Below, piece by piece: positions 1 through 32,000 of a stretch of DNA of 32,000 nucleotides. The position numbers were made by a program, and so were the translations under genes. The DNA lies in assembly GCA_000830275.1 (NCBI GenBank), contig CP010424.1:600001-632000 (forward strand). Direction: 5' to 3'. Numbering within the stretch: the first letter of the stretch is position 1; every line of letters begins with the position of its first letter. The notes below the pieces were generated by a model, which saw only the letters and a program-made list of their open reading frames with translations, was not told the DNA's origin and did not search any database. The DNA is from an archaeon GW2011_AR10 (GTDB lineage: Archaea; Iainarchaeota; Iainarchaeia; Iainarchaeales; GW2011-AR10).

Positions 1-2
1 CG

Positions 3-407
3 CTGAAAGAACCAGTGAAAGGCAATGTTCTGCTTGTCGGCGATGCAGCTTTTCAGACAAAGAGCACAACTGGCGGAGGCATCCTGACAGGAATCAATGC
101 GGGCAAGGCAGCAGCAAAAGCAATCGATGATTTCTACAAGAGCAAGAAACCTTTAACCAATTACTCCAAGTACTTGAAGCCAATCAACAAAGAGCTGGAG
201 CTGCACTGGAAGCTGAGAAAATATTTCAACGGGCTCAGCAACGAAAAACTGGACAAATTGTTTGTGAAAATGAGGAAAGCGAAGGTAGGGGAATTCCTGA
301 GCGAGCACGGTGACATGGACAAGCCAAGCAGGTTCATAGGCAAAGTTCTCACAAGGCCAAGCATGTGGAGAATGTTCCCCGAATTCGTAAGCTTTATGGT
401 GAAATAA
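3..407 (+). CDS. Geranylgeranyl reductase family flavoprotein (digeranylgeranylglycerophospholipid reductase-like), C-terminal part; 5' end lies outside the window
   Basis: The reading frame is open to the window edge. LLVGDAAFQTKSTTGGGI matches the GDAA-x(5-6)-tGGGI FAD-contact motif of GGR/FixC-type reductases. Stop at 405-407. Confidence 0.7.
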   Translation: MKEPVKGNVLLVGDAAFQTKSTTGGGILTGINAGKAAAKAIDDFYKSKKPLTNYSKYLKPINKELELHWKLRKYFNGLSNEKLDKLFVKMRKAKVGEFLSEHGDMDKPSRFIGKVLTRPSMWRMFPEFVSFMVK

Positions 408-490
408 ATTACGCCCTAGCCAAACAACAGGTTTTCCGCTCACCCACTAAAACAGCTACTAGCACCAGAAAACAGGACGTCCTCCAATGC

Positions 491-687
491 CTAAAGGCGC
501 AGCCTCTTTTTCGCAAGCCTCCTCGTAAAACCTTTGGTTTTACGTGGCCCGCAAAATCCCTGATTTTGCTTGGGTTTTCTAAAAGGCTTAAGGCAGTGGT
601 TCCCCGACATTTACAAAAAGGACGTCTCTTACCCGTCAACGGAAAAAATCCACAAAAAAAAGACCATCTTGCAGAACAAAGTTCTGC
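491..687. repeat. Hairpin-rich intergenic repeat, copy 1 (core 506-586; partner copy at 2519-2641)
   Basis: The 81-bp core 506-586 matches 2540-2620 at 73/81 positions in direct orientation. It holds hairpins at 521-547, 551-569 and 671-687. Relative to copy 2 it carries an extra block of about 83 bp (587-669). It is flanked by ctaaaggc (491-498) and ctaaaaggc (579-587). Confidence 0.75.
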
Positions 688-760
688 GAGACCTCGCAAA
701 CGGAGTTTGCAAGGCTCCCTGAAGGAAGTGGATTTTTTGGGTTGTTAAATGCAAGGCAAG

Positions 761-1051
761 TTATTCTTCAACTTCAAGGGTTCCATTCCTTCCGGCGCTA
801 ACCTGAATTTGGCCCTGCCACTCACTGCACCAGCCGTTCGTGATTTTCACTTTTGAGCCTTCCTTCACTTTGTCAATTTCATCGTTCCAGAGGCTGAGTT
901 TCACTTCTTTTCCTTTATTGTCCTTTAATACAGCGCTGGCTACCTTGCCTGAGCCCCTTTCATTTGCAAAAGAGCGCGACTCGCTGACTGAAACAATTTC
1001 CCCTGAAAGTTCGTCAAAACCACTTCTCGGCTTCAAGTCCTTCACTAACAA
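761..1051 (-). CDS. Small single-OB-fold nucleic-acid-binding protein (SSB/RPA-like)
   Basis: 96-aa ORF. The beta-rich pattern GKVASAVLKDNKGKEVKLSLWNDEIDKVKEGSKVKITNGW...GQIQVS is typical of short archaeal OB-fold proteins. A gaggtg SD-like motif lies upstream. The start is TTG 1051 or GTG 1045. Confidence 0.55.
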   Translation of the reverse strand: MLVKDLKPRSGFDELSGEIVSVSESRSFANERGSGKVASAVLKDNKGKEVKLSLWNDEIDKVKEGSKVKITNGWCSEWQGQIQVSAGRNGTLEVEE

Positions 1052-1269
1052 TCCAACACCTCAAAAAAGTTCTGTGAAAAAAGTTAACTCCCTTGGTTCT
1101 TTTAAAGGAATAGCATAAATCGGCTTAACAGGATGGTCTCTAAAAAACACCTCCATAGTGTAAAGTGCAACCCGCCATTTCTGGGTTTTCATAACATCAT
1201 GCATGCAAATAAAACTAAAGAAAATAAACAGTTTTCTGTTGAAGGAAAAAAACGCGAATCTAAAAATGA

Positions 1270-1295
1270 AATAGCCCCGCAGAGATTCGAACTCT
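1270..1295 (-). pseudogene. Orphan tRNA 3'-end fragment (duplicate of the tRNA-Gln 3' end; att-like)
   Basis: 25/26 identity to 2412-2437. That segment covers T-arm positions 50-65, the acceptor 3' strand, the discriminator and 2 flanking nt of the intact tRNA-Gln. No complementary 5' acceptor strand (AGCCCCG) lies nearby. In tRNA sense it is followed by T-runs like a tRNA terminator. Confidence 0.8.
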
Positions 1296-1342
1296 CATGG
1301 CAGGTCGTCCCTTTTGACACAGAAAGACTTAAATAAACTTGT

Positions 1343-1358
1343 TATATCAATTGATATA
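1343..1358. promoter_or_regulatory. Perfect 16-bp palindrome tatatcaattgatata between a TATA-like box and the ATG of the wHTH/RelE-like operon (candidate operator)
   Basis: tatatcaa/ttgatata is perfectly self-complementary. A ttaaataaa TATA-like element sits at 1329-1337 and the ATG at 1369. It shares 12/16 positions with the palindrome at 29262-29277. Confidence 0.5.
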
Positions 1359-1368
1359 GTGAATTAAT

Positions 1369-1659
1369 ATGTCTATTGCCAAAACAATTTTTTCGCCTAA
1401 AAATATTCTTAGATACCCAAGATTGGATACGGTCCTCATGGTAGAAGAAGCTATCAGAAAAGCCAAAGATTATCCAACCAAGGCAAAGCTCTGGAAGAGC
1501 CTTCCAAAAAAAATGATGTACCAGACATTCAATACCATAATTGACTATTTGGAGTATTCTGGCAAAATCTTGGTTGAAAAAGACGGTTCAATAATCTGGA
1601 TTTGGGACCCGCAAGGCGTTAGAGAACTTTTGAGCAAAAAGCATTTAGTGGTCCGATGA
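1369..1659 (+). CDS. Small winged-helix-like protein (candidate antitoxin/regulator)
   Basis: 96-aa ORF with a 4-bp ATGA overlap with the downstream RelE-like ORF. The segment YQTFNTIIDYLEYSGKILVEKDGSIIWIW resembles a recognition-helix-plus-wing pattern. Confidence 0.45.
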   Translation: MSIAKTIFSPKNILRYPRLDTVLMVEEAIRKAKDYPTKAKLWKSLPKKMMYQTFNTIIDYLEYSGKILVEKDGSIIWIWDPQGVRELLSKKHLVVR

Positions 1660-2009
1660 AACAAGACAACCGGAAAATCTTTGTAATCTTTGTTGACGAT
1701 AAAACCAAAGAGGCATACGACAAACTCAAAGCAGGAAAATTTGAAGACAAGGAACTATACGAATTCATTAACCGGGCAATGGATGACATGAAGAAAAACC
1801 CGCGCGTCGGAATACACTTGCCAAAACGCTTAATACCAAAAGAATACATCCAAAAATACGGCGTAAACAACCTTTACAAATATGACCTGCCAAACAGCTG
1901 GCGACTCATTTACACAATCAAAGGAAGCGAAGTGGAAATACTTGCAGTAATCCTGGAATGGTTTGACCACAAAAACTACGACAGAAAATTTGGATACAAG
2001 ACGAGCTGA
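1656..2009 (+). CDS. RelE/ParE-superfamily toxin-like protein
   Basis: 117 aa. KNPRVG...LPNSWRLIYTIKGSEVEILAVILEWFDHKNYDRKFGY resembles the nP...l.g..yR.iY.i....v.i..i.hR..aY core of RelE/ParE toxins. It is translationally coupled to the upstream small ORF. Confidence 0.5.
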   Translation: MKQDNRKIFVIFVDDKTKEAYDKLKAGKFEDKELYEFINRAMDDMKKNPRVGIHLPKRLIPKEYIQKYGVNNLYKYDLPNSWRLIYTIKGSEVEILAVILEWFDHKNYDRKFGYKTS

Positions 2010-2124
2010 AAAAATTATTTTACAACAGCTATGAAAGGTTAGCCTCAGCCAAAACCATTGCCTCAAAAAAACGAAAAGATACGTCTCGTACTCCTTTTTA
2101 AATTTTTTTTTGAAGAATTTTTGT

Positions 2125-2313
2125 ATGAATTCTGGCGGACAAATACAACAGTTTCTTTTAATTGGAGTAGTTGGAATTATCGGAGCAATAATTATTTTTG
2201 CCATTGCCCAAGAGGGCGCAAAATTAATTCCAAGTGCAGGAGGGTATTTATGGGGAATTGCCATAGCATTCGCTGTTGCAGTTGGAGTTGCTTTGAAATC
2301 GTTTTTTAAGTAA
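2125..2313 (+). CDS. Small two-TM membrane protein (hypothetical)
   Basis: ATG at 2125, about 25 nt after a tttttaaat TATA-like box, which suggests a leaderless transcript. It has two hydrophobic segments, FLLIGVVGIIGAIIIFAIA and LWGIAIAFAVAVGVAL. The track ORF starts earlier, at TTG 2110. Confidence 0.45.
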   Translation: MNSGGQIQQFLLIGVVGIIGAIIIFAIAQEGAKLIPSAGGYLWGIAIAFAVAVGVALKSFFK

Positions 2314-2413
2314 TTCAAAAAATCACCCCGTCTTTGTCAGAGAAAAAAAGTTACCCTGCAAAAAAAGGTAGTTGCTTAAGATTTCGCATGAGTAAGCGTA
2401 CCAAATCGGACAA

Positions 2414-2486
2414 TAGCCCCACAGAGATTCGAACTCTGGTCTCGAGCTCCAGAGGCTCGCATCCTTGGCCGCTAGACTATGGGGCT
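2414..2486 (-). tRNA. tRNA-Gln (anticodon CUG), 73 nt, no intron, CCA not encoded
   Basis: The reverse complement folds as a cloverleaf. Acceptor AGCCCCA/TGGGGCT. Anticodon stem CGAGC/GCTCG with loop CTCTGGA (U33, anticodon CTG, G37). T-arm CAGAG-TTCGAAT-CTCTG. Discriminator A. Confidence 0.9.
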
Positions 2487-2518
2487 AAGAACTAAAATTT
2501 ATTTGGTAAACAATTTCT

Positions 2519-2641
2519 TAAAAGGGTTTGCTGTAGGCCCTTTTTCGCAAACCTCCTTGTAAAACCAAAGGTTTTACGAGGCCCGCAAAATCCATGATTT
2601 TGCTTGGGTTTCCTAAAAGGTTTTTGCAGAACAGGTTTTGC
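2519..2641. repeat. Hairpin-rich intergenic repeat, copy 2 (core 2540-2620), immediately upstream of tRNA-Gln
   Basis: 73/81 identity to 506-586. Hairpins at 2555-2581 (12 bp including one G.U), 2585-2603 and 2626-2641. Flanked by aaaagggttt (2520-2529) and aaaaggttt (2615-2623). Confidence 0.75.
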
Positions 2642-2665
2642 ACGAATTACTGTGAGCCCTGAAAA

Positions 2666-3250
2666 CTAAAACTTGTTTTCTGGGGGAGTAACAATTATTT
2701 TTGTGAAAAACTGGGAGATTTCCATTACCATTTCCCTTGTTTTCTGGTCGTCTAATGCAATGAGCACTGCCCGAGCGTTAAGCAGCTCAATTTTTCCCAG
2801 CACAAAATGAATGAATTCCTGGATTCTTCTCGGCCTGTTGTAGATCAGGCTCGTTGTAAGCGAGTCATCGAAAAGGAAATCAAACTTGAAGTTCTTTGAA
2901 AGCTTTACTGTAAGGATTGCTGCGCTAGTGAAAGCAGTTGGGCTTCTAAGATAAAAAACGTTGTTTGCCTGTATTGCGAGATTGTTTTCCCTGCTGATGA
3001 AGTCAACAAAAAAGTGCTTGGACGTGTCAATGCCCATCATCTCAAGCTCCCTCTTAATGACCGTTGAAGGCTTGTTAGAGGAAGAATAAATTCCCTTCAA
3101 CTTGAGGTCAAGGATAAGGTGCTTTATCAAGGCATTCCTTGTAGCAAAAAAATCTCCGGGCTTGACCAGAACAAGGTAGGCGTCACCGTTCTTGAAGTCA
3201 CTGAACTGCTCTAAAAGCTCGCTTTCAAACGTTTTCTGGATTGACTGCAA
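2666..3250 (-). CDS. KaiC/RecA-fold-like protein lacking a recognisable Walker A motif (hypothetical)
   Basis: 194 aa. Its layout resembles single KaiC/RadA-like domains: YLVLVKPGDFF...IYSSS...MMGID...FDFLFDDSLTTSL...AVLIALDD. However, GxxxxGK[ST] is replaced by KPGDFFATR. TTG start. Confidence 0.35.
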   Translation of the reverse strand: MQSIQKTFESELLEQFSDFKNGDAYLVLVKPGDFFATRNALIKHLILDLKLKGIYSSSNKPSTVIKRELEMMGIDTSKHFFVDFISRENNLAIQANNVFYLRSPTAFTSAAILTVKLSKNFKFDFLFDDSLTTSLIYNRPRRIQEFIHFVLGKIELLNARAVLIALDDQKTREMVMEISQFFTKIIVTPPENKF

Positions 3251-3285
3251 AAACCCACCCCCCTAAAAAAATGTGGCAAAAAAAT

Positions 3286-3315
3286 GTTTTATGGTATATA
3301 GTTTTATGGTATATA
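3286..3315. repeat. Perfect tandem duplication 2 x 15 bp (gttttatggtatata), TATA-containing, in a divergent promoter region
   Basis: 3286-3300 equals 3301-3315 exactly. On the minus strand the unit reads tatataccataaaac and lies upstream of the 2666-3250 gene. Confidence 0.85.
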
Positions 3316-3368
3316 ACTTGTTCCAAGAACAGGTTTTAAAAGATTTTGAAAACAATTAAATAGTAGTT

Positions 3369-3426
3369 TAGCATTAGTTGTATAAAAGTGAATTGTTTAG
3401 CATTAGTTCTATAAAGGTGAATTGTA
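3369..3426. repeat. Tandem duplication 2 x 29 bp (tagcattagttgtataaaagtgaattgtt), each unit carrying a TATA-like box; overlaps the 5' end of the lipoprotein ORF
   Basis: Unit 1 (3369-3397) matches unit 2 (3398-3426) at 26/29. Each unit contains a tataaa(a/g)g motif. Confidence 0.85.
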
Positions 3427-4676
3427 TTAAAACAAAGTTTTTGTTCGTTTTTCTCGCGCTGATTGTATTAGTAAGCGGTTGCATGCAGCAGCCTCCAGCA
3501 ACAGGTGATGGAACAACTCCTCCAATAGGAGGAAATGATGATACTGTTGTGCCTCCAACTGATGGTGGAGGAGGCACAGTAGACGAAGCCCCACCTCAAA
3601 TTGAGCCAGAGGGAGAGGAAATTGATGAAGTAGCGCCGGCTGTAGAACCTGAAACCGTGATTTCAGAAACCAATAGAATTGCGAGGTTTGTTGCAAGCAT
3701 AACTGACAATCCGCTGCCAGCATCCACAGACAGAACTGTTTCAGTTTTCAAGGGAAACGGAAACGATGAGAACTTTGTCCCTCCGGGCCAGCAAGAAGAA
3801 GACCAAAACGATTTAGATGACGATGATGAAAATGAAACTGATGGCTCAAGAGGAAATGGCAGCAAAAAGCCTGAAAGGGTTGACTTGAACAAAATGACTG
3901 CATTGAACATAACCATCGGGGAGATTTCAATTCATTTGAGCAGGAGCTTTGAATCTGTGCCTGATGTCAATGAGACAGAGGACGAAAACGAAGCAGAAGT
4001 TCCTGACCTGAACGAGATGGAAGAGGATGAAAATGAGTTTGAGGAGCCAGACCTGAATGAAACAGAGGACGAAAATGGAGAAGTTCCGGATGTGAACACG
4101 ACAGAAGACGAAAACAATGGCATTGACGACCTCAATGAATCCGAGGAAAATGACGAAAACCAAAACGAGGACGTTAACCTGGGCCTGCAGGAAGACGAGA
4201 ATGCAGTTGGAGAGCAGGACAGCAACGCTTCAACCAAAAAGAAGAACAAATGGATTCTTTTAAGTGAAGAAGAGCAAACCTTTGACTTGCTGCAGCTGAT
4301 TGACACTGAAGCATTGCTTGCTGACAAGGAGATTCCTGCTGGAAAGTACACGCAGATAAGGCTGCAGATTTTGTCAGCCACTGCAGTAATTGATGGCAAC
4401 GAGTTTGATGTGCGGGTGCCACCGAACAAACTGATGCTGCACGGCGTGTTCAATGCAGATGCTAACAGCATTGTTTTCATGAGCCTTGACTTTGATGTTG
4501 GAAAATCAGTGCATGTAACTGGAAACAACCAAATTATTTTGAGGCCGACGATTAGGCTGAAAGTAATTGAAGATACAGAAGTTTCAGTTGAAGACGGCGA
4601 AGTTGAAGCCGAAAGCGGAGAAACAGTGGAAGAATCAGAGCAGGAATTTGACGAAGAGGGCGAAGAAGCCTCTTGA
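3417..4676 (+). CDS. Secreted/lipobox protein with an acidic tandem-repeat linker and a C-terminal DUF4382-like beta domain
   Basis: The ORF is open from 3378, but that segment lies within the duplicated promoter units. The likely start is GTG 3417, giving VNCIKTKFLFVFLALIVLVSGC (signal peptide plus a lipobox-like SGC). The C-terminus IPAGKYTQIRLQILSATAVIDGNEFDVRVPPNKLMLHG...LDFDVGKSV resembles DUF4382. Confidence 0.65.
   Translation: MNCIKTKFLFVFLALIVLVSGCMQQPPATGDGTTPPIGGNDDTVVPPTDGGGGTVDEAPPQIEPEGEEIDEVAPAVEPETVISETNRIARFVASITDNPLPASTDRTVSVFKGNGNDENFVPPGQQEEDQNDLDDDDENETDGSRGNGSKKPERVDLNKMTALNITIGEISIHLSRSFESVPDVNETEDENEAEVPDLNEMEEDENEFEEPDLNETEDENGEVPDVNTTEDENNGIDDLNESEENDENQNEDVNLGLQEDENAVGEQDSNASTKKKNKWILLSEEEQTFDLLQLIDTEALLADKEIPAGKYTQIRLQILSATAVIDGNEFDVRVPPNKLMLHGVFNADANSIVFMSLDFDVGKSVHVTGNNQIILRPTIRLKVIEDTEVSVEDGEVEAESGETVEESEQEFDEEGEEAS
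3958..4200 (+). repeat. Degenerate in-frame tandem repeats encoding about 5 x P-D-[VL]-N-E-T-E-D-E-N acidic units
   Basis: Recurring DNA units ccNgaNNtNaaNgaNacagaggacgaaaaN start near 3960, 4002, 4047, 4085 and 4125. Confidence 0.7.
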
Positions 4677-4683
4677 GATTAAA

Positions 4684-5391
4684 CTATTTCCCGAATTTTC
4701 TGTTCCTTTCATTGAAGTCTGTTATTGCGCTGTCCAAGTCCTGCTTGCTGAATTCAGGCCAGAACTTTGGGCAAAAAAAGAGTTCGGAGTAAGCTGACTG
4801 GTATGTTAGGAAACCACTTAAGCGCTGTGTGCCGGAAGTGCGGATTATCAAATCAGGGTTAGGCATTTCTGCATACAAGAATTTGTTGAAAGAGCTTTCG
4901 TTCAATTCACTCAATGAAACCGAATTGTTTTTGTATGATTCCGCGAATTTTTTTGCTGCATCAACTATTTCCGCTTGGCCATTGTAGCCTAATGCGAGGT
5001 AAATCGTTTTTTTGTTGTTGTCTTCAGTGAATTCCTCCACTTCCCTCATTTTTTGCTGGATTCTTTTTGGGAAAGCGGCTGTGCGACCAATGAACTTCAA
5101 GCTTATTTTTTCGGTTTCAATTATGCGCCTATCCATTGCCTTATCCAACTCTTTTTCAAACAGCTTGAAAAGAACTGCCAATTCGGCTTTGCTCCTGGCA
5201 AGGTTTTCAAGGGAAAGAGTGTAGAATGCCCCTGCCCTGATTTTTGGGTAATCGACAAGCCAGTTCAAAACGTCCCATGCCTTCTCAGTGCCAAGTTGGT
5301 ATGATTTAGCCAGCTCGATGCCTGAACGGAACGCATACCTTCTGTTCCCATCAGGAATGAAAGCAATAGAAGTCAACTCCATGAGGCCCAC
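4684..5391 (-). CDS. uppS: cis-Prenyltransferase (undecaprenyl/di-trans,poly-cis-polyprenyl diphosphate synthase)
   Basis: IPDGNRRYA and IRTSGTQRLSGFLTYQSAYSELFF...WPEF match the two hallmark UPPS motifs. Length is about 235 aa. The start is GTG 5391 or ATG 5382. Confidence 0.9.
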   Translation of the reverse strand: MGLMELTSIAFIPDGNRRYAFRSGIELAKSYQLGTEKAWDVLNWLVDYPKIRAGAFYTLSLENLARSKAELAVLFKLFEKELDKAMDRRIIETEKISLKFIGRTAAFPKRIQQKMREVEEFTEDNNKKTIYLALGYNGQAEIVDAAKKFAESYKNNSVSLSELNESSFNKFLYAEMPNPDLIIRTSGTQRLSGFLTYQSAYSELFFCPKFWPEFSKQDLDSAITDFNERNRKFGK

Positions 5392-5513
5392 TGCAGCGGT
5401 TTAAAGAAGAAATCCAATAATTATTTTAACGGTTTACAGTTTTTAAAGGTATTTGCGCGTTGGTACAAAGTTAGAATTAATAACAACTTAAGCGTAAAAT
5501 TAAGTGGGTTGAA

Positions 5514-5756
5514 ATGACGGCAAAGGTTTCAAAAAAATGGAACGTGAAATCAATTTCGAAGGAAAAGCACGAGCGAGTGATGAGAATACTTGACGAGCTC
5601 TCTGACAAGATGCACGAAATTGACGATATTAGGGTTGGCATCAAGAGGGAGGAAGCAAGGAAAATAAGCCCAGCGCAAACAAAAGCAATGCTGGAGGAAA
5701 TAAAGGTGCCGTCACTGGAAGTAATCAAAGAACAATCAAGCAAGAAAGAAAAATGA
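5514..5756 (+). CDS. Hypothetical charged/coiled-coil protein
   Basis: 80-aa ORF with an ATG start and a 4-bp ATGA overlap with the downstream DUF192 gene. Confidence 0.4.
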   Translation: MTAKVSKKWNVKSISKEKHERVMRILDELSDKMHEIDDIRVGIKREEARKISPAQTKAMLEEIKVPSLEVIKEQSSKKEK

Positions 5757-6127
5757 AGCAGGAGAGCATGGCGCTGTTCAACAAAACAAAGAAAACGCAA
5801 ATAATTGGAAACGTGAGGATTGCAGGAAACTTTTTTTCGCAGTTGAAGGGCCTGATGTTTGAAAGCAAAAAAAAGTTTGATTATGCACTGGTGTTTCCTC
5901 TTCCTTATGAGTCGAAAAGCGGGGCAAGCATTCACTGCTTTTTCGTTTTTTTTCCAATCGATATTGTTTTCCTTGGCAAAAACAGGCGCGTTGTTGATGT
6001 AAAGGAAAGCATTGCACCGTTCACGCCGCTTTACGTTCCCAAAAAGCCCGCAAAATTTTTTGTTGAGTTGCCTGCAGGAAAAGCAAAAGGAATTTCAGTT
6101 GGGGATGAGCTTGAATGGAGTGCTTAG
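5753..6127 (+). CDS. DUF192 (COG1430) family protein
   Basis: QLKGLMFESK...FPIDIVFLGKNRRVVDV...PAKFFVELPAGKAKGISVGDELEW follows the DUF192 pattern GLm.r...pLDiiFld..g.Vv...pa.yvLEl.aG...gi..Gd. Confidence 0.7.
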   Translation: MKQESMALFNKTKKTQIIGNVRIAGNFFSQLKGLMFESKKKFDYALVFPLPYESKSGASIHCFFVFFPIDIVFLGKNRRVVDVKESIAPFTPLYVPKKPAKFFVELPAGKAKGISVGDELEWSA

Positions 6128-6153
6128 AACTTTCAATTGAACGCTGAGAGCGC

Positions 6154-6513
6154 TTAGAACAGTATCCAGTTAGCTGCTTCTGAAAAGAATGCTCCAACAG
6201 TGTACACCGCAGATATTCTGACTATGATTGAGACAAAAAGGAAGAAAGCCACCTTGTCGTAAGGAAGATTGTAAAGGTAGCGGATCCAGAAAAAGTATGC
6301 AACCAGCACAAGAACCCAAGAGAACAGGAATTCTTCCGCAAACAAATAATTGCGCAGAAAAATGAATGAAAGCGTTCCAACAACAAACAGGAAAGCGTTC
6401 AGCAGAGTTGCTCTCTTCAAGGAAAGTGCACGCGACACTGTGTAAAAAAGCGCGGTTCCGAAAGCAATGTTCACAGCAATTGGAACAAGGTAATAGTTTG
6501 CCATCAAAAGCAA
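6154..6513 (-). CDS. Hypothetical integral membrane protein (about 4 TM)
   Basis: 119-aa hydrophobic ORF with an ATG start, convergent with the DUF192 gene. Confidence 0.5.
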   Translation of the reverse strand: MLLMANYYLVPIAVNIAFGTALFYTVSRALSLKRATLLNAFLFVVGTLSFIFLRNYLFAEEFLFSWVLVLVAYFFWIRYLYNLPYDKVAFFLFVSIIVRISAVYTVGAFFSEAANWILF

Positions 6514-6559
6514 TTATGTTGGGAAAACCTTAAATAGATTAAAACTCATTTATTGAATT

Positions 6560-7375
6560 GTGATGGCCGGAAAACCCCTAGTACAAAAAAGGAAAAATCG
6601 CAGAGCTAGTAGGTATGATAGGGAAGAAATTGAGAGAAGAAAAAAATTTAAAAAAATGGAAATAGCAGAACAAAAGAGAAGAAAGGCAAGGCATAGAGAG
6701 AGGAGAGGGGAGCGTTTTTACGATAAAACAACTTTTGTAGGCTTGGATTTTTATAAAAAATTTTTTTCTTTCAGTGATGAAGAAATTGCCGGGAAAAAAA
6801 TCTTGGATGCTGGTGCAGGAACCGGCCAGTTCGCGGTAGACGCTGAAGGGGTTGGAGCAAGAGTTGTTTCATTGTCTCCTGCATACAAAAGCACCAGATA
6901 CGGGAAAATGCTGCGCGGAAAATATGCTACAACTGCCGGCATAGTAGAAAAATTGCCTTACAGGAATGAATCTTTTGATATTGCTTTTGCAAGAAGACTG
7001 ATTCCTACTTTGGTGAAAGGAATCGATAGGTACAGAGGGATTAAGGAATTGTTAAGGGTTGTAAAAAAAGGCGGCTGGATTGGGATAGGCCCTTTTGTCG
7101 GGCCAAGATCAGTACAAGATTATCGCATTCTGAGGATTAAAGATTTTTTTAGGAACACTGGATTCCGATTTACTGTGAACAATGTGGTTGTGCCTACACC
7201 TACATACATGGAAGGAGGCAGTAGAGGAAAAGAAGAAATAGACCGTAGAGGAAAAAAACAAAGGCAAACTTACCTTATAATTCAAAATACTGGGAATATT
7301 GCGAGATTAGAGGAAAAAATAGCAGAGCCTGAGAAAAGAAAAAGTGTTAGAATGCAAAACCCGTTCAACAACTGA
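6560..7375 (+). CDS. Class I SAM-dependent methyltransferase with a Lys/Arg/Glu-rich N-terminal extension
   Basis: ILDAGAGTGQFAV is SAM motif I, and a VKKGGWIGI post-II-like motif follows. The start is GTG 6560 or ATG 6563. Confidence 0.7.
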   Translation: MMAGKPLVQKRKNRRASRYDREEIERRKKFKKMEIAEQKRRKARHRERRGERFYDKTTFVGLDFYKKFFSFSDEEIAGKKILDAGAGTGQFAVDAEGVGARVVSLSPAYKSTRYGKMLRGKYATTAGIVEKLPYRNESFDIAFARRLIPTLVKGIDRYRGIKELLRVVKKGGWIGIGPFVGPRSVQDYRILRIKDFFRNTGFRFTVNNVVVPTPTYMEGGSRGKEEIDRRGKKQRQTYLIIQNTGNIARLEEKIAEPEKRKSVRMQNPFNN

Positions 7376-7379
7376 AAAA

Positions 7380-7420
7380 GAGGAAAGTTAAGGAGAGAAA
7401 CAGATGCTTTAACTTTCCTC
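7380..7420 (+). terminator. Perfect 12-bp stem / 17-nt loop hairpin followed by a T-rich tract, 5 nt after the methyltransferase stop
   Basis: gaggaaagttaa (7380-7391) is the exact reverse complement of ttaactttcctc (7409-7420). It is followed by ctttgccttttcc. Confidence 0.4.
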
Positions 7421-7643
7421 CTTTGCCTTTTCCGTCTTCACAAAGAAATCGGGGTGATAAATTACCCGCACTTAATTATAACCACATACTAATATATAAA
7501 AATTGATGATTCGGAAAGTAAACTTTTTAGTGCAGAAAAATTGTGTTTTTGATTCACCTGTTAGTGTATTTATTTTTAACTGGATGTAAATCTATTAAAG
7601 GCTTTAGTGGAGGGGAGATTCCGTGGATTTCAGCAATTACCTC

Positions 7644-7799
7644 ATGAAAAACAGGAGAGCGTCTTCTAGGACGCCGGATGACGATAAGTTCTGCCTAGAG
7701 TGCGGGATAAAAATTGTTAAAGAGAGAACCGATCCACACCTTTACCGCCAAAAGTTTTGCTCTGAGCACTGCAAGGAAAGGTATGTTAGCATAATCTAG
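7644..7799 (+). CDS. Zn-ribbon miniprotein (DUF2116-like), absent from the ORF track because it is under 60 aa
   Basis: MKNRRASSRTPDDDKFCLECGIKIVKERTDPHLYRQKFCSEHCKERYVSII carries CxxC...FCSxxC. An in-frame GTG at 7623 with ggagg about 10 nt upstream is an alternative start. Stop TAG at 7797-7799. Confidence 0.55.
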   Translation: MKNRRASSRTPDDDKFCLECGIKIVKERTDPHLYRQKFCSEHCKERYVSII

Positions 7800-7836
7800 G
7801 CCCAGCCTTAGACAAAATATTTTTTTAGTGAAAGGA

Positions 7837-8796
7837 ATGAAAAAAATTCTTATAACCGGCATCAATGGGTTTGCCGGCTCGCACTTGGCAGATTACGTGC
7901 TTGAAAACGGCTTGGCGGAAGTGCACGGCACTTACCGTGGAAAAAGCACTGATTTTAGCAACATTTCCGGCATAAGGGACAAGGTAACGCTGCATGAGTG
8001 CGATTTGACAGATTATTATAGCGTGTCCAAAGCGGTTAAGGACGTTGAACCTGATTTTGTTTCGCACTTGGCAGCGCAAAGCTTTGTTCCAACCTCTTGG
8101 AGGGCACCACAGGAAACCCTTAACACTAATGTCATTGGATCGCTTAACCTGTTTGAGGCAATAAGGCTTGCAGGCCTTAACCCTGTGATTCAGATTGCTT
8201 GCAGTTCGGAAGAGTATGGTTTGGTTTTGGAGGGTGAGCTTCCGATTCGCGAGGAAAACCCTTTGAGGCCCTTGAGCCCTTATGGGGTGAGCAAGGTTTC
8301 AATGGATTTGCTGGGCTACCAGTACTTTAAAAGCTACGGAATGAAGATTGTCAGGACACGGGCATTCAATCACACTGGGCCAAGGCGTGGCTCTGTCTTT
8401 GTTTCCAGTGACTGGACAAAGCAGGTGGCGGAAATTGAGGCTGGAAAAAAACAGCCAGTAATAGAGGTAGGGAACCTTGAAAGCAGCAGGGACTTCACTG
8501 ATGTGAGGGATGTGGTAAAGGCTTACTGGCTTGCACTGCAGAAAGCAGAGCATGGCGAGGTTTACAACATTTGCAGCGAAAAAGCATTCAAGATGAGGGA
8601 TGTTCTCAACAAAATCCTTTCCTTCACTGGAAAGAAAATAAAGGTAATGCAGGATCCGAAAAGAATGAGGCCAAGCGATGTGGAAGTGCTTCTAGGTAAC
8701 TGCTCCAAGTTTAGGGAGAAAACCGGCTGGAAGCCAAAAATACCTTTTGACAAAACACTGAAAGATTTGTTTGAGTACTGGAGAGAAAGGGTTTAA
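7837..8796 (+). CDS. Extended-SDR NAD-dependent sugar-nucleotide epimerase/dehydratase/reductase (GDP-4-keto-6-deoxymannose reductase Rmd / Gmd-like)
   Basis: ITGINGFAGSHL is a Rossmann GxxGxxG motif and SPYGVSK is YxxxK. FNHTGPRRGSVFVSSDW...VGNLESSRDFTDVRDVV resembles Rmd-type enzymes. Confidence 0.75.
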   Translation: MKKILITGINGFAGSHLADYVLENGLAEVHGTYRGKSTDFSNISGIRDKVTLHECDLTDYYSVSKAVKDVEPDFVSHLAAQSFVPTSWRAPQETLNTNVIGSLNLFEAIRLAGLNPVIQIACSSEEYGLVLEGELPIREENPLRPLSPYGVSKVSMDLLGYQYFKSYGMKIVRTRAFNHTGPRRGSVFVSSDWTKQVAEIEAGKKQPVIEVGNLESSRDFTDVRDVVKAYWLALQKAEHGEVYNICSEKAFKMRDVLNKILSFTGKKIKVMQDPKRMRPSDVEVLLGNCSKFREKTGWKPKIPFDKTLKDLFEYWRERV

Positions 8797-8805
8797 GCTG
8801 TTGTG

Positions 8806-9264
8806 TCAATCTTCAAAAATCCAGTAGTGGACTTGATAGTTTTTGTTGCCAAAGCTTGCCTGCGTTGTCAGTTTAATGGGATAGTTTCCCTTGAAGTCAC
8901 CCAAGTAAAAGCCCTTGTCTTTTTCAATTGTTTCACCTGCCCTCACAAGTATTCCTTCCTGCTCTAATAGTTGATCGTTGGCGTAGTAGCCTACAAGGTA
9001 GTTTGCGTCTGTTCCTTCAAGGTTCTGGATGCCGAAAACAAAGAATGCTTTTCCTGCCACCAGCTTGTTCTCGTAGCTTTGAGGCTGAAGATACAAGACC
9101 GTGAAAGAGGTCGGAATTCTTGGCACTGCGAACAGGAAAAGCGAGTAAATGACTGCAACAGCAAGGAGGATTCTAAGAAAGCCTTCAAGTTCCTCGTTCG
9201 AGAAATCGTTTCTCTTAATTCTGCTGAATAGCGTTTTCACTGAAAACTTTTTTCTTTCAGACAA
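8806..9264 (-). CDS. Single-TM protein with a beta-rich ectodomain (resembles the soluble part of DUF1616-type archaeal proteins)
   Basis: 152 aa with a TTG start that overlaps the stop of the upstream membrane ORF by 8 nt. One TM segment, FLRILLAVAVIYSLFLFAV, is followed by FTVLYLQP...VFGIQNLEGTDANYLVGYY. Confidence 0.45.
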   Translation of the reverse strand: MSERKKFSVKTLFSRIKRNDFSNEELEGFLRILLAVAVIYSLFLFAVPRIPTSFTVLYLQPQSYENKLVAGKAFFVFGIQNLEGTDANYLVGYYANDQLLEQEGILVRAGETIEKDKGFYLGDFKGNYPIKLTTQASFGNKNYQVHYWIFED

Positions 9265-10156
9265 ATTTCTTCACCAAATGAGAAGCTAATGGAACTGCTC
9301 TTGCAATGATTGTAAAAAGTGCGTAAATCGTTAAATTAAGCGCAGTTAGGAGCAGCATTACTAGGAAGAGGTGGGTTTTGAAGGCAAGGTGCCACTCAAA
9401 GGCGCTTCCGGCAATGCCCACTGCAACAAATGCAGTGGTAAACAATGAAACAGAAATGAGTGCAACGTAACCCGAGAGCTTTCCAATGTCAGCTTTTTCC
9501 TTCCCATGCATTAATGTTGACAGCACTAGCTGGCCTGAGGGAAAGAACGCGAACAAGGCTGCTGTTGGGTAGAACAGCTGCGCTGAAAGCTCGTTGAATG
9601 CCTGGCCGGATACGGTAACCAAATCTGTTAAAATCACGGATAACCCTGCAAGGGTTGAGAAAAACGCGATGTCAGCAAGGCCGTGAATGGTTTTTCCTGA
9701 AAGAGCTCTTTTTGCCTGAATGTATCGCACAGCAGCCAATTCAAGGTAGGGCCAGAAAAATTCCTTGCCTATGAACAGGGCGTAGAAAACCATATTCATA
9801 ACAACAAGGATTATCAGGCTGTTCCTAAAATTTATCGGGAAAGCAAATAACATGTTTGCAAACAGTATTGCAATTACGTTTAATGAAATCGACAGAGCAA
9901 TTGACAGTCCAAATCTTTCAAGCAGTGACAACTTTTCCTTAGGGAAAAGAAATGAGAGCAGAAGATAGCCTGTGGGAAAAAGCAAGAGGTAAATGGCAAG
10001 AAACGGCCTGATAGCAGAGGCTATTCCTGAGAATGGAAAGTTTGCTGGCGCCACTTCATTGAATGACAGGACAAACCCGAAGAGTAGAAGCGAAGAAAAC
10101 ACAATCGTAGGAAACGCAACGTTAACCAGCGACTTTGTAGATGTAAGTGCTTCCAT
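9257..10156 (-). CDS. Polytopic membrane protein, DUF1616-like
   Basis: The likely start is ATG 10156 (MEALTSTK...). The longer track ORF would overlap the upstream gene by about 100 nt. The motif LLLFPTGYLLLSFLFPKEKLSLLERFGLSIALSISL resembles the DUF1616 N-terminal signature. Confidence 0.5.
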   Translation of the reverse strand: MEALTSTKSLVNVAFPTIVFSSLLLFGFVLSFNEVAPANFPFSGIASAIRPFLAIYLLLFPTGYLLLSFLFPKEKLSLLERFGLSIALSISLNVIAILFANMLFAFPINFRNSLIILVVMNMVFYALFIGKEFFWPYLELAAVRYIQAKRALSGKTIHGLADIAFFSTLAGLSVILTDLVTVSGQAFNELSAQLFYPTAALFAFFPSGQLVLSTLMHGKEKADIGKLSGYVALISVSLFTTAFVAVGIAGSAFEWHLAFKTHLFLVMLLLTALNLTIYALFTIIARAVPLASHLVKKFV

Positions 10157-11708
10157 TTGAAAACACCTCCTGCAGGAAACTGCAGTAAATTGGCCCAAAG
10201 TTGCTGTAAACGTATGTAGCACCACGAGTCATCCTTATTCTTTCCTCACAAGGGTATGAGAAGAACTCGAATATTTCCTGGTAAGCTCTTGCACCCTGAA
10301 GCCTTGCGGGATTAGCGTAAAGAATCCTGTTTCCAGCGATAACATGAATTGCCCTTGAACTCCAAGGGTGAGCCAGAACAATTTCTTCATTGTTGGTGTT
10401 GTATTTAAGCCAAAGGAAAGCAGGCATTTCGTATGCTTCGGTTATCCTGTAAAGGTAGGGCTGGTGGGTGAAAACAACTAAAGTTAGGGTATTGATGAGG
10501 AACAGCAGAATAACTGCCAGCACTGCAGCCTTTGATAAAAACCCAGTTATAATGTTTTCAAGCCTGATTTTCCTGAACACATTTTCTAAAACGCGGTGGG
10601 AAAAGGAGTAGATTACGTAAAGGCCAACTCCTGAAAGCATTGCAATTGAGGTTGCCGCAAACATGAAAACCCTCCTGTATTCAGCGAGAAAGCTTTGCCC
10701 TTCAGTGAAGCCAAAGTACACTATCGGCAAAAGCGAGGCAATGAACAATGGCATGATTTTTGACTGCCTGTTCCCAAGGTTAAGGAGGTAAGCTAAGCCC
10801 AGCACTCCAAGCCAGAACATGGGCTCTGAAAGAAACCTGGGAATGTAGTAGAAAGCCTGAACTTCGTAAAGGCTTGTGGGAAAAGAAAGTGTTTCAATCA
10901 CTTTCTCAATTAGGTCCTCTGTGCCGTATGGCTTGTACTGGTAAACCATGTAGCCGACCATTAAGAACATCAGCGCAATCAGCATTACAATGGTAACGCC
11001 GATTTTAAGCTTGTTTGAAAAAAGCAGCCTGGGGTTGAGAAGAAAATAAAGGAAAAAAGAAGGCAGAAAAATTATTGCTGTTGCAGGGTGCGTTAGGGTA
11101 AGCATTGCATAAACTATTAGGAAAAACAGAAAGTACTGGTTTGAAGGAATGCTTTTGTCGTCAGTGAATGTTTTGACAAACAAAAGCAGCACAAGCGGCA
11201 TGAACGCAAGGCCAAAAGCCATTGGAACTGCAAACCAGTAGCCGAGAAGCGTAACATTTGGCCTTGTTATTACAACGGTAATTGCTGAAAGGAATGCTGC
11301 AACAGAGTTGCCTGTTAAATGCTTTATTAGGAGGAAAGTGAAGAGAATCATCAGAAAAGTCATCAGCACTGGAACAAACAGGGCAGTGTAAACTGCTCCA
11401 AGGTCAATTTCATCCCAATTGGTGAAATTCATTATTGTTGCCAGAAACAAGTGATAGTTTTGCTCTGCTTGTGGGTCAAAGCCCCAACCACGAAACGGGT
11501 TATAGCTGACCAACCCATCAATCCTGTTTATCTCGTTTGCTATTGCAAAGGCATCCCATTCATCTGCATGGTATGGGAAAGGGTATTCCAAGTGGATTGA
11601 GTAGGTAACGTAAAGCGCTAGGTAAACAAAAAACAGCACCAGGAAAACGCTTTTGCCGGCTGAAACAACCCTTTTAATCAAGGGGACTTCTTCTAGTTCC
11701 TCTAGCAT
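10122..11708 (-). CDS. Large polytopic membrane protein, GT-C-fold glycosyltransferase candidate with a C-terminal soluble domain
   Basis: About 528 aa and 12 or more TM segments. An acidic first loop (HADEWDAF) is as in the PMT/ArnT/STT3 superfamilies, but there is no WWDYG motif. ATG 11708 is preferred over TTG 11735. Confidence 0.4.
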   Translation of the reverse strand: MLEELEEVPLIKRVVSAGKSVFLVLFFVYLALYVTYSIHLEYPFPYHADEWDAFAIANEINRIDGLVSYNPFRGWGFDPQAEQNYHLFLATIMNFTNWDEIDLGAVYTALFVPVLMTFLMILFTFLLIKHLTGNSVAAFLSAITVVITRPNVTLLGYWFAVPMAFGLAFMPLVLLLFVKTFTDDKSIPSNQYFLFFLIVYAMLTLTHPATAIIFLPSFFLYFLLNPRLLFSNKLKIGVTIVMLIALMFLMVGYMVYQYKPYGTEDLIEKVIETLSFPTSLYEVQAFYYIPRFLSEPMFWLGVLGLAYLLNLGNRQSKIMPLFIASLLPIVYFGFTEGQSFLAEYRRVFMFAATSIAMLSGVGLYVIYSFSHRVLENVFRKIRLENIITGFLSKAAVLAVILLFLINTLTLVVFTHQPYLYRITEAYEMPAFLWLKYNTNNEEIVLAHPWSSRAIHVIAGNRILYANPARLQGARAYQEIFEFFSYPCEERIRMTRGATYVYSNFGPIYCSFLQEVFSNGSTYIYKVAG

Positions 11709-11887
11709 AGCAGAACACCTATTAAATTTTAACAAACAGTATATTAAGGAAATTAAAGTATTTTATAGCAAAATGCTTATGTATGTAATCAAAAATTGCA
11801 TTTTGCAACCAGCAACCAGCAAATTAAATGTTAAAAAATCAAAGCTGTTTGCAATAGTTTAGTGTTTTGTGTTTTGCCGGTGGTGCC

Positions 11888-13435
11888 ATGAAATCCTTGA
11901 CTGTTTTCATTCCTGCCCTGAACGAGGAAAAACACATAGGGAACGTAATCAAAGAAATTCCTGTGAGAGAAATCCGGAAAAAGGGATTCAAGGTTGAAAT
12001 ACTGGTTGTCAACGGCCCATCAACTGACAGAACTGAGGAAATTGCCAGGAAAAATGGCGCCACTGTTATTCCCACGCAGAAAGGCAAAGGGAATTCGGTA
12101 AGGGACGCATTCAAATACATTCAAAGCGATTACACGATAATGCTTGACGCTGATGAAACCTATCCTGCAAAGTACATACTCCAGATACTGGATGAATTGG
12201 ATGCAGGAAGCGATGTTGTCATGGGAAGCAGGCTGATAGGCAAAATAGAGCAGGGAGCAATGAGCAAGCTCAACTATGTCGGGAACCTCCTGCTAACAAG
12301 CCTTGCGAACTTTTTGTTTGGCACGTACATTACTGACTTGTGCACTGGCTACTGGGGGTTCAGAAAAAAAGTGATTAAGAGCATTTACCTTTACGCGAAA
12401 GGGTTTGACATTGAGGCAAATATTTTCAGCGAGGTAACAAAAAGGAATTTCAGGTTCAGCGAGATAGGCATTTCTTACAGGCAGAGGCGGGACAAGGCAA
12501 AGCTCAAATGGTTTAGGGATGGCCTTGCAATTGGCTGGCGGCTTTTCGACCTGAAATGGCTTGGCAACAAGAAGCTTTTAGGAGATTCCGCCTTGGCTGT
12601 TTTGTCTCTTGTGCTTTTCAACGTGTTTTTTCACAGTCTCTTCTTTGCAGTTGAAAACAACTTGCAGCGCTCATTTGAACTGTTTGGCGTTGAGCTGATG
12701 CCAATACTGCTGTCAACTGCATTTATTGTGGTTACGTTTGCCTTCATGATGTATGCGACGAGGGGAAGCATTGCTGCTTCAGCAATGGCAGGCTTTGCCC
12801 TGATTCTTTCAACTGATTTTCTGTTCAGCCTTGTCTTCGTTGAAAGAGAAGTTCTCCTAAGCCTTTTGCTGTTCATTGTGACTACTTTCGGAATACTGCT
12901 CACTTTTGGGAAGGAGAATGTGCACCGGCACATCTTTACCCTGATTCCTTTTGCCGCGCTTTTCTTTTTCAACCAGTCGATGTTTTTGATTCTTCTTTTC
13001 GTTTACCTCGCTTATTTCATTTCAGAGTACAGGAGCATTGCTTCAAAGCAGATTGTTTGGCTTTGGATTATCGGGAGTTTCCTGCTTCTGTTGCTGACAA
13101 CAAATCTTTTCACCGGCAGAGTGGCGCTGGTTCACCTCCTCTACTACATTTCAGTTTCCCATTTTGCAGTATCTATATTTGGCTTGTATCACTCGGCGTT
13201 CCACAAAAGGGAGAAAATACTGGTGGTTCTTTTCACGCTTTTGATTTTCCTGGCATACAATGTTTTCTCTGTGCAGAGCTTCCTGAACATTTCAAGCAAA
13301 ATCATAATTTTTATGCTTGTTTACAGCACAATTCTTCTCACAGGAATAGGCGCGGAACGGATAATCTACTATCTTTTCTTTTCAAAGAAGCCTGTCAAGG
13401 AAATTTCCACATCACTGGGAATATATAGCAAATGA
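11888..13435 (+). CDS. GT2 glycosyltransferase (Dol-P-hexose synthase-like) fused to a C-terminal multi-TM domain (AglD-like architecture)
   Basis: LTVFIPALNEEKHI and MLDADETYP (DxD) occupy the N-terminal roughly 230 aa. About 8 TM segments follow. ATG 11888 is preferred over TTG 11867. Confidence 0.7.
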   Translation: MKSLTVFIPALNEEKHIGNVIKEIPVREIRKKGFKVEILVVNGPSTDRTEEIARKNGATVIPTQKGKGNSVRDAFKYIQSDYTIMLDADETYPAKYILQILDELDAGSDVVMGSRLIGKIEQGAMSKLNYVGNLLLTSLANFLFGTYITDLCTGYWGFRKKVIKSIYLYAKGFDIEANIFSEVTKRNFRFSEIGISYRQRRDKAKLKWFRDGLAIGWRLFDLKWLGNKKLLGDSALAVLSLVLFNVFFHSLFFAVENNLQRSFELFGVELMPILLSTAFIVVTFAFMMYATRGSIAASAMAGFALILSTDFLFSLVFVEREVLLSLLLFIVTTFGILLTFGKENVHRHIFTLIPFAALFFFNQSMFLILLFVYLAYFISEYRSIASKQIVWLWIIGSFLLLLLTTNLFTGRVALVHLLYYISVSHFAVSIFGLYHSAFHKREKILVVLFTLLIFLAYNVFSVQSFLNISSKIIIFMLVYSTILLTGIGAERIIYYLFFSKKPVKEISTSLGIYSK

Positions 13436-13513
13436 CAAAAATATTTGAACAAAACAAGGTCATTTGCTATCTATCAGGAGACAATAAATGTGTCAAGAAC
13501 CACCGACTAAAGT

Positions 13514-13565
13514 CAAAACTTTGGCAAAAAAAACTATTGGATTTTATTCACTTGCCAAAGTTTTG
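13514..13565. repeat. Perfect 14-bp inverted repeat (caaaactttggcaa / ttgccaaagttttg) with a 24-nt spacer, in a 280-bp intergenic gap
   Basis: 13514-13527 is the exact reverse complement of 13552-13565. A second hairpin, ccactcat-taaa-atgagtgg, sits at 13629-13648. Confidence 0.8.
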
Positions 13566-13716
13566 GGTGGCATGTTTAGAAAATTCCAAAACAAGCACAT
13601 GGTTCTTGACAGTAGCAATTCCAATGAACCACTCATTAAAATGAGTGGAATTGCATGATTCAAAAATTAATGTCACCTGCTATGGAATAAAAAGTCTTCC
13701 ACGGTTAAAGACTTTT

Positions 13717-14625
13717 ATGGCGGTGCCACTGGCTTCAGTGCTTATTCCAACGCGAAACGCTGGAAAAGAGTTTGAAAAAGTTTTAAGCAATGTTTTCGCA
13801 CAGAAAAAAGCAGCATTTGAGGTGCTTATAGCTGACACTGAATCCGTGGATGAAACGCTGGAAATTGCTTCAAGGTTCAAGGTTAAAGTCAAGAAAATCA
13901 GGCAGGCCGAGTTCGGGCACGGGAGGACAAGGAACATGCTTGCCTCAATGGCGAAAGGAGACTTCCTTGTTTTTTTGACACAGGACTCAATTCCAAGGCA
14001 GAATCTTTGGCTTTACAGCTTGATTAAAAACTTTGAGGACAAAAAAGTTGCAGGGGTTTATGGCAGGCAGGTTACAAAGGAAAATGCTTTCCCAATGGAG
14101 GAATTTTTTTACATGAAAAAATACGGTGGCAAACGGGTTTTATGGGATAGGAACAGCTGGAGGGAAAAAGATGTTGTGTTTTCAAGCGCCAACTGCGCGA
14201 TTAGAAAAAAAGTATTTCAGGAAAGGCAGTTTAACCCTGAACTCATTGTTTCAGAGGACTATGAATGGGCGTACAATGTGATGAACAGGGGCTATTCAAT
14301 TGTTTATGAGCCGAAAGCCGAAACATTGCACTCGCACAACTATGGCTTGGCGGAAAACTTCCGGAAGCACTTTGACATAGGGTACTCTTACTCGCAGATC
14401 TATTCAAGGTATGACTCGCTTGGTTTTGCTTTTGCCGGAGTGAAATTTTTTTTTGAAGAACAGGCTTTTTTGGCGCGCAGCAGAAAACTTCTGTGGATGC
14501 CTTACGCCGCAGCATACCTTTTGACAAAGTTTCTGGGGGTAAGCCTTGGAAGAATAGCCAAGTTTTTTCCGAAGCGCTTTTGCATGATATTCAGTGGCCA
14601 AAAATATTACTGGAGCAGAAAATGA
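13717..14625 (+). CDS. GT2 family glycosyltransferase (rhamnosyltransferase-like)
   Basis: ASVLIPTRNAGKEFEKVL...VLIADTESVDET...GDFLVFLTQDSIP is typical of GT2. The ATG at 13717 immediately precedes the domain. The track ORF starts at GTG 13645. Confidence 0.75.
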   Translation: MAVPLASVLIPTRNAGKEFEKVLSNVFAQKKAAFEVLIADTESVDETLEIASRFKVKVKKIRQAEFGHGRTRNMLASMAKGDFLVFLTQDSIPRQNLWLYSLIKNFEDKKVAGVYGRQVTKENAFPMEEFFYMKKYGGKRVLWDRNSWREKDVVFSSANCAIRKKVFQERQFNPELIVSEDYEWAYNVMNRGYSIVYEPKAETLHSHNYGLAENFRKHFDIGYSYSQIYSRYDSLGFAFAGVKFFFEEQAFLARSRKLLWMPYAAAYLLTKFLGVSLGRIAKFFPKRFCMIFSGQKYYWSRK

Positions 14626-15425
14626 AGAAGCTAACAGAGTTTGAGAAAGGCGAGAGGGACTTCCACAACAGGCACGCAGAGCAATACGATTCTGCGCACG
14701 ACCTTGATTCAACCAGAATCGCGCTGCTGCACGAAAAGTTCCTGAAGCACATCTATGGCCTGCCAAAAAAATCAAGGGTGCTGGAGGTTGGCTGTGGTTC
14801 CGGCCATGACTCGGTGAAGATTGCAAAAAAAGGCTTTCAGGTTATTGGTTGCGATATTTCAGAAGGGTTAATCGGTGTTGCAAAAAGGAAAGCAAAAGAA
14901 AACAAAGTGGAGAAAAACACGAGGTTTTTTGTTGCCAGCACAAACAGGCTGCCTTTTAGGGGAAACAGCATTGATGCTGCACTGATCGTGGCAAGCCTGC
15001 ACCACCTTGAGAACCCTGTTGTGGCGCTCAAAGAAATAAACAGGTGCCTTAAGCCCGGCGGAATTCTTGTCATAGGCTCTGAGCCGAATGCATGGCCTTA
15101 CGTGTTCAAAAAATTCAAGCACTCCGGGCTTGGGAAAAAAATCATGGGCTTTTTCAGGAAAGACTACAATGCAGAGGAGGTAAGCATTGGTGATGAAGCA
15201 ACCACTGGCTTCAGGGAAAAAGAGCTGCGGAAAATGTTTGAGGACAGCAACTTCCGGGTTAAAAGGCTTGACTTTGAGTACTTTTTCTCTGGTTTCCTGA
15301 TTCTCCTGAAGCTGAACCTTGGAGAGCCAGCAGATAAAGGTGTTGTGTGGTTTGACTCTGTTTTGAGCTCTTTGCCGGGCATCAGAAAATTCGGGTGGTA
15401 CATTAACGCAGTGCTGGAAAAATAG
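14622..15425 (+). CDS. Class I SAM-dependent methyltransferase
   Basis: The ATG at 14622 forms an ATGA overlap with the upstream stop. VLEVGCGSGHDSVKIAKKG is motif I, followed by LKPGGILVIGSEP. Confidence 0.8.
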   Translation: MKKLTEFEKGERDFHNRHAEQYDSAHDLDSTRIALLHEKFLKHIYGLPKKSRVLEVGCGSGHDSVKIAKKGFQVIGCDISEGLIGVAKRKAKENKVEKNTRFFVASTNRLPFRGNSIDAALIVASLHHLENPVVALKEINRCLKPGGILVIGSEPNAWPYVFKKFKHSGLGKKIMGFFRKDYNAEEVSIGDEATTGFREKELRKMFEDSNFRVKRLDFEYFFSGFLILLKLNLGEPADKGVVWFDSVLSSLPGIRKFGWYINAVLEK

Positions 15426-15443
15426 TTGGCTGAACAAAAAAAA

Positions 15444-16757
15444 TCAGTTGAACTTGTCGAGGAACTTTTTAAGCGTGTCAACCATGAAGTTGAGGCGCTC
15501 ACTGTCAATGCCCGGGTAAACCCCGATAAAGAAACTGTTTTTTAGGTTGTAGTCAGAGTTCTCAAGGTTTCCTACTTTTCGGTAAACCACTTCGCGGTAA
15601 GCTGGGTGCCTTATAATGTTGCCTGCAAACAAAAGCCTTGTTTCAATGTTGTGTTTTTCAAGCCAGTCAAGGAAGTCTTTTCTTTTGAACTTTGCTTCCT
15701 TTTTCAGCGTCAACGGAAAGCCGAACCAGCATGGGTCTGCTTTCGGCAGCGATTCTGGAAGAATGAACTGGTCCTCGTAGCTGGAAAAAAACTCTAGCAG
15801 TGCATTGAAGTTTTTTTTCCTTATTTTAATGAAGCCGTCAATTCTCTTCAGCTGCTCCAAACCCATTGCAGCCTGAAACTCTAATGGCTTTAAATTGTAG
15901 CCAATGGTTACGTAAAGGTAGCGGTTATCGTAGCCCTCAATTATTGTGCCTTTGGTCCAATCGTCGTCAAATGGGCCTTCGCCTCTACCCCAGTTGCGCA
16001 GGCTTCTGATTATGGGTTCAAACCGCTTGTCTCGAACTGCAACTGCACCACCTTCCCCTAAAGTTATTTGGTGGGAAGCGTAAAAAGAGAAAGTGCCAAA
16101 GTTTCCAAAGCTGCCCAGCTTTTTTCCGCCAAAAGAGGAGCCAAGCGCATCTGCAACGTCTTCAACCAAGAAAAGGTCATGCTCTTTAACGAAATCCATA
16201 ACTGCATCCATGTCATTTGGGTTTCCAAGGGTGTGTGGCAGCATTATTGCGCGGGTTTTCCGAGAAAAGGCTTCACGCAATTGTTCCGGGTTAATGTTGT
16301 ATGTGCCTGGCTGCACGTCAAGGAGCACTGGCGTTAGAGAGTTCTGCACTATTGGGTTAAAGGTTGTAGAGAAAGTGCATGCAGGAGTTATAACTTCGTC
16401 GCCTGGCTTTAGCCTGTTTGGAACTTGGTTTGAGCAGAGCGCTGAAACCGCTAGAAGGTTTGCCGAGGAACCAGAATTTGTGAGAACGCTGCTGCTCACC
16501 CCAAAAATTTTGGAGAAATTTTTTTCGAATTCATCAGAGTAACTGCTAACGCCAAACCAACCATCAAGGATTCTTTCCATCATTTGAGTAACTTCTTTTT
16601 CGTCGTAGACTGGGCCAGAGTAGCGGATTCTGTCTTTGATTGGAGTAAACTTTGAGTCGCGGCGCTTGAGCTCAAAGAAATCAGATACGTTTTTCCGTAT
16701 CCTGTCCCTTATTGTTCTCTCCTCGTCGAGAACTTTTCCCTGCAAAGTTTTTTCCAT
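15444..16757 (-). CDS. DegT/DnrJ/EryC1 superfamily, RfbH/E1/ColD-like sugar-nucleotide 3-dehydratase (His replaces the Schiff-base Lys)
   Basis: 437 aa. NSGSSANLLA, LKPGDEVITP, HTLGNP, SFYASHQITLGEGG, WFGFPLT, TRLLFAGN and FFIGVYPG run colinear with RfbH-type proteins as I recall them. The residue at the PLP-lysine position is His. Confidence 0.75.
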   Translation of the reverse strand: MEKTLQGKVLDEERTIRDRIRKNVSDFFELKRRDSKFTPIKDRIRYSGPVYDEKEVTQMMERILDGWFGVSSYSDEFEKNFSKIFGVSSSVLTNSGSSANLLAVSALCSNQVPNRLKPGDEVITPACTFSTTFNPIVQNSLTPVLLDVQPGTYNINPEQLREAFSRKTRAIMLPHTLGNPNDMDAVMDFVKEHDLFLVEDVADALGSSFGGKKLGSFGNFGTFSFYASHQITLGEGGAVAVRDKRFEPIIRSLRNWGRGEGPFDDDWTKGTIIEGYDNRYLYVTIGYNLKPLEFQAAMGLEQLKRIDGFIKIRKKNFNALLEFFSSYEDQFILPESLPKADPCWFGFPLTLKKEAKFKRKDFLDWLEKHNIETRLLFAGNIIRHPAYREVVYRKVGNLENSDYNLKNSFFIGVYPGIDSERLNFMVDTLKKFLDKFN

Positions 16758-16809
16758 CCTAAAATAATAAGAAATTAACCTTTAAATAACTATTTTTGAT
16801 ACTTCTTTC

Positions 16810-17949
16810 ATGAAGGTTGCTGAGGCTTCAGCTAATTTTCCGCCTTATTTTGGCGGCATAGGCAACACATGCTTCCATAATGCGGCAGAGCTCGCAAATT
16901 TAGGCCATGAGGTAACAGTATTCAGCTCAAAGACAGGCAATGAAGAATATCATTACCCTGAAAACATGAGTGTTAGGTTAAGCAGGCCACTGTTCAGGTA
17001 TGGAAACGCTGTTTTTCTGCCGGAGCTGCTGAACATTAAGGGGTTTGATGCAGTGCACGTGCACATGCCTTTCCACTTTGGGGCGGAAATGCTTTTCTTT
17101 TCCTCTAAAGCGAACAGGATTCCGTTAATTGCAACTTATCAAATGGACTTGGTGGGGGAAGGCTGGCTAAAGCATTTTTTTAGGTTACACAGGGAAACTG
17201 TTGTAAAGCCTCTTCTGAGAAGGGCTTCAAGGGTGATTGTCAGCTCAATGGATTACGCGGAAAACTCTGACATTTCAGGAATTTTGAAGAAACGGGAAGG
17301 GTCCTTGTTTGAGCTCCCGAACGGAGTGGACGTCGGCAAATTTAACCCAAAAGTGAAAGCTCTGAAACTGAGAAGAAAACTCGGCTTGGAGAAAGATAAA
17401 GTCGTGTTGTTTGTTGGAGCATTGGACAAATCGCACTACTTTAAGGGTGTAGAGAACCTGGTGAAGGCATTTGCAGCAGTGAAAAAGCACGAGGCAAAAC
17501 TCGTAATTGTGGGGGAAGGGAACTTGAAGCAGTATTACATGGAGAAGGCAGCGAAGCATGGAGTGGGCAGCAGAACAATTTTTGCCGGAAGAGTTGAAGA
17601 CGAGGAGCTGCCACAATACTACGCGTTAAGCGATTTCCTGGTTTTGCCTTCAACTGACAAAGCAGAAGCATTTGGTTTGGTTGCAGTGGAGGCAATGGCT
17701 TCAGGCAAAGCAGTGATAGCATCCAACCTGCCGGGAGTGAGAAAAAATGTGGAGGAAGGAAAAACAGGCTTGCTGGTTGAACCAAACAATGTAAAAGGCC
17801 TATCTGGTGCAATAAATTATTTAGTGGAAAACGAAAGCACTGCAAAGCGGATGGGAATAAACGGGAGAAGGAAAGCAGAGGAAGCCTTTGACTGGAAAAA
17901 AATCGGAGCCAAGCTGGAAAAAATAATTAGTGGAGTGCTGGGAGAATGA
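16810..17949 (+). CDS. GT4 (GT-B fold) glycosyltransferase
   Basis: EAFGLVAVEAMASGKAVIASNLPGVRKNVEEGKTGLLVEP matches the E-x7-E / Glycos_transf_1 signature. Confidence 0.85.
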   Translation: MKVAEASANFPPYFGGIGNTCFHNAAELANLGHEVTVFSSKTGNEEYHYPENMSVRLSRPLFRYGNAVFLPELLNIKGFDAVHVHMPFHFGAEMLFFSSKANRIPLIATYQMDLVGEGWLKHFFRLHRETVVKPLLRRASRVIVSSMDYAENSDISGILKKREGSLFELPNGVDVGKFNPKVKALKLRRKLGLEKDKVVLFVGALDKSHYFKGVENLVKAFAAVKKHEAKLVIVGEGNLKQYYMEKAAKHGVGSRTIFAGRVEDEELPQYYALSDFLVLPSTDKAEAFGLVAVEAMASGKAVIASNLPGVRKNVEEGKTGLLVEPNNVKGLSGAINYLVENESTAKRMGINGRRKAEEAFDWKKIGAKLEKIISGVLGE

Positions 17950-19625
17950 ATTTTTTCTCTTTTGTTTTCATGCTGATTTTGTGGGGCATTCTGTCGCTTT
18001 CTGTTCTAATGCTGCTGAAAAACGATGAGGGTTTTGCAAGGAGCAGGAAAAATTTTTTTATCGCTGCACTTTTGCTTTCAGGAATGTTTCTTCCCATCTA
18101 CGCGAAAGTAGCAATATCAAAAGAGTTTGTTTTTGCTTCATCTGATGAGGACATCTTAAAGCAGAACTACGAGAAATACGTTTCATTGAGAAATTTTGCT
18201 TTAGTGGAACATGCTTCCGGGCCCAGTATGCTGGTTTTCATGCAGAACATTCAACTATTGACTGGGCTGGAGTTGGACACGATTGTATTCTTGTTGGGTT
18301 TGTTTTTGAGTGCACTAACCCCTGCTTTTGTTTTCTTTTTCTTTTTGAAGTTCTCGAAAAGCTACCGGCTTTCACTTGGCGCGGCTTTTCTTGCGTTCTT
18401 TTCATCCTTTTTTATCTGGCCGACTATTGAGGTTAGGCCACAGCAGGCAGGCTTCTTGATTGCACTGGCAGTGCTTTGGCTTTTCAAGGACTTCGAGGAA
18501 AACAGGAAGCCTTCCTCCCTGGCTGTTTGCTCTATTTTAACCGTTTCTCTTTCAGCGATTCATGTGCTGAGCTTCTACTACATTCTTCCGATGCTGGTTG
18601 CCTTAACAGTTTACTTTATTATGAAAAATAATGGGCTTCACTATGCTTACTTTTTTGTGCCAGTGCTTGCTTGGGTTGCAGGCATAATTCTGAACAACTC
18701 GTTTTTTTACATCATATATGATTTGCAGTGGGCTTTAAGGTATTCTGTGCCGGCTTTGCCTGCTGTTTTTACTGAAATAATTTTGCTGCCTTATGGCATA
18801 AAGCTTTTTGTGCCTGTTGTTGGGCTGGCCACACTTCTTATTGCATTCATTTTTGCGGCAGTAGCTGCTTTGAAGTGGCTTGGCAGAAAAATCAGTGTGA
18901 AGGAAGCAGTTGAACGGGTTTCAGCATTTGTTGATTTAAATTTTGCAAAAATTTTTGCAGCGCTGATGGCTGTATCGCTCCTCATGCTGGCAGTGCAGGT
19001 TCTGATAAGCTTTGACCAAATAATGTGGCTTTACAGCAACTCTCTCCCAAAATTTGTTTTCCTTGAACTTGGAAACATTTTTTTCGGTGCAGCAGGGGTT
19101 GGGGGCCTGCTGTACATTATTAGGAATAAAAGGAACAATTCTGCAGGAATGCTGCTTGTTTCGCTTACCCTTGCAGGGGTTTTTGCTTCAACGCTGTTGA
19201 TGGGCATTGTTATGACAGCAGGCTTCAACAATTTTGCCCTGAGAACCCTTAATTACCTCGTCATTTTTCTGGCTTTCTTTGCATTCTATGCTTTGACGCA
19301 GGTTAAGATGCAGCCAAAACTTAAGTATGCTGCGCTGCTAATACTGCTTTTTTTCCCAGCCACTCTTGCTCTTGGTACAAGGGACCCAGGAGTTTTGAAC
19401 ATTGTAGTAACTTATTTTGATGTTGAAGAGGCAAAGCAAGTGGGTTTTTCCAACCACTTTATTGTGGTTAACAGTCTTAGGGATAACCTTCCTGTTCCGA
19501 CAACAAGGGGGGACCCGTCCATTTACTATAATGACTACTCCAAGGACCTTGTTGTGAACTCAACGCAGAGAATTGTTCTGTTTCCTAACAGCAGAGCAAA
19601 CGAATTAATGGGGCAAAAAAAGTGA
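17946..19625 (+). CDS. Large polytopic membrane protein (about 14 TM); candidate glycan polymerase or GT-C-type enzyme
   Basis: 559 aa with an ATGA overlap with the upstream GT4 gene. It is very hydrophobic and has a short soluble C-terminus. I recognise no family motif. Confidence 0.4.
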   Translation: MNFFSFVFMLILWGILSLSVLMLLKNDEGFARSRKNFFIAALLLSGMFLPIYAKVAISKEFVFASSDEDILKQNYEKYVSLRNFALVEHASGPSMLVFMQNIQLLTGLELDTIVFLLGLFLSALTPAFVFFFFLKFSKSYRLSLGAAFLAFFSSFFIWPTIEVRPQQAGFLIALAVLWLFKDFEENRKPSSLAVCSILTVSLSAIHVLSFYYILPMLVALTVYFIMKNNGLHYAYFFVPVLAWVAGIILNNSFFYIIYDLQWALRYSVPALPAVFTEIILLPYGIKLFVPVVGLATLLIAFIFAAVAALKWLGRKISVKEAVERVSAFVDLNFAKIFAALMAVSLLMLAVQVLISFDQIMWLYSNSLPKFVFLELGNIFFGAAGVGGLLYIIRNKRNNSAGMLLVSLTLAGVFASTLLMGIVMTAGFNNFALRTLNYLVIFLAFFAFYALTQVKMQPKLKYAALLILLFFPATLALGTRDPGVLNIVVTYFDVEEAKQVGFSNHFIVVNSLRDNLPVPTTRGDPSIYYNDYSKDLVVNSTQRIVLFPNSRANELMGQKK

Positions 19626-20698
19626 GGCTTGGAATTTTTTTTGACACTTTCCTTCAAGGGGGCGGTGCGGAAAAAATCCTTGCAGTGCTTGCAAAGGAGT
19701 TCGACGCAGACATAATTACTTCCGGGTACAAGCAGGAATTGTACCGCGAGTGGCTTGATTCGCGCGTAATAGACTTAGGAAATGTCACTCACCATTTTAA
19801 TAACCGCTTGGGCTTCCTTGAAACAGCCGCAAGGTTTCATTTTAACAGGAAAAAATTTGACTACGACTTCAACGTTTTCTGCGGGATTTTCTCGATTTTT
19901 GCTGCTTCATCCAATAAGCCGAATGTTTGGCTTTGCCTTTCACCAAATCGAACAATTTACGATTTGAAAGAGAGGCGGCTGGCGGAAACAAAAGGCATTC
20001 CAAGAGTGCTGCTGAAAAAATACATTGAGTGGCTTATGCCGCTCGACCAAAGAGTAGTGAAAGAGCACATCCAGAGAATTTACACTATTTCCAGGACAGG
20101 CAGCGATAGAGTGAAAAGATTCTATGGTTTGAATTCCTCAATCGTAAATCCGCCGATTGCTGCGGAAAAATACTGTTTCAAAAAATTCGGGGACTTTTTT
20201 TTCACTGCCAACAGGCTTATTCCTGAGAAACGCGTTGACCTCATTGCAAGGGCATTCACGGAAATGCCTGAAAAAAAGCTGGTAATTGCAGGTTTCGGGC
20301 CGGAGGAAGGGAAAATCCGCAAAATAATTGGCGGGTTCAACAACATTGAGTTCGTTGGAAGGCTTCCGGAGAAAGAACTTGTAAGGTATTATGCTGAGTG
20401 CCTTGCAACTGTTTTCATGCCGTTGAATGAGGACTTTGGCATGGTGCCCTTGGAGGGAAACGCTGCAGGAAAAGCCTGCATTGCGGTAAATGACGGCGGC
20501 TGCAGGGAAACAGTAGTGCAAGGAAAAACAGGTTTCCTCATTGAGCCAACAGAGCAGGCAATCATTGAAGCAGTTAAAGTCTTTTCTCCGGAGAATGCAA
20601 AAGAAATGAAGGGTTATTGCTTGAAGCAGGCAAAGCGTTTCAGCACAAAGGCTTATCTGGATAACTGGAGAAAAATTATTTCCGAAGCAGTTGAGTGA
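19622..20698 (+). CDS. GT4 (GT-B fold) glycosyltransferase
   Basis: GTGA start/stop overlap. EDFGMVPLEGNAAGKACIAVNDGGCRETVVQGKTGFLIEP. Confidence 0.8.
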   Translation: MRLGIFFDTFLQGGGAEKILAVLAKEFDADIITSGYKQELYREWLDSRVIDLGNVTHHFNNRLGFLETAARFHFNRKKFDYDFNVFCGIFSIFAASSNKPNVWLCLSPNRTIYDLKERRLAETKGIPRVLLKKYIEWLMPLDQRVVKEHIQRIYTISRTGSDRVKRFYGLNSSIVNPPIAAEKYCFKKFGDFFFTANRLIPEKRVDLIARAFTEMPEKKLVIAGFGPEEGKIRKIIGGFNNIEFVGRLPEKELVRYYAECLATVFMPLNEDFGMVPLEGNAAGKACIAVNDGGCRETVVQGKTGFLIEPTEQAIIEAVKVFSPENAKEMKGYCLKQAKRFSTKAYLDNWRKIISEAVE

Positions 20699-21696
20699 GC
20701 GCGATGAGGCAAAGTCTTCTTGAACTGATTAAGTGCCCCAATTGCGGCAGTGAAAAATTTTTTGCCGAGGAAAAAAAATCAGACAAATCCGAGTTAAGGG
20801 AGGGAAGCGTTAAATGCAGAGAGTGCAGTGAAAGTTTTTCAGTAAAAAAAGGAATCCTTGACCTGCTGATTAACCCAAGCGAAGAAATAGTGAAGGAGCA
20901 GAAGGGCTGGACGCAGGATGAAAGCGCTAACGTGAACAGCAAGGAATTCATTCTGTCGCTGCCAAGGCCTGCGGACAAGGAACATAAGGAGTGGTGGCAG
21001 GAGCAGGCAGACAACTATGAAATGGTTTTGAAGAGGCTTGCATTGAGAGGAAACGAAACAGTGCTTGATGTTGGGGCAGGCAGGACTTGGAGCACAAGGG
21101 ACTTTGCCAAAAAAGGGTGCAGGGCAGTGGGCATTGACATCCTGCGAGAAAAATTTGTTGGTTTGGAGTGCGCTGACTATTACCTCGGCGGAAGCGTTTT
21201 TTTTGAGAGAGTGCTTGCTGACATGAATGCATTGCCTTTCAAGGCAAAAAGCTTTGATGTCGTGTTTTCAACTGCAACTCTGCACCACAGCTCTAACCTA
21301 AATGAATGCTTTGGTGAAATCTCGCGGGTGCTGAAAAAAAACGGGAAAGTTGTTTTGGTGAATGAGCCAACCCGCGGAGTTCTTGAAAGCAAGGAATTCA
21401 AGCACGAGCTGGTGGAGTTAGGGGTTAACGAGCACAAATACTCTCTTCCTGAATGGCTTTCTGCAATGAAGCGCAATGGTTTTGAGGTTGAAGTAATGAT
21501 GCCTCGAAGCGTTGAGAGAATGATGGAAACAGGGAAAGTGAAAGGCGACAAAAAGTACAAGGTTTTTTTGGGAAAAATTGCTTCATTTTTTTGGAGAATT
21601 CCCGGCGGAAAATTTTTGCTGAAACGAATGCATATCGCAGGGCAGCTTCTTGTTGGACTAGGGGTTGTTATTATTGGAAGGAAGGTGAGGGGTTGA
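20695..21696 (+). CDS. SAM-dependent methyltransferase with an N-terminal Trm112-like Cys4 zinc ribbon and a C-terminal hydrophobic tail
   Basis: CPNCG...CRECSESFSVKKGILDLL, then VLDVGAGRTWSTRDFAKKG (motif I) and LKKNGKVVLVNEP. GTGA overlap with the upstream stop (alternative ATG at 20704). Confidence 0.75.
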   Translation: MSAMRQSLLELIKCPNCGSEKFFAEEKKSDKSELREGSVKCRECSESFSVKKGILDLLINPSEEIVKEQKGWTQDESANVNSKEFILSLPRPADKEHKEWWQEQADNYEMVLKRLALRGNETVLDVGAGRTWSTRDFAKKGCRAVGIDILREKFVGLECADYYLGGSVFFERVLADMNALPFKAKSFDVVFSTATLHHSSNLNECFGEISRVLKKNGKVVLVNEPTRGVLESKEFKHELVELGVNEHKYSLPEWLSAMKRNGFEVEVMMPRSVERMMETGKVKGDKKYKVFLGKIASFFWRIPGGKFLLKRMHIAGQLLVGLGVVIIGRKVRG

Positions 21697-22835
21697 AGCT
21701 GGCTCTAGTGCACTTGGGTTTCCCTCCGGAAGACTTGGCAGGAGGAGCGAAGTACGTTTATTACCTTGCAAACGAGCTTGCAATGCTTGGAAACAAGGTA
21801 ACGGTTTTCACTTACAAGGCAGAAGAAACAAGCAATGCAATGGAATCAGATTACCCCTTGAAAGAAAATGTAACGGTTGAAAGGCTTAACTATCGCCATT
21901 TGCCGGTTTTCCGGGAAAAGTTTTTAGTTGGATTAAATCATCGGCTCTCAAAGGGGTTTGATTTAGTGATAGGGTTTCAGAGCCTTTACTTAACCACTAC
22001 GCTTGCGCTAAGGCACTGCCGGAGGAAAAGCATACCTTACGCCTGCACTACTTTTGATTTAGGGGTTTTTTCAAGCGCTTTAACTGAGAAAATCCGAGGA
22101 AGATTGCAGTTGAGTGAAGTGTTCAAGCACATGGTTTTTGGCACGGTTATCTCTGAGAAATCCAGGGCGGTTTTGGCAAAAAAATTTCCAGAATTCTCGG
22201 ACAGGATTTTTACGATAACCCCTGGCATAGACTTTAATGTGTTCAATGCTGAAAAAGTAAACAGAAACGAGGCAGCTGAAGAGCTTGCGTTGGACAGAAA
22301 AAGCAGGCACCTTCTTTTTGTCGGAAGAATAGCCCCGGAAAAAGGAATCAATTACCTTTTTGAGGCGTTTGAAATCGTGAAACAAAAAAACCCTGATGTC
22401 AAGCTTGTTGTAGTTGGGGAAGGCAATGACCATTTTGTTGAAAACCTGAAGGGGCAGCTGGAGCACAGAAACCTTAGGGAAAGCACCGTGTTCCTAACTA
22501 TGCTTTCCCAGCAAGAACTGGCTTCCCTGTATGGTTGCTGTGATTTGACTGTGCTGCCCTCAACCACAATGGCTGAAGGCTTTGGCATGGTTTTGCTGGA
22601 GAGCCTTGCAATGGGAACCCCTGTTGTTACTACAAGGATTGCCGGGGCAGCATACATTGTTGAAGGAAACCCTTCTTTTGGTTCGGTGGTAAAGGAAGCT
22701 GATTCAGTTGAGCTGGCAAACGCAATCGAAAAAGAATTAAAGCGCAAGAAAAAGGTTGACTTGAAGGCATTGAAAAATTTTTCTTGGAAAGAAATTGCAA
22801 GGCAGTACCAAAAACTTATTGAGGGAAAGAGGTAG
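21693..22835 (+). CDS. GT4 (GT-B fold) glycosyltransferase
   Basis: The likely start, TTG 21693, overlaps the upstream TGA (gTTGAag) and a ggtgagggg SD-like motif precedes it. AEGFGMVLLESLAMGTPVVTTRIAGAAYIVEG. Confidence 0.8.
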   Translation: MKLALVHLGFPPEDLAGGAKYVYYLANELAMLGNKVTVFTYKAEETSNAMESDYPLKENVTVERLNYRHLPVFREKFLVGLNHRLSKGFDLVIGFQSLYLTTTLALRHCRRKSIPYACTTFDLGVFSSALTEKIRGRLQLSEVFKHMVFGTVISEKSRAVLAKKFPEFSDRIFTITPGIDFNVFNAEKVNRNEAAEELALDRKSRHLLFVGRIAPEKGINYLFEAFEIVKQKNPDVKLVVVGEGNDHFVENLKGQLEHRNLRESTVFLTMLSQQELASLYGCCDLTVLPSTTMAEGFGMVLLESLAMGTPVVTTRIAGAAYIVEGNPSFGSVVKEADSVELANAIEKELKRKKKVDLKALKNFSWKEIARQYQKLIEGKR

Positions 22836-22838
22836 GCA

Positions 22839-23288
22839 ATGGAAATGCTTGGACAAATTTTTTTTAGGGTTTATTCGTTTTTTGCAACAATTGGTTTTGG
22901 TGGAAAAGGAAACAACGTGATTGTTTTTCCTGGGGCAAAACTTTTGAACAAAAAAAACCTGTTTGTTGGCAGCAACGTTGTTCTGGCTGATGCCTTCATT
23001 GACTCAACTGCAAAGGTTGAAATCCAAAACAACGTTTTTTTCGGCCACCAAGCAATGGTTTTGACTGCATCACACGATTTTAGAAAGAAGGGAACTGAAA
23101 GGCAGAAAGCAGTCAATGCAAAACCCATCCTAATTAAGGAAGGAGCATGGATTGCTTCACGTGCAATAATTCTTTCAGGAGTTACCATCGGAGAAAACTC
23201 TGTTGTTGGAGCAGGGGCGGTTGTTGCAAAAGACGTTCCAGCAAACTCGGTTGTTGTAAGCGAAAGCAAATTCAAGATAATCAAATAA
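22839..23288 (+). CDS. Left-handed beta-helix (hexapeptide repeat) O-acetyltransferase
   Basis: IASRAIILSGVTIGENSVVGAGAVVAKDVPANSVVV is the typical LbH C-terminal signature (WbbJ/Maa-like). Confidence 0.8.
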   Translation: MEMLGQIFFRVYSFFATIGFGGKGNNVIVFPGAKLLNKKNLFVGSNVVLADAFIDSTAKVEIQNNVFFGHQAMVLTASHDFRKKGTERQKAVNAKPILIKEGAWIASRAIILSGVTIGENSVVGAGAVVAKDVPANSVVVSESKFKIIK

Positions 23289-23295
23289 AATTTAT

Positions 23296-24045
23296 TTACC
23301 TGCTTTTCCTTTCCAGCTCCCAAAGCTTCACATTCACCTGAAAGCGGTAGAATGCAAAAGTTGTTGCAAGAATTAAACCTTCCAAACCATCAAGTATGCC
23401 CTTCCACCAAATCAAGCGGTAAAAAAAGCTGCCTACAGGATGAAAAATCAGTTTCAGCAGGCTGAATTTTTCCCCTTTCATTTTCCTTGCTTTTGCTTCA
23501 AGCGAAGAGTAATGGTTGAGTTTCTGCAGCAAATCCGAGAGGTCAGGGTAAGAAAAATGGATTATCTTGTTTTTCATTTTGCCTTCAGTGCCGGCAATTT
23601 TTGCTTCCTCGTGAACAATTTGGTCGTATTTTGCATTTTTTCTCCTGAACAGGCGCATGTGGTAGTAACTTTCCCCACCATATTTTAGTTCTTTTTTTCC
23701 GTAATGGTTTTTGTAAGGAATCCAGTAACCGTCAGCAGAATTCTTTGAGTTCACTGTTTCAACTATTTCCTGCGCAAGCTCTTTGGGACATATTTCGTCC
23801 GGGTCTGGAAAAAAAATCCACTCGTTTTTTGCTTTGGTTAGAGCAAAATTTCTCTGCGCTGCAAAATCAGAGAATTTTTTCCTGAAAACTTTTGCACCAA
23901 GCTTTTTTGCTATCTGCACTGTTTTGTCGAAGCTATGGGAGTCAACGACAATTATTTCGTCTGCAAAGCCCTTAACTGCTTCAATGCATTGCCCTACAAA
24001 TTTTTCTTCGTTGAATGTGATAATGCAGACAGAAATTTTTGCCAT
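23296..24045 (-). CDS. GT2 family glycosyltransferase
   Basis: MAKISVCIITFNEEKFVGQCIEAV...IIVVDSHSFDKT...FFPDPDE. ATG at 24045. Confidence 0.8.
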   Translation of the reverse strand: MAKISVCIITFNEEKFVGQCIEAVKGFADEIIVVDSHSFDKTVQIAKKLGAKVFRKKFSDFAAQRNFALTKAKNEWIFFPDPDEICPKELAQEIVETVNSKNSADGYWIPYKNHYGKKELKYGGESYYHMRLFRRKNAKYDQIVHEEAKIAGTEGKMKNKIIHFSYPDLSDLLQKLNHYSSLEAKARKMKGEKFSLLKLIFHPVGSFFYRLIWWKGILDGLEGLILATTFAFYRFQVNVKLWELERKSR

Positions 24046-24049
24046 GAAC

Positions 24050-24835
24050 TCACTTCTTTGCAGCAATAACAATTATTGTGTCCCCTTCACGCCAATTAAG
24101 GAGAAACTGATAAAATATTTTGTCAAACAAAATAAAAGGGTTTAATGAAATCGGAAAAAAAGGCTTGTTGATTTTAACCTTTAAAACCCTGAAGCCGTTC
24201 CTTGAAAGCAGTGCAGGAAGGATTTTATGGCCGAAATGCCAGACATGCTCTTCTGGGTTAAGGTAAACCCAGTTCTGCTTTTTAATTCCAGCAAGCCTGC
24301 TCTCAAAGTCTGGAACGCCAATTACTACAACGCCTTTTTTGCGCAGAATGCGCTTTGCTTCTTTAAGCGCTGCAGCAGGTTCCTGAAAGTGCTCAAAGAC
24401 ATGGTTGAAGACAACCAAATCAAAGTAGCGCGGAGGAAAACCGCTGTCTTCAAACAGGGCTTCTTTAACTGCTTTTTTTCCAAGCGCTTTTTTTGCCTCT
24501 GCTGCAGCTATTCTGCTTGGCTCAACCCCTTTAACACTGTAACCGCTGCGTTCAGCCAGCTCAAGCAGGATGCCAACGCTGCAGCCAACATCCAATAGTT
24601 TTCCGCTCGGCTTGAATTTTTTCACTTCCTCCAGGAGCTCTTCCATGAATCCTTCAACTTTTTTTCTTTCCAGCAAATAATTAAGGTGCTTTTCTTTTTC
24701 CCCCGCATAGTTTGGTTTTGGGACAGGAAAGGTTCTTGATATTCCACAAGAACTGCATTTTTCAATCGAGTGAGGCCCTTTCCTGAACAAAAGATGGTAT
24801 GATGCTGAGCCACACACGCATTTTTCTTTGCTCAT
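24050..24835 (-). CDS. SAM-dependent methyltransferase with an N-terminal Cys4 zinc ribbon
   Basis: The ATG at 24835 forms an ATGA overlap with the flippase stop. CVCGS...CSSCG, then LLDVGCSVGILLELAERSG (motif I) and LRKKGVVVIGVPD. Confidence 0.75.
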   Translation of the reverse strand: MSKEKCVCGSASYHLLFRKGPHSIEKCSSCGISRTFPVPKPNYAGEKEKHLNYLLERKKVEGFMEELLEEVKKFKPSGKLLDVGCSVGILLELAERSGYSVKGVEPSRIAAAEAKKALGKKAVKEALFEDSGFPPRYFDLVVFNHVFEHFQEPAAALKEAKRILRKKGVVVIGVPDFESRLAGIKKQNWVYLNPEEHVWHFGHKILPALLSRNGFRVLKVKINKPFFPISLNPFILFDKIFYQFLLNWREGDTIIVIAAKK

Positions 24836-26280
24836 TGTGAAACCTTTTGCATGGTTTTTGGCAGCACCTGCTTGATTAGGGCTACATCGGTTTTGTCTAT
24901 TATTCCGAGCGGATAAAGCGGAACAGCGTAAAACGCCACTGAAAGCAAAAACAAAAGTATGATGGGAGTATCTAATAGGAGCATGCCCATAATCAGAAAT
25001 GCTGTGAATGCATTCCATAAAGCCGGCTTAAAAAGCGTTTCAGTGAGGTTGACTCGGAAAATGTTCGTTGAAAAAAAGTGAAATGCCAGAATGAAAAGCA
25101 ATGCTTCTGACGCCAAGAAGGAAACGCTTGCGCCAAGCAGGCCAAACAAGGGGACAAGGTAAAAGTTTAACAGCAGGCCAAGCAATGCAATTACGCAGAA
25201 GATGGCTGCAACAGCCCTTTGCTTGTTCACTGCAAAAAGCGAGTAAAACAGGAGGCCGTTAAGGAAGCTGAGCGGGACAATCCAGGAGATTACTCTCAGC
25301 ACGGCCACTGATTCAAGGAATTCCACGCCGTAAATGAATAGAACAATTTTTTCTGCTGCGATGAACAAAAAAACGGCTATTGGCAGGCCAACAACAACCA
25401 ATAGCTTGAAGGATTTCTCAAACAGTCTGAAGAACCTAACCTTATCAGCGTGAAATGAAACCGAGAGGGCAGGATAAATTGCTATCAGGAAGTTTGTCTG
25501 AATAACAATAAGCGATTCAACCAGCCTTTGCGATGCAGTGTAAAGCCCCACAACCGCGCTGCCAAAAAAATGTTCCAGGAAGAGGACATTGATTTTAGTG
25601 TAAACAAGCAGAAAAATTGTTATCAGCGCAAAAATGAATCCATCCAAGAGAAGTGAACGCCAAAGCTTGAAATCGATGTTCCACGAAAAGCGGGAGATTT
25701 TTGTAAGCACGAGGAAAACGCTTAAAATAAATGAAACGATGTTGGCAAAAAGGTAAACTATAACGACTTCGAGGAGGCCGAAACCTTGCAGCAGAACAAG
25801 CATGCCAAAAAGGAAAAAGATTATGCTTTGAATTATCACCACCAGTGACTCAAATTCCATTACTTCAAAGGACTGGAAATGGTAGCGGAAAACCTGGCTT
25901 AAGGAATTGATGAAGGATGCAAGCGCAACAATGTAAACAATTGTCTTTAGGTGCGGCGAATAATTGGAGTTTTCAATGAACAGCACTAATACAAGTAAAG
26001 CTGCAATTACAAGCAGGAAGCGCAGCACTAAAACATTGCTCAAGTACTTCTGCACCCGTGATTTCTCTTTTGCAACATCCCTTATGACCAGGTTGGAAAA
26101 GCCAAACTCTGCAACTATTATAAAGAAGGATACAAGAATCAGCGCGAAGTTGTAGTTCCCAAAAGGCTCTGAGCCAAGGTTTCTTGCAACGAAAACCAGC
26201 AGCAGGAAAGTCAGGAACATTGAAATGATTCTTGCAGCTGTTAACGCAAAAGTGTTCCTGAAAACTGTTTTTACAACCAT
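24832..26280 (-). CDS. Wzx-like oligosaccharide flippase (MOP superfamily polysaccharide biosynthesis protein)
   Basis: 482 aa, about 12-14 TM. The N-terminus FRNTFALTAARIISMFLTFLLLVFVARNLGSEPFGNYNFAL is typical of the Polysacc_synt family. Confidence 0.7.
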   Translation of the reverse strand: MVVKTVFRNTFALTAARIISMFLTFLLLVFVARNLGSEPFGNYNFALILVSFFIIVAEFGFSNLVIRDVAKEKSRVQKYLSNVLVLRFLLVIAALLVLVLFIENSNYSPHLKTIVYIVALASFINSLSQVFRYHFQSFEVMEFESLVVIIQSIIFFLFGMLVLLQGFGLLEVVIVYLFANIVSFILSVFLVLTKISRFSWNIDFKLWRSLLLDGFIFALITIFLLVYTKINVLFLEHFFGSAVVGLYTASQRLVESLIVIQTNFLIAIYPALSVSFHADKVRFFRLFEKSFKLLVVVGLPIAVFLFIAAEKIVLFIYGVEFLESVAVLRVISWIVPLSFLNGLLFYSLFAVNKQRAVAAIFCVIALLGLLLNFYLVPLFGLLGASVSFLASEALLFILAFHFFSTNIFRVNLTETLFKPALWNAFTAFLIMGMLLLDTPIILLFLLSVAFYAVPLYPLGIIDKTDVALIKQVLPKTMQKVSQ

Positions 26281-26469
26281 TGCTTATCACGCGGCCTTTC
26301 CAGCACAGCCAAGACATAGAAAAAGGTTGTTTTCACTTGCCAGTTGCAAAAGCAGTGCATGCTTTCCTTTAAGGAATTCTTCCAGCATACAAGTAAAAGG
26401 AGGGATGCCTAATAAAAATTTAAAGGCAGGATTTTTCACTGAATTTTTAGCCATCTAACTCAAACGAAA

Positions 26470-26479
26470 TATTTAAATA
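26470..26479. promoter_or_regulatory. Palindromic TATA-like element tatttaaata in the divergent gap between the flippase operon and the surface-protein gene
   Basis: Self-complementary AT-rich 10-mer, about 60 nt upstream of ATG 26540, in the only large gap between divergent operons. Confidence 0.35.
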
Positions 26480-26539
26480 GAATAATATCTATATTGATGT
26501 AGAATTTTTGCTTGCCTATTGATTAAAGGGGTAAAATGC

Positions 26540-28459
26540 ATGGCTGAACTTCAAGAAATGCAGAAGAAAGGCATTATTCTTGCAATGGTGGCAGTCATCG
26601 TTGGGATTGTAATAATTGGAGGCCCGGCATCTGCATTTTATGTTGTTGGCACGCCAGTGTTAACGCACACGCCAGGAACGAAGGATGCCAATGTAACTGT
26701 TACAATTTACAAAGAGAGATATGAGGCAATTGGAGACATCAACGCCCAAATGTTCGGAATGAGCACTGACGGTGATGTTACAAATGCAAAGGGCTTTGGT
26801 GCTGTAGGCACTGACGTAAACTGCTTTGCAGTGCCGGATGAGTATTATGCTTACACTGAACCATTAAGCCAGACTCCTTCAGCAAACCCTTCAACGACAA
26901 CTGTTAGGAGCTATGCACCGTGGCAGAAAAGCGATGGAACCTATGACTACAACATTTTGGCTTACGGCTATGTTGGAAACACTGGAACTTTTACTGCAGG
27001 GGACCCGGGCAGCGCTGCAAGGTTTTTGACTGCTAACCCAGGTGGGCTGACAGAAGCATACTATGGTTATGGATACAATTATGCCGGGAAGTTCAATTGC
27101 AAATGGCAGTTCACAAACCTTCCTGATGCGGTTTACTTTGGGGTGAAAGTGTGGATTAATGGGTTTTTAATGAACACTAGAGGTTTTACCACTCAAGCCG
27201 ATACTGTTCAGGGAGCAACAATTGGAGATGTAAACGCAATCTTTGCAATTAAAACATTTGCAACAAGCGGTGCAACTGACATAAACTTTGTTGACGGCTC
27301 ATCAAACAAAAAAATGTATTTGTCAATTCCTGCAAACGCAGTTAACAGCGGCTCAGGAAGCACTGTAACGAAAGGCTCTGATTTTATAACAGTAGACATT
27401 AATATTGCTAGTGCAAGAGCTAATAGTGCTGCTGACATTACAAACGTTCCAAGGTTCAGGCTTGATTCAAATGTTGCAAGCCTTACATTTGATGGAAGCA
27501 ACCAAGCAACCCTTGATTTGTTCTACACGGGCTTTTTCACTGATGCTCAAATACTATCATTTGGTACAGCATTTAATATTTGGAAATTGGGAACTAATGG
27601 AGCCTGGACAAAGATTACCAATGGAAGAGACATTAATACAGATATTGACAGAGTCAGAGTAATCATTGGAAGCTTTTCTGAATGGGGTTTTGGTCAGGAC
27701 ACTTCAGCAGGAAGTGGAACAGGCGGAACAACAACTACCACTGGAAGCACTGGTGGAGCCGGTGAAGGTGGCGGAGGAGGCGGTGGAGGCGGAGAGCCAA
27801 GTGCCCCATCCGGTGTTACAAGCGTTATTGTAGGGGAAAGCAGTGAAACTTACACTCCCACTCCAGAGGAGATAATAGATGTTTTAACCAAGGCAGGAGT
27901 AAGCCAGGAACAGATTGAAAAAGCGCTGGAGGCTGCGGACAGCACTTCCATTACGAAGAGCCTGCAAGTGTTCAAAGAAACAAACAATGCAACAGGAGAG
28001 GTAACTTATAGGACAGAATTCACGATAGTTGTTAGGAACACTTCAACTGACACGATTTTGGCGAATGTAAGGGTTGTTGAAACAATTCCGAAGAGCGTTG
28101 CACAGAGCGCAAGCGAAATAAGTAGTTCTTACACTTACAGTGTGCTGGTTGCTGACCCGGTGCTAGAGTTTGAAGCGCCAAACGTCAGGCCAGGACAAGA
28201 AATCAAAATAACTTACTCTGTTAACAAAAAGCTGGATGAATCGGTTCTTGGAGAGTTCGAACCAACGGCTGTTATTGCTGATGAGAAGCCAATTAGTGCA
28301 GGGGAAGAGGAAGTTACGCCGCCAACAGGGGAAGTAATTGCCCCAACTCCAGGAGAGGGAGTTGAAAAGCCAACTGACTTGCTTGGAACGCTGCTGGTAA
28401 TAGTAATAGTTATTGTCGCAATTGCGGCAGCATACACTTACTTCATGAAAAAGAAGTAA
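26540..28459 (+). CDS. Large cell-surface protein with an N-terminal pilin-like/signal hydrophobic segment, a Gly/Thr linker and a C-terminal TM anchor
   Basis: MAELQEMQKKG-IILAMVAVIVGIVIIGGPASA at the N-terminus. GTTTTTGSTGGAGEGGGGGGGGGE linker. C-terminal LLGTLLVIVIVIVAIAAAYTYFMKKK. aaagggg SD-like motif upstream. Confidence 0.65.
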   Translation: MAELQEMQKKGIILAMVAVIVGIVIIGGPASAFYVVGTPVLTHTPGTKDANVTVTIYKERYEAIGDINAQMFGMSTDGDVTNAKGFGAVGTDVNCFAVPDEYYAYTEPLSQTPSANPSTTTVRSYAPWQKSDGTYDYNILAYGYVGNTGTFTAGDPGSAARFLTANPGGLTEAYYGYGYNYAGKFNCKWQFTNLPDAVYFGVKVWINGFLMNTRGFTTQADTVQGATIGDVNAIFAIKTFATSGATDINFVDGSSNKKMYLSIPANAVNSGSGSTVTKGSDFITVDINIASARANSAADITNVPRFRLDSNVASLTFDGSNQATLDLFYTGFFTDAQILSFGTAFNIWKLGTNGAWTKITNGRDINTDIDRVRVIIGSFSEWGFGQDTSAGSGTGGTTTTTGSTGGAGEGGGGGGGGGEPSAPSGVTSVIVGESSETYTPTPEEIIDVLTKAGVSQEQIEKALEAADSTSITKSLQVFKETNNATGEVTYRTEFTIVVRNTSTDTILANVRVVETIPKSVAQSASEISSSYTYSVLVADPVLEFEAPNVRPGQEIKITYSVNKKLDESVLGEFEPTAVIADEKPISAGEEEVTPPTGEVIAPTPGEGVEKPTDLLGTLLVIVIVIVAIAAAYTYFMKKK

Positions 28460-28491
28460 AACAAACGCCATAGCAAACAGCAAATTAAAAA

Positions 28492-28512
28492 TTCTTTTTT
28501 CTTTTTGTTTTC
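28492..28512 (+). terminator. Oligo-T tract (archaeal-type terminator) after the surface-protein gene
   Basis: ttcttttttctttttgttttcc begins about 33 nt after the TAA stop. Confidence 0.5.
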
Positions 28513-28556
28513 CTTAAAGCGGAATACTTAATTACTTGGTTGAACTACTTTATTTC

Positions 28557-29204
28557 ATGGGAAACAGGATTGACAAAATTTATTTCATAACGCATCCAGC
28601 ATATACTACCGCAATTAGAAGCAAGCAAACCAGGAACACTGCTAACGAGGCAAGGCACTTCATTGAAACAGAACTGCACCCGGTCATTGAAAGGGCTGCG
28701 AAAGAGCCAAATTCAATTGTCGTTCTTGTTAAGAGCCCTTTTTCGCTTCCAATAAAAGGCCTTAGCAGGGAAATACAGAGTGCAATGAGACGGTCACTCA
28801 AAATCAGTGGGTCATGGCACAGGAAAGGCAACGCAGTTGAAAAAAGGTTTGCTAAGTTTGTTGAAGGAAAACTTGGAGTGAAGGCCATAATTTCTTCTGG
28901 CCATGTAGGCCTTAAAGCGCTTTCAAAGGATCCAGCAGATTTGATTATAGAAAAAGTTAAAGCTGAAATCAAGCGCAGAAAATTTGAGTTAAGCAGGAAT
29001 GCCTCTGTTGAAGGCTATGGGAGTTACAGGGAAATATGCGCCCATGATTTTCCGAACAAGTTCAGGGAAGCGCTTGGAATTACCGGCAGGTTTGAGGTGA
29101 AGCGAGCCGGCAGCATTTCTTTTGTTACAGGGTACAGGAAGCTCCCGAGGCCACCCCACAATCAGCCAAAAAAACCCAAGCAACACGGCATTAGAAGGCG
29201 CTAG
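28557..29204 (+). CDS. Hypothetical soluble protein with a basic Pro/Lys-rich C-terminus
   Basis: 215 aa from ATG 28557 (the track ORF starts at TTG 28536). I recognise no motif. It sits between the surface-protein and ATPase genes. Confidence 0.45.
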   Translation: MGNRIDKIYFITHPAYTTAIRSKQTRNTANEARHFIETELHPVIERAAKEPNSIVVLVKSPFSLPIKGLSREIQSAMRRSLKISGSWHRKGNAVEKRFAKFVEGKLGVKAIISSGHVGLKALSKDPADLIIEKVKAEIKRRKFELSRNASVEGYGSYREICAHDFPNKFREALGITGRFEVKRAGSISFVTGYRKLPRPPHNQPKKPKQHGIRRR

Positions 29205-29261
29205 TTTTATCCTTGTTTTCAGGAGGAAAAAGAAAGCCTTAAAAAAAGCACCAGACATATT

Positions 29262-29277
29262 TACGTCAATTGACGTA
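29262..29277. promoter_or_regulatory. Perfect 16-bp palindrome tacgtcaattgacgta immediately upstream of the ATPase reading frame (candidate operator)
   Basis: tacgtcaa/ttgacgta is perfectly self-complementary. It is preceded by a catattta TATA-like motif. It has the same TA-NN-TCAATTGA-NN-TA architecture as 1343-1358. Confidence 0.5.
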
Positions 29278-29462
29278 TAACTATTGGCGGTGTTTTTCTG
29301 GAAAAGCTGGAAAATCCTTCGGAAGCGAAGCTTAAAAGCCACGAAATTCTTGGCTGGGGCCTTTACCACTTTGACGAACCGATTTCAAAGACACTAAGGA
29401 AGGGGAAGGAAGCCGAAATAGTTGAACGCGCTGACGGCAGCAAGCATTACATTATCAGGGCT

Positions 29463-30800
29463 TTGCCTGAGCTTTCAGTGCAGGAAGCGTGGCTTGTCAA
29501 AAACTTTCTCAGCGAGTTTGCTGAAGGAGCCTATGGCAAAGGAAATTCTGAGCCGATTGAAGTTGCACTTAAAAAATTTTGCGAGAAAAACTGGGTTGAG
29601 CTGGATGATGGGCAGCGAGAGTACTTGGTTAAAACGCTTCAATTGCTTGCCTTTGAATTCGGGTTCCTTTCAATCATCTTGGAAGACGACAACATAGAGG
29701 AAGTTGCGGTAATCGGCTTGCATAAACCGGTTTATGTTTTTGACAGAGCATTCGGCTGGATGAAAACCAATGCCTTTTATTCAAGCGAAGCAGCCGTTAA
29801 AAATGCAGCCAACAAAATGGCAAGGCAGATTGGCAGGCACTTAAGCCTCCAAAACCCAAAACTGAATGCAGTGCTGCCGAACGGAAGCAGGCTGAATGCA
29901 TGCATTGAGCCGGCAGCAATGCAGCCTGCAATCACAATAAGGAAGTTCAGGGAAAAACCTTTTACTCCAACAGAGCTTGTTGCCAACAGAACGATTTCAA
30001 GTGAAGCCATTGCTTTCCTGTGGGCGGCAATGCAGACTGACTGCTCCATGCTAGTGTGTGGCAACACTGGCAGCGGGAAAACAAGCACACTGAACGCGCT
30101 TTTCTGTTTTGTTCCAAAAGAGGAGAGAATTATTGTAACAGAGGAAACCCCTGAAATAAACCTGCCGCACGAACACATGGTAAAGCTCGTAACTGTTCAA
30201 AACATTGGCATTGGCATGAGTGAACTCATCGAGAATACTTTAAGGATGAGGCCTGACAGGGTTGTTGTTGGTGAAATACGGAACAGGGAAGAAGTGAATG
30301 CATTCATTGACACTCTCCTTGCAGGGCAGGGAAAGGGCTGCTATGCTACTTTTCACGCCAGATCCGCGAAAGAAGCTGCGCTGAGAATGAAGAAGTTAGG
30401 AGTGATGGAAATGGATCTTGGGGCAGTTGACATTATTCTTGTTCAGAAAAGGTGGAATTCTGTCAGAGAAAAAAAGGTTTCAGCCGAAGGCCCATTTTCG
30501 CAAACCTTTTCCCAAAAGGTTTCAGCCGAAGTCAGGCGCATCACTGAAATTGTTGAGGTCAGCCATTCAGCTGAAGGGCTTGAGTTGCGCACACTGTTTG
30601 AATTTGACCACGAAAAAGGCATGCTTGTCAGAAAGAACAGGAGCTCAAAGGTGATGGAGAAAATGAAAATCACTTTCGGTTTAAATGAAAAGCAGTTGGG
30701 GAAGCTGTTGAAGCAAAGGGAGAAAAGGCTTCGCCTGCTGCAGGCAAAAGAGCCATCATTGAAGGAATTCTTCGAGGAAATCAGCAATGAACCAGACTGA
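29463..30800 (+). CDS. Type II/IV secretion-system ATPase (FlaI/ArlI / PilB / VirB11 family); the true N-terminus is probably upstream (frame open from 29274)
   Basis: Walker A VCGNTGSGKTSTLNAL. Walker B RPDRVVVGEIR. His box ATFHARS. The in-frame upstream translation ...HYIIRALPELSVQEA resembles the conserved N-domain. Only TTG 29463 is a canonical start. Confidence 0.85.
   Translation: MPELSVQEAWLVKNFLSEFAEGAYGKGNSEPIEVALKKFCEKNWVELDDGQREYLVKTLQLLAFEFGFLSIILEDDNIEEVAVIGLHKPVYVFDRAFGWMKTNAFYSSEAAVKNAANKMARQIGRHLSLQNPKLNAVLPNGSRLNACIEPAAMQPAITIRKFREKPFTPTELVANRTISSEAIAFLWAAMQTDCSMLVCGNTGSGKTSTLNALFCFVPKEERIIVTEETPEINLPHEHMVKLVTVQNIGIGMSELIENTLRMRPDRVVVGEIRNREEVNAFIDTLLAGQGKGCYATFHARSAKEAALRMKKLGVMEMDLGAVDIILVQKRWNSVREKKVSAEGPFSQTFSQKVSAEVRRITEIVEVSHSAEGLELRTLFEFDHEKGMLVRKNRSSKVMEKMKITFGLNEKQLGKLLKQREKRLRLLQAKEPSLKEFFEEISNEPD
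30472..30531 (+). repeat. 18-bp perfect direct repeat (aaaaggtttcagccgaag) at a 42-bp period, enclosing a 24-bp fragment of the intergenic hairpin repeat, in frame inside the ATPase gene
   Basis: 30472-30489 equals 30514-30531. 30488-30507 matches 2535-2554 at 19/20. A 9-bp-stem palindrome aaacctttt-ccc-aaaaggttt lies at 30502-30522. It encodes KVSAE-GPFSQTFSQ-KVSAE. Confidence 0.8.
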
Positions 30801-31590
30801 ATGGATTGAGAGAAAGTTGTCAAAAGACTTAATGGAAGCCGGAATGAAGGTAAATGAAAAGGAATATCTTTCAAATGCATTCAAGTTTTCTTTGATTGCA
30901 GCAATTTTTTTCTGGCTGGCTTGGAATCTTCTGTTCAATGAACTTTTTTTTGGGATTGCTGCAACTGCATTGTTCTTTCTTGCGTCTGTCTTGGTGTGGA
31001 TTTACCTGCCTGAAGCAAAAAAGAGAAAGCGCGCTGCACTGATTGAAAGGGATCTGCCGTTTGCTTTAATGCAGATGAGTGTTGAGCTGAACGTAAATGT
31101 TCCCTTCGAAAAAAGCCTGGAAAGGCTCTCCAAAGGAGGCTATGGCTTGGTTTCAGGGGAGCTGGGAAAAGCAATTGGTGAGGTGAAAGAAAAAGGGGCT
31201 TCGCTCCAGGAGGCGTTTATTCATGCAAGTGAAAGGAACCACTCTCACATGTTCCGAAGGGCACTGGCTCATCTAACGCAGGTGTACGAGCAGGGAAACA
31301 GAATCAAGGGCGAGGGGCTGAGGAGCCTGGCCAGAGAAGAGCTCGCACGGCAGAGGGCTAAAAGCAAGGAATTTTCAGGCAAGTTGGTAACGTATTCCTT
31401 GATGTTTATTGCCTTGTCGGCAATAATTCCTGCCTTGTTTCAGGCATTTATTGTTGTTGGCTCCACTTTCATGGAGCTGACGCTTTCACCGCTACAGGTG
31501 CTGCTCATTCCGGCGCTTGTTTTTCCACTGATTGATTTGGCGGTTTTGCAGCTCATAAGAAGCAAAACTCCAGAGTTCTTGAAAGGATGA
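30787..31590 (+). CDS. T2SSF-domain membrane platform protein (FlaJ/TadB/TadC-like), first of two
   Basis: 267 aa with a 14-nt overlap with the ATPase gene. Two N-terminal TM segments, then a cytoplasmic helical domain (LPFALMQMSVELNVNVPFEKSLERLSKGGYG...), then C-terminal TM segments. Confidence 0.7.
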   Translation: MNQTEWIERKLSKDLMEAGMKVNEKEYLSNAFKFSLIAAIFFWLAWNLLFNELFFGIAATALFFLASVLVWIYLPEAKKRKRAALIERDLPFALMQMSVELNVNVPFEKSLERLSKGGYGLVSGELGKAIGEVKEKGASLQEAFIHASERNHSHMFRRALAHLTQVYEQGNRIKGEGLRSLAREELARQRAKSKEFSGKLVTYSLMFIALSAIIPALFQAFIVVGSTFMELTLSPLQVLLIPALVFPLIDLAVLQLIRSKTPEFLKG

Positions 31591-31602
31591 GAGTGAAAGG
31601 AA

Positions 31603-32000
31603 ATGCTTGAGTTCTTTGAAGGCAGAGAATGGATGAAAGAATTTGAATCTGTTCTAAGGCAGAACAACTATGAAAAAGGGGTTAAGGGGTTTGTTAGGAG
31701 TGCAACAGTGCAGGGGGCAGTGCTTTTTCTTTTCACATTCAGCGCGCTACTGCTCACAGGACAAAATGAAGTATACATAATTGTTTTTTCTTTTGCAGCT
31801 TTTCTCGCTCCAGGAACTCTGAATTACTTATTCCAGCTCTTTGTTTTCGATTTGAGGAGGAAAAAAATTGAGGAATTGGTTCCTGATTTGCTGCTGCAGG
31901 CATCAATGCTTCCAGCAGGCACATCGCTTGAAAAAGCAATAGAGCGTTTTTCAAAGGCAGACTACGGCGAACTCAGCAGGGAATTCAGGAGAGCGCATGA
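31603..32000 (+). CDS. Second T2SSF-domain platform protein (FlaJ/TadC-like), 3' end outside the window; not in the ORF track
   Basis: The frame from ATG 31603 stays open to the window end (132 codons). MLEFFEGREW..., TM segments, then VPDLLLQASMLPAGTSLEKAIERFSKADYGELSREFRRAH, which looks like the start of a T2SSF domain. Confidence 0.6.
   Translation, partial: MLEFFEGREWMKEFESVLRQNNYEKGVKGFVRSATVQGAVLFLFTFSALLLTGQNEVYIIVFSFAAFLAPGTLNYLFQLFVFDLRRKKIEELVPDLLLQASMLPAGTSLEKAIERFSKADYGELSREFRRAH

Follow-up and report, generated by a model that had tools for sequence, protein, structure and literature searches.

The window, by which we mean the whole 32,000-nt stretch of DNA analysed here, encodes a FlaI/CpaF-type ATPase that is 100% identical to AJF60204.1 of GW2011_AR10 (Ca. 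Iainarchaeum, Diapherotrites, DPANN). The same region is present in many groundwater metagenomes at ~99.8% identity. Two copies of a hairpin-rich repeat, hereafter the R repeat, lie in intergenic spacers near the start of the window, and a third, shorter copy lies within the ATPase gene. Copy 1 is located between convergent genes for an FAD-dependent reductase (end 407) and an OB-fold protein (end 761), while copy 2 is flanked by two minus-strand genes, with the end of ORF 2666-3250 on one side and the 5' end of tRNA-Gln(CTG) on the other. What remains of the window is a glycosylation/cell-surface gene cluster with the pilus-type ATPase and a platform protein. The features on which the analysis rests are the following.

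476-745, plus strand: mosaic hosting copy 1, with E2-like parts at 476-498 and 595-650, a terminal TTTTGGGTTG at 733-745, and E3 at 664-713
499-589, plus strand: copy 1 (R1), 91 nt, built as GCAG-CCTCTTTTTCGCAAGCCT-(54-nt cassette)-TTTTCT-AAAAGGCTT and forming a repeat with copy 2; nhmmer E = 2e-33
521-574, plus strand: cassette of R1, consisting of hairpins H1 (521-547) and H2 (548-574) with perfect stems of 9 and 8 bp
1265-1269, plus strand: empty E2 site (AATGA), from comparison with related contigs
1270-1295, minus strand: duplicate of the tRNA-Gln 3' end, 25/26 identical to 2412-2437 (repeat search)
2413-2487, minus strand: tRNA-Gln(CTG), found by ARAGORN and matched by the Rfam tRNA model at 60.7 bits, with copy 2 just upstream
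2520-2632, plus strand: copy 2 (R2), lying 33 nt upstream of the opposite-strand tRNA-Gln gene; nhmmer E = 1e-33
2520-2536 and 2537-2554, plus strand: left parts of R2, AAAAGGGTTTGCTGTAG and the core GCCCTTTTTCGCAAACCT
2555-2608, plus strand: 54-nt two-hairpin cassette of R2; exactly these 54 nt are missing in one natural strain
2609-2614 and 2615-2632, plus strand: remaining right parts of R2, TTTCCT and AAAAGGTTTTTGCAGAAC
30472-30531, plus strand: copy 3 (C3), a short form without the cassette, in frame in the ATPase ORF 29463-30800
30472-30489, 30490-30513 and 30514-30531, plus strand: parts of C3, an 18-nt repeat, a 24-nt core and a second 18-nt repeat (repeat search of the window)

The 26-nt identity between the tRNA fragment and tRNA-Gln continues beyond the tRNA end, as in an att-site duplicate. 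The fragment at 1270-1295 probably marks the distal, att-like end of a degraded integrated element of 1.1 kb with a RelE/ParE-type toxin-antitoxin pair; ORF 1656-2009 has Pfam YoeB/ParE matches, which fall under the gathering score. A split or intron-containing tRNA at 1270-1310 was rejected, as no plausible anticodon arm lies upstream.

An earlier note on this DNA had reported an 81-bp core shared by the two intergenic copies, and its figures were exact: in direct orientation, 506-586 matches 2540-2620 at 73/81 positions, and the eight mismatches fall at 517, 524, 533-535, 545, 560 and 578. The repeat extends further, 501-589 and 2535-2623 being identical at 78/89 positions (89 nt; BLAST E = 2e-25); in five shuffles of the remaining window, used as a control, the best 81-mer match was 36-38/81. 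The hairpins described in the note were also found as stated, namely cgtaaaacc-ttt-ggttttacg and gcaaaatc-cct-gattttgc in copy 1, and gtaaaacc-aaa-ggttttac (8 perfect bp, with an extra outer T.G pair) and gcaaaatc-cat-gattttgc in copy 2, as were its three changes between copies (loop ttt to aaa, C-G to T.G, and T/T to T-A). Perfect hairpins extend to 27 nt each, at 521-547 and 548-574 in copy 1 and at 2555-2581 and 2582-2608 in copy 2. In copy 1, hairpin 1 is the exact reverse complement of its counterpart in copy 2 (23/23), so inversion of the whole hairpin is the best reading of the ttt/aaa loop difference. Read in this way, two differences account for what otherwise needs five substitutions. 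Plastid non-coding DNA is known for small hairpin-loop inversions, and quasi-palindrome template switching is a known process. The R repeat behaves alike in that the 3-nt H1 loop flips (TTT/AAA) between copies and strains while the stem is unchanged, as would be expected if the hairpin forms in DNA. The plastid inversions, however, are local mutations at a fixed place and not a dispersed family.

The R repeat is not confined to the two intergenic copies seen in the earlier note. Additional copies were sought by scanning a metagenome collection with the H2-hairpin pattern and by a protein search with six-frame R translations, and nhmmer, run over all fetched loci with a profile built from four copies, gave their positions. 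Within a single genome lineage, GW2011_AR10, at least eight loci carry the repeat (~80 kb of 1.24 Mb examined). Full-length copies were placed at 492-598 and 2528-2629 in the window and, outside it, at L045 2617-2720, L044 2013-2111 (in an array), L046 10570-10674, L046 6700-6802 and L049 10945-11044, with E values from 1e-34 to 4e-28; the short copy in the window was also matched (30479-30553). The proteins flanking or hosting R copies are identical to GW2011_AR10 proteins or fall in the same 90%-identity clusters.

Comparison of these copies revealed a modular anatomy. The basic unit is 41-42 nt long (AAAAGGTTTCAGCCGAAG + GCCCnTTTTCGCAAACCTTTTCCn) and consists of a part of ~18 nt (AAAAGG-TTT-CAGCCGAAG) and a core of ~24 nt (GCCCnTTTTCGCAAACCTTTTCCn); from the aligned copies it reads TTT-CAGCCGAAGGC-nn-TTTTCGCAAACCTTTTCCT-AAAAGG. 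It contains a 9-bp hairpin, AAACCTTTT-CCN-AAAAGGTTT, and the core pairs with the next AAAAGGTTT. Long units, of ~96 nt, carry in addition a 54-nt cassette of two 27-nt hairpins, placed exactly at AAACCT^TTTCC, in which H1 is CCTyGTAAAACC-NNN-GGTTTTACGwGG and H2 is CCCGCAAAATC-NNN-GATTTTGC-TT-GGG. Single units, such as R2 and the ATPase copy, have the ~18-nt AAAAGG...CAG part at both sides, and the R loci span 60-150 nt. Units also form tandem arrays and hairpin mosaics with linker units in L044 and L046; in L044, three short units of 41 nt precede the long and partial ones. Where partial units join, they do so at the common motif AAAGGTTTT. Inspection of the ORF list placed R copies in sense orientation in some places and in antisense in others relative to the neighbouring or host genes. 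Like MITEs, the family is small, non-coding and multicopy, with no frame open in all copies; ORFs of 127 aa and 96 aa over copy 1 gave no Pfam hit and were rejected as coding.

The short (c)taaa(a)gg motifs that the earlier note had seen at the borders of both copies, and had likened to target-site duplications, are real, but they are the AAAAGG hairpin arm or unit junction of the family itself. Since the flanking repeats are alike in all R copies, they belong to the element or to a preferred target and are not random duplications of the target. Duplications of other lengths were found at individual sites: 5 nt at R1 (AAGGC) and at E2 (AATGA), 17-18 nt at the ATPase copy, and none at the 54-nt cassette. 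Terminal inverted repeats are limited to a weak candidate in R1 (AGCCTCTTTT versus AAAAGGCTT), with no candidate in E2, and the internal 9-nt inverted repeat AAAAGGTTT/AAACCTTTT belongs to the R unit. Lacking clear terminal inverted repeats, the element is no textbook MITE.

Copy 1 is embedded in other repeats. E2, a 117-nt sequence with a duplicated AATGA, occupies window position 1265-1269, beside the tRNA fragment, in 8/10 related contigs, while the site is empty in the window, L008 and L009. When 499-594 was cut out, the flanks of copy 1 aligned with the E2 insert of L001 with a local score of 74, against 18.5 +/- 3.1 for shuffles, and by inspection the terminal TTTTGGGTTG is common to both. 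Removing 499-594 also restores the E2-type hairpin TGCCTAAAGGCAGTGG, the join giving TGCC-TAAA-GGCA, and the 5-nt duplication AAGGC flanks R1 at 494-498 and 590-594. From this alignment and the hairpin restored by excision, we read copy 1 as a 91-nt R element nested in the loop of an E2 hairpin. The extra block of ~83 bp that had been assigned to copy 1 thus lies outside the R repeat and is part of E2, the different element that hosts it. The third hairpin noted at 671-687 exists; it is, however, a member of a further module, E3 (664-713), which recurs beside the R copy of L045 (2513-2562) at 48/50 positions. With R1 in E2, and E3 next to it, the long 408-760 gap reads as a mosaic of at least three small repeat families and is almost all repeat DNA. 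The resemblance of 427-455 to the copy-2 tail, which had also been proposed, is at chance level (BLAST E 0.09-4.8). A 16-mer of E2 gave 15 hits in viral contigs, which were taken as chance.

Three R copies lie in frame within genes, those of the FlaI/CpaF-type ATPase, a HAD phosphatase and a 717-aa membrane protein. In the ATPase, C3 encodes ...KVSAEGPFSQTFSQKVSAE... and adds VSAEGPFSQTFSQK to the protein, at the position of a variable loop between conserved strands; this 14-aa insert is missing from 17/17 homologues aligned. The other two proteins were retrieved by the six-frame R translations, with R peptides embedded in them (P0121 and P0122). Within the HAD phosphatase (AJF60785.1, 263 aa), ~48 residues, including KPKQNHGFCGSR, are translations of two minus-strand R frames. 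PDB homologues of this protein are 213-259 aa long, and their alignment stops by residues 167-204 of 263. The membrane protein (AJF60140.1) includes NPSKIRDFAGHVKPKVLHGGLRKMAYGKN, which is another R frame. Three of the six R frames are open, and the genic copies use those open frames. As with the Rickettsia palindromic elements (RPEs), a palindromic repeat is thus found in frame in unrelated genes whose ORFs are kept open.

R alleles differ by presence and absence among strains that are ~99.8% identical. One strain (L005; ERZ4903072) reads AAACCT|TTTCCT at copy 2, which is the short-form junction without the 54-nt cassette, while four other strains retain the cassette. Direct-repeat slippage was rejected as the cause of this indel, since the junctions show no microhomology. 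At the ATPase gene, alleles of 440/445 aa and of 426 aa occur in the population, corresponding to presence and absence of the 42-nt unit. The empty site in L050 lacks these 42 nt and reads ...GAAAAAAAGGTTTCAGCCGAAATTAGG... / ...AAAAAGGTTTCAGCCGAAATTAGG; other differences from the filled gene over 220 nt are limited to two changes, in the codon adjoining the junction. The empty site shares 17 nt of identity with the R unit junction. Because the 14 residues are missing in all 17 aligned homologues, the empty state fits the ancestral length. Each of these polymorphisms could be a loss and not a gain, and the 'empty' ATPase allele could come from recombination between its two 18-nt repeats. Comparing L044 with L032 revealed a loop flip, stem changes and a different left flank, and in L053 the left side of the L045 locus is joined to the right side of the L046 intergenic locus via a common unit, which may reflect recombination or a chimeric low-coverage assembly.

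These results make it likely that the R elements of GW2011_AR10 are a dispersed, selfish, non-autonomous family of modular hairpin repeats, of the RPE, REP/BIME or MITE kind. The earlier note had left two readings side by side, a MITE-like mobile element and a family of structured small RNAs. The first is backed by the spread over at least eight loci, the strain presence/absence alleles, the nesting with its 5-nt duplication, the arrays and the three genic copies.

Alternatively, the palindromes could serve the host, as protein-binding sites, as hairpins that end transcripts or stabilize mRNAs, or as promoter elements, having spread by recombination and being kept for function; such a role has been proposed for some REP sequences. 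Intergenic copies do adjoin the ends of genes: R1 has a convergent gene on either side, and R2 follows the end of ORF 2666-3250. The AAAAGG/CTTTTAAG at the left of R2 is 30-37 nt upstream of tRNA-Gln, which would be the expected position of an archaeal TATA box, and the invariant palindromic H2 stem with its free 3-nt spacer resembles a dimer-binding site. Position and orientation relative to genes are, however, inconsistent, archaeal termination needs no hairpins, and the in-frame genic copies and strain presence/absence show that single copies are dispensable. We consider a host-serving role of the family unlikely.

We also analysed pairing across seven distinct long R copies, a small sample of related sequences. 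In this set 96.9% of cells pair, and sliding the pairing partners abolishes pairing. Three pairs are changed on both sides: an outer-stem A-T became G-C in R1, an H1 T-A became A-T, and another H1 T-A became C-G, the last in three copies. In H2 all 11 pairs stay the same, and only the loop takes different forms (CCT, CAT, TAT). One H1 pair is T.G on the plus strand in 6/7 copies and would be an A/C mismatch on the other strand. As a single strand, the long unit is predicted to fold into a four-way junction on either strand, with folding z scores of -2.9 to -4.2; for the R1 cassette a four-way fold is likewise predicted on either strand, with z about -4. A family of structured small non-coding RNAs, in which each copy would be transcribed into a four-way junction of outer stem, H1, H2 and a small hairpin, with a trans role or a cis-regulatory or processing role, would account for this strong predicted folding, and the three covarying pairs and the T.G pairing on the plus strand only are also expected of functional RNA. 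Copy 2, between a gene end and a tRNA, would suit such a gene. Yet intrastrand template switching can give palindromes 'compensatory' changes in DNA without selection on RNA, and because the sample is small and related and such matched changes can arise at the DNA level, the conservation is no proof of action as RNA. What the alignment shows is that the hairpins matter; action as RNA does not follow. The invariant H2 stem with its variable loop further argues for recognition of sequence rather than of shape alone. In Rfam 15 only tRNA-Gln passes the gathering score and no family does so on the repeats, where the best matches at E <= 10 have E = 0.12-8, far under gathering scores, so the Rfam search suggested in the earlier note yielded no family. 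With respect to neighbouring or host genes the copies face either way, three of them are in frame within coding sequence, and units and cassettes have been gained, lost, flipped and shuffled between nearly identical strains. With orientation, in-frame genic copies, dispensable copies and modules and no Rfam match all disfavouring the small-RNA reading, we infer that the R family does not primarily consist of small-RNA genes, and we regard that reading as improbable.

Integron attC-like recombination sites, with R1 and R2 bracketing a 2-kb cassette region, would fit the shared orientation of the two copies around a toxin-antitoxin pair and small ORFs, the paralogous toxin-antitoxin pair that adjoins the R mosaic in L045, and the fact that attC sites work as folded single strands; we nevertheless rejected them as highly implausible, since the copies are dispersed over the genome and within unrelated genes instead of forming one array, no integrase is encoded nearby in the window, and H1 has GGTTTTAC where the R' consensus GTTRRRY is expected (checked by eye only). 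Archaeal bulge-helix-bulge introns were rejected as well, as R1, R2 and C3 are not in RNA genes and the cassette boundaries (AAACCT|CCTTG ... TTGGG|TTTCC) lie at a four-way junction and not at a bulge-helix-bulge.

Returning to the R elements as selfish hairpin repeats, the closest known system in behaviour is that of the RPEs, which are ~150 bp long and comprise ten families; of their 44 integrations in Rickettsia conorii, almost half lie in frame within ORFs (PMC10969869). Both are short palindromic hairpin repeats in the small genome of a host-dependent organism, both occur in intergenic DNA and in frame in unrelated housekeeping genes, where a peptide is added and the protein is not destroyed, and neither has a transposase of its own. 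The likeness is one of behaviour: the R host is archaeal, and sequence homology with Rickettsia elements would not be expected. R units are also much smaller (41-42 nt for the base unit, ~96 nt once the cassette is included), they are modular and array-forming with a separable 54-nt two-hairpin cassette, and their empty and filled alleles coexist in one natural population. In the literature searched on Iainarchaeum, Diapherotrites and DPANN we found no description of the R family, and the literature searched held no description of in-frame palindromic elements in archaea.

With regard to hairpin-mosaic anatomy, the bacterial REP/BIME sequences, which are mobilized by RAYT (IS200/IS605-like Y1) transposases, are the closest. 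Like REPs, the 27-nt R hairpins fall among imperfect palindromes of ~27-35 nt (~20-40 nt for the class) that are arranged in mosaics with short linkers; in both the stem is conserved and the loop free, and single-strand hairpins are the likely active form. Gain or loss of the R cassette is precise and without duplication, as in IS200/IS605-type events. REPs are, however, extragenic by definition, whereas three R copies lie in coding sequences, and no conserved 5' GTAG-type tetranucleotide was seen in R. The window and the fetched loci were searched for a RAYT or TnpA gene, a transposase or another candidate mobilizing gene, and none was found. To our knowledge, no REP/RAYT systems have been described in DPANN archaea.

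Archaeal MITEs include SM1-SM4 of Sulfolobus. The R elements resemble MITEs in being small, non-coding, multicopy and strain-polymorphic, with nested insertions and 5-nt duplications at R1 and E2, and differ from them in lacking clear terminal inverted repeats and in the duplication of 17-18 nt that the ATPase copy shows. A census based on terminal inverted repeats reported high MITE densities in some DPANN genomes (PMC11602168).

We propose that R units act as selfish, non-autonomous DNA that is mobile or unstable. They would settle in intergenic spacers, nest in other small elements and build tandem arrays; within genes, copies would persist as extra surface peptides where the reading frame stays open, and units would be gained or lost between close strains. 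Spread would take place at the DNA level, via a folded single strand or a short common homology of the AAAGGTTT type, and might be driven by a hairpin-recognizing enzyme acting in trans or by template switching or recombination during replication. The scar-free cassette indel at the hairpin feet and the invariant H2 stem suggest, by analogy with IS200/IS605 and REP/RAYT, that the folded single strand is recognized. For R1 and E2, the duplicated 5 nt suggest a staggered cut of the classical kind, while the 17-nt junction identity at the ATPase site points to strong target preference, homology-guided copy-in or a solo remnant of unit loss. As the insertion sites resemble the unit junction, arrays may grow by re-insertion, and a preference for junction-like targets would account for the tandem arrays too. 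Given the inconsistent duplications (5 nt, 17-18 nt, none), one classical transposition mechanism does not cover all events.

The H2 hairpin, often extended to CCCA...TGGG, occurs in other unrelated contigs. It lies inside a 211-nt hairpin-rich insert in the T-loop (59/60) of a tRNA-Asp gene of a Woesearchaeota MAG (L012), where pairing of the acceptor stem and of the T stem is kept despite the insert, ARAGORN misses the gene, and a bulge-helix-bulge is at best relaxed. It is also present as an insertion of 26 nt within a variable helix of 23S rRNA from a bacterium and, in frame, in another protein (PSKISDFAP). With a pattern of 20 bases and so large a database, some of these distant hits may be due to chance. 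Scanning genome contigs with the H2 pattern returned only three loci, none from AR10, of which two, one in a cyanobacterial MAG and one a tandem repeat of Gracilibacteria, may be due to chance; the same scan of viral contigs gave 0 hits. Because the stem is invariant and the loop free, the hairpin recurs in distant contigs and the ATPase site has its 17-nt identity, we raise the speculative and, in our view, unlikely idea that the 27-nt hairpin CCC(A)GCAAAATC-NNN-GATTTTGC(T)TGGG is an independently mobile module across DPANN, and possibly CPR, whose spread needs no element-encoded transposase. Its targets would be intergenic DNA, protein genes, the tRNA T-loop and a 23S rRNA helix. It might be copied in by homology at junction-like sites, with arrays growing somewhat like CRISPR arrays, or a host enzyme might recognize the folded single strand, and where it sits in an RNA gene it might be excised in the manner of an intron.

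For genome analysis, R repeats break or mis-join assemblies, create spurious ORFs and alter annotated protein lengths. The filled and empty alleles segregating in one aquifer population represent a natural, time-resolved system. The genomes of DPANN archaea are very small and compact, and these archaea are presumed to be host-dependent, a way of life similar to that of Rickettsia, in which in-frame palindromic selfish DNA was first described. An archaeal analogue would suggest that such genome parasites, and the new peptide segments made in this way, are not peculiar to one bacterial lineage.

The last 23 nt of the tRNA-Gln(CTG) gene (window 2413-2487, minus strand), together with 3 nt past its end, are duplicated 1.1 kb away from the original, with 25 of 26 positions identical between window 1270-1295 and 2412-2437. 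The following features lie between the two copies of the tRNA 3' end:

window 1369-1659 and 1656-2009, a RelE/ParE-YoeB-like toxin-antitoxin pair
window 2110-2313, a small membrane protein

Together with the duplicate, window 1296-2412 resembles what is left of an element once integrated at the tRNA-Gln 3' end; region 1296-2412 carries no integrase. Just upstream of the tRNA gene lies copy 2 of R, a family of short modular hairpin-forming repeats. Its left AAAAGG motif (window 2517-2524; minus strand CTTTTAAG) is placed 30-37 nt upstream of the tRNA-Gln 5' end, approximately where an archaeal TATA box is expected. The copy 2 repeat may supply, or overlap, the tRNA-Gln promoter.

Hairpins of the H2 type (H2 being the second 27-nt hairpin of the 54-nt R cassette) were also found inside RNA genes of other organisms. 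A tRNA-Asp(GTC) gene of a Ca. Woesearchaeota MAG (CAYGVN010000004.1, minus strand 6186-5905) is split in the T-loop at position 59/60 by an insert of ~211 nt. Short hairpins, including one of the H2 type, make up nearly all of this insert. The acceptor and T stems keep their pairing on either side, the insert boundaries form a relaxed bulge-helix-bulge at best, and ARAGORN made no call for the interrupted gene. Compared with the Rfam model, the 23S rRNA gene of a bacterium (FWPU01023888.1, ~1125-1170) has a 26-nt insertion near position 1755 that folds as an H2-type hairpin, CCCAAGCAAAAUC-UUU-GAUUUUGCUGGG. This may be either a chance match or a hairpin module held in common. In a Gracilibacteria MAG (JAIPIF010000007.1, 3270-3700), two tandem units of ~205 nt are composed of several GC-rich hairpins, among them GCAAAATC-TTC-GATTTTGC. 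The tandem units form a hairpin mosaic in a CPR bacterium, which may or may not be related to the archaeal R family.

Repeats of other kinds occur in the window. At the start of the gene for a DUF4382 protein (3378-4676), a 29-nt tandem duplication in perfect register (window 3366-3423; GTTTAGCATTAGTTGTATAAAAGTGAATT; 27/29 identical) may have doubled the promoter or 5' region. Within the same ORF, three 38-nt repeats (window 3959-4122; 68-79% identical) encode an acidic repeated peptide, PDxNETEDEN-like. The 3' part of the methyltransferase ORF 6560-7375 (window ~7165-7326) is a variable spot inside a gene, where contigs of related strains differ by a non-alignable stretch of ~100 nt (L001) or a tandem duplication of ~52 nt (L003).

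Two R loci of the GW2011_AR10 lineage, on contigs L045 and L046, appear joined on a third, L053 (ERZ5996431 NODE_16600, ~1990-2180). There, the part of the L045 locus that holds the DUF4199 gene is fused to the far side of the intergenic L046 locus, with the crossover within a ~34-nt repeat stretch common to both. Either two R copies recombined here, or the contig, at 2x coverage, is a chimeric assembly. L045 1772-2403 encodes a paralogue (39% and 42% identity) of the toxin-antitoxin pair of window 1369-2009, the pair that adjoins R copies 1 and 2. This paralogue, at a different AR10 locus, lies ~110 nt from a mosaic of R and the separate repeat module E3. It may be that such small repeats travel, or accumulate, jointly with toxin-antitoxin cassettes.

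Follow-up and report, generated by a model that had tools for sequence, protein, structure and literature searches.

A block of sequence identity that begins at the T-arm and extends to the 3' end is a classical sublocation for integrases that target tRNA genes (10.1101/2020.11.02.365908; PMC1762012). Partial tRNAs at island ends, the accretion of elements in tandem and derivatives without an integrase have all been documented (PMC9897764, PMC5704250, 10.1101/2020.12.28.424599). In Pyrococcus yayanosii the island PYG1 resides in tRNA-Gln(UUG) and is flanked by 44-bp direct repeats (PMC9897764). The locus described here lies in a 32-kb stretch of the genome of the groundwater archaeon GW2011_AR10, referred to below as the window, and comprises a 1.1-kb islet (positions 1296–2411) bordering a tRNA-Gln gene. 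It resembles archaeal tRNA islands and proviruses with tyrosine integrases, such as PYG1, in the tRNA-Gln target family, in the direct repeat formed by a tRNA 3' part, in the intact tRNA at one end and the partial copy at the other, and in its foreign composition. The islet is far smaller than archaeal tRNA islands (1.1 kb vs 9–23 kb) with a shorter repeat (26 nt vs about 44 nt), and unlike them it carries neither integrase nor replication genes and has a DPANN host. Little has been mapped so far of the mobile elements in DPANN archaea.

An earlier note on this DNA reported that positions 1270–1295 match 2412–2437 in the same orientation at 25 of 26 positions. A repeat search of the window recovered this 26-nt direct repeat (96% identity). 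With up to three mismatches allowed, its 25-nt core occurred exactly twice in the 32 kb, whereas 100 shuffles gave an expectation of 0.00. The repeat contains the final 24 nt of tRNA-Gln and two trailing nucleotides. The sole mismatch between the copies (G at 1279, A at 2421) falls on tRNA position 66, the partner of position 7, and in the intact gene this pair is A7-U66. The note had also taken the second copy for the genuine 3' end of a tRNA-Gln(CUG) gene, and two programs agree: ARAGORN found a single tRNA in the window, tRNA-Gln(CUG) at 2413–2487 on the minus strand, and Rfam scored a tRNA at 2414–2486 with 60.7 bits. Positions 2412–2437 form the proximal att copy.

The first copy, on the minus strand at 1270–1295, is a displaced partial tRNA-Gln 3' end consisting of the T-stem, T-loop, 3' acceptor strand and discriminator plus 2 nt, and represents the distal att copy. 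The absence of a 5' acceptor partner claimed for it was upheld, since neither ARAGORN nor Rfam (gathering and E-value modes) detected a tRNA signal at 1270–1345 and no 5' half of the AGCCCCG type was present in the 32-kb window; a second or split tRNA at 1270–1345 was rejected on these grounds. In several relatives the 3' end of an intact tRNA-Gln gene matches the 24 nt at 1272–1295 with 100% identity. Read in tRNA sense, the fragment is followed by TTTCATTTTTAGATTCGCGTTTTTTT, similar to the T-runs immediately after intact tRNA-Gln genes in relatives, in agreement with the T-run trailer noticed before. The junction is a mosaic, with a G at position 49 as in element copies and bases at positions 65–66 (G, C) that agree with the tRNA-Gln genes of relatives. 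The repeat boundary is exactly the T-arm boundary typical of att sites. Relative to the promoter of the genes in the islet, the fragment is positioned upstream and in antisense orientation. The partial tRNA at 1270–1295 should be annotated as an att remnant.

The DNA between the two copies stands out from its surroundings. The GC content of 1296–2411 is 37.3% vs 42.8 ± 2.1% for the window; within the 32 kb, GC is lowest in this 1.1 kb, and 1.3% of intervals of the same length are equally low. Its 3-mer distance is 0.296 vs 0.158 ± 0.042, a value that no other interval exceeds. The left flank (408–1269) is host-like with 43.3% GC, and the compositional break coincides with the interval bounded by the repeats. 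These data support a foreign origin of the islet DNA.

The islet carries three small open reading frames on the plus strand. The region at 1329–1358 contains a TATA-like sequence (TTAAATAAAC, 1329–1338) and a perfect 16-nt palindrome (TATATCAATTGATATA, 1343–1358), which are the putative promoter and the putative operator of the first two genes. Both are kept before the antitoxin ATG in the window and in related loci L021, L022 and L023, as well as in L024, L025 and L096–L101; the homologous cassettes that retain the palindrome lie in different contexts. The first gene (1369–1659) encodes a 96-aa candidate antitoxin, predicted from structure matching to be a winged helix-turn-helix protein. It gave no Pfam match and has more than 1200 homologues, of which the named ones are mostly from Diapherotrites and Micrarchaeota. 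Its AlphaFold model (pLDDT 75) has an H-H-H-beta-beta topology, and the top PDB matches are the DNA-binding domains of IclR, MarR, SlyA, MecI, Fur and DtxR. The antitoxin stop overlaps the start of the next gene by 4 nt (ATGA). That gene (1656–2009) encodes a 117-aa protein of the RelE/YoeB/ParE toxin superfamily, as judged by its fold and by Pfam matches under the cut-off (YoeB_toxin 8e-4, ParE_toxin 1e-3). Several of its 403 homologues are named RelE/ParE or YoeB in their sources. The model (pLDDT 92.8) shows a RelE/YoeB/ParE/HigB fold with RelE 2kc8 and YoeB/ParE 6n90 (probability 1.00) and HigB2 5ja9_D (0.99) as best PDB matches. A PDB search by sequence gave no significant matches for either protein, and comparison at the level of the fold was therefore needed. 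The pair is predicted to be an autoregulated type II toxin–antitoxin operon, which may stabilize the islet. The third reading frame (2110–2313) encodes a peptide with two hydrophobic, putatively transmembrane helices, of 67 aa if translated from TTG or 62 aa from the ATG at 2125; the 62-aa gene is called in all strain contigs. Its only Pfam match is a weak one to DUF4134 (1e-3). The cargo listed in the earlier note, a winged-helix protein, a RelE/ParE-like toxin and a two-helix membrane peptide, thus agrees with the structure models and with the hydrophobicity of the reading frames.

The att core (TAGCCCCNNAGAGATTCGAACTCT) is flanked by characteristic arms, CCAAATCGGACAA and TTGTCCGATTTGG. On one side of the core stands CCAAATCGGACAA, and on the other side, at a distance of about 9 nt, its inverted repeat TTGTCCGATTTGG. 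Such an arrangement occurs around cores in the window, L027, L028, L047, L049, L055, L073 and L088. The right arm of the islet (2385–2413) reads, in tRNA sense, TTGTCCGATTTGGTACGCTTAC... directly after the tRNA. Its homology extends 22–25 nt past the core: window positions 2390–2440, 2399–2442 and 2392–2440 match L073, L027 and core B of L047, respectively, at 88–91%, and in L027, L028, L047 (core B), L055 and L073 the right-arm motif comes immediately after the core. The sequence that abuts the intact tRNA (TTGTCCGATTTGG...) recurs beside the same core in other genomes. The left arm (1296–1325) could be aligned with L049/L023 and with cores A, B and C of L047. It contains TCGTCCCTTTTGAC at 1305–1318, a degenerate copy (11/16) of the motif TTGTCCGATTTGG, whose distance from the core is about 9 nt in related elements. 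The left-arm motif by the displaced fragment and the right-arm motif are inverted repeats of each other. The islet has kept both att copies and both arms, without a recombinase, and the signature of core plus arms provides a means of searching for the missing integrase and any autonomous relatives.

The statement that the islet has no integrase was borne out by Pfam searches: none of the three small reading frames is recombinase-like, and no integrase family was found on the called genes from −8 to +12 kb. Inspection by eye of 49 genome loci revealed no recombinase-like reading frame adjoining tRNA-Gln. An SSV-type partitioned integrase was considered as well, but no Int(N) or Int(C) halves were found at the att copies; the reading frames that overlap these copies are short chance ones of 67 and 53 aa, and the islet offers no room for Int(C). 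The islet contains no transposase or Cas1 gene, nor was one seen among the neighboring genes. No episomal or viral attP emerged from two viral scans and one metagenome scan, of which only L088 was relevant. Matches to the core pattern in IMG/VR turned out to be tRNA-Leu, tRNA-Glu and similar genes in the tRNA clusters of viral contigs and were discarded, and the core-plus-arm pattern had no matches in IMG/VR. In the metagenome scan with the latter pattern, eight of nine matches were without core-like sequence and only L088 was related.

The gene order around the tRNA is kept across the clade: a geranylgeranyl reductase (GGR) gene is followed by the convergent tRNA-Gln gene and, in the orientation of the tRNA, a gene for UPP synthase (UPPS). 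The earlier note had proposed a search for an empty site. In two distant relatives with 57% amino acid identity in the C-terminal part of GGR, the GGR gene directly abuts tRNA-Gln; in L057 its stop codon overlaps the tRNA 3' end and in L062 the two genes are 3 nt apart. These loci are empty in this sense. In GW2011_AR10, an SSB-like gene and a small reading frame of host-like GC content lie between GGR and the fragment, and the empty-locus relatives have no counterpart of this SSB-like gene, which in the window makes up the left flank. L057 and L062 therefore do not represent the precise empty site for the islet. Within the species, each of the 18 near-identical contigs spanning the locus retains the islet, and among them there was neither an empty site nor a sign of ongoing excision. 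Two further near-identical contigs (L019 and L020) stop at the site of a MITE and do not span the locus. Their breaks near 1270 were considered as an islet-free variant and rejected, the cause being a 117-nt MITE, polymorphic and accompanied by a 5-bp duplication, that most strains carry at 1269/1270. The possibility that two 89-nt repeats, R1 (501–589) and R2 (2535–2623), are the ends of a larger composite was unsupported, as they have no copies in the loci of other species and tRNA-Gln is ancestral at its present position.

Other tRNA-Gln loci of the clade carry inserts as well. In L040 the tRNA is followed by a 107-nt insert, a fragment, a DUF2283/DUF4258 gene pair and an old, intron-containing tRNA-Gln remnant that abuts GGR. 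The order of these parts indicates serial insertions at tRNA-Gln, and the tRNA-Gln gene beside GGR appears to be a recurrent landing pad for toxin–antitoxin cassettes in this clade. Short tandem partial copies of tRNA-Gln were observed in L033 and L035, and many tRNA-Gln genes of relatives have long introns. Homologues of the toxin–antitoxin pair occur near tRNA-Gln(UUG) in L069 and L043; a second att copy was not found there and these cases were treated as uninformative.

A relative of the islet is found in the metagenome-assembled genome (MAG) JACQJF of Ca. Iainarchaeum. Window positions 1272–2014 and positions 1758–2500 of L023/L049 share 92% DNA identity over a unit composed of the tRNA fragment, the arm, the promoter/operator and the toxin–antitoxin pair. 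The tRNA fragment marks the exact start of the homology, which stops 5 nt past the toxin stop, at 2014, and the two-helix peptide is missing from the L049 unit. The context is non-syntenic, with PdxT, PdxS and Nad genes, and the contig is without a tRNA. The same MAG has at least four cores, of which some are visibly decaying. An array in L047 consists of a fragment (frag0), a 115-nt mini-element, core A, a ParE-like toxin–antitoxin pair, core B, a MazF/PemK toxin–antitoxin pair with a toxin remnant, and the decaying core C; synteny with L095 resumes about 40 nt past core C. An Orc1/Cdc6 gene beside this array was examined as a plasmid replication gene and rejected as a conserved chromosomal orthologue. 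L101 provides a third context, in which a decayed fragment (19/24) with a T-run trailer is situated at the same distance upstream of the toxin–antitoxin promoter. Neither L049 nor the L047 array is attached to an intact tRNA, so that simple tRNA integration does not suffice for these units without extra rearrangements or secondary sites. The toxin–antitoxin family also occurs without the tRNA fragment, in other vehicles (L021, L022, L024, L025, L092, L096–L100).

Mini-elements of 107–115 nt that have inverted ends and no cargo are present in L040, L028, L055 and L047. They are located between the tRNA-Gln 3' end and a partial repeat of 21–24 nt, and in one MAG two of them occupy separate tRNA-Gln genes. 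Over the first ~70 nt the mini-elements share about 85% identity with the tRNA-Gly(CCC) intron of L095. The islet is a member of a small family of similar mini-inserts. A bolder proposal, which we consider doubtful, is that these inserts constitute an undescribed family of Iainarchaeia, 0.1–1.1 kb in size and recombinase-less with inverted arms, which would use the T-arm and 3' end of tRNA-Gln, accumulate as arrays of toxin–antitoxin cassettes and include cargo-less members homologous to the tRNA-Gly intron. If this were true, tRNA-targeting mobile elements and archaeal tRNA introns would form one mobile sequence pool, and the elements would possibly be moved by an unrecognized enzyme. The link between mini-elements and tRNA introns, if it holds, would bear on the origin of archaeal tRNA introns.

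The inverted arms and mini-elements also raise the question whether the islet and its relatives are target-specific transposons or MITE-like elements, for which the arms would be terminal inverted repeats, insertion into the T-loop region of tRNA-Gln would proceed by a non-integrase mechanism that duplicates about 21–26 nt, and the toxin–antitoxin pair would be a passenger. The core between inverted-repeat arms, the homologous cargo-less elements at tRNA-Gln, their likeness to the tRNA-Gly(CCC) intron, suggestive of a mobile sequence with tRNA loops as its landing sites, and the lack of an integrase near the islet or the tRNA-Gln loci are compatible with such an origin. However, known DDE transposases and casposases produce target-site duplications of 2–15 nt, far shorter than 21–26 nt; the islet combines inverted arms with a duplicated segment of 24–26 nt and has no transposase or casposase gene. 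Position 66 and the base preceding AGAG distinguish the two copies in the window, which fits two pre-existing att copies better than a newly made duplication. Later mutation could also account for these differences. Since the element-side copy moves with the toxin–antitoxin unit to the tRNA-less L049, as expected for an attP, and no transposase was seen either, we regard a transposon origin as unlikely.

The fragment could also be what a deletion left of a second tRNA-Gln gene or of a locally duplicated copy, with the toxin–antitoxin genes having landed, or always been, between the copies and site-specific integration playing no part. Several kinds of partial tRNA do exist at the tRNA-Gln loci of the clade (L040, L033, L035), and the toxin–antitoxin family also travels in vehicles that have no tRNA fragment. 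This origin is rather improbable in view of the L049 homology that begins exactly at the fragment, the co-occurrence of fragment and toxin–antitoxin lineage in the unrelated contexts L049, L047 and L101, the precise stop of the repeat at the att-typical T-arm boundary, the right arm beside the intact tRNA that is common to cores in other genomes, and the match between the compositional break and the repeat-bounded interval. Archaea, those of the DPANN group included, are known to have split tRNA genes and tRNA genes rich in introns, and the fragment might accordingly be a functional RNA gene: the 3' half of a tRNA-Gln that is split or trans-spliced, or else a tRNA-like element with a processing or regulatory role, tied to the toxin–antitoxin operon. 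The long introns in tRNA-Gln genes of relatives and the long hairpin that the arm-core-arm junctions could form would suit such a role. The fragment starts at position 49/50, though, which is not a known split site; neither a 5' half in the 32 kb nor an Rfam signal was found, and an intact tRNA-Gln(CUG) gene is only 1.1 kb away. At least four cores in one MAG, with decay in L047 core C and also in L101, are unexpected for an essential half-gene. The fragment also sits in front of the toxin–antitoxin promoter, in antisense orientation to it. A functional RNA is thus highly improbable.

We consider it likely that 1296–2411 is a small integrative element, or the remnant of one, that recombined site-specifically into the 3' part of tRNA-Gln(CUG); the repeats, the foreign composition, the recurrence of the fragment and toxin–antitoxin unit and the arms all support this central claim of the earlier note. 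The insertion probably occurred by site-specific recombination, and we infer that a tyrosine-type integrase acted, with the crossover within or 3' of the T-arm. In the proposed sequence of events the element would have inserted into tRNA-Gln(CUG) of GW2011_AR10, in the 3' part of the gene, using an attachment site that was its own copy of the tRNA T-arm and 3' acceptor segment. Recombination would have restored the tRNA to an intact state, with the right arm of the element now behind it, and the partial tRNA copy of 24–26 nt would have been displaced to the far end together with the original T-run trailer. With no recombinase in the islet, it would be either a decayed, CIME-like relic or a non-autonomous cassette moved in trans by an integrase encoded elsewhere. 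The earlier note had named the same two alternatives; the cognate integrase was not found, and we keep both without ranking them. The reduced 1.24-Mb genome of GW2011_AR10 would thus still acquire DNA via the classical tRNA-att route.

The cargo compares well with type II toxin–antitoxin systems of the RelE/ParE superfamily (RelBE, YefM-YoeB, ParDE, HigBA), with which it shares small overlapping genes in antitoxin-first order, a RelE/YoeB/ParE-like toxin fold, a predicted DNA-binding antitoxin and a palindromic operator at the promoter. The antitoxin is not of the RelB, YefM, ParD or Phd type but a winged helix-turn-helix protein of a DPANN-wide family that has no Pfam model, and the toxin scores under the Pfam gathering thresholds; toxin–antitoxin activity of the islet pair is a prediction. 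As for the vehicle, Tycheposons of Prochlorococcus (10.1101/2020.12.28.424599) likewise use tRNA targets, with repeated integrations that push older elements and partial tRNAs inward, and their islands hold scattered degenerate remnants and partial tRNAs as does the islet family. Tycheposons carry tyrosine recombinases and replication modules and measure several kb, whereas the elements of the islet family span 0.1–1.1 kb and are without such genes. CIMEs of streptococcal ICEs and IMEs (PMC5704250) are bacterial and derived from conjugative elements, and their mobilization by a resident ICE was shown experimentally, whereas for the islet no cognate autonomous element or integrase was found in the available loci and mobilization is presumed. 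Like the islet, CIMEs have both att copies and have lost, or never possessed, integration genes. Their tandem accretion (PMC5704250) finds a parallel in L047 and L040, where arrays are divided by att copies and toxin–antitoxin modules are the island cargo. Insertion at tRNA att sites is a well-known process, to which the islet adds a DPANN member without an integrase.

The window carries a single tRNA gene, tRNA-Gln(CUG), which ARAGORN placed at 2413-2487 on the minus strand and for which the Rfam tRNA model gave 60.7 bits at 2414-2486. The final 24 nt of this gene plus 2 trailing bases (2412-2437) recur in direct orientation at 1270-1295 with 96% identity (26-nt repeat, repeat search family D7), and the 25-nt core with at most 3 mismatches occurred exactly twice in the window against 0.00 expected from 100 shuffles. 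The first copy, a minus-strand tRNA fragment, gave no tRNA signal, also at permissive Rfam thresholds, and no 5' half of the AGCCCCG type was found in the 32 kb. In the tRNA sense it is followed by TTTCATTTTTAGATTCGCGTTTTTTT, which resembles the T-runs directly after the intact tRNA-Gln of relatives. The earlier note had described a near-identical repeat of the tRNA-Gln 3' end, with the second copy as the true end of the minus-strand gene and a first copy that lacks a 5' partner and has a trailer like that of a native tRNA. All of this was borne out, and neither ARAGORN nor Rfam placed a second tRNA at the fragment.

The interval between the two copies, here called the islet (1296-2411), deviates in composition. 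Its GC content is 37.3%, as compared to 42.8 ± 2.1% for 1116-nt windows; values this low occurred in just 1.3% of such windows, all of them overlapping the islet or one other spot. The 3-mer distance of 0.296 from the window exceeded that of every other interval (mean 0.158, sd 0.042). Since the left neighbour (408-1269) is host-like with a GC of 43.3%, the compositional break falls at the repeat-bounded interval.

Three plus-strand ORFs occupy the islet (1369-1659, 1656-2009 and 2110-2313), of which the first two overlap by 4 nt and encode a candidate antitoxin and a toxin. The 117-aa toxin matched Pfam YoeB_toxin and ParE_toxin, both under threshold, and has 403 homologues, several with the source names RelE/ParE or YoeB. 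Its AlphaFold model (pLDDT 92.8, 38 homologues as input) was most similar in the PDB to RelE (2kc8), a YoeB/ParE toxin (6n90) and HigB2. The 96-aa antitoxin candidate, identical to QT03_C0001G0677 of archaeon GW2011_AR10, belongs to no Pfam family but has more than 1200 homologues, the named ones mostly from Diapherotrites and Micrarchaeota; its model (pLDDT 75, helix-helix-helix-hairpin) matches winged-HTH domains of IclR, MarR/SlyA, MecI, Fur and DtxR. Upstream of the toxin-antitoxin (TA) genes, the TATA-like TTAAATAAAC occupies 1329-1338 and TATATCAATTGATATA, a perfect palindrome of 16 nt, occupies 1343-1358. Both are kept in homologous cassettes in unrelated contexts; we infer a type II TA operon that is autoregulated, with the palindrome as its operator. 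The third ORF encodes a peptide of 62-67 aa in which two spans are hydrophobic. Model folds and hydrophobic spans thus agree with the cargo proposed before, namely a wHTH protein, a RelE/ParE-like toxin and a 2-TM peptide. The reported lack of an integrase also held, as no recombinase was found in the islet or among the Pfam families assigned to genes between about -8 and +12 kb.

On the left, the islet is flanked by the C-terminal part of geranylgeranyl reductase (GGR, 15-407, plus strand), a repeat-rich spacer (420-750), and minus-strand genes for an archaeal SSB-like protein with a single OB-fold (761-1051) and a 47-aa ORF (1061-1204). The latter two have host-like GC and no homologue near tRNA-Gln in 49 relatives' loci; they may be an older, ameliorated insert. 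On the right, a 194-aa ORF of no family (2666-3250, minus strand) and a DUF4382 protein with a long acidic repeat region (3378-4676, plus strand) separate tRNA-Gln from UPP synthase (UPPS, 4684-5391, minus strand). Because tRNA-Gln and UPPS are only 49 nt apart in the compared locus L057, the region upstream of the tRNA varies as well. Upstream of the DUF4382 gene are intergenic repeats, a perfect tandem of two 15-nt GTTTTATGGTATATA copies (3286-3315) and two 29-nt copies with 93% identity (3366-3423). An 89-nt direct repeat with two hairpins (501-589 and 2535-2623, 88% identity) lies with one copy on each side of the locus; the first hairpin has its loop flipped between the copies (TTT vs AAA). 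It had no further copies in ~40 kb, none in other species' loci and no Rfam match, and in strain L005/L015 the second copy has a 54-nt internal deletion.

The closest relatives are 'Candidatus Iainarchaeum' (Diapherotrites) MAGs from groundwater. A scan for the core with one genome per species returned 49 loci, mostly Iainarchaeal tRNA-Gln genes, many with long introns; ARAGORN run without intron search missed the intron-bearing genes. The introns measure roughly 40 to >100 nt, some with internal repeats (L026, L028-L031, L034, L039, L050, L055, L059, L061, L070). In the conserved order, GGR converges on tRNA-Gln(CUG), which is followed by UPPS in the same orientation as the tRNA. In L057 the GGR stop codon TAG forms the first three bases of the tRNA 3' end, and in L062 the gap is 3 nt; this arrangement probably represents the empty state of the locus. 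In the window the distance from GGR stop to tRNA is 2005 nt. In the closest relative found, L040 (67% aa identity for GGR and UPPS), a 107-nt insert separates the tRNA from a 24-nt partial copy. Beyond this copy come a membrane ORF, a DUF2283/DUF4258 pair and finally an old tRNA-Gln remnant. The L040 partial copy has the trailer TTTTCATTTTTGA, the window counterpart being TTTCATTTTTAG. The remnant (3395-3474) touches the GGR stop and comprises the intron 3' part, the 3' strand of the anticodon stem and the T-arm 5' half; the intact tRNA-Gln of L057 and L062 occupies its position. Repeated integration into a single tRNA would leave such a pattern.

Twenty near-identical contigs come from groundwater assemblies, Rifle among them; all 18 that span the locus contain the islet, which leaves no same-species empty site. 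The search for an empty site suggested earlier was therefore negative within the species, and the GGR/tRNA-Gln locus appears empty in the distant relatives L057 and L062. In most strains a 117-nt MITE-like insertion with a 5-bp duplication (AATGA) adjoins the tRNA fragment at 1269/1270 (L001 9488-9609; also L002-L007 and L010-L017, partial in L019). It is absent from the window, L008, L009 and L018, and contigs L019 and L020 end at the insertion point. Modules of this sequence also occur at 470-500, 610-660 and 728-745 of the window.

One TA lineage travels together with the tRNA fragment (L023/L049, L101 and L047). Window 1272-2014 is 92% identical to 1758-2500 of L023/L049 (JACQJF, a Ca. Iainarchaeum MAG); the homology begins exactly at the fragment and stops 5 nt past the toxin stop, and the unit sits between unrelated genes on a contig without tRNA. 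In L101, where the antitoxin is 87% identical, a decayed fragment (19/24) with a T-run trailer lies as far upstream of the promoter as in the window. An array in L047, from the MAG of L049, starts with frag0, which a 115-nt mini-element separates from core A. A ParE-like TA pair lies between cores A and B, and a PemK/MazF TA pair, together with a 3'-end remnant of the first toxin, separates core B from a decayed core C. These four tRNA-Gln-like cores (3031-5195) lie without an intact tRNA between a HycI-like gene and chromosomal Orc1/Cdc6. Compared with L095, synteny breaks at the array's right edge and returns ~40 nt past the last core. More distant TA homologues occur in many unrelated contexts without a tRNA fragment (L021, L022, L024, L025, L092, L096-L100), so the TA family moves by several vehicles. 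In L092 it is flanked by ~200-nt direct repeats (about 1800-2075 and 3110-3330), and in L022 by short repeats with GATGATGA / CTGA (C/D-box-like) motifs (about 5565-5595 and 6430-6460). A conserved 240-nt block lies upstream of the family in at least 3 contexts in Rifle assemblies (L096-L100 noted).

The sequence touching the intact tRNA reads, in window orientation, ...GTACCAAATCGGACAA directly before TAGCCCC, or in the tRNA sense GGGGCTA followed by TTGTCCGATTTGGTAC. The latter motif also follows the core in L027, L028, core B of L047, L055 and L073, and BLAST homology reaches 22-25 nt past the tRNA-derived core (88-91%). On the core's other side, at ~9 nt, the inverted repeat TTGTCCGATTTGG is present in L049 and in cores B and C of L047, with a degenerate counterpart TCGTCCCTTTTGAC in the window (1305-1318). 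The family site thus consists of an arm, the tRNA-derived core and an inverted arm, and the islet has half of such a site at either end, as expected from integration. The fragment combines two kinds of sequence. Before AGAG, at position 49, it has G, as element copies do; at positions 65-66 it has G and C, exactly as at the 3' ends of intact tRNA-Gln in several relatives. This mosaic fits a recombinant junction, for which the single mismatch leaves the crossover point unfixed. The A7-U66 pair of the intact tRNA is also present in an unrelated archaeon (L056).

Cargo-less mini-elements of 107-115 nt, mutually homologous and with inverted ends, are bounded on one side by a tRNA-Gln 3' end or core and on the other by a partial repeat of 21-24 nt (L040 2370-2476, L028 3074-3160, L055 3431-3543, L047 3055-3169). 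One MAG has them at two of its tRNA-Gln genes, and two other MAGs contain them as well. Because they are homologous and have the same kind of partial repeat at several tRNA-Gln sites, they support trans-mobilisation. Their first ~70 nt are ~85% identical to a tRNA-Gly(CCC) intron of 76 nt in L095 (11036-11111), with the orientation to the tRNA reversed. The likeness hints that one small mobile sequence may become a tRNA intron or insert at a tRNA 3' end; that the mini-elements constitute a class of their own, targeting tRNAs and related to tRNA introns, seems unlikely.

Site-specific integration at the tRNA T-arm/3' end is the best-supported explanation. An element would have integrated at this sublocation of tRNA-Gln, after which either the integration module was lost or, alternatively, the element would be integrase-free and mobilised in trans. 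Williams (2002) reportedly described the sublocation as a classical target of tyrosine integrases, with reference to its stem-loop symmetry. Viral and metagenome scans revealed no episomal form. L049 and the L047 array, not being joined to an intact tRNA, fit simple tRNA integration poorly, as does the synteny break with L095 at the right edge of the array; these cases call for rearrangements or secondary sites. A transposon-like mechanism in which a long target is duplicated would also suit the inverted arms, the mini-elements and the failure to find an integrase. Two points disfavour it: the duplication exceeds that of known transposases, and the element-side copy moves along with the cargo.

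A decayed second tRNA gene beside an unrelated TA insertion is likewise disfavoured, given that the homology boundaries coincide exactly, that arms are present and that composition breaks at the islet. The start position of the fragment, the lack of a 5' half in the 32 kb, the multiple decaying copies and the intact tRNA-Gln gene disfavour a split tRNA or a functional tRNA-like RNA. Repeats, foreign composition and related fragment-TA copies support the earlier view of 1296-2411 as an integrated element or its remnant, and an integration-derived origin is probable.

At tRNA-Gln, the islet forms a TA cassette that is bounded by att copies and lacks an integrase; it is either a relic like a cis-mobilisable element (CIME) or a non-autonomous element. 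It is a known kind of feature, found here in a DPANN archaeon, and belongs to a small family that can be recognised by its core-plus-arms signature. The T-arm/3'-end sublocation is a classical target of tyrosine integrases owing to its stem-loop symmetry (10.1101/2020.11.02.365908; PMC1762012). Accretion and partial tRNAs in islands have already been described, and the pattern at the tRNA-Gln locus agrees with them (PMC5704250; 10.1101/2020.12.28.424599; PMC9897764).
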